From positions 11,664,561 through 11,728,560 of the forward strand of contig JAUZTB010000082.1 in NCBI GenBank assembly GCA_034780895.1: a DNA stretch of 64,000 nucleotides, written 5' to 3'. This stretch comes from Rhynchobatus australiae. Taxonomy: Eukaryota. A program made the position numbers and the translations under genes. Position 1 is the first letter of the stretch, and the number at the start of each line of letters is the position of its first letter. Shown here one piece after another: positions 1-64,000 of this stretch. The notes under the pieces were generated by a model. That model did not search any database, was not told where the DNA came from, and worked only from the letters and a program-made list of their open reading frames with translations.

Positions 1-369
1 AATTAAAAATTAAAACTCAAGTAGTTCATTCTCACTGATGTGATATCTCACCTCCAGCCCTCTTCACAGTACAGCTCCTCCCCAGATCACGCACGAACAC
101 CTGACTTGTGCACAGCCCATGCACATGAATGAGCATTTGGGAGACTGGCTGGATGGATTTACCAGCTGCTGCGGGCATCTTCTGTCGTGTTTGCAGTCGG
201 ATTTCTGACTTGTGGAATGTTCATGTTACAAATGGTTGTTGGGGACAGAACCCTGCCCTCACCTGGGGGCGACCTGTAGGTGCATTTCAAAAATGGCTCA
301 TTTATTTCATTTTCGGATTCACTAATTCCCCCTGGAGGCGAGGTGCTGCTGTCCTACTGCTGAAGATGC

Positions 370-1417
<1,048 letters not shown>

Positions 1418-2007
1418 TAAGTACGGAGTTTCACTGAACGAATTCCAAAGTGTTGAGGGAGATGAGTGTGCCCAACACACTAACTCAAATTAGCTGAATC
1501 CTACTCCAAATGCCCAGACAGAGTGAAGCCAGCTATAGTTCTGTGAACAAGTTTCCAGCATTATGTCTGTCTGTGATGTCCCAAGAGTTAGACTCGAACA
1601 GGTTGCTGATTCTCACTGATGGCTTGGAAATGGATGGTGACTGTTTAGAGTATTATACTGATGGAACTAACCAAAGCATAGAATGAATTTCATAGGATTG
1701 GAGGGCATTGGCAAAGTAATGGGCAGGAGCTGAATGGTCTCCTGCTCCTAATGTGTATGTAACTGGGAATTGTTCAGACTGGTCCTGGTTAATCTGAAAT
1801 ATTGTGGTAGTTCTAGAAGGTGGAGGTTCTGTGTATNNNNNNNNNNNNNNNNNNNNNNNNNNNNNNNNNNNNNNNNNNNNNNNNNNNNNNNNNNNNNNNT
1901 AATATAATCTTTAATCCCAAAGGCAGTGAAATAAATGTGCCTTGAAATAAATGATTTCTTAAGAATCATTTGAATCATACTGAATGATTTAACATTTGAA
2001 TTCTCAG

Positions 2008-2135
2008 GGACTCAAAGAAGAAGGGTGGCTTGACGTCTGCCTATGGTCGCACACCTTTGTATGGCTCCCAAACTCCATTGTATGGCTCTGGATCTCGGAC
2101 ACCCATGTATGGTTCCCAGACACCCTTGCATGATG
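2008..2135 (+). CDS. SUPT5H: SUPT5H coding exon (start of CTR1 repeats)
   Basis: ttctcag|...|gtaag. [42 protein letters not shown](G); phase matches the preceding exon. Confidence 0.96.
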
Positions 2136-2289
2136 GTAAGATCACTCAACCAGATGGAGTTTTCCTTCCATTCTGAATTCTCCCTTTCCCATTGGTCATT
2201 GTAATTAAATACTTGGCATCATTAACTAGGAATGTTGGCTTTGCAGAAGAACATTCTGAGACGATTTGTAAATGTGGTAGCTGAAAAAA

Positions 2290-2750
2290 AACTCGAACTT
2301 GGGGCTAGACTGATTCCTGGGATGGCAGGACTGGTGTATGACAAGAGATTGGCTCAATTAGGCTTGTATTTACTAACGTTTGGTAAAATGAGGGGATTAC
2401 ATAGAAACCTACAAAATTCCAATGGGACGGGACAGATTAGGTGCAGGATGGATGTTCCTGATGGTCAGAGAGTTGAGGACCAGAGGTCACAATCTAAGGG
2501 TAAGACTAAGCCATTTAAGACTAAAGTAAGGAGAAATTTCTTCTTCCCAAGAGTGGTGAACCTGTGAAATTCTTTACCACAGAAAGCACTTAAATATATG
2601 TAATGATTTGGCTTCAAGAAGGAGTTGGGGATTGTTCTTGGATTACAGGGATCAATGGATAAGAGGAGAAAGCTGAAACAGCATTGAATTTGGATCATCA
2701 GCTATGATCATGTGGAATGGCTTGTTCCTACTTTCTACGTTCCTATGAAT
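2290..2750 (+). mobile_element. CR1-type LINE 3' fragment
   Basis: RLIPGMAGLVYDKRLAQLGLYLL...KPFKTKVRRNFFFPRVVNL is the typical CR1 ORF2 C-terminus, followed by a CR1-like 3'UTR ending ttctacgttcctatg. Confidence 0.8.
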
Positions 2751-2899
2751 AACTTGGATTCTATCTGAGGCTTTACACTGTCTGGGGGAGAAGGACAACT
2801 TGCTTGGGAACCTCAATCAGGACCATCTTTAAGAAGCGAGACCCGTTTGACTGCAGTAACTCCCTGCTATCTGCCCAGAGAAAATCCTCAATAGGTCCT

Positions 2900-3535
2900 C
2901 CTTAAATGCCTTCCACCTGGTGGCCACAGAGATATTCCCTGGATTGCAGTGTGGATTCCATCCATCTTGAGGCATCCTTAAATTTCACAGCCCACATATA
3001 CCTGCTACACGATTACACCAAATCGTGATCTAAATGGATCCCAATTTTACCACAGATAAGCAAGGCTGCGTTGTTGCCTCTACTCAATTTTTCCCGCCAT
3101 ATTGCAGCACTTCACCTCCAACAAGCTTGCCACTGGAGTGGAGCTAATCTACAGGACTAATGGGAAACTGCCCTCACTGCAGAGCCAAGGTGACTGTGAC
3201 TCTGACTCCAACTCCAATCCCAACTGCAGTGTTTAGGCAATGTTTGGATATGTACGCTGAGGCTGAGCTCCAGGTCATCGTTGGCTCATTCCTGGAGCAT
3301 ATGAGAGACCATGCTTTAACATGCACAAAGAAAGGGTACTCTACCAACCTTTCCACACTGAACAGCACTGCTCTCAAATAATGAAGGCCCGCAATATGAC
3401 TCTGGAAAAGGTGGACTACTTCCCATATTTCAGGAGCCACCTTTCAATAAAGGCAGATGTTGGTGATAAAATTCACCTTTGCCTGAGTCGGCCAGAAAAG
3501 TCCTTGGCCTGAGGGAACGAATGTTTGAAGGTTGA
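2900..3535 (+). mobile_element. RTE-clade LINE reverse-transcriptase fragment
   Basis: Degenerate GVELIYRTNGKL, MYAEAELQVIVGSF and LEKVDYFPYFRSHLSIKADVGDKIH, characteristic of RTE RT. Confidence 0.7.
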
Positions 3536-3639
3536 AANNNNNNNNNNNNNNNNNNNNNNNNNNNNNNNNNNNNNNNNNNNNNNNNNNNNNNNNNNNNNNN
3601 NNNNNNNNNNNNNNNNNNNNNNNNNNNNNNNNNNNNNCC

Positions 3640-4130
3640 CATTTGCCACTGTTTGGCCCATAACCTTCTAACCCTTTCTATCCATGTACCTGTCCAACTG
3701 TCTTTTTAAAAATTGTTTTTGTACCTTCCTCAACCACTTCCTCTGGCAGATCGTTCCATATACTTAACATCCTTTGTGTTTTTAAAAAAAAAAGTTGCCC
3801 TCACATTCCTCTTAAATCTTTCCCCTCTCACCTTAAACCTGTGCTCTCTAGTTCTTGATACCACAACTCTGGGGGGAGAAAGACTGAGTGCATTCACCTT
3901 ATCTATGCCTCTCATGATTTTACACATATCTATAAGGTCTCCTACGCTCTAAGGAATAAAGTCCTAGCCCGTCCAACCTCTCCTTATAAACTCAGTCTCT
4001 CAACTCCTGGCAGCATCCTTGTAAATCTTTTCTGCACTCTTTCCAGTTTCATAACATTGTTCCTTTAGCAGGACGACCAAAACCGAACAGAATACTCCAA
4101 GTGCTGCCTCACCAAGCATTCTGTACACCT
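3640..4130 (-). mobile_element. CR1-type LINE 3' fragment
   Basis: Minus-strand KIMRGIDKVNALSLSP...SRTREHRFKVRGERFKRNVRATFF. Confidence 0.8.
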
Positions 4131-5248
4131 GCCCCATGACTTCGTATATTGGGCAGCCTTTATTGTGCGTGTGCCTGACTACACTCCCAACACACTGTAC
4201 TCTGAGCTCTGTCACGGGAAATGATTGTCAGGCGGACAGAGGAAAAGATTCAAGGACATTCTCAAAGCCTCCTTTTAAATAAACAAAAAGTGTGACGCCT
4301 TTGCTAACTTGTGGGACTCCCTTCTAAACTACCAGCTGCTCCATTAACACTACCTCAGACAGAGTCTGAGTCCCATGTTGGCTCGCCAGCCACAGAACCA
4401 GAATGTGACAAGCCTGCCTTCATTGCATGGATTGGAAAGGTTAAGAGGGATATAAGCCTAAAGCAGGCAAATGGGACTAGCTTGGGGTGGGCATCTTGGT
4501 TAGAACATAGAACAATACAGCCCTTTATGGGCCCTTCGGCCCACAATGTTGTGCTGACCTATATAAACCTACTCTATGATCAATCTAACCCTTCCCTCCT
4601 ACACAACCCATAACCCTCCATTGGTTGACATGGATGAGTTGGGCTGAAGGGCCTGTTTCTGTGCTGTATTACTCTGACTCTATCCTGAGGTGCCAGCAAA
4701 GAAGTCTTATTATTTCAGGTCAAAGATTTTCATCTGATGAAACATTTACCCTGTTTCTGCGCGGATGCTACCTGATCTGCTGAGGATTTGCAGCATTTTC
4801 TCTTTATTTCTATTTTCTAGCAGCTGTGCCCTTTGTCAGAGGAGGAGGCAAAAGAAGTTGTGGGAAGGAGGGATGGCTCTGATAGGGTAAAATCAGTGTG
4901 ACTATGGGGATAAACTGTAAACAAGGTAATCAGAGGATATGGGAGTCAGAGAGAGAATGAGAACATAGACGAAAGAATGTGGGTGTTGTGAAATGCAGTG
5001 CAAGAAGACTTATCTGGCAGATGAGGCTGGGGATGTCCTCAACTCCCAGAGGGGGAATAAAAGAGAAAAATAACACACTGGGCTGAATGGCTCCATTTTA
5101 GTTGTGCCTTGTGACAGTCCTTTTGCTGGAACTCCATTCTGACCACTTCAGTATATTTCAGCTAGAATTGCTGCAGAATCTTCAGAACTACATAATCTAA
5201 AATAACTGCAAACAAAACATCATTGAAGATCACTGTGTCTCAAACTAA

Positions 5249-5416
<168 letters not shown>

Positions 5417-5580
5417 TAAAATAAGTAAATCGTAAAACTGTACAAATTACCATTGATAATATGGCTTTATCTTTTCACACATGTTTATGTGCATTTTAAT
5501 TTTTTGCAAATTTAGCTTATTTTATTTTCTGCCTCATCTGCATCTACCCATTTTAAAACGAGATGTATTTGATCTCACAG

Positions 5581-5739
5581 GAATGAAGAAGACTACGATT
5601 TCCCTTATGATGATGAGCCCACACCATCACCACAGGCCTATGGAGGAACGCCCAACCCACAGACTCCAGGCTACACAGATGTTCCATCTCCACAGGTTAA
5701 TCCCCAATACAACCCTCAAACCCCTGGAACACCAGCAAT
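5581..5739 (+). CDS. SUPT5H: SUPT5H coding exon (CTR2 start)
   Basis: ctcacag|...|gtaagt. [52 protein letters not shown](M). Confidence 0.96.
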
Positions 5740-6120
5740 GTAAGTACCTGCAAATCCCTTCACTGAATAATTAATTATAGCACTGGTCCTTTTATTCTCT
5801 AAAGATGGAACATTTTTTCTGTTTCCATCCCCTTTGTCTGTAGTTGCCACTAGGAAGATGAAAATCTATGCAGAAATAGACAAGGGAGTGCTTAGAATTT
5901 GAGGCAGAGAAACAGGCTACTAGTCCATGGCAGTATTATTTTCCACTTGAATCTCCTCCCTCTATTCCTTCCTGGCCAATTTTATTTAGCAAGCACCTTT
6001 TCGAGGGGCTGGTGATGGTAGAGGGGATGTAATTTTGGCATATGTTCAGCTGGCTTGGCACTGATCACTACTTGTAAGAAAAGTTTGTTCACTTAATGAG
6101 ACCTATTNNNNNNNNNNNTA

Positions 6121-6321
<201 letters not shown>

Positions 6322-6449
6322 TGAATACTTTGCGCATGTATTAATCCAGAATTGTTTTGACCCTGTTGGGTTAGCTTAACAGTACAGCAGTTGGGATTCT
6401 GTAATAGGTTTGGTCAGGACTTGGATATCAACAGAGATAATTGAATATG

Positions 6450-7200
6450 AAAGAACATAAATAAGAGCAGGAGGAGGCCATTTGGCCCTTTTGAGCCTGG
6501 TCTACCATTCATTAAGATCATGGCTGATCTTCTGCCAGCATTCTCCAGCCATGAATTCAACTGCTCTATCCTCCTATTTCTACTTATTTGCACATGGCAC
6601 TGGGAATAATCTTGACATTGCTACCTTTGGAGCTCCTGCTTTTTTTCTGCTTCCTAGCTCCTTGTCCTTTTTTCTGTCTGTGTGGTCAGTACCAATATGG
6701 ACCATGACCTCTGGCTGTTCACCTTCCCCCTTCAGAATGTTGTATAGCAGTGGCATCTTCAGCCCGGGCACCATGGACGCAATGTAACAACTCCATGTCC
6801 AGTCACATGCTATTTTATCCCTCTCCCCACTGTATCTGCCACCGCCATTGCTCCTTCACTCTTCTTCCTCGCCTCCTCTGCAGTTGAGCCACTTGCGATG
6901 CAGTCACAGCCAGGAGCGTGGCAGTTATCTGAGCAACAAACCCCACCAATGGTATTTAAAGGGGAAAATCTGTCCGGGAGTGAGGGCTCCCACCTGCTCT
7001 TCCTCTGTTCAACAGTCAGCTGCACCTTCTCTGCCTGCCTGTGCTTAAGCTGCACAGTGTCCACCGCCCTACATGTGTTATCCACAAAGTCCTTGGCTTC
7101 AAAGATACATCACAGTGACTCCAGCTGCTGCTACATCTGGAGATACTTCCTACATATGTGGCTGGAAGCATCCCTGACCTTGTATGGTGTAGGATGTCAT
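6450..7200 (-). mobile_element. CR1-type LINE remnants including ORF1 (esterase-like) fragments
   Basis: Minus-strand ILKGEGEQPEVMVHIGTD, SLPDRFSPLNT and AVADTVGRGI are typical of CR1 ORF1; a CR1 3' tail lies at about 6450-6540. Confidence 0.7.
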
Positions 7201-7289
7201 GTGATTTTTCCAAGGTAAATGACCAGATCATCTGTTCTTTCGTGGGCTTGACTGATGGATAAATGTTGGCTTGGCACTGAAATGATATG

Positions 7290-7726
7290 TTGTCACAGCC
7301 CAGGGCATCACGGACACCAGCCTCCCCTTCTTGGACTCTGTCTATACCTCTCGTTGTCTTGGTGTAGCAGCTGGCATAATCAAAGACCCTACCCACCCGG
7401 GACATTCTCTCTTCTCTCTTCTTCTATCAAGTAGAAGATACAGGAGCCTGAGAGCACATACCACCAGACAAAGACAGCTTTCCCCACTGTAGTAAGACTA
7501 TTGAACAGTTCTCCTATTCAATGAGATGGGCTATGACCTCACGATCTACCTTATTGTGACCTTGCACCTTATTGCACTGCACTTTCTTTGTAGCTCTGAC
7601 ACTTTACTCTACTGTTATTGTTTTTACCTGTACTACATCAACACATTCTGTACTAGCTCAATGTAATGAATTTGACCTGTAAGATCGGTTTAAGACGAGC
7701 TTTTCACTCCCTCGGTACAAGTGACA
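7290..7726 (+). mobile_element. Rex1/Babar-like LINE 3' end
   Basis: IIKDPTHPGHSLFSLLLSSRRYRSLRAHTTR C-terminal motif plus 3'UTR. Related copies at 18508-18615 (-) and 60970-61410 (+). Confidence 0.65.
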
Positions 7727-8428
7727 NNNNNNNNNNNNNNNNNNNNNNNNNNNNNNNNNNNNNNNNNNNNNNNNNNNNNNNNNNNNNNNNNNNNNNNNNN
7801 NNNNNNNNNNNNNNNNNNNNNNNNNNNNNNNNNNNNNNNNNNNNNNNNNNNNNNNNNNNNNNNNNNNNNNNNNNNNTACCCTTTCCTGTTGGAGGCCCTT
7901 TCCAGCATCTTCAGTTTTTCAATTTTCATTTGAGTTCTGAGGGATCCTATGGATCCATCTGAGAATATTAGAATAGTAGAAACTAGGAGCAAGAGTGGGC
8001 CACCAAGCCCCTCAGTCCTGCCCTGCCACTCGGTATGTTCACAGCTGATCTATACTGGCCTCAACTCCTCCAATAGACTCAATTCTCTGACCTTCCAAAA
8101 ATTGTCCTACCTCCACCTTACAAACGTCTAATGATTTCTGCAACGAGTTTAAAGACACAAAGGAAAGGCTCCAGAATTGTGTTGTCCATTCATCCCTGTG
8201 ATGTGACAGAACTCAGTACTTCCTGTACCTACTTGACTTTAAGTTGGATGAGGTTGATTTTGAAGGTAATTTTGTTTTGATGGGGGGACGGACTGCTGCT
8301 TGATGGAGGTAAATGACTGTTTTGAGGATGATAGGAAATAACTTTCTCTTTAAGGAACGTGAACAGTGCTGGATTTTTTTTTCTCCTTGTATTTTCCTGG
8401 CCCACTCACAGCGTGTTTTGTGTTTCAG

Positions 8429-8632
8429 GCAAGTCCAAGTCCAAGCCCTGTCGGATATAGTCCCATGACACCTGGAGCCCCATCTCCTGGCGCATACAAT
8501 CCCCATACACCAGGTTCCAGCATTGATCAGGGGTCCAACGACTGGGTAACGACGGACATAATGGTCAAAGTCCGGGACACGTACCTGGACGCGCAGGTTG
8601 TGGGACAGGCGGGAGTCATCCGCAGTGTGTCG
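8429..8632 (+). CDS. SUPT5H: SUPT5H coding exon (end of CTR2, start of C-terminal KOW region)
   Basis: tgtttcag|...|gtacgt. [68 protein letters not shown]. Confidence 0.96.
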
Positions 8633-9127
8633 GTACGTAGTATTGCTGTGTTGTTGTTGTCATAGTCATACAGCACAAGAACGGGCTGTTTGGCCCACTG
8701 TATCCATGCGGGCTCAGAACCCATTTATACTAATCCCATTTGGCCTGTGGCCTTCTATGCCCTGGCAGTTCAAGTGTTCTTCCAGATACCACTTCGATGT
8801 TGTGAGTGTACCTACTTCCATCACCTTCTCAGGCAGTGTGTTCAGACTGCAACCACCCTCTGGGTGAAATTTTTTTTCCTCAAAACCCCTATAACCCTCA
8901 AATCTATTCTGGTTTTAGATGTCTCTATTATCAATGTTCTCAGTTTCCACCCTATCTAAGCCCCTCACAATGTTGTATACTTCTGTCAGGCTCCCTTTAG
9001 TCTCCTTCATGCGAAGGAAAGCAAACCTGGGCTATCCAGTCTCTCCTCATTACTGAAAGATTCCAATAGCTTGATAGATCTCCTCTGTACCCTCACCATG
9101 TCCCAGTGCATCAAGCACCCATTTACA

Positions 9128-9456
9128 CTGGCAGTTCAAGTGTTCTTCCAGATACCACTTCGATGTTGTGAGTGTACCCCTATAACACATTCTGTACTAG
9201 CTCAATGTAATGAATTTGACCTGTAAGATCAGTTTAAGACGAGCTTTTCACTCCCTCGGTACAAGTGACAATAATAAACCAATACCAATCTGTAGAAAGA
9301 GAAACAGTTACCCTTTCCTGTTGGAGGCCCTTTCCAGCATCTTCAGTTTTTCAATTTTCATTTGAGTTTGATAATAGAGACATCTAAAACCAGAATAGAT
9401 TTAAGAGGGTTATAGGGGTTCTGAGGAAAAAAAATTTCACCCAGAGGGTGGTTGCA
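9128..9456. repeat. Mosaic insertion built from four locally copied segments
   Basis: 9128-9178 = 8762-8812; 9176-9186 = 8885-8895; 9184-9368 = 7640-7936 (source interrupted by an N gap); 9368-9456 = reverse complement of 8848-8934. Confidence 0.9.
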
Positions 9457-9715
9457 TCTTATTCCCCCCACATTGCCATCAACTCTGCTCCCCACCACCC
9501 AAGATTCCATCACCCAACAGGAACATTTTAATGGCCAATCAACCTATCAATCTGCAGATCTTTGGGATATGGGAGGAAGCTGAAGGAACTGGGGAAACCC
9601 ATGTGGTCACAGGGAGAACATGCAAACTCCACGCGGACAGCACCCCAGGTCAGGATTGCATTGTTCCCAGGCTACTGGAGATGTGGGGCAGTAGCTCTAC
9701 TAGCTGTGCCACTCC
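9457..9715 (-). mobile_element. tRNA-derived V-SINE (HE1-like)
   Basis: Reverse strand carries the V-SINE core ggagtttgcatgttctccctgtgaccacatgggtttccc...cttcctcccata. Similar copies at about 20985-21130 (-), 39700-39790 (+), 51960-52145 (-) and 59402-59730 (+). Confidence 0.7.
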
Positions 9716-10855
9716 AGCTACAAGACTGTGCTGCCCTATCCTGTTGTCTCGGATAGGGTTTAATAACATCTCCCACATTCCAAAGACGTACAGGTCGGTT
9801 AACATGGGTTTAAAATGGGCAGCGCGGACTTANNNNNNNNNNNNNNNNNNNNNNNNNNNNNNNNNNNNNNNNNNNNNNNNNNNNNNNNNNNNNNNNNNNN
9901 NNNNNNNNNNNNNNNNNNNNNNNNNNNNNNNNCAGAAGGGCCTGTTACCACACTGTAAATAAAATTTAAAAAATTTAAACTTGTATTAAATTAAATTTTA
10001 AATTTAACAACGACTTGATGGACAGGTTGAAGTCTGAATATCTGGGTCTAAAGTGTATAATCAACCATAAACAAAAGAAGCAGCATAAAGAGGCTCTGCA
10101 GTCAATTGCCATTAATCCTCAGCTGTAAAGTTAATAGAGCAATCTTGGAACAGCCTGAGAATAGTTGAGCTGCATACATTCAGTCCTGAGGGGAAACCGG
10201 CTTTCCAGCTGAGGCATGTGGAATTCCCTCTCTCCGAGGTGGTTCAGAGTCAGCCAGAACCCTGTATGCTCATCTTGCCCTTGCTGGTTATATTGGACGA
10301 TCACTCTAATCATTTGTTGAAAAAGTTTTTTTTTGTTGTTTCATTGACAGACTTTGTCACTTGCCTGAAATAAGTGGTATATGTGTTTGCCATCACATCC
10401 CTGGAAGATAAAATACTCATTTACTATTATCTCTGGGGTGAGGAGAGATTTCTAAACCTGCCATACACCAAGTATAAACTAAGATAGTGGGCCTTTTTGC
10501 TTGGCTACTAAAGCTATTAATTTTTTTTTGCTGCTTTACATCATGCTGAGGAAAGCTGAGGGCTGAGAGGCCAGTTAGAGAAACATCGTCTTGGAGGAAA
10601 ATTTTTAATAGAAACTGGCACAAGCAAATGTGTATTTGTTTTCGTCCCCCAGTGTGTTGCGCAGATGTATAAAATTAGACAACAGGTTATTTATACCTCA
10701 GTGGATCCCTCAAAGCACTTGAACTTGTTAATTACCTTGAATGGTATTGATTTGTGCAGGGGAAAGCAGTACTCAGGTGGTGCAGGAGGGCAATGTTCAC
10801 TGCAATGCATTTGCTGAAATGAATGAACAAGTTTGAACATTTCTTTCCCTTGCAG

Positions 10856-10951
10856 GGTGGGCTGTGCTCTGTGTACCTGTCAGCCACTGACAAAGTGGTC
10901 AGCATCTCCAGTGAGCATCTTGAACCAGTCACCCCTGTGAAAAACGATAAG
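10856..10951 (+). CDS. SUPT5H: SUPT5H penultimate coding exon
   Basis: ccttgcag|...|gtaaga. [32 protein letters not shown]. Confidence 0.96.
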
Positions 10952-13156
10952 GTAAGACCCAATTGGTTAGAGCCACGGAATCGTACTGCACACAGGCAGG
11001 CCCTTCAACCCATCACACCCATGCTGACCGTCAAGTTCCTATCTAGACTCATCCCCTTTAGCAGCACTTGTTCCATCTCCTTCTGTACCNNNNNNNNNNN
11101 NNNNNNNNNNNNNNNNNNNNNNNNNNNNNNNNNNNNNNNNNNNNNNNNNNNNNNNNNNNNNNNNNNNNNNNNNNNNNNNNNNNNNNNNNNNNNNNNNNNN
11201 NNNNNNNNNNNNNNNNNNNNNNNNNNNNNNNNNNNNNNNNNNNNNNNNNNNNNNNNNNNNNNNNNNNNNNNNNNNNNNNNNNNNNNNNNNNNNNNNNNNN
11301 NNNNNNNNNNNNNNNNNNNNNNNNNNNNNNNNNNNNNNNNNNNAATACCCAGCTGTCAAAACTTTTTGTTTTAGTTTGGGCATTTATTGTTTATTTTTTT
11401 AAGAAAGGGCAACCTTAATGGATATAATGGAAAGGGCTGGACCGATCAAGGGATGTGGGGAGAAAACAGCATCAGAAAAATTCCCTTTGTTTCACCCATT
11501 ACCCTCTCCCAAACTCTGCTACCTCGACGAACATATTTGCTTCTTTCAATTCCGATGGAAACGTTAAATGTTTCTCTTTCCAGAGGTGCTACCTGTCTTG
11601 CTGAGATTTTTTTTCAGCATTTTCTGTTTTTATTTCAGAATTCCAATACCTGCATTTATTTTATTTTCACAGTTTACTGAAGGGACTAAGTGGCCTACTT
11701 CTGCTATATTTCTTTCTATGTTTCTGTAAAGATCCACAGGGTGATGCTGTGGATCTTTTACTTCTGATTCTTTGCTCAAGTATAGAATGGGGATGAAAGA
11801 CTTCACTACCTCCTTCTTGTAAAGAACATACATTAAAATCCTTTTTGGACTCTTTCTTGGTATAAATCACCATCATAAATGGCCCATAATTTAGTCCCAT
11901 TTGGCATCTGCAGTAGCTGTAGGGAGTGGAATAATGTCACAAGAGATTCTCGAGCTCATCGTAACAGCAGAACTGAGGGAACTTCACTCAGCATCTGATC
12001 GTGTTAAATCATAAGTGGGAGTATGTGAAATTGTGATTTTACTCTTCCTGCCCTGACTTCATAATTTGTCCATAAAAGTTGCAAAAATAAACAATTTAGA
12101 CAGTTATTTTAAGATGGTGACTAGTAAAATAATGCTGTATATAAAAGCAGCCTATTTACTAATAATTCAAAGGATTATAGCTTCAAAAACTCAGCCTTCT
12201 GATTTGAGAAGAAAATATTATGCTTTCTACCGGAGGAAGCCTTGGGGTTTATTTTAAAGAAGAGTTTGTTTGATGTATACTCAGCAGGATGCATTTTAAT
12301 GAGGGCACTGGAGTGGTGGTTGGAAAGTTGTCTTAGAGTTCATCAACTGATGTAACAGAAGTTTTCAGTACATCTAAGCAAGCAGGAAGAAAGCTTTACA
12401 ACAGACCTTTCAATTAAAAATTGTTAAATGTTTGACGATTAGGTATCACTGAACCAGAAAATAATTGAGTAAAGGCACTTGATTAATGAGTTCTGCGTTA
12501 CTTCAATCTAACCCTCAATTCTCTGCAATAAGAAGAGCTTAATGGATGAATTGTCTGTCTGTTGCCACACATTGCTGTGTACTTCAGTTGAGGTGGTATC
12601 AAAGCAGCAAAATGCAAAATAACACCTTGACAGTAAGATTTGGTAACATCTTGTAGAAGAGTTCTACATATATTTACAAATATATCAAAAAGTTACAAAA
12701 TGGAAATTTCACTGAGTCTCTGAAATAAAACCTCATATTTAAATAGCACCCTCCATATTCTTGATGTCCATTGTGTTTTATGTCTTGCACAGTATTTTGT
12801 GTTGTATGTGACTGGCCACGGCTGGGAAAGGAGTAATTGAGGAGGTAATCCATTAATGGTTGCTAGAAATGGATACCAAAAGTTCTCTTTTCTAATCCCG
12901 AGTGTTTAGAACATCACAAAAGAAGCTAGGTAGAAGAATCAGTTGTATATTTGCTCCCTCTGCTAATTCCTGAGGTAATTTGGAATCTTGGCTGAGATAC
13001 CGGCTAAGTTACTGAGATGCCATGTCCACAATGATGGGTGCCCACTAAATGCTGTGGATTGCAACTCTAGGAGACTGTCCACATCAGGGCAGGATTTAGA
13101 GTAAAATTCCGATTGGAACTTGGTGACTGCTTGTATAACCATTTTTCTACCTGTAG

Positions 13157-13339
13157 GTGAAAGTGATTCTCGGTGAAGATCGGGAGGCAACAGGCATGCT
13201 ACTGAGCATTGATGGTGAGGATGGCATTGTCCGTATGGAACTGGATGACCAGCTGAAGATCCTCAACCTGAGATTCCTTGGGATCCTGAATGAAGAAGGA
13301 ACAGGATCATCTGGAAAGGATGTATATAGTCGGAAGTAA
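13157..13339 (+). CDS. SUPT5H: SUPT5H terminal coding exon (last KOW domain)
   Basis: cctgtag|. [60 protein letters not shown], stop TAA at 13337-13339. Confidence 0.96.
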
Positions 13340-15009
13340 TAGAACTCTCTTCTGTGAAGTTTTGTTCAGATTTTTAGGTTTCCTTCTTTCCTTGTGTTTT
13401 TGCTTTGATAATATCTTGCTTATTGTGGGCAGATGTTAGCAGTGGTTATCAAAAAAGACCGAAAATAGCAACAACTGGTTGTTAGAGTAGGTGGATAAAT
13501 GCATAATAATTTGACATTGAAAAAATTGGCCATACATTTCATAAAAATAAAACCCATTTGAGACTTAAAAATGGGTAAATGGTCTTTTTTAAATGCAAAA
13601 GACAGAGACTGATGTATGAAAGAGGTAAAGTGAGTCTGAGATTTGGCAGTGAAGATAAATACTTTTTGTAGCAATCGAATGGTACTCCTTCAGGAAGAGA
13701 CTAAAAGCTATTTTTGTAATAAGAGCACTTGAGGTGAGAGAAGATGCAGGAAAAAATAGACAGTTTTGACAAAAATACTGCAATTATTTTTTAAGCAAGC
13801 TAGCTCAGAATAGTTGTGTAAATTTCTATTGAAAGCTTTGTATGTTGCCGCTTGTTTTGGAAAAGATTTAAAAGTGCTTTGAAAACTGCACTGGATGTTC
13901 TATTTTCAAGTTTCAAGAGTAAGTCTCCAGAGGTTCGGAGCAGTATGCTGGAAACATTCTGCGGGTCAGGTAGCATCTGTGGAGAGAGGGAAAACAGTTG
14001 GCTTTTCATCAGAACTGGATAAAGTTGGAGATGAAACAACTTTTAAGATGCAAAGTAAAGGTCGGAAAGGGGGAGAAAAAGAACAAAGGAGTCGTGATGG
14101 AGGTTGGGCGGGATTAAACACCAGGAGTCTCCCTTTATTCCTCGCTCATTCCCTCGGTTCCCAATTTATTCCCTTCTGATTCCATTCATTTTGCAAAAGT
14201 CTGAGACAAAATTTAAACCAAAGTCCCATTGGCATTCTGGTATTGCTCCTGATTTGTGCATTTGTGATCTTGTCTGTATCAGAGGCAGTGAGTGACGTCT
14301 CCACTGCCCACAAGAAGGAGCCGTCAGTGGGGCCATTATTATTGAGCTGTTTGTGCGCAGAGTGTCACTGTCAGTGGGTCTGGCTGTAGTTTTTAATTGG
14401 CCTGGCACAGAGGAAAGGAAGTTTTGCCCCAGATCGGAAAGCCTGCAGAACTTTTGTCCAGATGTAATGTCATGAAGTGAATGCAGATGTCAGAAAAGAT
14501 TGCCTGACAGACCATTTCCAGAAAGGCCTGAATCTGCTCAAAGTTTCCCCAGTAATTGTGATTTTAAGATTTCAGGATGACTGATAAATGCATGAAGATT
14601 CTGCATCTTCATTCCCTGTGCACGTAATGTCAGTTAACCGGTTAGCATCATGGGAACAAACCACATAGTCCAAAGCATCAGCAGACTCCTTGACCCTAAT
14701 TTTGTTGCATATATATGCCATAAATGTATGATCATAAAAGTTGGAAAACATCTGCCCGAAAATGTCTACTTTGGGCTGGTGTATGGTTTAAAAACCACGT
14801 AAATTGGAAAAGCTGCACACAATAAACCCTGTTCTACTCAACCATTAGATCTTCGGGTTAATGTTATTGAACAATGGCCACTGCTAAGATCTGCTTCTGC
14901 TGACTTGTTTTGCTAAATGTCACCTAATGTAAAATGTATTTCTGTGGTTTGGGAATACCATTTGTATGGCCAATATTTGAGCTTGTAAACCCATTTGTTC
15001 CAAATAGTC

Positions 15010-15060
15010 AATAAAAAAAAGACTTGCAGATCTTAAGGTCTTGTGTTGTACTTGTGGAGG
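15010..15060 (+). terminator. Candidate distal SUPT5H polyadenylation signal
   Basis: AATAAA at 15010-15015 followed about 25 nt later by GU-rich tcttgtgttgtacttgtgg; tgta motifs upstream. Other AATAAA hexamers at about 13546 and 14821. Confidence 0.55.
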
Positions 15061-16299
15061 GGGCTGTGTTTTAAGACTTTACAGTATTGTTTGTTCTTGT
15101 TGGGGTGTCATTCTCCGTGGTGATAGCCTCCTGATGGTGTGATTATTGAAACATAAGTGCTTTTTATTCCATCCATAGGATCAGAATTTAAACCTGGAGG
15201 AGGAGCAAATGCATCCCCTTGTTGAGCTGCCTCACCACTCAGAAGAGTCAAAGCATTGCTCTCCCCTTTCCCATGTTTCTTGATTCCTTTGAGACCCATA
15301 AACTTGCTTCCCTGCCTTGCACGTACTCATCATCAGACCACTGCAGCCCTCCAAAGGTAGAAAATTCAGAAGATTCCCAACCCTTAAGATTGGAGAAATT
15401 TCCCTTCCCTCAGCCCTAATCCAGAGACTTGTCCTTCCTTTTCCGACACTCATCCAAGCAGTTTCTAACTCATGGAAAGCAATTAAAAATGTAAATACTC
15501 GTGGGCAATTACAAGTGAGGTTAACTAATTGGAAATGCTGAGAAATAAATTGGCTCTAGCCTCCAGCTTGACACCATGCTGGTTGGGTGATGCTTTCACT
15601 TAATTGATCCTTGGGGGAGACGAAGGTGGGGATTCTAACACAGTGTGGATGTCCACATAAGAGTTGCTGTTCATCTGGTTTCCAATTTCAGTTCAGTTTG
15701 GTTTATTTTTGTTATTGACTTTTTAAAAATAAAATTCTTCAAAATCGATGGAAATTTGGAGCAAGAAAGATGTACTGTCTAGAAATTCAGGAATGAGTGT
15801 TTTTGCTGTAGAAAAATGGTTGAGATGCTGAGATCATGGCCTCCAATAAGTGCAGAATAACTTTTCTGTTTTACCACTGCTGAGTGGAACCTAAGCTTTC
15901 TGTCTTCCTGATCATTGGTAGTACGTAACCCAGGAGAAGAAGAGGGTGAAACATTTGAGGGTAGTATTTTCAGTGATTCTTAGTAAGATTCCTGTTATAA
16001 AGGTGGTGGCATGTCCATGTACCTTACCAACAACACAACCACGTCAAATGAAGGGAGATAATTAACCATACATGGTCAGAGTGGTAAGGTTAAAGCAATC
16101 TTGAAGGGAAAATTTAAGGAAGGAATTCTGATGTTTGGACCTATGTGGCTTTAGGTTCAGCTTCCAGTACTGGGCAAAGGGATGTGTGATACAAGAGCTC
16201 AGGACTTAAGTAATGTAGCGTTCATAAACGAACTCAACTTCTCCTATGAATGATGATTATAGACCAGGAGAATGAGGCAAGAGGGAGGTGCAGGGAAAG

Positions 16300-16600
16300 G
16301 ACAGTATTCAAGCCTTGCTGTGATAGACGGGCTTTTTTTTCCCTGCTTCCACCTATCACCCATCTGTTTCCCCATTCATCCCCTCCTGGCTTCATCTCTC
16401 CATCATCCTTCACCCATCCTCAGTCCACCCATCAGCTACTGACCTTTGTCTCAGCCCTCTCCCTTTACTTTTTATGAATTGTAATCTTCCCTCTCCATTC
16501 ACAGCCCTGATGCAGTGTCTCGACCCAAAAGGTCAGCAATTCCTTCCCCCACACATTCTGCTCAACCCGCTCAGTTCCTCCAGTTGTATTTTTGCACCAT
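16300..16600 (+). mobile_element. Penelope-like element terminal-repeat fragment
   Basis: Pyrimidine-rich body ending ctgatgcagtgtctcgacccaaaaggtc...ctgctcaacccgctcagttcctccag. Same family at about 4700-4830, 13930-14120, 18630-19180, 24880-25030, 54807-55190 and 60300-60530. Confidence 0.6.
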
Positions 16601-17209
16601 TCCCAATGGTCCTCCTCCCTTTCAATGGACATAGAACAAGGATTCCCAAGCAGTCAGTGTGAACATTCACTGAGAGCTTCCTTGAATCCTCTGTCTACTT
16701 GGTAATGTCTTCCTATGACAGCCCGATGGACTGCTCAGGAGTCAGGTGTTGTGAATGATTTGGCCTGTCCAATGTCGGTGCTGAGTGATGCTCAGCAAAA
16801 ACAAGTATACACAATGCAAAATGATAAAGACCATAGAAGCAGTAAGTAAAATGTCGCATCTCCTAGAATTGTGAGGTCAGCCTGGAGAAATGCAAGATCT
16901 TTGGGCTTGGAGGTGTGAACTGTGCAAACTTACTACAGCTTTACACCTTGGATGTGACTATAACCACAAATATTCCTTAAATTCAAGGTCAGTGTGCCAC
17001 AGCAAGACTTGAATACAGTCCTTTCCCCATGTCCTCTGAAATCTTCCTATTTACTGAATTCTCTTTGAAAATCTGCTACATATTTTGGTTCTTCCATTGT
17101 GCTTGGCCTCTTTAGGAATAAAAACTAACTTTACTCAATATCTAGTTCACAGATAAGTGGAAAGATTTTCTTTTAATATATGATCTCAGTAAGAGTAAAT
17201 ATTTTTTCA

Positions 17210-18041
17210 GCGGCATAACCTCGTTGTAAGTGAAAGTTGTTTACGTTTTTAATAGCGTTCATGAATTTTCAGGCTCGATATTTTGAGTCGAGCTTCGCTC
17301 TTTGGGTTCACATTCCGTTTGTCCCTCCTCACTTGCTGTCCTGACCTTTGGTAGGATCGCGTCGAAATCAACNNNNNNNNNNNNNNNNNNNNNNNNNNNN
17401 NNNNNNNNNNNNNNNNNNNNNNNNNNNNNNNNNNNNNNNNNNNNNNNNNNNNNNNNNNNNNNNNNNNNNNNNAGGATCGCGTCGAAATCAACCTAACCTG
17501 TTGGCTCTCAGTCTGCTCCTATTTTTGCCCTGATTGGAGGCGCAGTACCAGCGGCTGTTAGTATCCCTGCGTTCCATTGGCGGAGTGCGACGTCAATAAA
17601 AAGCGAATGGCGGTTAGATTGACGAAGGGTGGGAGGTGGGCGGGACCGTTGTTCATGATGGCGGCATCACTCAGCTGCATGTGTCGCCGGTCGGTGCGGC
17701 ATCTCTGCGGGAAAATCCTGCGGGACCGGCCCGGCACCGCCCGCAAAAAATCCGCGCTGCAAAATTATGAGGTAAAGGCCCACTCGAGGCCGGCGTGTCG
17801 GCCGCTGTCGACGGAGAAAGGCGTCGGGCCGGGGACCGGCGGTCTGGCTCAGGCCATCCTGCAGGAGAAGCTGCAGCAGCAGCGGGAGCGGGGCCAGGAG
17901 GAGGCGGGCGGCGGCAAGCCGGGGGCCGACAGCAGCGGCGATGCCGGCACCGAGCAGGAGCAGAAACAGAAGCAAAACGCGGCCTACGCCAAGAAAATGG
18001 TGCTGAGGCTGGCGGGGCTGCTGGGCGCCGGCAGCGCCCTC
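17210..18041 (+). promoter_or_regulatory. CpG island / TIMM50 promoter and first exon
   Basis: Sharp rise in GC and CpG in an otherwise CpG-poor background. Reverse CCAAT boxes (ATTGG at 17533 and 17576), CRE-like GACGTCA at 17589, GC box GGGCGGG at 17638, YY1-like ATGGCGG at 17607 and 17658. Confidence 0.8.
17655..18041 (+). CDS. TIMM50: TIMM50 first coding exon (mitochondrial import translocase subunit Tim50); 3' end lost in N gap
   Basis: Arg-rich presequence-like N-terminus MMAASLSCMCRRSVRHLCGK..., then GGLAQAILQEKLQQQ and KQNAAYAKKMVLRLAGLLGAG, closely matching fish Tim50 as recalled. It follows SUPT5H as in human. Confidence 0.92.
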
Positions 18042-18688
18042 NNNNNNNNNNNNNNNNNNNNNNNNNNNNNNNNNNNNNNNNNNNNNNNNNNNNNNNNNNN
18101 NNNNNNNNNNNNNNNNNNNNNNNNNNNNNNNNNNNNNNNNNNNNNNNNNNNNNNNNNNNNNNNNNNNNNNNNNNNNNNNNNNNNNNNNNNNNNNNNNNNN
18201 NNNNNNNNNNNNNNNNNNNNNNNNNNNNNNNNNNNNNNNNNNNNNNNNNNNNNNNNNNNNNNNNNNNNNNNNNNNNNNNNNNNNNNNNNNNNNNNNNNNN
18301 NNNNNNNNNNNNNNNNNNNNNNNNNNNNNNNNNNNNNNNNNNNNNNNNNNNNNNNNNNNNNNNNNNNNNNNNNNNNNNNNNNNNNNNNNNNNNNNNNNNN
18401 NNNNNNNNNNNNNNNNNNNNNNNNNNNNNNNNNNNNNNNNNNNNNNNNNNNNNNNNNNNNNNNNNNNNNNNNNNNNNNNNNNNNNNNNNNNNNNNNNNNN
18501 NNNNNNNTAGAAGCTGTCCTTAAGTCTGGTGGTACGTGCCCTCAGGCTCCTGTATCTTCTGCCTGATGGAAGAGGAGAGAAGAGGGAATGACCGGGGTGG
18601 GTGGGGTCTTTGATTAAATAAATGAAAGTGCTGGGAATCTTCAGGTCAGGCAGAATTTGGGTTGATGACATTTCATCAACACGTTGAC

Positions 18689-18752
18689 TTTGAAGATTTG
18701 TATTCATCTTGAAGATTTATATCCATCTTTGAAGATTTACATTCATCTTGAG
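18689..18752. repeat. Short tandem repeat, about 19-20 bp x3
   Basis: ttgaagatttgtattcatc / ttgaagatttatatccatct / ttgaagatttacattcatc / ttgag. Confidence 0.85.
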
Positions 18753-19379
18753 CAACACCTGAAGCTCAAGAGACTTCAGATGCTGGAATCTGAAGCAACA
18801 CAGAAGATGCTGGAGGAAGTCAGAGTGTCAGGCAACTTCTGTGGAGTGAAACAGACAGGCAACATTTTGGGTTGAGACCCTTCATTTGGACCCTTCATTT
18901 ATTCATTCAGTCCATATTGAAGGGTCTCCACCCAAAACATTGACCGTCCATTTCCCTCCATGGATGTCACCTGACCTGCTGAGTTCCTCCAGCATCTTGT
19001 GTGAAGCTCCTAAATATGTCATATGATGGTGCTGACAGCCATAAATAGTGTGTCGCAACAAATAATCTGCAGAGGGAACTCAGCGGGTCGAGCAGCATCT
19101 GTTCGATCTGCTGAGTTGACCCTCCAGCAGATTGTTTGTTGCTCCGGATTCCAGAATCTGCTCTCTCTTGTGTCTCCATAAATAGTATGTCACTGAACAC
19201 CTATTACCTGCAGTGACTTTGCTGTACAGCTGCTGACCTTGTTTTCAAAGTCACTTAGCTTCTAAAGGATAATTTGACACCACCCCCCCCCCAATAAAAA
19301 GGGCAGCAACAGCAGAGGGATGAAAATCATATCACCTCTAAGTTCCCATCCAAATCACATACCAACTTTGTCTTTTTTC

Positions 19380-20980
19380 TTCATGGTGATGATTTCTGTA
19401 TGGCTGACAGCAGGGTGACCTACTTGTAGTAACTGCAGCTGGACCTATCTCCTTTCTTGAAGGTAGTCCTGATTTTGGCATCTTAGAAGTCCCTGGTATG
19501 TCCTCCTCTTCCCAGGTGTGGGAAATACGACTAGATTGTAATGAAGCTCCTCATCCGCAAGCTTTGGGATTTCAGCAGGGATACTGCCTGCTCCCAATGC
19601 CTTGATATTTTTGAATAGGGATATGCCCTTATTGATGACGTTGATCAGGGATGGCAGCAAGGCTGGCCTGTACTGACTGTTGTGAGGTGGAATCAAAGGT
19701 AGAGTTATGGTTGAAGAGGTCTTCAAAGTGTCCCTTCCTGTAGGTGTTGAGTGGCTTTCTCTAACCCTGATAAATTCACTGCAGTTCTTTGTTTTCAGTG
19801 AGGTAGGGCTTGGGTATTTAGCCCTTGAATAGTTTTTACATTGCTGAAGAACTTGTGCATGTCATAGCCGTCAGTGAATTTCTGAGCCTCCATCGCTCCA
19901 TCCACTGTTGTTTAATTCATGGGTTTTCTTCTGGACAATTGCCTTCAGGCATCTGTAAAGCTGTTTCTCTTCCAATGAGTAAAGGTGGAGTTTGTAATCC
20001 ATGATTGCCTTATATTTGCAGTTTGATCTTCTTGTCATTTTCATCAAACCGGTCCTGGTTCTTTGTGGAGAAGCCGTGAGTTTCTCCACAGGTGCTAATT
20101 GTGGCAGGCTTCAGGCCAATCTGTATGCTGTGAAGGCTGTGTGGCTCCTGGAGTGGGCAGGTTGGCTGTGAAGCGTTGTTTGAGAAGAGCTGTCTTTGTG
20201 GAATCCTTGAGATCTCTGACATGTTTCAGTTGACATTGATATTTTGGGGCCAGGTTGATGGAGATAACAATGAGTTAGGTGATGGTCATTCCAGCAAATT
20301 GAGGAAAAGAATTCTTGACTATCAACACCTTGGATTTGACACAAAACTGATGGTCTACTGGGCAGCAGTGGTCCCTGCTCTCTGACGTGCTTCTGGGACC
20401 TGGACTCCCTTCAGCAGACAAACAGAACGAGACAGTGGAAAAATACCATCAATGTTTTCTCTGCAAAATCTCCCAAATGCGCTGGAAGGACAAGCAAACC
20501 TCTGTCTGTATCCCTTCTCAGTCCAACGTCCCCAACTTTGAGGCACTAGTTATTCTCAGTCAGCTACGTTGGCCTGACCACATCGATTGCATGTCTGACA
20601 CTAAGCTCCTGAAACGGACACTCAGAACACCTCTTAGAACAGTGGAGAAAGGAAAAAGCACAGGAATGTACTCAAAATCTTCATTGAAGTTGTACCACAT
20701 TCCCTCTGATCCCTGGGAATCCCCAGCCAATGACCAGTCAAAGTTGAAAAGTTGCACTTGAGATGGTATACAGAACTTAGCCGTGCATCAAGTGTACACA
20801 GAAGGCCTGCATTACTGGTGGAAGAAGCACACTACCTCACAAACTTCCCATCTACCTGTCCCATCTTTGGAAAAGTCTGAGATTCTCAAATTGGCCTCAT
20901 CAACCACCTCAGACTTCACAAAACCAGAGTGGAAACAAGTCAGCCTCAATCCTGAGGGACTACCTAAGAAGAAGAAGAGA
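19380..20980. mobile_element. RTE-clade LINE with 5' portion inverted relative to 3' portion
   Basis: About 19380-20230 encodes the EN-RT linker on the minus strand (FKNIKALGAGSIPAEI; TFKKGDRS...VTLLS). About 20250-20980 encodes the RT C-terminus on plus (DTKLMVYWAAVVPAL; EKYHQCFLCKI; QLRWPDHI) and ends in an (aag)n tail. Confidence 0.75.
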
Positions 20981-21299
20981 ACCAAATAACCCACCAATTA
21001 GCACATCTTTTGGAAGCAGAGATCCTGAGGGAAACCAACATGGCCACAGAAAGAATGTGCAAGCTCCACCCAGAAATGAGTCTAGGTTGTTGGGGCTGTG
21101 TGACAGCAACACTGCCTATTGTGCTGCCTTGCCACTATGCTATCTTTAAATGTTAGCAGGAGTGTAGTGGGTGATAGGAAATGGAGCTTCTTCACCAACG
21201 AGCCTGATGTCACCTTGGCTTTGTAATATCAAACTGACTGTGGCAAAAGTTTGTGCCATTCCAGTGGATTGTGGGCATTATTTTGGCTGACATTTCCAG

Positions 21300-22510
21300 T
21301 TAACATAAGAAAAATAAGTAGGAGTTGGCCATTTAGCCCCTCAAGCTATGGCAGATCTTTTACATTATTGCCATCTTCCTGCACTTAACCTTAATCTTTA
21401 ATTTCTTTAATACACTAAATCTATTGATCTCTATTTTGAGAGCCTTCAGAGTCCTCTTGGGTCCAGAATTCCAGAGATTTACTACTCCTGAGTAAACAAA
21501 TTTTTTCTTGTCTCTGCCTGAATGGATAACCTTTATTTTAAAACTGGTACTAAAGATCCAATTAGGGAAATCAGCTTTCCTGCATCTCTTCTGTCAAGCG
21601 TCATAAGCATTTTGTAGGTTTAAATGAGATTGCCTTTCATTCTTTAGAAAGTACAGGCCCAGTCTGCTTAATTTTTCTTCTCAGGACAAACCCCATCAAA
21701 GGAATCAATCTGGTGAACCTTCTTTCCATAGGTAGGGAGACCAAGCCTGTATATACTATGTCAACTGCATTGTCACGATGGCCTATGCAATTTTCTACTC
21801 TACTCTTGTACCCATTCTCTCACAATAAAAGCTTTCCTAATTGCCTGCATTACCTGCTTGTTTGCATTAAGTGATCTGTGCACAAGGATACCCAACTCGC
21901 TGTCAACACCATCAGCTTGCCTTTTAACAAAAATAGTCTGCTTTTCTGTTTGTTCTACATAATATTCCATTGGTATATTATCCCTAATATTGTGAACATT
22001 AATTCTGTGTTGTCTTAGCAAGACTGCATCATTTTCCATCCCAAGTGGCCAAGAGATGCTAGTGGATTTTCTTGAGTAGTAGCTTGGAGGTTAAGTTACT
22101 GGATAAACAGCCAGAATATTGAAGTTAACATGTTGGTTCAGCAACAATTCAGGCAAGTGATATGTTGGCTTTTATTGAGAGAGGATTTGAGAACAAGGGT
22201 AGAAATGTATTGCTCCAATTATGTAGGACCCTGGTGAGACTGCATCTGGAATATTGTGCACAGGTCTGGTCACCCTACCTAAGGGACGATGTACTTGCAG
22301 TTCGAGGGAGTGCAGCAAAGATTGACCAATCTGATTCCAGATGATGATGTTTGTCATATGAGGAGCAATTAAGCAGACATGCCTTATGCATACTAGGGGG
22401 TTCAGAGGAATGAGAAATGATTTCATTGAAAAGTACAACATTTTGAATATGCATGAAAGATAGATACACAGTTGATGTTTCCATTAGCTGAGTTATCTTA
22501 AACCAGGAAT
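21300..22510. mobile_element. Cluster of CR1-type LINE fragments
   Basis: Minus-strand 3' fragment at about 21300-21910; plus-strand MLAFIERGFENKGRNVLLQLCRTLVRLHLEYCAQVWSPYL at 22162-22344. Confidence 0.75.
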
Positions 22511-23819
22511 TAAATAAATCTAGAATTTAAAAAGAAATCAGGTTACAGTGATAAAGTCCAGTGCTTTCAGGGTTATTGTAATAATCAATCTGGTTTAGTG
22601 ATATCCTTCAAGGAAGGATATCCTTTCCTTGTCTGGCCTATTTGTGACTTCACACCCATCATTGTCTCTTAACTATCTTCTCAGTTTGAGGCAATTAGGG
22701 ATGCACAATGAATGCCAGCATTGTCAGGGGCATCCATGTCCCAACAATGAATAGGAAATATAAATATGGTGCTTTGATCAATCGCATTGTCTGGAATTGG
22801 GAGTCAGACTGGGTGGCGAGTTCCCTGACAGATCGTATTTGGACTAGTCAGACTTTTACAACGTCTTGTAGCTTTGGTCATTTTTCTACATCTGACCACT
22901 AATATAGAGGCTTGTTAATTTAGTTTCTCGCATGGGAATTGAAAATGGGATCTTTGGATTAGTGAGATGAGTACTAAAGAGTGCTGGAGGAGTTTGGCCT
23001 TTTTATTTCTTTTTTGAGGAAGACTGAAAGAAAAGACTGGTGAAGGTGTAGAACTTGGTTTAAAGTAATTGAATGATAAAAATGCTCAGTTCAGAGTGCT
23101 TAATGGTCTTGACTTCCTGACCTAGGTGGTCAGTATCTGGAGTTGGAAGGCTTGCTGACTGCCACAGGTAGGGTGCAAGCTAAAAGGACTGCAAAACAAG
23201 GCCTGAAGGACTGGCCAAACAGGAAAATGTGGTTATTCATTTGGCATCAAAACTGGCTCATTCCAATGAAAGGTAGAGCTGAAAAGTTAGCCCTCTCACC
23301 GTAGATACTGCCTGACCCCTAAGTGTTCTGGCCTTTTCTATTTTTTTATACAAGTTTATAAAACTGAGGTCTTGACATGGGCTAGAGTAAACTCCTGTTT
23401 GTCTGCAATTTTTAGCACAAGTTGCAGCATTGACACCAGCCTGTAAATCCAGTCATGTAGACGTGCACTGAAATCTAAGGAAATTAATGTTGTCTGTGGT
23501 TGTTTTGTCTTCAGTCCAACCTTTCTATATGTTCTTCTTTGAATATTCTTCTCTTGTTGATATTTCCAAATCTTTTTGAGTACACTGTGTTGCTGTAGGA
23601 TTTTGGGAGAGGATCCAAGACATATTTAACAGTCAATGGCAGCAATTTCATGAGAAAGTTTCATCAACCAAATTTCACACAGTCTCATTCTGTTTCTGTC
23701 TCTATCTCTCTGCTCTGGCCATTTTTGCCATTTGTAATTGAGACTGGACAACCCTTCATTGGTTCCATTCAGCAGCTCTGTGCCTAGTTTCTCCCATTCT
23801 TTCCATCAGAGGGTAGTTA

Positions 23820-24270
23820 CAAATGAACATACAGATTAGGAGCAGGAGACCTCCTTGTCCCTTTGAACATGCTCTGCAATTAAAAAGATCATGGCTGATG
23901 TGATCTAAACCTCATCTCTGCATTGCTGTCCATCTGTGGCAATGTTTCAACCCTTTACATATCAAGAATGTTTCTACCTCTGGCTTAAAAATATTCAAAA
24001 TCTCTGCTCTCATCACCCTTTGAGGAAATGAGTTCCAAAGATCTCTCTGAGGAAAAAAATAATCATCTTGATTCTTAAATGAGCAATGCTTCAATTTTAA
24101 ACAATAACCCCTAGCTCTAGATTCTCCCTGAGGAGTAAATATTTTCTCCAGCATCATCTTGTCAACATTAGACCCCCCAATGAAGTCCTTTTTCACTCTT
24201 CTGAACTCCATATAAATACAAGCCCATTCTGTCTAACCTTTCTTCTTAAGACAACCCACTCACTCCAGGT
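23820..24270 (-). mobile_element. CR1-type LINE 3' fragment
   Basis: Minus ORF 23912-24211: EFRRVKKDFI...GESRARGYCLKL...LWNSFPQRVMRAEILNIFK. Confidence 0.75.
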
Positions 24271-27200
24271 GAGAGGCAATGGTGTTCTGGGAGATGTTTG
24301 TAAAGTGGGTGATAGTTATCTTCAATAACCACCAGCTTCTTCCCACCTGATGGGGGATTGGGACATTCAGGCAGGGAACACAGGCAATTTTAGGCAGCCT
24401 GCCATGATTCAGCATGTGTCACTGAGGGTGTTGTCAATGTGTTTACTGAGACTTGGGTGTCCCCATGTGCAGAAAGCATATTCGACGACAGCGAAATGCA
24501 CCGTACTGCAGTTTGAATTTGCAGGTTCTTGTGTGTTGACTTTAGCTGTGATAAGTATTGTCAATGAATAAATTGTAGTCAGAGCAATTAAATATTATTT
24601 ATAATGATAAAGATTATTAATTTAAATAAATACTGCATTTTCATTCAATGGTTTTATTCTCACGAGTCAGGATTCAAGTCTATCACTTGAATAGACTTTA
24701 GTATAGTTTCCAGACTGATGTATCAATGCTTTACTGTGGTTGCTACATTTACAGGCATCCCTTTTGGTTTGAATAGGACCTTAAACTAATTTTCTTTCTA
24801 ACTGTTTTGGATAAGTAAAAATCCCATGGAACTATTGGGAAGTTTAGAGTTCTCCTATTCTTGAGTGACAAAATGAAGACTGAGGTGCAATAAACTGAAA
24901 AACCAAAGCTAAAACAATAAATGCTGGAATTACTCAGCACATCAGACAGCTTCTTTGGAAAAAGAAATAGAGTTAACATTTCGGGTCATCAGCACTCTAG
25001 AAATGCCTAACCACCTGAGTATTTGCAAGATCTATAGTGCCTTGTTGACTAGTGGTGTTATCTAAATAATTGGCTAGTTATCAAAAGAATTAACTCGGAT
25101 ATCAAGAGAACAGAGAGGAAACATATAAAACGTAAGTTTGTTCTTACTCCTGTTTCTAGCACAGGAGGACCCCCCCCCCAGGGAAGAACCAAGCTTCCCT
25201 GGTTGCAACCCTCTGGTTGCAGAACAAATTCTGAGGATTGTGATCCTTTCTGCTGTTTTATCTTGAGTGACCAAGTAACTTACAGCATCTGCACCTATGC
25301 CAGTGTTCCAGAAACCCCAAATTGAGGTCCTGAAGCTGTCCTCTAGGAATTCTTGTAGCATAGTACAGAGTGTACATCCTCTGAGGAAGATTCCAAGTTC
25401 ATAGAGCAGCCTAATCAGCTAAATTTAGTCTAGTACAAGTGCTGTTAACCACTCTTGGGAGCAGCCAGCATTTTGGGAGATTAAACTTGCTTCATGCTTT
25501 TTATGACAAAATTCTGACTTTGTCCAGATTGCTGCAAAGTCTTCCATCATTTGATTGGAATCATTAATGCTGCTGTTAAACATTATGGTATACATAATTA
25601 CTGCAAATGTACAGCGCCGCTTTAAAGTAAAACTCAAAGATTTTAGTTAAAAGAATAACTTGCACTGAGGCTGATGAGGTGAATTTGATATGTATTGCCA
25701 GTAGTAAATTTACTTAATGGTGCTTTCAACAGGCTGGTGGCTTTTTGATAGGCAAACCCACTTGTCTGCTTCTATCAATCTCAACTTGATCTGATTCTTC
25801 CCTAAACTCCCTTGAGCGTAGTATCAGTCAAGGCCATTGAAGTGGACAATGTCCAATTAATTTGCTTCACAGCAAAAAAAAATGCTTGTATTTGCCACCC
25901 AATAAACCAGATTTGTGGACTTTGCTTTTCACTTTTGCATCACCTATAGCCCTTTTCATGTGAGGTCTTCAGATAGGATTTTCACTGAATAATTTAAATA
26001 GTTACAGTGGAATTTTTGTCTCAATTTTGTCTACATTAGATGTTTTATTTGTTTAACCTGTACTCAGTATGAAACTAGATTAGCTTGCCTGGTGAATCCT
26101 GGCATGTTTCCTGTAAGGTGATTGGTAGTTATGCAAGGAATGGAGCAGGAGGTGCTTTCCATGGACTATTGGTTTACATAGGTGGCTGTTTTTCAATATT
26201 AAGTTAGAAGAGAATACTAACAACAATGCGTATTATATGTTTTCAACTGTAAATGGATTGAGGAAGGGGGAGAGCCAGAAAGTATGACGGAGAAGGAAGC
26301 AGAGAAGACCTTCGGGGTGGAATGTGATGTTGTGTAAAACCTAAGAGAAGGATCCTGCTTGACCTGACCTGCACTTCACATTTGTGATCCCTGCAACTAA
26401 CTTTTGAAGCCTCCTGCATCTAATCAGACTCCTGGCNNNNNNNNNNNNNNNNNNNNNNNNNNNNNNNNNNNNNNNNNNNNNNNNNNNNNNNNNNNNNNNN
26501 NNNNNNNNNNNNNNNNNNNNNNNNNNNNNNNNNNNNGGTGTACAGACTGCTCCCTCCAGCATTCTGTCCCCTTTCCCTTCTCCATCCAAACTGATCTTCA
26601 GAGCAGAACATCTACCCAGGAATATTTACTTTCTAGCCTTGGTCACCTTGCAATCACCTTTCTGAACAAACTCATTAACCTTCTTGCAGTTAATGCATTC
26701 ATCTTATCATAAATGCTTTGCGCATTCATATAAACAGCGTTTAACTTTGACATTACCTTTTGGCCCACTTTGCTACTGTACCGTTAATGCTCTTCATCTT
26801 CCCATCACTCTCCTTATCACTACCCAAATCGCTACACTGCGATCTTCCTTTACCTAAATTTCTAAATCCTTTTCCTTCCCCAGCATTCAATATTGAGTTT
26901 ATTGCAGCAATAGTTAAAATATTAAAGTAGTGAATCAGAATCAGATTTATTATTACTGACATGTGATGTGAAATTTGTTGTTTTGTGGCAGCAGTACAAT
27001 GCAAAGACATACGACAGTGCAAAGGTGACTAATAGTTCCAGAAAGGTGTGTAATGTCTATTCTGCTGAAGGTGAATACAATCATATATTAGAATAAAGTA
27101 TTCAAGGTGCACTAAAAAATTCAAAGGCCATTTCCATAATTTTACAAACAAGAGTGACAGCAATTTATCTGGAAGGAGAAAGGGAATAAAACAATGGAGC

Positions 27201-30200
27201 ATTGAGAAGAAACCTTTTCAGCAGAAAATACACGATCCAGAATGCACATCTCAAAAAAATGTTTCTTAGCAACTCAACAGTAACTTTTCAAAACTGTAGA
27301 CTTGAAAAGGGCAACATCTGTATTGCTACTATGAAAAAGCTGGTGCAGGGGGTTTCAAAAGACCAGTGCTGGTATGCTGGTATGATGGGTCAAATGGCCT
27401 CTGTGCTCGAAGTCTGTTATTTCAATTGATCTGCCAGCTATTCTGTTGTACAGCATGTCAGCACAGCGTGCTTCCCACTAAACTTAGCAATGCAATTTAG
27501 TTGCAAGCTTGGGCTTTACGAATATTTAACATGGAATCTGATCCGTGCAATGATATAAACGAGCATTTTAAATTGAAATATCTGAAAATAAAAATGGACA
27601 AATACTCAAACCTCCTCTAAAGTTCGATTTCATCACATCAATAGTGATTTATATATATTAAAAAAACTTAAGAAGCAATCTTACTTCCTAATTTCCTCTG
27701 AAGTAGCCACTTTTAAAAATATTAATGATTTGTATCTAATTGTAAACAACATTACCAATATTTCATTCATGCCCTTAAAAGTATATTTCTTAGTTATATT
27801 TTGATATAACTTGAAAATTGAAATAGGAAAACAAGAGCCTGCAGCTATTTTTTGTTAAATACATCCATATACCTGAAACATAATGAACATGAGTTTTTCT
27901 TTTAAAAATATGTATTATTAAAAAATTAAAAATACATTTAATTAAAATGCATATAACTGAGATAAATTAACTAAAATTAATATTAAATTAAAGAACAAAG
28001 AAACCTATCTTCCTGCTCTTGCCTTTCCATTAATGAGTTCATCTTCATGGCTGGTGTAAAGCTAAGGGGCTGATGTGAAATGGATTCACCCCCTTGACTG
28101 AGCTCCATCTCTGGGCTCTGAGCTGGGTCCAGGGTGGACCAGGAAGCAGGTGCAGAAGTTGGGGATGTGCTGATCCACAAAGAGGAACATGGGTGGTTCT
28201 CTTCCAAACTGCTGGCAGAAATACATTTCCATCTGTGCATTAAAATTGTCTGGAGCACTGGTCAAGGACAGGGATGGAATTGGTACCAGTGGGGTGGCAG
28301 TCAGGCTGGGAGTAGCTAGGGTTGTTCTGGGAATGGAGGAGGTTGCTAGGCGATGATATTTAATATCATGATGGGTTTATGCTGAGTAGATAGTGAAACC
28401 TTTCTCATTATTGGCAGGGTCAAGAAATGACTGACATAAAATGTAGATAATTGGCATTAAAAACCCAGTATAATGCAAGTAATTTTTTTTACACAGTGAG
28501 TGGTTAGGGTCTGAAATACATAACAGTGGGTACTGATAGAGACAGGTTCATTTGTAGTGTTCAAAAGTGCTCTGAGAGGAAAGAATTTGCAGGGCTATTA
28601 ACGATGGGACTGGGATTGGGACCAGCTGGATTGCTCTTAAATGGTGCAGCATGGACTTGATGGGTCGTATAGCCTCATTTTGTGCTGTAATTCTGAGATT
28701 CTCTGACTGGCACTAAACTGAAGTAATGTAAACACGCAGTGGGGGAAAATGCTGGTGTGGAAGGTAGAATTGCCAATATTTCTTGCATCAGTAAGAAACA
28801 GCTAAATTCCAGTTGCGTGATATGTAAGGTTTCCAGACTTTGTTTAAGCATGAACTCAAGTAGTTCCAGGTATCAAAGATTGGGTGAAGGGAACAGCTGT
28901 ATTCCTACAGCTTAATCCAGTTTGTGTCAAAATGTGTGTTATAGGGACATGCATGACATACTCTCTAGCACTGAAGATGAATGTCATGTTGATGACACTT
29001 TTTTTTCTTGAACAACCATTTCATATAGTTAAAAAAAACACCAAACCTTTGGCACATTTGATGCTGAGCAACTAATCCGTAAATTCATTCAAGTCAGCGT
29101 TTATTGCCTATCTCTAATTGTTCTTGAGACGTTGCTGGTTAGCTGCCTCCTTGAACCACTGCAGTCCTTCTGGTGAANNNNNNNNNNNNNNNNNNNNNNN
29201 NNNNNNNNNNNNNNNNNNNNNNNNNNNNNNNNNNNNNNNNNNNTTTACTTCCAAAGTTTTCCTTAAGACCGTGGAAACCCAGCCAGATCTGATTATTTTC
29301 TTCCTGTAATGTGCCCAGATTGTCCACTGGGTGGTAGCACATACCTTGTGTTTAATCACAATCTTTGTACCAACCCAGGATCCTTCCTGCATTTAAGCAA
29401 ATGCTGGGTTTGTGATCCACCACCTTCAGTGAGTGTCTTGTTCTCTTGTTCATCCCTGTTTTATCTAATTTCAAAGGGATTTATTGTTAATCACTGGCAG
29501 ATGGAAACAAGAGTTTCTCAAAATCGTGATGCACTGTGATCCAAGTGTATAATTTATGAAATTAGATGGCAGCAGGTTTTCAATTTGCTATCACACTCTC
29601 ATGCATATTGTGTAAAAACCATTGTACAATACTGAATGTGCAAGATGTTGAATGTCAATTAGCTGAGCAGTTCATATCCACTCAGTGAACTTCCAGTGGA
29701 CCACAAGCATCAGCTGGATTCTGTGCTGAGATGACTTAATGCTATAGTTCTATTTATCTAGTTCTTTTATTTCTCTGTGTGTCTCTCACTTCCTTTCTAA
29801 ATTTGCCATTGAATGTTCTAACTCCCATCAGCCTTGTTATGGCATAAAGCTGTGTGATAAGATCCTGGGTGATAATAACATGTTATAACAGGGATTTTTC
29901 CATTCCAAACCAGCTGGCAGCAATGTTGCCTTCTGTGTAACATGTTCAAGACCTCTGGTTTCTCACAGAAAAGTAGATGGAATCATGGCATCAGAACATA
30001 CAGATGTTTAAAAACAAAGGCTTAGCCAATCCATCATGTACCTTATTAAATTGTGTTGCAGCTATTTAATACAATCCCCAATAATTCCCATCTATGATAT
30101 TCCAAGCCCTGCATTTATTTTGAAAGCACACTTGATGTGTGGATGAAAAAAAGAATTCATGAAAAGTCTTCACCAAAAGGTAGTTCCAGGAGGTGGCCAT

Positions 30201-31720
30201 GAGTTATATCACCAACATTCCAGCTTCCTTTGGTTCATCTGTGCTGGGAAATATCTAGTTCTGATTTGAACATTTGCAAGAAAATTACATACACTGCTGG
30301 AGCCAGGAAGTCATTCCAAAGGTCAGTGACCCTTTGGGGAAAGAGAAACCACATGACGTCTGATCTGGGTTTGATTAACAGCTTAAATCCATGATGCCCT
30401 ATTAATTTATCTAATCATAATAATCTATCCACATATACTCAGTCCAGTTCCCCTTCTCCCTTCAATATTCCAAATATTTCAATTAAAATCCCATCTGACC
30501 TGTCCACCTTCAATATTAAGACTGATCTGGAGTATAAAGATCCAGACTATTCTAACCCTATTGTGGTAACTAATGATCTTTAAGTATTAATCTAGTAACC
30601 AATTTTAAACCATTTTCCAATGTACATCTCCCACCATGCTAATGGCAAAGAACTGGACACCACTTTAGATGGAGATCAATCAAGGTCTTGTACAGGGCAC
30701 TGCAATACTTGTTGTTTTGTGCTGGAATATCCAAGTCATCACCTTTTCTATATCTGATTTTGGTTAAAGCCCTTCATCACTGATTACAGACATATACATA
30801 CCTTAATTCAGAGCAGTGTGGAGACAGGTCTGTACAAGGAAAGAGGAGATTACAGGGAAAAGATTGGCATTTTTCTCAGCTGACCCTCCCTTGCTCATTC
30901 AACATTTTCTGCTTATCAGTTTCATGTGAGGCTTCTCCCACCTGCAGTCAGACCTAGAATCCTATAAAGATGTTTTTTTGGTCTCCTTTTCTTCTAGATC
31001 ATGGGTCAAAGTCAAAGTCAAGTTTATTGTCATATGCACAAATATATGTGTGCACAGGTGCAATGAAAAACTTGCTTGCAGCAGCATCACAGGTACATAG
31101 CATCAGATACACAACATTCATAAGAAAAACATAAATTAACAACATAAATTATACAAGAAAGAATAGTGAGAACACTGTGATGTCTTTTGCTGGTTCAGGA
31201 TAGATTTCCATGTGCATTGTGATATCATTCATCTCCTCCATCTCAACCTCTCCACTACGCATGTTTTAACTGGTATTAGTCCTGGATGAGTCATAGTTCC
31301 CTTTGACCATTGTCTCAGTTCAGACAAAATCATTTGCAATTGTACCTGACTTAACCATGAGCTGAAATATAACTCTCACTTCCAGATCTTATTTGACATC
31401 ACTAAGATAACCTATGTCCATCTCAGCAAGATTCCACACCTTTTGTTGTCTGGAATTCTCCAATGCCAAAATGGTGGTGTGTTCCTTATATCTTCACAAC
31501 ACCCAAGGCCAATCTGTAGACAAGGTGCAACTTACCCAACATTCTGTAACACATATCCTGTACTGTATTATCTTGCTCACCTGTGCTGACTTCTTGTCTC
31601 TGAACTTGTTAAATTCAGAATTGGTTGATTTGTCCATCCATCTGTTAGCACTGTTTTCTCTGCAATCTTTTGACTCCTATCCTTTCAATTGCTTTGTTTC
31701 TGCATTTTTATTCATCACAC

Positions 31721-32148
31721 TGTAGCGACCCATACTCACACGTGTTGAACCGTCATCGGCGGATGTGGACGGACGCGCGGGGATGCGTTACATTCAGCCC
31801 GCGGGGCAGGCTTTCCAACAGGAACCTGACACCACGTCCGCTGAAAGGGCCCTCGGGTATTTTTGCGCACGCATGCCTTTTGTTTGAGTCAGTANNNNNN
31901 NNNNNNNNNNNNNNNNNNNNNNNNNNNNNNNNNNNNNNNNNNNNNNNNNNNNNNNNNNNNNNNNNNNNNNNNNNNNNNNNNNNNNNNNNNNNNNGGCTTT
32001 CCAACAGGAACCTGACACCACGTCCGCTGACAGGGCCCTCGGGTATTTTTGCGCACGCACGCCTTTTGTTTGAGTCAGTAAAGTGTGTTTCGACTTAGCC
32101 TCCACGTCCACGAGTTTTCCTTGCGGAAACCCGTCGCATATGGCTACA
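31721..32148 (+). repeat. 5' LTR (about 240 bp real length, inflated by an N gap with duplicated flanks)
   Basis: Starts tgtagcgacc, ends tatggctaca; aligns to 35376-35616. Confidence 0.93.
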
Positions 32149-32150
32149 TT

Positions 32151-32158
32151 TGGTGACC
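32151..32158 (+). other. Truncated primer-binding site (tRNA-Trp type)
   Basis: TGGTGACC, 2 nt after the LTR, is complementary to the 3' end of vertebrate tRNA-Trp (...GGGGUCACCA). The match stops after 8 nt. Confidence 0.7.
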
Positions 32159-32383
32159 AACATCTTGTGGCAGTGTAAGCAGTGGGGCGAGGCATCCATT
32201 TGCTTAACCACGACCGTGCAGCCCAAGTCCAAAGCCCCACAACTGAAGCCACCGGCGCCCGCAGGGGACAAGGAGGAAGGCTCGGACCAATTGTGCTTTT
32301 ACCATCAGAGATGGGGATCGAAAGCACGCCGCTGCCACCCGCCACGTTCCTACCAGGGAAACGCCAGGGCCGGCCGTCGCTAG
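32159..32383 (+). pseudogene. C-terminal remnant of gag
   Basis: CFYHQRWGSKARRCHPPR is a degenerate C-x2-H-x9-C-x3-C knuckle with the last Cys lost; it ends QGNARAGRR*. The N-terminal part of gag is absent. Confidence 0.75.
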
Positions 32384-35290
32384 TGGCTTCGATGGCTGGC
32401 CACCGTGACAGCCTCCTTTTCCTCTGGGATATGGTGCCCTCCTCCAACATGGACACCTGCAACACAGCCCTGGGCCCCGACCTCTCAGCTGCGAACGGCA
32501 CAAGTATCCGGACATACGGCACGCGTACCATTCCACTGCATTTCAGACCCAGCCCTTTCACATGGACCTTCACGGTAGCAGCAGTACCACGGCCACTACT
32601 AGGGGCAGAATTCCTATGGGCCAACCGCATTCTGGTCATTCTAAAGGGCCGACGTTTGGTCCATGTGAAGACATTCCAGACGTTCCAACTCTGGGACGCC
32701 CCATTCTGGCTCTCCACCTGGACTCCATCATACTCTCGGGTGACAAGTTCGCCAGGGTACTGGCAGATTTCCTCCATCACCCCACAGTTCTCCACCACTG
32801 ACCCCAAGCATGGCGTGCAACACCACATTCCCACGCAGGGGCCACCGCTACACGCCCAGACCCGCAGGCTCCCACCTGACAAGCTCCACCTCACCAAGGA
32901 GGAGTTTCAGAAAATGGGGATCATCCGGCATTTGGGCAGCCCGTGGGCACCACCGCTGCACATGATGCCCAAGGCTGCTGGGGGTTGGAGGCCCTGCGGG
33001 GACTACAGGAAACTCAACAATGCCACGACTGCCAATTGGTACCCGGTGCCCCACATCCAGGACCTCACGGCGAACCTGCACAGCGCGACCATCTTCTCAA
33101 AAATCGATCTGGTCAGGGGGTACCATCAGATCCCTGTACACTCCGATGACATGCCCAAGACAGCCCTCATCACCCCCTTTGGGTTATTCAAATTCCTTCA
33201 GATGCCTTTCGGCCTAAAGATCGCCACCCAGACTTTCCAGAGACTTATGGATTCGGTGGGCCGAGGCCTGGATTTCGCTTTTATCTACCTGGACGACATC
33301 CTGGTGGCCAGCCGGTCACGCCAAGAGCAAGTGGCACACCTGCGTCAGCTCTGCCAACACCTGAGTGACCACGGACTAGCAATCAACCTGGCGAAGTGCC
33401 AGTTCAGGCTGCGAGAAATCGACTTCTTGGGCCACAGTGTAAACCGGCACAGTGCCACCCCGCTACCAGACAAAGTCCAGGCCATCCGCCAGTTCCCCAA
33501 ACCCAGTACAATCAAGGGCCTGCAAGAGTTTGTGGGGATGGTGAATTACTGCCATCGGTTCGTGCCAGCGGTAGTGCACATCATGAGGCCCCTGTTTGGT
33601 TTGATGGCCGGGAAGGCCAAAGAGGTGGCATGGGACGTGGAGTCCACGGAGGCTTTCAAGCGGACCAAAGAGGCTTTGGCGAAAGCGACCCTCCTGGTAC
33701 ACCCAAGAGCCGACGTGCCCATGGCGCTCACAGTCGACGCCTCCGACACAGCAGTCGGCAGGGTCCTGGAGCAGCTCGTTGAGGGCAAATGGCAACCGTT
33801 CTCCTTTTTCAGCCGTCACCTGCGACCTCCGGAGGTTAAATGCACCGCTTTAGACAGGGAGTTGCTAGCACTCTACCTGGCGATCTGGCACTTCCGGTAT
33901 TTCCTCAAGGGAAGGGACTTCATCGTGTATACGGACCACAAGCTCCTCACCTTCGCTTTCGTGAAAGTATCGGACCCGTGGTTGGCCCGGCAACAAAGGC
34001 ACCTCTCTTTCATTTCGGAATTCACCATGGACGTCCGACACATTTGCAGGAAAGAATAACGTGATCACTGTCACGCTCTCCCGCCCCCACATCCACTCAG
34101 TGGCCACGGTGTCCCCTGGCATCGACTACTCGACGCTGGGGCAAGCACAACAGGCGGATGCCAAGATCCCGGCATACTGCACCGTCATTTCGGGGCTCCG
34201 GTTAAGACATCCTCGTCGGCCCAGTGGCAGTTCGACTCCTGTGCGACACATCTACTGGCAGACCCTGGCCCGTGGTGCCAGCAGTGTGGAAGAGACGGGT
34301 GTTCGACACACTACACGGCCTGGCACACCCGTCCATTCGGGCGTCCATCAAACTGGTAGTGCACAAATTCGTTTGGCATGGGTTGTGGAATCAGGTTGGG
34401 CACTTGGCCAGGACCTGTATACACTGCCAAACGTCCAAAGTCCATCAGCATGTGAAGGCCCCCTTCCAGCAATTCCAGACCACGCTTGGGAGGTTCCGGC
34501 ACATCCACATGGACATCGTCAGCCCCCTGCTGGTCTCTCAGGGCGCCAGGTATATCTTCACCATGGTCGACAGGTTCACCAGGTGGCTGGAGGCCATGCC
34601 ATTTGCAGACATGTCCACTGAGTCCTGCGCCAGGACACTCATTGCGAATTGGATCGCCAGGTTTGGCCTCCCAGCAGACATCACCTCCAACCAAGGGGCA
34701 CAGTTCACATCTAGTTCGTGGACAGCGCTGGCGCAGCTTTTGGGCACCCGACTACACCACACCACGGTGTACCACCCCCAGTCCAATGGCTTGGTCAAGC
34801 GGTTCCACAGGCACCTCAAGTCAGCACTGATGGCGCGCCTCATGGGACCCAACTGGACAGATGAGCTACCCTGGGTCTTACTGGGCATCCACGGCCCCCA
34901 AGGAAGACCTGGGCACCTCCTCAGTGGAGTTGGTCTATGGCACCCCCCTAACGGTCCCGGGTGAGTTCATACCAGAGACCTAAGATCCAGCAAGGACTCC
35001 AGTAGAGGTGTTGATGAGGCTGCGGGACAAGGTGGGGACCCTGGCACTGGTCCCCACCTCCAGACGTGGCACAACATTATCCTTTATCCCCAAGGACCTC
35101 CATGACTGCAAATATGTGTTCATTCACAGGGGCATGCACAAGACACCTCTGCAGAGGCTGTACAAGGGACCCTTCAGGGTGCTCCAGCACAAAGGCTCTA
35201 CATGCGTCGTGGAAGCGGGTAGCCGAGAGGAGACTTTCACAGTGGACCACTTCAAACTGGCACATGTGGACATCGAGCAGTCAGTGCAGG
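32356..35290 (+). pseudogene. pol pseudogene (protease remnant, RT, RNase H, integrase)
   Basis: RT: WRPCGDYRKLN, FSKIDLVRGYHQI, MPFGLK, YLDD. RNase H: LTVDASD, VYTDHK. Integrase: HGLAH...CIHC, HMDIV, DRFTRW, GPF. Frameshifts near 34055, 34210 and 34890. Confidence 0.95.
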
Positions 35291-35375
35291 CACCCGCAGG
35301 CCACCCAAGAAGGACACGTAGACTGGGGGCTCCACGTCCCCGATGGGCNNNNNNNNNNGGGGGGGGGGGGAGTGG

Positions 35376-35616
35376 TGTAGCGACCCGTACTCGTGTGTTG
35401 AACCGCCATCGGCGGACATGGATAGACGCGCAGGGGTGTGTTGCGATTGGCCCGCGGGACGGGCCTTTCCGGCGGGAACCTGACACCACGTCCGTCAAAA
35501 GGGCCCTCAGGTATTTTTGCGCATGCGCGCCTTTTGTTTGGGTCAGTAAAGTGTGTTTTGACCTAACCTCCACGTCTCCGAGTTTTCCTTGTGGAAACCC
35601 ATTGTGTATGGCTACA
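35376..35616 (+). repeat. 3' LTR (241 bp), preceded by polypurine tract
   Basis: (g)n-agtgg PPT at 35359-35375, then tgtagcgacc...tatggctaca; AGTAAA polyA-like hexamer inside. Confidence 0.95.
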
Positions 35617-38600
35617 ACACCTTTAATATACCTCAGTCGTTTTTGGAAGTCCCCAAACTTTGCTGCATTTCTAGACTTTTGGAAAATCTCAAAGGATCTT
35701 TTTATCCCAGTTTTCATTTACTGTCGTAATTGCTCTTGCTGTGACGCCTTTGCCTTCTGCTTATTTGTGAAATATCATTATATATTTTACAATGGTACTT
35801 AAATGTTAGGTTAAACAAAAATTATCACNNNNNNNNNNNNNNNNNNNNNNNNNNNNNNNNNNNNNNNNNNNNNNNNNNNNNNNNNNNNNNNNNNNNNNNN
35901 NNNNNNNNNNNNNNNNNNNNNNNNNNNNATCACAGCAAAGGAGAATGTAATTTGTATCATTTGGGAGTTAGTAGCTAAAAGAGCAGGTAATGATAAAAGT
36001 AACTCCTCTCAGTCAGGATGGTTTGTAAATAGACTTATCCCTGCAAGCTGCCAAAGTAGCATTATCTTGCTGCCGCAGTAAGTATCCTAATCCTTGGCCT
36101 TCTCCCGCTTTTCCAATGAGTTGTGAATTTGTGGATTTCTTGACCTTTTCCAATCGAGGAGCAAACAGTTTGTGTTTCATCTAAATGAGTTTGATGACAA
36201 ATCTGCCAAAGGCCTGCTGCCATGTGTTAGTGTGCGAGTGCCAGCAGTTAAAGCTAACAGAAGTATTAGCACCCCTGCATGTGGCACTCTGTCTGCTCCC
36301 CTGCTGCTGCCCTGCGGTCCCATCTGCTTCACCAACTAACTTAATTGGTTCCTTTTGTTTTACATTTTTGTTGAGGAATAAAAATCCTTCCCTGTCATTA
36401 ACCCCTTTGAGAACTGCTGTAACATTTTTTTGCTCTAAAGATATAACACATGTGATTATTGCCAGGAAGGTAAACACTGAGCCACAGGAGAGTTTCAATT
36501 GTTAATTGAGTCCTTGTTTCCCCAAAAGAAAAGGAAAATTAGTTTTATCTAGTTCAAAAATTTGCAAGATGTACATTTAAGTCTAATGTATTAAAATTCC
36601 TGTCCCATTTACAGTTTTTATTCAGACGTTACATGTATGACATTGACATTTATATTTCAACATACAGCCTTAAAATGCAAGCACCGTACTGCCTTAAAAC
36701 AGTGTCCTGACTTGACTTTGTGGGTTAACTACATTCATCGGATTGAATTGTCTTAACATTTTCACACTGTGAAGCTCCTTTGTACCAGAGACTTGTATGA
36801 GCATAAAACATACACTATGTTGTGCTCTCCTCCTGCCTCTCAGTGATAACATAGTGGGTTTGCTCATTATTTCAAGTTGCTTCAAACTTAAGTGAGTTTT
36901 CTTACCTTTTTAACTTTCTTCTTAAGTCACTAAAGGTTTGTCCTGAAAGCTGGTTGACTATTTTGTTTTGCCAAATTACACATGGCACCTAAATAGTCAT
37001 GTGTGCCCAAAGATAAGTTTAATAAAGGTGCTGTTGCTGGCCCAATTCCAAAGGCAAGTTCAGTCTTGTTACTGTAAACTAGTAGCTGAATTCTTTCTGA
37101 AGATCTGTTGCTGGTTTACCAAAGGTTTGTTTTGCTTTGTTACTTTTGTGTAAATGTGACAAAGTTTGAGAAGATTCACTATTTTAAAAAAAATTTGCTT
37201 GTTCAATCTTCTCAAAATGCATCATTTTGCACTTTTAGTAGCTATGAGAAACAGAGCTTTGCCCAGAGGTCGGAAAGTCTACTGGACAAAAGGAGAGGAA
37301 GCTGTACGAGTTTATGTTCCTGCATTTATTGATCTTGGCCCTTTGCCTGGCTGTCTTAGTTTAAGAGTAAAAGTAGAAGATATTGGTGGCACGAGATAGA
37401 AAACTAGGTGAGAGATCCAACTTCATAGTGCAGGACCATATCAATGCTTAAAAAAATTAGAAGTGGGAGAGCAACTTAAGGCATAGTAGTTATGCAATGA
37501 AGAACTTAGATTGTTTTAATCACTGATGACAAAATGAAAGGAAGGAAGAGAGGTTTGTATTTGCCTAGTTCCCATCACAACTTTGGGACTTTTCAAAGTA
37601 TCTTGCAGCATGTGAACTGTGGTCACTTTTGTAATGTAGGAAATCTGGCAGTCATTCTGCTTCCAGCAAGCTCCCTCAGACAGCCAAGTGTTGAAGAACA
37701 GATGTATTGTCTTATTGGTGTTAGTTTAAAGTTAAGTAACAGCCAGGGCACACAGTATTGTTAACTGAAAATTGGATTCAGTCGTATTCAGTTTCTCCTG
37801 TCATTTAATGCACAGACCACACACTCTGGCCTCCCATTTGATTACAACCTGAAATGCCTGGTTTGGGGAGAAGAGTTATACTGGTCATAGAAAACAGAAG
37901 GAAAATAAACTGGCAAATCTTTGGGCTCTGCTGAGCATTGCTGGCAGATGAAAGGAACAACATAAGAGCCATTGAGAGTCATCATGACGACCCTACCACT
38001 CCAGTGAATTCTACAATTTTGCTGAGATAAAAACTGTAGATAAAAATTTGAGTGTTCTCTAGTGCCACCAAGAAATAATTTTTCTGCCTCCTGTTTTGGC
38101 CATTTGTCCCCTCTTCCCTTTCACTTGACATTTGCTCCTCATGTGATTGTCTCTTGGTGATGAGTGCCCTTAAGATTGCTGCCAAATAGCTATTATTTAC
38201 TTACAATCTTTGACAAAAATAAACAACAGATTATTTGGTTGCAGGTAAGAGATCCTATCTCCACCCACATCCACACTGTAGTTCCCGTAGGTTACAAGAT
38301 AATGATTTGGTGGAAAAAAAGACAGGAATTTTCTTTTCTCTAAAATGAGGTTGTTCAGCAGCACAGATTAATGATTTAAAATAACTTTTTTTAAGTGGTA
38401 AGGTGGTTTGTGTTTTGAAAAAATTCCTGCCTTTCGAGACCCTATCACTGAGCTGATTTCTAGCATTCAACTTGTTTTGCTTTAACACTTTCCTTTTCAA
38501 AAAAACACACAAATTTTGGCAGCCTAGTCCGGAAAGCTGTAATGTAATTAATTTTGTCACTTAGACATGTGCGTTTTCTCTTTGCCACTTTGCAGTAAAA

Positions 38601-41600
38601 ATGTGTCATGTAAATATTGCTTTACAACAACACCAGGGAGTCAATTAATCTTTGCAGTGAAAGGCAACATGTTACTCTCAGCATTGACATCAGGGCCATT
38701 CTGGAATGATTCTTTGCCTCCTTCCTTTCTCTCCTGAAGCAACTGATTCATGCTGGGAGTGGATCTGTGATGCCAACGGCCAGGTATCCTGCCCGAAGTG
38801 GCTGTTGTTCATGTGTGTACCTCGTAACAAGTGCTCAGAGATGAAGAAGAATATGGCACCAATTCCAACTGATGGCATAATAACATCCATTTCCTAAGTG
38901 TCAGTGTGATCAGGGATATGTAATCTAAATGCAAGATGTAATTAAGATTGGAAGATCTTGTGCAGATTTCTTCACCCACAATACCACACCATGTTCACCA
39001 CCACCATCCTCCTGCCTCCACCCAAAATACATTACTGCTTTTGCACCTTATCCAACACATATCGTGACTGTAATAAGGAATTTATTTTTATTTTCCCTGT
39101 TGTACAGAACAGCAGCTCTCAAACTAATAGTGCACCCCCAACCAGTAGTAGCTAACATTTGCTGGAGAATCTCATTGTAGTATTCTTCTCATTTGTGCAG
39201 CTTTGAGCTACACTGGGTTTGAGAGAGTGTGTAGGTACCTTTACCAACAGATTAGTTCAAAATCTTTCACTTAGACTTCCAGAAATTTGAATTATGAATA
39301 TTGTTTTGTGCCTATTGCTGAAATATAGCTTGAAGATTGGCAGAATTGGCAGTTTAGAATTTTCAGATAAAATCAAGCTGGGTTATAAAAAGCGGGATTA
39401 TAAGAATATCACTTAAGGAATTAATTACATCTGTGGAGGGGGATAATATGCTACATGCATCAACAAATGAAGTTCTATGAGATAAATTGAGGAAGAAACA
39501 GAGGCAGTTACATTGCTGGGAACATAATATAAACCTCAAACATTCAGAGGAAGATGGAAGAACTAATACGTAGGCCAGTTTCTGAGAAGTGCAAAAATAA
39601 CAAGGTAATAATAGGGGATTTCAATTACTCTAATCAGATCAGTAGGAGAGTAAATAATTTGGAAGATGCAGAGTTCTTGAAGTGCATTTGAGAGAATTGT
39701 TAGGCACAGCGTAACACTATTACAGCACCAGCGACCCAGGTTCAATTCTGGCTGCTGTCTGTAAGGAGTTCGTATGTTCTCCCTGTGTCNNNNNNNNNNN
39801 NNNNNNNNNNNNNNNNNNNNNNNNNNNNNNNNNNNNNNNNNNNNNNNNNNNNNNNNNNNNNNNNNNNNNNNNNNNNNNNNNNNNNNNNNNNNNNNNNNNN
39901 NNNNNNNNNNNNNNNNNNNNNNNNNNNNNNNNNNNNNNNNNNNNNNNNNNNNNNNNNNNNNNNNNNNNNNNNNNNNNNNNNNNNNNNNNNNNNNNNNNNN
40001 NNNNNNNNNNNNNNNNNNNNNNNNNNNNNNNNNNNNNNNNNNNNNNNNNNNNNNNNNNNNNNNNNNNNNNNNNNNNNNNNNNNNNNNNNNNNNNNNNNNN
40101 NNNNNNNNNNNNNNNNNNNNNNNNNNNNNNNNNNNNNNNNNNNNAGCTAAAATATGATATAACAAAAATAGAAGGGGAGCTATTTTAAGTTAAATTAATG
40201 TCAGAATAGTGGGAGGTGTTCAAAAAGGAAGTTGTTAGGATTCAGTTCAAATAAATTTCCAATAAGAGAAAAATAGATTTTCCCAAATCTTGACACTCCC
40301 CCTTCCTCCACAGCTCCCCACCCAGCATGTGTTGAGGAATGTACATTGCAGGATAAGACATAAAACTGAGGGCCCAACAGTGCAGAAAGTCTGTAGAGGT
40401 GAAATTAAGAAGAAAATGAGAAAGGTCATAAATATATAGAGTGTTAGACAGCACCAGGTAAAGTGGGCACATGAAACAATATCAGCAGGTAAAATCAAGT
40501 ACAAACCCTTTCTATTAATGTGTGAAAGATAAGTGACTATCAAAGAAAACGGGTGGATAAGGTAGATATAAAGCATGTGAGATACAAAGGGCATGAGCCA
40601 GTTATTGGAAAACAGCAATTTCTTATACAATTCCTTATGATTTAGGATGTCTTGCTTTCTATCTGGTTCTATAGTTTCTGAGGCCACTGTGGATACTGCA
40701 TTCTGTTCCATTGATGAGGCAGAAGATGCGTGGTCTGTCCGATGTGTATTTCTGATATAAGGACTCGATTCTCAGTGCCCTCCCACAAGCACCTTCTCTA
40801 CTTTGAGTGATTGTAGGTCAAGGATTCCCAGCAGTTCCTGGGCATATTACATTTCTTTCAAGGATGTTTTCCTATACCAGAATAGTGGTGGTGTCAGGCA
40901 CAGGAATTAAATAGTCTGTCCAACAGAGTGAAGTGTAATTAGGACCTCAGTCCTGGAGATGTTGGCTGGCACTGGTTTGCTTATCTTTCTGGTGGATCTT
41001 GAGGGTTTTGCAAAGTTATTATTGGTATCTTTCCAGTGCTTCAAAGAACCTGCTGTAAGAAGACAAAGTCATAAAATATAAAGGAGAGCAGGGATTACTG
41101 ATGTCTAGTAAACCATGAGCTTTGTGCTAAATTTGATCTTCAAAAAACTGTATTCCTCAGTTGTCCAAGGCTGTGCTAGTGGACTTGAAGGCACTGGTAA
41201 ATTTTGTCATTGATGTTTGCCTTCTCTGAAAGATGGCTCCCAAGATCTGGGAAGTTAGTTGTCCATGTCTCACTATGACGCCTTTAGTGTTGGAGTATGT
41301 GATAAATTGCAGAGAAGGTGGGGGTGGGGGGGGTGAGGTGGGGGAAGGGGTGGAAGGAATGGATAGGATAAAGGGAACATTTCTGATGGGGTGAGGCCAG
41401 AGTTGCTGTGGTGATTATGCAGTGGTGAGGTGATTCAACTATTGATGAAGCCTCACAGCTTATTTTCTAAGAATCATGTTATTGCATTCTTTATGGTAGA
41501 CTCCTGTGCATTGTCCCCACTACTAATGTTGGTAATGTTACTAATGTTAATGTAAGTCACTGTGCAGTTTGCTTTTTGCTCTGTCCCTCCATTTTTAAGC

Positions 41601-44600
41601 AATGGGGTTACATTTGCCACCCCTCAAATCTGCAGCTACGGTTCCATAATCTATAAGCAGGCATTATTGTACTCTGGGATTTATCAACATTTAGTCCCAT
41701 TAATTTCTCCAGAACTTTTTAACTAATACTAATTCCCTTGAGTTCCTCCCTTTTAATCAGACTCTTACTGCCCCACCACTTCTCAAAAGTTATTTGCGTC
41801 GTCTTCCATGAAGGCAGAAGAAAAAATATTTCTTTAGTTGTTCTGCTGTTTCTTTGTTCCCCACTATAAATTCTCCAATGCCTTAATGTAAAGGACCTNN
41901 NNNNNNNNNNNNNNNNNNNNNNNNNNNNNNNNNNNNNNNNNNNNNNNNNNNNNNNNNNNNNNNNNNNNNNNNNNNNNNNNNNNNNNNNNNNNNNNNNNNN
42001 NNNNNNNNNNNNNNNNNNNNNNNNNNNNNNNNNNNNNNNNNNNNNNNNNNNNNNNNNNNNNNNNNNNNNNNNNNNNNNNNNNNNNNNNNNNNNNNNNNNN
42101 NNNNNNNNNNNNNNNNNNNNNNNNNNNNNNNNNNNNNNNNNNNNNNNNNNNNNNNNNNNNNNNNNNNNNNNNNNNNNNNNNNNNNNNNNNNNNNNNNNNN
42201 NNNNNNNNNNNNNNNNNNNNNNNNNNNNNNNNNNNNNNNNNNNNNNNNNNNNNNNNNNNNNNNNNNNNNNNNNNNNNNNNNNNNNNNATGGGTAAGTGTA
42301 GTAATTTCTAGGGTAGGGACGTGTTCGGCACAGCTTTGTGGGCCGAAGGCCCTGAATTGTGCTGTAGTTTTTCTATGTTTCTATGTCTCTAAAGGCCCCC
42401 GCGCAGCAATATTACTAACGAACCTCTTCTCGTGGCGTCTAGTGTAGTACAACCTGTTCTTTAGTTGGCTCTCCTTTCTTGAAGATGGTCATGGCCATAT
42501 TCATGTCTCTGAGGTCTTGTGGCATATTTCCACTTCTTAGATGTGGACAACGAAGTTATGGATTTCTGATTACAGCTCCTCAATACTGAATTTTAGAATT
42601 TCAGTAGGAACTGCAAGGATGTCCATGTCGTCCACATCATACCAAGTATCAATAATTGCTGGACTGATCATCACCTATTCTGCTCTGATTCTTCATGAAC
42701 TCAGCCCAAAAATACAAGCATCCTCGTTATCTGCTGATTTGCAATCCACAGATCTGCATAATCATGAGGTCATCCCCAGGCCTTATCTTGAAATTCTTTT
42801 GAACAGATATATCTGTATACACTGCACTTGGAACTGATCATTCTTTATATAAATACCACAATCAGTTTCCAGACTACTTTTGTCAAGTGGCTTCCTGCTG
42901 TGTGCTGTACTGGTCTTCATTTACACAGCTGCACCTTGTGATTTAAAATTCATCACTACCTGTAAGTTACAATACAGTCAAATGGAAGTAATGTTAGACG
43001 ATATCATATCTGAAAAGATATTTAAGCATTTAATGTATCTGTTAATGCATCTAGAACATTGAAGGTCATTCTTATATTATTTGGGTTGTATTGGATACCA
43101 AGGAGAGAGCCTTTGTGGTATCTGCATTTTTTTGTCATCTATGGGAAGTGCATGCCTTATCCCCTGTGGATAACGACATATTAATGTAGTTATGAGAAGA
43201 GAGTGACTGGGCTTAGGTTATTTTCTTAAGAAGCAAGGAGACTAAAGAGAGATTTAATCATATAAAATTGACAGGGCTTGACCGGATGTTCAGGAAGAAC
43301 ATTTTTTACATGGGAGAGAGCTTGATAATTGCAGATCATATTATGTTAATTGAGAAGGATTAGAGAAGAGCTGGGGGAATTTGTTTCACCCTCGTATGTA
43401 AAAATTGTCTGGAGGAGCTCTAACCTACAAGGCGACGTGTCGAGACCTGGGAAGCAGAAGTTACCTGGGAAGCTCAGCTTTTGGCTAGAAGGGATATACT
43501 GGGCCGTTTTCTGTGTTGTAAATTTCCATGAATCTTTTTTTATGGGCAAACTGTTGAGAGCAAGTGGACTTAAAATATAAAGGACGAAGGCAGAATAAAA
43601 CAAAAATTCCAGTTAATGGCAAGGGTTTACACAGTGTGATCTGGGATATGTAAAAAGGATGCAGTCGTTTTAAAAAGAAAGCAAGATTAGTAGATCCTTT
43701 TACATGAAGCATCTTGATGAATTTTGTTATTGATAGATATTAAATCAAAAATATTCCTCCAGGTACTTCGGTTTCCTCCCACANNNNNNNNNNNNNNNNN
43801 NNNNNNNNNNNNNNNNNNNNNNNNNNNNNNNNNNNNNNNNNNNNNNNNNNNNNNNNNNNNNNNNNNNNNNNNNNNNNNNNNNNNNNNNNNNNNNNNNNNN
43901 NNNNNNNNNNNNNNNNNNNNNNNNNNNNNNNNNNNNNNNNNNNNNNNNNNNNNNNNNNNNNNNNNNNNNNNNNNNNNNNNNNNNNNNNNNNNNNNNNNNN
44001 NNNNNNNNNNNNNNNNNNNNNNNNNNNNNNNNNNNNNNNNNNNNNNNNNNNNNNNNNNNNNNNNNNNNNNNNNNNNNNNNNNNNNNNNNNNNNNNNNNNN
44101 NNNNNNNNNNNNNNNNNNNNNNNNNNNNNNNNNNNNNNNNNNNNNNNNNNNNNNNNNNNNNNNNNNNNNNNNNNNNNNNNNNNNNNNNNNNNNNNNNNNN
44201 NNNNNNNNNNNNNNNNNNNNNNNNNNNNNNNNNNNNNNNNNNNNNNNNNNNNNNNNNNNNNNNNNNNNNNNNNNNNNNNNNNNNNNNNNNNNNNNNNNNN
44301 NNNNNNNNNNNNNNNNNNNNNNNNNNNNNNNNNNNNNNNNNNNNNNNNNNNNNNNNNNNNNNNNNNNNNNNNNNNNNNNNNNNNNNNNNNNNNNNNNNNN
44401 NNNNNNNNNNNNNNNNNNNNNNNNNNNNNNNNNNNNNNNNNNNNNNNNNNNNNNNNNNNNNNNNNNNNNNNNNNNNNNNNNNNNNNNNNNNNNNNNNNNN
44501 NNNNNNNNNNNNNNNNNNNNNNNNNNNNNNNNNNNNNCCCCCCCCCCCCCCCCCCCCCCCAGCTGCCACCTTCTCTTTAGTAGGAAGAATTTGCTTTTAC

Positions 44601-44859
44601 TTTAGATGTACTTGACCTTGGAGAATGCAAAATGGAGTTTCACAAGATTGATTCCTGCAATTAGCCTCTGGATTGCTTTAGAATCTGGATGTCTACAGAA
44701 TGTCACCATTCTTATATGGGATTTGTAGATCCAGACGTGCTGGAAATTGAATCGCTTTGGCTAAGGATGCCAAAAAAGTGACGACAGTAAAATGACCACT
44801 TCCATTTATATACTACCTTTTACGTACTGTCTTGATCATACAAAGCAGGCTGGCAATTT

Positions 44860-45520
44860 GAGTTATTGGTAGATTATATGTACAGAGAATTCAAGGAGAT
44901 ATAGACAGGTTGGGTTAATGGGTGAGACATGGCAGATGGGATATAATTTGAAAAACTTGAGGTCATCTACTTTGGTAGGAAAATGTACAAAAGCAGAGTA
45001 TTAAATGAATTTTAAAAGTGTTGGTTTTCGAAGGGATTTGAGTCTCCTTGTAGGTACAGCAAACAGGAAGGCAAGCAGTATGTTGCCCTTTATTCCAATG
45101 GGATTTGAGTACAAGAGTAAAGACATAATGCATCAATTATATAGGGCTCTGGTGAGGACGTTCCTGGAATATTGTGTACAGGTCAGTCTCTCAAATTGCC
45201 ACCTGAGGAAGAATGTATATGTGATAGAAAAAGATAGAATGCAAATTAATTCCTGGGATAGGTGGTGGTGGGACTCAAAGGGTTGCCATTCAGGACTGAA
45301 ATTAAATTAAATTTCTTCACTCGGCATACATTTAGAATTCTCAACCCAAGAGCATTGTGGAGGCTTAGTCTGAAGGCAGAGAGAGATTTTTGGGTTTGAC
45401 GAGAATCCAGGGATATGGGTTTATTGTTGGAAAGAAGAGAAAAAAATCAGCCATAATTTTCTGAATGGTGGAGCAGGTCCAAGAAGCAGGATGGCCTGCT
45501 ACTTCTATTTCTTATGCTCG
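44860..45520 (+). mobile_element. CR1-type LINE 3' fragment
   Basis: RKASSMLPFIPMGFEYKSKDIMHQLYRALVRTFLEYCVQ. Confidence 0.75.
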
Positions 45521-48500
45521 TTTACGAGTTTCAACTAGAGTTTGGTATGGGTTCCAAACAAAATCTGAGCTTTGTGAAGAGACATTCCAGCAGATGACTG
45601 AAAACCTGGTCAAGGATAGAGGTTTCGAAATAGGAAATGTGGAGGTGTTTGGTGCGGGACCTACAGAACTTAGTCTTGGTTGCTGAAGACATCACAAGAG
45701 GAGGAATGAATAAATTCAGGGATGAGCAGCAGGCTTGATGGATTTTTTAGATGCTGAAATATTGATGGGTAGTGAGGATTGTATGGGAAAGTGGACAAGG
45801 GATACGATTGGTCATGATCTTACTGAATGTGGGGCAGACTCAAGGAGCAGTATGACCAACTGCTGTTTATGTTTCTTGTGTTCTTGTGCTAGGAGCACTG
45901 ATAGCTGGGTGGGATTTTGGGTTGGAGATTACATAGCATGGGAAAATTAAGACCATGGAGGGATTGAAAACAAGAATGAGAATTGTAAAGTTGGCACTGT
46001 TCAACCAGGGGATGATGGATGAATGTGTTAGGGTACAATGAATTAATAATTAATTAGGACTATTCTTACTATTACTCTGGAAGCTGGAATCAACATTTTT
46101 TGGTATCATTTGATTCCAGTTTCAAAAGCAAATGCTGAATTCAAGCAACATATTTTTCTAAAAATCTTCATAAAACATTTATTCATTATACTTCTATTTT
46201 GAAGATAGACCAAGACATTATGCACCGCTGGAAACGGAGTCTATCAAACTAAATTAACCTAGGTTGCTCTGCACTATGTTTACAGATTGTTGTTGCATTG
46301 TGTTAAGCCTTCAATATTAAGGCTTGCAGTGTTTTGACACTTAACGTTTCTTAATTATCTTTACTGGTCAGAAAAGATACGAAGCACACCGTGAGAAGTG
46401 TGGCTCCTGGCACACTCCTCATAGCACTGTGAAAAACAGCCTTTTCCCATTGAGNNNNNNNNNNNNNNNNNNNNNNNNNNNNNNNNNNNNNNNNNNNNNN
46501 NNNNNNNNNNNNNNNNNNNNNNNNNNNNNNNNNNNNNNNNNNNNNNNNNNNNNNGATCTCATTGAGTTAGCAGAAATCATCAGCAGTAGTTTGCAGACTG
46601 GTGCAAACAGACAGGAAGCATCAAGTTCCCTTTATCATCTGATAGTTCTCAGGCTTGCAACACATTCACCACAGATTCACAGGTAACAACCTTGCTGAAA
46701 AGTGTGGCTGAGCTTTTGTAGTGCTTTCACCTTGTCTACCGCTCAGCCGAGATTCAACTTGAGAGAGTTTCCCATAGACACATGCTGTCACTTTTCACTT
46801 ACTCTATTATAGGTAATAAAGAAATCTTTATAATAAAGCACGGAGGCAATTCAGGCCATGATACTTTTGTTAGCTTTCTGAAGAGTTTACAGTTAATTCC
46901 TCTTCTCTGAAAGGTTTCCTCACTTGGAGTATTGTGAATCTCAGGAATTTTCCACTACTGAGAGCTCTGGGTGTTTGGTTGAATTGTACACTCACACGGA
47001 AATTAATTTTAGCAAGTTGGGTAAACAAGAACTGTGGGAAAAGTTCAGAAAAATGGAATTGATACAGAACATGAGGCAAGATCACATAGAATGGTGGAAT
47101 AGCCTCAAGGGCAGCTCTTGCTTTTAATGTCTATAAGTTTCTTTTGAATTGATAACCTTCAGAACTATCTTATAGTTTAGTATTTTAAACTTTACTTAAT
47201 GGTAGCAAATCACCAAACTAAGAGGTAACTCAAAAAAACAAGAGTGGTCTTGCATCATTGGAAATAGCCAGCATTTCCAAATGGAAAGTAATTAATTCAG
47301 CATTAATTAAGCTGTTGCTTTTGTGCGTGTTAGGTGCAGGTAAATGTCATGTAATGCATGATAATAATGTCCTAACATCAGGTATAAACATCAGGATGTT
47401 GTGCTGTCACATTGGAGGGTTAACTAAAATTGCCAAAGCCAGGCTGTGTGATTAATTCACCTCCTACAACTGTATTCCTGTTAGTAGCCAATGTACCTTC
47501 CCCAAGTAAAGGCAAACCTATTGAAAAAGACTTGCAAAGAACAGCTTTAAGTCCTTTGCTTGCAAGTTTGTACAATTGCAGTTCTGATGTTTTATTGAGC
47601 TCTGGGAGAAATAAAGTGACGTTTGTGGTGCTTTGTTTTAAAATTTATATCACACTTTGTATAGAATTTGCTATTACAAATTGAAAATGGAGGCTCGGTG
47701 CTGTGTGTGACAATTGGTTTGAAGGAGGAAAAAAAGCAGAGGGCAATATTATGTTTGTTTTATCTTAGAAGTTTAATCCTGATAATTGGATATGCTTGGA
47801 GCATGAATCTGGGCTGGTCCATAAAATCTGCCCCTTTGACCAAACTTTTGCCATCTGCCTCAATTTTCCTTATTTGGCTCAATGTCAAATTTTGTTTGTT
47901 CTTGCAAAGTACCTTGGGATGTTTTGCCAGGCAAAATGCACTATTTAAATACAAGTTGTTGCTGTGCCCTGCATCAGTCTGTTCTTCAGTAATCGTTGTA
48001 CCACAATGTGTTTGTTCAGTCTGTGGAGCATTGTAAATGCAGATTGGTGTGAATCTCGGCTGCTGAGTTTTATCAGGCTGCTAACTCCAAGCAGGGCTGT
48101 TGAGCAGGGTATTTAATTAAATGCAGCTAGTTTCCATTCTTGATCTTAGCGGCAATCTTCTATCATAAGCAAATGACATGTAGTCTTGTATTTTAAAAGC
48201 TTCCACAACATTGTTAATGCACTGCTTTATGAAGAAGAAAAAGAAAATATGTTTTCATTATGCACCTTTCAGTATAGAAAGATAAGCCAGGAAGCCAAAA
48301 ACATGGTTCATGAGCTGGTCTCCATTGGTGAGATTACCTGAGTAGCAAATAGCTTGAACTCCTTTGGGCTAGGGATGGTAAAAGTCATCCAGGGTTCTTG
48401 GTCCCACTTGCCCTGGCTACAAAGTGTGTAATCTAGCATCCTGCACAGACGAAAATCTTTTAATGCTTGTTGGAGGTGAAGATATTGGCAGGGTGTACTG

Positions 48501-49349
48501 TACTAGCAGAATTAGGGCATTTAAAGAACACTTAGAATCTGCTGAAAGTAATGATTTTGTTGATTTGAAAACTAAAAGTTCTCATAGGTTCACCTGCAGC
48601 TTGTATTTCACATGTGCCTGGGGTGACAATGCTAACACCTAATTCACAGTGTTACATTATCCTCAGCACATGCCAGAAACACACCATTAGGTGCGTCTGT
48701 GAACCTTGGTGCTACCTAAGAGTTGGAAGTGCTGCTATTGGGCAGCCCTTTGATATACAGACACTTTGAAATGCTGACCAGCCATCAAAGGGAGTGCTTT
48801 GATTCCCACTGGCCATAATTACAAGGAGTTCCCATCACTGAGAGAATTTCCCAAGAGCTTGTTCTTTTGTAAAACGATATATTGATTTTCGGTGTTTACC
48901 CTGGGAACATAGTGTTGTTTAACATTATTCAAATAATAGACCTGCAAAGTTGCAGTGTCAGCAAAGGCGTGTTAATGCCCACTATATCAATGGACCATTC
49001 TCAATTATTTGAACATCCTTTTCCTATATTTCTCTCTGTCCCACATCCCCTTACCTACTCCACTAGTTTCCTGAGAATACTGGGATATGGGTCCAAATTC
49101 TTGGTCTCCTATGGATCTGTGGAAACAAATCCAGAGGTTCTGCCAACCATTTAAAAAAAGCTTTTTATTTTAAAAGTAGATTTTATTCATAATAAAAAAC
49201 ACATACGAAAGCGGAAACAGCACAGAAAACTTTTACATTTATGTTTGTTACATTTGGTAGTATAAACTTTTAAAGAGAAAACACAAACAAACATAGGACC
49301 ATTGCCACTCACATGGCTCCCTGAGGTAATACCCCCTTCATTGGTCGAG

Positions 49350-50060
49350 GAGGTAAGATGGGCAGAGAAATTGATAGAAATTGATCCTGAAAAATGTGAG
49401 GTGATGTATTTTAGAAGGTCTAATAAGGCTAGTATGAAACAATAAATAATATGACCCTAGGAAGTATTTTTTTGTACCTGTCCAACAATCTCTGAAGACA
49501 GCTGCATGGGTAGATAAGATGATTAAGGAGGCTTTTAGGATATGTGCCTTTTTAGTCAGGACATAGAATATAAGAGCAGAGAGGTTGTGGTAAAAGTATA
49601 TAAAACAATAGTTAGGTAATTGTGGTTGCCACAGTACAGGAAGAATGTGATTGTACTGGAGGAGAAACCAGGTAGGCTGAATTTGTTTTCTTTGCAGCAG
49701 GAAACACTAGAGTGGGGACCTGACTGAGGTATATAAAATTATGAGGGGCATAAATAGAGTAAATTATGAGGAACCTTTCCCCTTAGGGGTGGCTATAACC
49801 AGAGGTCATAGGTTTTAAGGTTATAGGGGCAGGAGATTTAGAGGATGTTCAATGAAAAATATTTCACCAATAGGATGGTTGAAATCTGGAAAGCACTGAT
49901 TGAGTGGGTGGTGCAGGCACTTTCACAATATTTAAGAAGTATTTAGATAATAAGTACTTGAAATACTATGGCATGGAAGGCTATGGGCCAAATGGTGTAC
50001 ATTAACATCGGTAAAGATAAGTGCTTGATGGCTGGCATAGACACGATGGATGGAAGGACC
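49350..50060 (+). mobile_element. CR1-type LINE 3' fragment
   Basis: Nucleotide motifs aaaatgtgaggtgatgtatttt, gaggtatataaaattatgaggggcata and accagaggtcataggtttt are shared with the other CR1 copies here. Confidence 0.7.
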
Positions 50061-51349
50061 TNNNNNNNNNNNNNNNNNNNNNNNNNNNNNNNNNNNNNNN
50101 NNNNNNNNNNNNNNNNNNNNNNNNNNNNNNNNNNNNNNNNNNNNNNNNNNNNNNNNNNNNNNNNNNNNNNNNNNNNNNNNNNNNNNNNNNNNNNNNNNNN
50201 NNNNNNNNNNNNNNNNNNNNNNNNNNNNNNNNNNNNNNNNNNNNNNNNNNNNNNNNNNATAAAGTGTTACAGTTACAGAGAAAGTGTAGTGCAGGCAGTC
50301 AATAAGATGCAGTGCCATAATGAGGTAGACTGTGAGGTCAAGAGTCCATCTTATCGTACTTGGTGACGGTTCAATAGTCATAACAGTGGGATAGAAGCTG
50401 TCCTTGAACCTGATGATCCTGAACTGTAAATACTGTCAAGGTATTCAGCTGTGAATGTGATGGACTTATTTAAAGGACATTCCTGCAAGTCGCAGTGGAA
50501 AGCTATCGAGTGATTTGCTGTTTTTTTTTGTCCATCCCCAGTTCTGAGGTCAGTTTTACTATTCCAGTTGCAATGATGATATATATTGGTCATTACCACT
50601 TTGAACAGTGGATTTGCTGACTAATCAGTTGTCAAGTCACAAATCACCCCTCTCTCAAATGCAGGAGGAGAGTTCTAACTGGAAGATAATAAGATTTTTG
50701 CAGTTATTTACAACACTGTCTTACTGAAAAATTTGCTTTATTTAAATTCAAAATGTATTCATTATCATGTCCTTGGACTGATAAAAGTCCAGCACAGTTA
50801 ATTCAATAAAAAAAAATTGTGGAGCAAGGAGGAAGAAAACAATCTCACTGGAGAAATCATTTCTATCTCATGGTTCCCAAACCTTTGATGCTAGGAAAAT
50901 ATTACAGCACAACTTATTTCTCTTTCTGCTTCCAGAGTCATTAGCTCTTTGCTGGGCTTCCATTCCACAGATGCTGGATGACCTCTGGTGTCTTGCCCAA
51001 CTGCACAAAATGGTTTCATCCATGAAATTATAGTTTCTGTTTTTAAGCTCCTTTGCTGTCATATTGAAGTTAATTTTGATTTTATGAAAATTCCTTGTTT
51101 ATATTTTAGGTTTGTTAAATTCAATTAGAAGTTGCCGACTTAGCAAATCCTCAACATTGCAGGCATTCAGTTATTCATAGCCTGCAATAGTAGCTCTCAT
51201 TTCTGTGAATTCTCACTCCAAATTTTGCATTAAATTGTTGTAGTATTTGTCGTACAGTACTCACAGTTTCCTTTTCTCAATTTTAATTTGTTTTTGTTGA
51301 GTTTTTAGTTAATTGATAACAATGTAGTTTTGCATGTGTCTTTGTGATT

Positions 51350-51682
51350 AGTACATAGATTGAGTGGACAGTCAGAGACAATTTCCCAGGGCGTAAATGG
51401 CTAATACGAGGGGGCATAATTTGAAGGTGATTGGAGGAAGATATAAGGTGGATGTCAGGGATAAGTTTTTTTACACAGAGAATGGTGGGTGCGTGGAACA
51501 CACTGCTGGCTGAGGTTGTGGGGGCAGATACATTAGGGACATTTAAGAGACTCTTAGATAGACACATGAATGATAAAGGAATGGAGGGCTATGTAGGAGG
51601 GAAGGGTTAGATAGATATGAGAGCAGGATAAAATGTCGGCACATCATGGGCCAAGGGGCCTGTACTGTGCTGTAATGTTCTA
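51350..51682 (+). mobile_element. Relatively young CR1/HER1-like LINE 3' end
   Basis: Clean 3' ORF and UTR ending ggcctgtactgtgctgtaatgttcta; a closely similar tail at about 60185-60283. Confidence 0.75.
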
Positions 51683-54600
51683 CAGTAAAACTTGGGACTT
51701 TGGTGCCTGATAAGCAGATTTTCAAGTCTATCTGATGTTATTTTATGAATGCACCAACACACTTTTAGTTCACCTTTATTTTAAGATATTACACAGTAGA
51801 ATAATAAATCTGTGAACTGAGTGAGTTGAAATAGGGTCCTGGTGAGTGAAAAGGAATGCAGGAGTTTGGGCCCCGGTGATAAGATATTTATTAATCACAT
51901 GTACATCGAAATGCACATTATAATGCATCCTTTTGCATTACTAAGAATGAGCTGGGGGCAGCCCACAAGTGTCACCACACTTCCAGCGCCAACATAGCAT
52001 GCCCACAATTCATAATCTGTATGTCTTTGGAATGTGGGAGGAAACCCATGCAAACACGGGGAGAACGTACAAACTCCTTACAGACAGCGGCGGGAATTGA
52101 ACCCAGGTCACTGGTGCTGTAATAGCGTTATGCTAACTGCTACACTACCAGATGAAAGGGAGTGCAGGAACTGAAGCCTTGTTAAGTGGAAGGCAGTACT
52201 GGAATTTGTGCCTAGTGAACCATTTACTGGGCCAATAGGATTTTAGAGGCGTTAGATAGTGAGTTGTTGGAGTTTTACTGTAACAGCTATTTAACTCTAA
52301 AGGCACAGTGTTTGTGCTTAATCCCAATGTGCATTTCCACCCCAGGTTCCTAAATAGTTACTGTGAGCACAAATAAAAGGTGATTTGTGATATAACAAAA
52401 TCCTCCTGCTTTTATAGTGAATCTTGAGAATAAGTAAATTTTCTTTTGCAGTATGATCCAGTGAATACTTAGCATTGGTACAAGCCTGGCTGAATATGCG
52501 TGGGAGTCTTAAGTCATAGAGGAGGATTTATGGGAGTTTCATTTTCTTGGCACCAGTATAAGTAAGGCAGGAATTAGACAGGGTGTTTTAGAGGGCAACA
52601 TTTAGAAGCATTTCTGGACCACGATTGCACTTGAGAGGAAAAGTAGTGCATAATGTAAAACAGGATGTCTGAGTGCCAATGAGGCGGCACTCAGTTAGAT
52701 TAGCAGAGGAGATAAAGGTGATAATGTGACAAAATTAAGGAGCTGAGTAGGTTATAGATTCTGAGCTCATGTTCTTTAGTTAAATTCTAAGGAAGAGCTT
52801 TGTGTGGAAGGATTGTTTTTTGCTTTAAAGAGGACTGTTTTTGGAAATGGTTTGATAAGTTGTTTAATTATAATATTTCCACTCAGTCATTCCCGATTGC
52901 CCTCATAAAACTAAATCTAAATTGCTTTTTTTTCTATATAGAAATTGCTCACAGTCCAGTTAATTGCCTTTGGTGAAACGTTATACATATTAATCATTGT
53001 GGATTAGATGTAAACTTTGATTCTAACTTCTCCATTAATTAGATTTGACTCTTTGAGAAAGCTACAGACATTGTAAATAAAATATGGCATTAATTTGTAA
53101 TACTTGGCTATTTGCCCTGTTCAGAAAGATGGAGAAGCAAAACAAGACTCTTGCAACTGTTGTTTGTGGAATTTGAGCTTTATCACAGGAGCTGTTTTAA
53201 TGCTTTGTCAGTATTGCTGGCTTCGTAATCCTAGAGGCTGGTTTTAGCTAAGAGTGCTATCAAATGAGTCAACCTGACATGGTATAAAGAAAGAATTTTC
53301 ATTTGAAGACATTTCTATGTATAAAGCATGGACTAGCATTTATTTGGTTGCATATTTCTCCATATTTGTGCTCTCTTCAGCCGTGCAGCAGTGTGTTGGT
53401 GCCAAATGAACATTAGGCTGTAGCCTAGACATGTTCAGCTAGCTGTAAGCAAACAATTTAAGGAACATTTGCAGAACTGGGGGGCATAGGAGCAAACCCT
53501 AATTAAAGGAGAGGCAAAAATTGAAGAATTGAATTATGGAAACACGTCTTATTGACTTAAGTGCAGAAAATCCTGGTTTGAGATATTAAGCATCTGACTT
53601 TCAGTAGCTTCTTTTCAAATGATACTTCACCGGTGGTAATTGTCCCAAACATCTGAACCAAAGATGTTGATGCCTTGTTATTGTCCTGTAAAAATGGAGT
53701 TACCTCATATAGACACATTGGAATACCATTTAACCATGCGAGGTATTGTTTTCAGAGGTGTACACTATAACTGGGCTATAGTTTCACAGGTGTACACTAT
53801 CACTGGGGTACACCACAGCTGGTTATGGTTTCACAGCCGTAAATTTAATGGGAAATGCTTCTATAAGCGTCAGCTGTTCCTAAAGGATACTTTCAAAGGT
53901 GTAAGCTCTCACTGGAAATGCTTCTACAGATGTAGCCTTCCACTAATGTTAACTTTTCAGTGAGGTACTAGAGAGTTCAGATTCACAGATCTGAACTCTT
54001 GCCAGGGTATTGTCTCACAGTTGTGTACAGTTTTGCTNNNNNNNNNNNNNNNNNNNNNNNNNNNNNNNNNNNNNNNNNNNNNNNNNNNNNNNNNNNNNNN
54101 NNNNNNNNNNNNNNNNNNNNNNNNNNNNNNNNNNNNNNNNNNNNNNNNNNNNNNNNNNNNNNNNNNNNNNNNNNNNNNNNNNNNNNNNNNNNNNNNNNNN
54201 NNNNNNNNNNNNNNNNNNNNNNNNNNNNNNNNNNNNNNNNNNNNNNNNNNNNNNNNNNNNNNNNNNNNNNNNNNNNNNNNNNNNNNNNNNNNNNNNNNNN
54301 NNNNNNNNNNNNNNNNNNNNNNNNNNNNNNNNNNNNNNNNNNNNNNNNNNNNNNNNNNNNNNNNNNNNNNNNNNNNNNNNNNNNNNNNNNNNNNNNNNNN
54401 NNNNNNNNNNNNNNNNNNNNNNNNNNNNNNNNNNNNNNNNNNNNNNNNNNNNNNNNNNNNNNNNNNNNNNNNNNNNNNNNNNNNNNNNNNNNNNNNNNNN
54501 NNNNNNNNNNNNNNNNNNNNNNNNNNNNNNNNNNNNNNNNNNNNNNNNNNNNNNNNNNNNNNNNNNNNNNNNNNNNNNNNNNNNNNNNNNNNNNNNNNNN

Positions 54601-55599
54601 NNNNNNNNNNNNNNNNNNNNNNNNNNNNNNNNNNNNNNNNNNNNNNNNNNNNNNNNNNNNNNNNNNNNNNNNNNNNNNNNNNNNNNNNNNNNNNNNNNNN
54701 NNNNNNNNNNNNNNNNNNNNNNNNNNNNNNNNNNNNNNNNNNNNNNNNNNNNNNNNNNNNNNNNNNNNNNNNNNNNNNNNNNNNNNNNNNNNNNNNNNNN
54801 NNNNNNAGAACTTGCTGAGTCAGGCAGCATCTGTGGAGTCAAAGAGATAGTCAGTAGTTCAATTTTAAAATCTGCAGCCCTTTGTTGTCTTGACTAATCG
54901 CCTCCCAGCCACTGTTGCTATCTCCACCTCTCCCTCCCTCATCTGCCCATCAACCCTTCCTCACCTGGCTCTACCTATTGCTTGCTGGCTCCTGCCTTGT
55001 GCCTCGCCCCACCCCCTCACCTCTTTTTGTACCGGCTCTGTCTTCCCTTGCACTCACAGTCCTGATGTTGGGTCTTGACCCAAAATGTCGACTATCCCTT
55101 TGCCTTCAGAGATGTTTCCTGACCCACTGAGTGCCTCCAGCAGTTTGTTTTTTTTTGCTCCAGATCCCAGCATCTGCAGTCTCGTGGATCTCCATTATCC
55201 CAAAGAAATGTAGCTCTCTGATCTTGTGGCAAAATTGCAACCTAAAGTGTAATATCTTCAGACCTTTTAACTGGAATGAAATGTAGGTAATCCAGAGCTT
55301 CTTGTTACTTGGCATCTATGTGAACCTAATTTTGAGTGGGACCTGCTGAAGACAATTGGAATTGGAGGCCCCAGCTGACAGATTTTTTATTTTTCCCCCT
55401 AGCCCAGGGCAAGCAGGCCAATTGGAACACCCCTATTGCTTAGCCAGCTGACAATTCAGGTTGAGTAAATGAACCTGAAATTTGCTATCTGCATGGTATC
55501 ATTAAGTAGTTCATTTGTTCACAATGAGAAAATTGGAAGGTTGTTTATAATATTTTCACTCTCATTCCAGTTTTGGCAGTAGCGGGTGAATTAGGAGGC

Positions 55600-57180
55600 A
55601 TGAGCAAGGCAATTTCAATCCAGCCAATTTGGTTTGCTCCATGAGATATCAAGAAACAGCTGTGTGTACCAGATACAATAAAGGCCAGACAACATCCCAG
55701 TTGTAAGATTGAAGACTTGAGCTCCAGAGCTAGTCACATCTCTAGCCTGGCTATTCTTCTACCATTATGATACTGGCATCTACCTGACAATTTAGAAAAT
55801 TACAACAGTTATGTCTGTTCATGAAAAATGGGTCAGATCCAATCCCGGCTAATTACACTGCAGTCTGTCAATTCTCAATCATCAGCAAAGTAATGGAAAG
55901 TGTTAATGATAGTTTATTGAACAATATTTAGTCACCATTAACCTGCTCACTGATGCTCGATTTGAATTTTGCTTGGACTGCTTGGCTCCAGACTTCATTA
56001 TAGCTTTGTCCAAATGTGGATCAAAAAGTGACGTTCTAAAGGTGAGGTGAGGGTGACTGCCCTTGATGTCAATATGGCATTTGATTGTGTGTGACTTCAA
56101 GAGGTCCTGGTAAAAATGAACTCAATTGATGTCAAGGGGAAAATACTCCAGTGGTTGGAGTAGTACTTCGCAAAAAGGAAGATGGTTGTAGTTGTTGGAG
56201 ATCAATTATCACAGCCCCAGGCCAATTGCATCAGGAGTTCCTTGAGGCAGTATCTTATTCCTCACCATTTTGAGTTGCATCATCATAGGCTGGCCTTCTG
56301 TCAGGAGGTCATATTTGGAGGCATTGCTGATAATTGCACAGTATTCAATTGCATTTGCAACTTTTCAGCAAATGAAGCAGTCCATGCCTGGATATAGCAA
56401 GACTCAGAGAACATTCAGGTATGGGTTGGTAAGTGGCAAGTAAAATTTCTGCAACAGAATTGCCTGGCAATGACCATCTCCACCAAGAGAAAGCTTAACC
56501 ACCTATCCTTGACATCAGTGGCATTGTCANNNNNNNNNNNNNNNNNNNNNNNNNNNNNNNNNNNNNNNNNNNNNNNNNNNNNNNNNNNNNNNNNNNNNNN
56601 NNNNNNNNNNNNNNNNNNNNNNNNNNNNNNNNNNNNNNNNNNNNNNNNNNNNNNNNNNNNNNNNNNNNNNNNNNNNNNNNNNNNNNNNNNNNNNNNNNNN
56701 NNNNNNNNNNNNNNNNNNNNNNNNNNNNNNNNNNNNNNNNNNNNNNNNNNNNNNNNNNNNNNNNNNNNNNNNNNNNNNNNNNNNNNNNNNNNNNNNNNNN
56801 NNNNNNNNNNNNNNNNNNNNNNNNNNNNNNNNNNNNNNNCAGTGTTTACAATGTGTAAGATGCACTGCATTTACTTGCCTAGGGTACTCCAACAACACCT
56901 CCCCAAACCACAACCTCTACCACCAAGAAGGACAAAGACAGCAGGCACATTGGGAAAGTAATTCCTTCAGGTTCCCCTCCAAGTCTCTCACCACACTAAC
57001 CTGAAATATATTGCTGTTCCTTCATTGTCACAGAATCTTAATCCTAGAACTACCAACCTATCAACACTGGCAGTGCCTTCACTAGACAGACTGCAGCTGA
57101 CCACCACCCTTCCAAGGGCATCAAGGCATAAGCGGTAAATGTTGGCCTACCAGTGATGCTCAGATCCTGAACAATGATTA
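55600..57180 (+). mobile_element. L2/CR1-group LINE RT region, degenerate
   Basis: RT-like remnants (NPANY...SILSIISKVME; ALDVNMAFDCV; GKILQWLE; MVVVVGDQLSQPQ) and a 3' tail ending atcctgaacaatgattaataaaaaa. Confidence 0.75.
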
Positions 57181-59309
57181 ATAAAAAAGAGAGAGCACAA
57201 AGGTACAATGTTCTCCTCATACTTTTGAGTATGAGGCTTGGAATCAACAGAAGGAATAGGGACAGCACTTTAAAGCTGTTAACATTCAGCAGTAGAAACC
57301 CTAATTGAGCAATTTTAATGATGTAAGCCATAACTGGTTTATGTCAGCAGATGTGCCGTTTGTTGTCAGTAACTAAATTGAAACTAAAATTAATTCTTTA
57401 AGCTTTGCTGCAGATAATCTCAGAATTTTTTTGGCAATTGGCAGAGATGACTGTTCTAATTACTTGTTGTCAGAGAAAGAACTGACGCCGTTTTGCAATG
57501 CTGCATATAGTGTTTGAATTTCCGTAGCTAACTCTTTAAGGACTTTCAGCCTGCCTTGTTCATTCTTTGAAATGTGTTTAAATCAAATTTATTAGCCAAG
57601 TTTGCTAGAGAGGGGATGAATGGCCACTTATATTTTAAGAAAATATGAGCTTTCAGGTATTGGAAAGACCTCTGTGGTGGAGGTATATCGTGGGAGGTTT
57701 CCTCATCACTTTTGAGTGCAAGGCTTGGGATCAACAGAAGTGACACTACCAGCACTTTTAAGCTGTTAGTTTTTGAAGTGAATGGTCTTTTTATATGCAG
57801 GTAAATCCCTTGGAGATATCACACCACAACCCTTGTTCATTTCTATTTCATCCTCATTTGTTTAGTGCTGAACAAGGAGCTTGAATGTGAACGTAGCACA
57901 CGTTCACATTTGGATGTGAAAGCTGCTCTTTTGATCTTTACTCAGCTCACGCCATCTGTATTTTGCAAATGGGCATGTGGCCTTTTAGCATGCAGCACAC
58001 TTCTTCTCATGTTCTGTTTAGGACATAAGGTGAAGAGATTGACGCTGAAGTCTAATTCATGCTCTCCTGTCTGTTGCCTTGTTAATTGCCCACATGCTCA
58101 GCTAAAGTCAATGCTGTACTTACTTTTCCTGTTCTGGCAACACTGCAGTTAGAACATTACTAAATGAGATAATGCTGGCTTGTGGATATGATGCACTATG
58201 TACCCGTGCTGGCAGAGTTGACTATGTTTCCTGGCAGTTGGCTTGATGCCTGAAGTATACGTGGTGTAGTCCAGAGCATTGGAGAGCTGGGTGAACCTTG
58301 GGGCAAGGAAAACATAATTTTAATTTTCAAGAACTGTTTCCTGCTGATATGTGGAATTTTGCTCCATCTGAGTTCCCTAAAATGTTCTCAATTTATTCAT
58401 TGCATCTCAGCTTGCGTTACAACGCAAGCTGACCACTAACTAACCACAGGTTTGCTGCCTCTCAGGAGTTTCCTTGCCCTGTCAGTTGCATGAAGTTGCC
58501 TAATAGTGCAGCATTTATAATTGTTTCCTAGACCACTGTCCAGCAAAAAGAATGAAAAGGTAGTTTCACTACTGAATCTTCTTTAACCCAAGAGATAAGA
58601 TTACCCACTCGTGGGTGAACATAGTGATGCAGTTGTTAATGTGTGGATTCAGTGGAAAAGACCTGGCAAAAAGATAGCGATTTCAACAGTGCAGACAGTT
58701 GCAGCCAGAATCGCAGGCAGTAGCATTATGTGCTAGGAGGCATCCCAGAAAAATAATTCTGCAGAATTCATCTGGCATAATTGACCCACTTAGATAATCT
58801 GTGTAACTGTTTGTTCATGTGAGCACAATGTAAACTTAATTTCCTCTGTGAATTAATGAAGGCAATTCAACTTAATTCAGGACTTGCTGAATAATTTCTC
58901 ATCTGTCATGTCAATGTGAAGGAGAATTGAGAGGGGTTACTCAATCTTAGCAATAATTATCAATGTACATAGTGTCTTATATTATGGAACCGTGCAGTAT
59001 TGAAAGCAGCCCATTGAAAATGTAATAAATTCAGTCAGCGTATGGAGCAATGGCAAATGAAACATAAAGCATCCTGATGCATTAATGTTGCACATGGTTG
59101 GGAAGAAGGATGCCATGCATTTGAATTTGCTAAGGATACAGATGAAAGAAACATTGGAGATTTAAAAGTTATTTCCCAATGTTCATACACCAGAAGCAAT
59201 GCAAAGCAGGCTGGTGCCTGACATCAAAGGTTAGTGTTATGTTTTGAGAGAAGATTTTATAAAGCAAGATAGGCTAGGTTAATGTGGGATAAAAAGAGAA
59301 AAGAGCCAG

Positions 59310-60530
59310 AAACACAAAACAGATCAGGGAGTATCTGTGGAGAAGAGAAACGCTGTTAACATTTCAGATCCAAGATCCTTTATCTGAATTGGAAAAGTGA
59401 ATGGGCAGTACCGTGGCACAACAGTACAGCTGCTGACTCAGAGATCCAGTGACCTGGATTCAATCCTGACTTTTGGTGCTGTCTTTGTGGAGATTACATG
59501 AAATATGTGAATTTCCTACAGGAGCTCTAATTTCCTCCCACATGCCAAAGGCAAGCTTAATTGCCTACTGTAAGTTGCCCTTAATAGGAAGGTGAGTGTA
59601 GTGATAGACTTTGAGGGGACTTCATGGCAATGTGTGGCAAATAAAATGAGATTAGTGTAGGTGAATGTTTGATGGTTGGCATGGGCTTGATGGTTGGCAT
59701 GGACTAAAAGGACTTTCTGTGCTGAGTCTGTGACTCCATTAAATGCAGAGAGGCTGGGGGTGGGGATGGATAGGATAAAGTGAATGTCACTGATAGGATG
59801 AGGCCACAAGCCACATCGCACTCTCGTTCCCACTCTGACCTATCTGTCTATGGTCTCCTACACTGTTCTGACAATGACCACTGTAAGCTTGAGAACCAGC
59901 ACTTTACCTAGTATCTGGGCAAGTTGCATCTTTTGGAACTTGATATAAATTCAACAATTTCAGTGAAGTGTACAAAAATGGGACTCTTCTGCTGCATTTT
60001 ATCTATCAGTTATAGTAACCCATACACAACCTGATCTGCTGGGCAGTTCCAACGTTCTCCTTTTGATTTCAGTTTACCATAATAACTTTGCCTTGTAGTT
60101 CACAGTATTAACATATCCCTTTTGTTTATTTTCTCTTAAACCTCACCTGTTAATCCATCAAACAGATGGCTATGTAAATAATAGGGGGCTATATGGGAGA
60201 GAAGGGTTAGATAGATCTGAGAGCAGGATAAAATGTCGGCTAACATTGTGGGCCGAAGGGTCTGTACTGTGCTGTAATGTTCTGTAACACACCACCATGA
60301 CAACTTTAGCCATGCCCTAGCAGACAGATGCCCTTTGTCCCAGCCATTCATTCCCAACCTCTACCACTTAAAATTAACTCATTTTCTCACTCTCCCAGTT
60401 CCAATGAAGAGTCTTTGACCTGAAACGTTAACTTTTTCTCGTTTGATAGATTTTGTGTGACCTGCTAAAATGTTTACAGCATTTTCTGTTATTTCAAAAT
60501 TTCAGCATGTGCAGTTTTTTGATTTTTCAA
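59310..60530. mobile_element. Penelope-like element remnants with nested V-SINE and CR1 tail
   Basis: About 59825-59960 (+) reads SHSDLSVYGLLHC...KLENQHF.*YLGKLH...LDIN, resembling the C-terminus of the Penelope GIY-YIG endonuclease. Terminal-repeat pieces occur in both orientations. Confidence 0.65.
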
Positions 60531-60969
60531 ATGCAGGTTAATCACTGATGTTACTTTAACATGTATAGTAGGGGTAGAATAATGGTTAATTCAAACAGTT
60601 TTAGGACTGAATGCAAAGGTTCTTCACAACATATAATCAAAACCTGGAGTGGCCTTTCAGCAATTTGTTGTAGGTAAAACCTTTGGACCAGGTGCTCCAA
60701 ATAGTTTTTCATTTCCTCAACTGATATGATAAAACTGATTCTTTCACAGCTTATCTGACACTAGTAGTGCTCAGTAAGCATTCCCAGCAAAGGGTACGCT
60801 CAGGGAATTAGTGCTATAAGAGGTCATTATAGCATTAGAGAGAGAGAGAGGTAGGTGAGTTAGATATGTTGCAAACCTAGTACTAGCCCTTGCCTTCTCC
60901 GCAGCTGCCTGCTGCTGTGCTGGTTTAGCAGTGCACTTGCAGAAATGGAGTGATTTAAAATGATCTTGC

Positions 60970-61410
60970 CACTGCATCCCTTCCCACCATCGATACTATC
61001 TACAGGAGGCACTGCCTCAAGAAGGCAACATCCATCATTGAAGATCCCCACCATTCAGGCCATGCCATCTTCTCGCAGCTACCGTCAAGCAGGAGTCTGA
61101 ATTCCCACACGACCAGGTTCAAGAACAGCTACTTCCCTTCAACCATTCAGTTCTTGAACCAACTGGCACAACCCTAATCACTACAGTTTTGCAACACCAC
61201 AACCACTTTGAACACTTTGCACTAAAATGAACTTAGGGTTTTTTTCTGTTCTAATTGTGTTTATTATAAAAAATTTGTATAATTTGTTTAATTTATGTTT
61301 TTGTGAATGCTGCTTACATGGTGTTATGTGCCCGTGATGCTGCTGCAAGTAAGTTTTTCATTGCATCTGTGCTTACATGTACCTGTGCATATGACAAACT
61401 CGACTTTGAC
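60970..61410 (+). mobile_element. Rex1/Babar-like LINE 3' end
   Basis: CLKKATSIIEDPHHSGHAIFSQLPSS...HTTRFKNSYFPSTI, followed by a 3'UTR ending aaactcgactttgac. Confidence 0.65.
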
Positions 61411-64000
61411 ATCAATGCCTTTCATTATCTCACTTCAAAAAAATACTCTGCTTCTCTATTTTTCCCATTCTTTTTCCACATTCTATTCCATTTCCATGTC
61501 TTTGCCCATTTACCTAGCCTGTCTATATCCCTCTAAAGCCTCCTTCTCACAGCCCATGCTTTCATACAGCTTTGTATTACTAGCAGTCTTGGATATATTA
61601 AAAGTCTGGGGAAAAATTAAGACTGCGTTTTATTGGAGACACTTAATGAAAATGGACGTGCAAGTAATTTGATTCATCAACAGAATGGAAGGTCAAAGGC
61701 CAGGCATTTGGTAACAGTACATGAACTTGAAATTCAAACCCACAGTTTCCCCAATGTAGTAATTAATAAAGTATCAAAGAGTAATCTACATTGACCTGAT
61801 TGGATCTGTGGTCTCTTGAAGTGAATAATTTCAGCAATCATTTTGCAGTGGGTCTTGATGTCCTTGTGATTGGGACGAAAAAGAATCTTGAGGTTCTCAC
61901 CCTGATTATCTTGTGATCTAACTGGAAGGTGTGCAAGTTGGAACATAAAGTTAGAGCAACTGGCATTTTGCTCCGAAGTCATGCATCGTTTAAAGACTTT
62001 CTGATGCACCAATGTTAGACTCGCATGCTATGAATATTTAGTGGTTTGTATAAGGTTATTTAGCTGGTAGTGCTTTCAGAAATGTATCTAATATTTTCCA
62101 GAGAAGAAAGAAAATGCTTTTTGTATTTCAGTTTATTTCTGACTGTTAATGTAATATAAATATAATGTAACACTAATGATTTGCTTTTATTATTTTATCA
62201 ATCTACTTATGATCCCTTGATTCTTGATCATGCATTTTTCACACATGCTAATAATTCAGAATTAGATGCTGTGCTCAGCACAAATAAATAACATTTTATA
62301 TAAGTAATTTAGATCAATGAATCATAAGCTTACTTGCTCTGTTTGTCTTTTATTCTGTTCCCCCGACCTCCCTTTTATACTTAAGCCTGATTTAAGCACC
62401 GACCAAAGACTCTTAACAATGATGTGTGAGGGTGTCTTTCTTAATGACTTGCAGAGGTTCCTTTGTACAGGGTGAATTTTATAGTTTAGCTGCAGTACAG
62501 GTTACTGTGTGAGAATCTTCACATTTTGAGTCTCCCTGGGAAACTCCTTGTTTCTTCAGTCTCATCCTAACACATTGAAAATGAATAGTTGNNNNNNNNN
62601 NNNNNNNNNNNNNNNNNNNNNNNNNNNNNNNNNNNNNNNNNNNNNNNNNNNNNNNNNNNNNNNNNNNNNNNNNNNNNNNNNNNNNNNNNNNNNNNNNNNN
62701 NNNNNNNNNNNNNNNNNNNNNNNNNNNNNNNNNNNNNNNNNNNNNNNNNNNNNNNNNNNNNNNNNNNNNNNNNNNNNNNNNNNNNNNNNNNNNNNNNNNN
62801 NNNNNNNNNNNNNNNNNNNNNNNNNNNNTTTCTTTGCTGATTCATTCTCACCATGGTTCCTCCATTGTCTTCTGTAAGCATGCATGCTCTGTGTGAACAG
62901 TATTGGTGACTGGTGGGCATTAGTGGGTTCTGTTCTCACCTGCCTTTGATGAAGGTATGGTCTGCACCACTGGCCACTGGATAAGCATATGCAAAGAATC
63001 CTGATTCCCTGTCCATTCCCTCCTTCCTGGGCTTTATCTTCCACTCCTTCTGTAGTTCCAAGGTATTGCCCTGGGGTTAATCCTTACATGTGAAATAGTT
63101 TTCTGTCACACCATTGTAAAGGGCACTCATCATTATGGTGAAGTGAGAATTTTTTCCCACAATTCTCCCTTATCAGCATTTCTACAGCAGCAAGATATCG
63201 TAATTGCATGATACTAGTACAACTCAATTCTCTTAAATATAACAGCCTATTTTTATACAAGTTTTGTGCTTCAGTTATCTGTTGTGTTAATCTAAATTTC
63301 ACTCTATTGTGTTATTAAATCCAGGATAATGCATTCCCAGATCTCAGTTTCAAACCAGATTATGCATTATTGGATTTCAAACGGACTTAATCAGGGTGCA
63401 TGACAAAACCATCAAGGTAGTGTGGGAAGTCATGCTATCTTTGGTTCAAAGTCTGCTTCTTCGCTTCCCCNNNNNNNNNNNNNNNNNNNNNNNNNNNNNN
63501 NNNNNNNNNNNNNNNNNNNNNNNNNNNNNNNNNNNNNNNNNNNNNNNNNNNNNNNNNNNNNNNNNNNNNNCCGTCCATTGGTACTATTCATTTGATATTA
63601 GTAGTAAAATGCCTGAGAAAATGGTTGACATGGGCTAATCAGGCAATTCTTTGTGGGATTAATTAAAGGATGTGCACTTAGGTGAGGTATCAATTGAGTG
63701 ATGACACCTTTGAATTGTATTCCAGCATGAACCATAATCTTCATGGCACTGTACACCACAAGAATTATTGCCTTCAGAGTATTGAGAAATATTTGTAGAA
63801 ATGTTGATAACTGTACATGACCTCCAGTAAATGATGTCAGCTTTGGTTCAGAATGGTTATAAATATGGTTGACTTTTTTTTGTGGTTCCTGCCATCAGTT
63901 TATAGTTTAAAGTGATTGATACTTAAGTATGAGGGTACTCTGACTTTTATTTTCCAGCTTGCTCTGTTCATCTTGGAGTAACTTATCCAATATCACTGAG

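Follow-up and report, generated by a model that had tools for sequence, protein, structure and literature searches.

Local insertions copied from neighbouring DNA are known from several systems. In the available parts of Pace et al. 2009 (PMC2671141), repair-mediated duplications are reported in zebrafish, chicken and mammals, with 824 proximal cases in human TEs and 80 in zebrafish; two-donor chimeras account for 20 of 1,136, five of them with both donors proximal, and cartilaginous fishes lie outside the surveyed species. Complex germline MMB-TI, linked to MMBIR, were described by Osia et al. 2021 (PMC8421209), with 26 complex events in one person, 33 in another and up to five templates, and the authors, as far as the available text goes, consider these events likely distinct from classic TMEJ. 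A literature search on templated insertions and template switching in shark genomes found no such paper.

We analysed a 64,000-nt stretch of DNA from Rhynchobatus australiae, hereafter the window, in which a preliminary description made from the sequence had mapped positions 9128-9456 as four copied pieces of neighbouring DNA. Greedy parsing of 9090-9500 by exact matches to either strand of the window, together with BLAST, reproduced these coordinates, and the resulting patch of 329 nt is built from local copies of four donors (Table 1). The matches of 51, 60, 87 and 89 nt have BLAST E values of 2e-20 to 2e-38, above chance. Within piece 3, the left part (9184-9270) equals 7640-7726 with 1 substitution, at 9231, and the right part (9309-9368) equals 7877-7936 over 60 exact nt. 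Piece 2 is the weaker assignment: just 5 nt are left unexplained by pieces 1 and 3, an 11-nt cover was reached by 6 of 1024 5-mers within 500 nt, 17 of 1024 within 1500 and 22 of 1024 within 3,000, and the piece matches inverted piece 4 at 9409-9419 equally well.

Table 1. Features of the patch, its donors and its setting, in window coordinates.
Feature	Position	Strand	Remarks
Composite templated insertion	9128..9456	.	329 nt in place of 6-8 nt of host SINE
Piece 1	9128..9178	+	direct copy of 8762-8812, 51 nt, exact
Piece 2	9176..9186	+	direct copy of 8885-8895, 11 nt, exact
Piece 3	9184..9368	+	direct copy of donor 7640-7936, 185 nt in copy
Piece 4	9368..9456	-	reverse complement of 8848-8934; 1 substitution and one 2-nt indel
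Donor of piece 1	8762..8812	+	within old repeat fragment
Donor of piece 4, and of piece 2 (8885-8895)	8848..8934	+	old repeat fragment; apparently derived at 8883 and by 2-nt loss before 8900
Donor of piece 3	7640..7936	+	3' end and tail of high-copy repeat plus unique flank; includes 150 N
SUPT5H (SPT5) coding exon upstream of insertion	8429..8632	+	phmmer E 5.7e-34 to human SPT5 residues 941-1007; AG/GT ends
Next SUPT5H exon, ends approximate	10856..10951	+	motif scan of + frames
Host V-SINE 5' part (tRNA-like head and V domain), ends approximate	9456..9713	-	V domain matched by eye
Host SINE 3' remainder, far side of insertion, start approximate	9096..9127	-	by-eye paralogue alignment; ortholog contig continuous to 9127

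The donors lie 194-1,376 nt from the insertion (taking 38 nt for the N run within one of them), all on its left side, and three were copied directly and one inverted, with the inverted donor 194-280 nt from the insertion site. The repeat content resembles that of a cartilaginous fish, and we take the old repeat fragment at 8848-8934 to be LINE-like. Local donors are 97-100% identical to the pieces, compared to at most 91% elsewhere among the scored genome matches. There was no target-site duplication and no poly(A/T) tail at the patch, and no untemplated letters (filler) were present at its three internal joins. A 9-nt identity was also noted between 7934-7942, the end of the third donor with its flank, and 9418-9426, inside piece 4 as it reads in the ancestral state; it lies away from the joins and may be chance.

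The extent of the third donor required closer attention. Both ends of 7640-7936, the donor originally proposed, match the copy, but piece 3 is 185 nt long while this span covers 297 positions, 150 of them N (7727-7876; a run also present in G000), and where the donor has N the copy has 38 nt (9271-9308) without a visible donor in the window. The first 19 of these letters correspond to the usual tail of the repeat at the end of the donor's left part, with 7/7 paralogues continuing likewise, and 9288-9308 is found directly upstream of 7877 in the orthologous contig of a related organism, organism A, where record position 56 corresponds to 7877 and to 9309. Because of this repeat tail and of the relative's contig, both edges of the 38 nt are taken as donor-derived. 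The organism A contig aligns to 9288-9368 ungapped with 7 differences, and its first 34 letters have no alignment to the copy. The donor may hold 112 extra letters between its two parts, representing either a fifth jump or a later gain.

The patch was also said to sit in a V-SINE within an intron of SUPT5H, and both the by-eye V-domain match and the SPT5 exon match (Table 1) bear this out. The insertion lies deep in the intron, with ~0.5 kb separating it from one flanking exon and ~1.4 kb from the other. Within 5650-13300, a motif scan placed more SUPT5H exons on the + strand near 5654-5750 and 13170-13300. Within the host element, whose tRNA-like head was recognised by eye and whose paralogues are 72-78% identical, the V domain (9530-9627, minus strand) matches by eye the anuran V-SINE consensus in the available supplement of PMC6887750, with the first 23 nt identical. 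The available part of PMC5499810 contains nothing on the host SINE. Template jumps that cross the coding exon without copying it had been presented as worthy of note; this occurs at chance level, as the exon was missed in 36% of random placements (P 0.36), and we rejected exon avoidance as a signal. No acceptor-like motif and no reading frame over 54 codons was found in the patch, which is likely a neutral scar with no sign of function. Further along the intron, an AT-rich imperfect palindrome (9971-10005) occurs within 9945-10010, at a repeat end adjoining an N run.

Seven sequencing runs share words with 7877-9832, and four of them (X7, X1, X2 and X3) were compared as contigs. The contig of organism A, ~92% alike, runs through 8817-9127, continues with 8 letters and resumes from 9456 onward, which corresponds to an empty SINE. 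This empty ortholog, which had been proposed as a check on the interpretation, was present in 3/3 organism A runs (X1, X2 and X3; 3 samples from 2 studies). The patch thus interrupts a TE whose halves are collinear, since the ortholog joins 9127 to 9456, and the ortholog sizes the target deletion at 6-8 nt; synthesis went back to the original template no more than 6-8 nt from the point at which it had left. A loss of a few SINE bases had been deduced from the copy near 59640; the small deletion stands, but that copy proved unusable for measuring it and paralogue spacers vary. Spacers at the insertion point in paralogues were 8, 8, 17, 18, 18 and 20 nt (8 nt in loci L026 and L089), a strict pattern census gave 1 match and a loose one 5 of 19 loci, and sizing the deletion from paralogues was rejected.

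Taken together, the patch belongs to a known, ordinary mutation class, and multi-donor germline scars have been described in humans in the available parts of PMC2671141 and PMC8421209. It resembles the repair-mediated duplications of PMC2671141, as presented in the text available, in being an insertion (at least 50 bp) that interrupts a TE and is under 619 bp in size, with donors within 5 kb (their peak is near 1.2 kb) and more than 50 bp away. Microhomology, a small deletion (1-15 nt in theirs), the lack of poly(A) and an empty orthologous site are also shared. Unlike those duplications as reported in the main text, the patch has four donors, one of them inverted. With the complex MMB-TI and MMBIR events it shares several switches, at least one inverted, and a return to the original template. 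As in the available text of PMC8421209, the patch is germline and draws on several templates of mixed orientation (one example there is reverse-forward-forward) without a larger rearrangement. The search rule for MMB-TI in that text required an inverted template within 100 bp, whereas the inverted donor of the patch is 194-280 nt away and its farthest donor ~1.4 kb, and unlike those events the patch is old enough to have diverged.

We next considered the joins, which overlap by 0-2, 3, 3, 1 and 1 nt from join 1 to join 5. The three internal overlaps proposed earlier (ACC, AAC and T) were recovered, at 3, 3 and 1 nt. A 2-nt overlap at join 1 presupposes that the lost letters started like the family consensus, as the organism A alignment ends at 9127. 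The summed overlap of 8-10 nt over the 5 joins compares to 3.4 expected (P 0.044-0.010), and becomes P = 0.17 without joins 2 and 3, the two joins that also define the 11-nt piece 2 and on which the excess of microhomology depends.

The patch is best explained as an inherited local templated insertion, probably produced by MMBIR/FoSTeS- or SDSA-like switching and likely in one germline repair event. Under this model, a broken or stalled DNA end would prime repeatedly on 1-3 nt of complementarity, copy a neighbouring stretch and release. If the left 3' end was extended, the order would be 1-2-3-4, with pieces 1-3 copied from the bottom strand and piece 4 from the top by fold-back or from a displaced strand; if the right end was extended, the order would be 4-3-2-1, with piece 4 from the bottom strand and pieces 3-2-1 from the top. 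With either primed end and any division of the pieces between them, both strands of the left flank would have served as template. A resected two-ended break would leave just the top strand on the left flank. As both strands were used and a simple resected two-ended break offers one, an intact duplex was likely used, whether a sister chromatid, a homologue or the unresected arm, entered as a D-loop, or a fork, or else a released fragment. We infer both the single event and this strand argument from the arrangement of the pieces. Where germline double-strand-break repair had been proposed, the inherited local multi-piece templated insertion stands, while the two-ended break is presumed rather than shown.

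The main alternative is iterative polymerase theta end joining of a two-ended break, in which the right end would copy the left overhang in trans to give pieces 3, 2 and 1, and a hairpin or released fragment would give the inverted piece. Placement of all donors on one side (chance P 0.125) and the small target deletion are in keeping with this scheme. Pol theta TINS, as described in the available text of Carvajal-Garcia et al. 2020 (PMC7165422), share with the patch direct and inverse flanking copies, short microhomologies and several rounds of synthesis; mixed direct and inverse pieces with joins of at most 3 nt are typical of TINS, several rounds lengthen their insertions, and PMC8421209, in the part available, leaves room for Pol theta in a subset of MMB-TIs. 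However, in PMC7165422 first-round tracts are rarely >10 bp, insertions are 1-157 bp and donors typically lie within 30 bp, whereas here the tracts measure 51, 185 and 87 nt and the donors are at distances of 194-1,376 nt. Tract lengths and donor distances in the patch go 5 to 40 times beyond the values typical of TINS in that text. The inverted copy of left-side DNA also joins the right flank, and not the left end, which is the one capable of fold-back. MMBIR/FoSTeS- or SDSA-like switching is favoured over classic Pol theta because of the long tracts, the donors at up to ~1.4 kb and the use of both strands; Pol theta, previously listed as an equal candidate, does not keep that rank, and we regard it as unlikely. 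The polymerase is not nameable from sequence.

A less probable scenario, to which we give little weight, is fragment capture, in which pre-made pieces such as resection products, flaps or an unwound synthesised strand would be stitched together by NHEJ or alt-EJ without serial priming. Joins 4 and 5 overlap by 1 nt each and join 1 by 0-2 nt, and mixed orientation comes naturally with free fragments. In the available text of PMC11724301, a yeast hybrid of synthesis followed by NHEJ yields local inverted insertions, and the foldback or captured insertions described there resemble the patch in that an inverted local copy is attached to the opposite end through 0-5 nt of microhomology. Those insertions differ from the patch in being 2-150 bp and mostly <14 bp, in their break-adjacent priming and in consisting of a single piece. 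Arguing against fragment capture, the three internal joins carry no untemplated letters, priming accounts more easily than ligation for an 11-nt piece that overlaps each neighbour by 3 nt, and every donor is still in place.

An RNA-templated origin, through reverse transcription of SUPT5H pre-mRNA with template jumps or through 3' transduction from the repeat that ends near 7746, is improbable enough to be set largely aside. Pieces 1-3 have the sense orientation of the SUPT5H transcript and piece 3 comprises a repeat 3' end with its flank, as such an origin would produce; against it, the insert has no tail, the site shows a deletion and not a target-site duplication, no spliced join is present and piece 4 is antisense. 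Insertions of the resembling class likewise argue against it, as poly(A/T) tracts were reported in 0/39 proximal duplications in the available text of PMC2671141.

An artefact, in which an assembler or an amplification chimera joined nearby sequence, had to be treated as a serious rival because this fragmented assembly duplicates contig ends. There are 573 N runs in the 147 stretches that we surveyed (see below), and N runs border 24 of the 54 local pairs detected outside the window. Inside the window, 31809-31894 and 31995-32080 are 86 nt at 97.7% identity across a 100-N run, likely an unmerged assembly overlap; the same probably applies to 17353-17372 and 17473-17492, 20-nt duplicated contig ends across another 100-N run. 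The patch itself sits within an N-free stretch (7877-9832), and contig-end overlap was rejected as its source, as neither the N run at 7727 nor the one at 9833 has overlapping sides. A composite repeat present at many loci, which had been named as a way for the interpretation to fail, was rejected as well: in a genome search that gave 44 matches (40 scored of 1281 candidates), the composite was found at its own locus only, as the sole match spanning more than one piece, and the other matches among these 44 hit the repeat tail at 81-91%.

Contigs from run X7 cross some of the junctions. Those crossing join 1 (8905-9157), join 4 (9339-9397) and join 5 (9427-9618) have no differing letter, and their depth at these joins is 5.4, 5.4 and 7, compared to 4.7-5.6 in unique flanks; further X7 contigs cover 9266-9368 without differences, and 9368-9456. 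Reads across all five junctions had been suggested as a test, and contigs were found for joins 1, 4 and 5 but joins 2 and 3 were not seen among the X7 contigs listed. Contig 8762-8877 of X7 shows no break at 8812, so that the join-2 branch is missing from the contig graph, and simplification at ~5x could drop it. Join-crossing contigs have 29-30 letters on their short side, just below our 31-letter bridge rule, as would be expected of 31-letter-word contigs that end at a repeat. Against a two-copy expectation at ~5x coverage, the piece 4 contig has a depth of 8.13, and the 9266-9368 contig, at 4.7, is not doubled. There was no sign of an empty allele in X7, whose contigs are unbroken at the outer joins. 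X7 may be the assembly's own source sample, and so gives no independent evidence of fixation.

The differences between copy and donor also bear on an artefact. At position 8883, the copy's letter is found in 13/18 paralogue rows and the donor's in 3, with gaps in 2; at the 2-nt indel, the copy's 2 nt are present in 14/18 paralogue rows and in organism A. Judged by these alignments, the copy in piece 4 appears to keep the ancestral state at both differing sites, and the donor to have changed. Piece 4 is therefore not an assembler copy, as had been argued from small differences between copy and template, and polymerase error in the copy is no explanation either. The copy in turn bears a derived CpG-type change of its own at 9231, where the donor's letter is found in 4/7 paralogues (with the copy as query) and in a loose-end consensus from hundreds of contigs. 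With ancestral letters in the copy that are missing from the assembled donor, an enclosing N-free stretch and three joins in X7 contigs at flank depth on one side, and on the other the contig-end duplicates, two joins unseen among the X7 contigs listed and the possible identity of X7 with the assembly's source, we consider an artefact very improbable.

The two donor-side differences of piece 4 (8883 and 8899-8900) lie 17 nt apart. They could reflect a polymorphic donor haplotype, mutagenic refill or an assembly error. They may postdate the event, or they are perhaps allelic, since none of the X7 contigs listed carries the donor-specific letters at 8899, where the shared contig is the one with a depth of 8.13.

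To estimate when the patch arose, we compared the copy with its donors and the window with organism A. Copy and donors differ by 2 substitutions in 290 nt (0.69%, 95% CI 0.08-2.5%), and the window differs from organism A at 72 of 945 positions (7.6%). Assuming equal rates, the event may date to roughly one tenth of the time since the organism A split (range 1-33%).

To place the patch among other local duplications in this genome, we surveyed 147 stretches, 7 of them slices of the window and 140 from elsewhere (10 of these adjoining it), for local pairs of at least 30 nt at 93% identity or more. The survey covered 1,215,158 non-N bases. The 54 pairs outside the window comprised 24 that flank N runs, 12 young repeats, 3 tandem pairs and 15 untagged pairs at 13 loci, nine of which were inspected (all except L022, L130, L160 and L178). 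One of these, L151:7867-8022 (G000:C98:5007867-5008022), looks from its sequence like a candidate older scar of the same kind as the patch. There, a 23-nt hairpin is followed end to end by 30 nt copied directly from 8254-8283 (93%) and 101 nt copied in inverted orientation from 7684-7784 (96%), and the surrounding 3 kb are free of N. L020:3669-4106 (G000:C82:11772229-11772666), ~44 kb past the window end, contains a collinear copy of 1472-1787 followed by one of 2497-2617 (97-100%), and looks like a candidate two-jump local duplication, with assembly effects possible as both parts touch N runs. An exact 86-nt direct copy at L036 in G000:C64 (3283-3368 and 4137-4222, 768 nt apart, with no adjoining N run) is a candidate simple repair-mediated duplication. 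Of the remaining inspected loci, five abut N runs and L024 resembles two diverged repeats.

Multi-piece candidates thus number 2 in 1.156 Mb, or 1.7 per Mb (CI 0.2-6.2), and 0.9 per Mb if L151 alone is counted. Several independent small duplications built up at one site would fit donor divergence that differs by piece (0, 0, 1 and 2 changes), but these counts are compatible with a single age, the pieces abut with overlaps and none interrupts another, and ~1-2 candidate scars per Mb make repeat hits on one site improbable, which leaves this stepwise reading with next to no weight. Returning to templated insertion in one event, a bolder conjecture, which we consider doubtful, is that this slowly decaying cartilaginous fish genome archives thousands of multi-donor, two-strand template-switch insertions at ~1 per Mb, far above the mammalian multi-donor share. 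Such an archive would suggest that germline repair often proceeds by copying from an intact sister or homologue, and the two donor-side changes would then reflect either another donor haplotype or mutagenic refill during that event.

As a single locus, the patch matters little, being deep intronic with no sign of function. It is nevertheless a clean, polarised teaching example, with an empty ortholog, datable differences and the use of both strands, and a homoplasy-free lineage marker for this species and its close relatives. Wider value would come only through a genome-wide catalogue of such scars in cartilaginous fishes, in which the distance, strand and side of the donors could help to tell MMBIR-like germline repair from the Pol theta-like kind.
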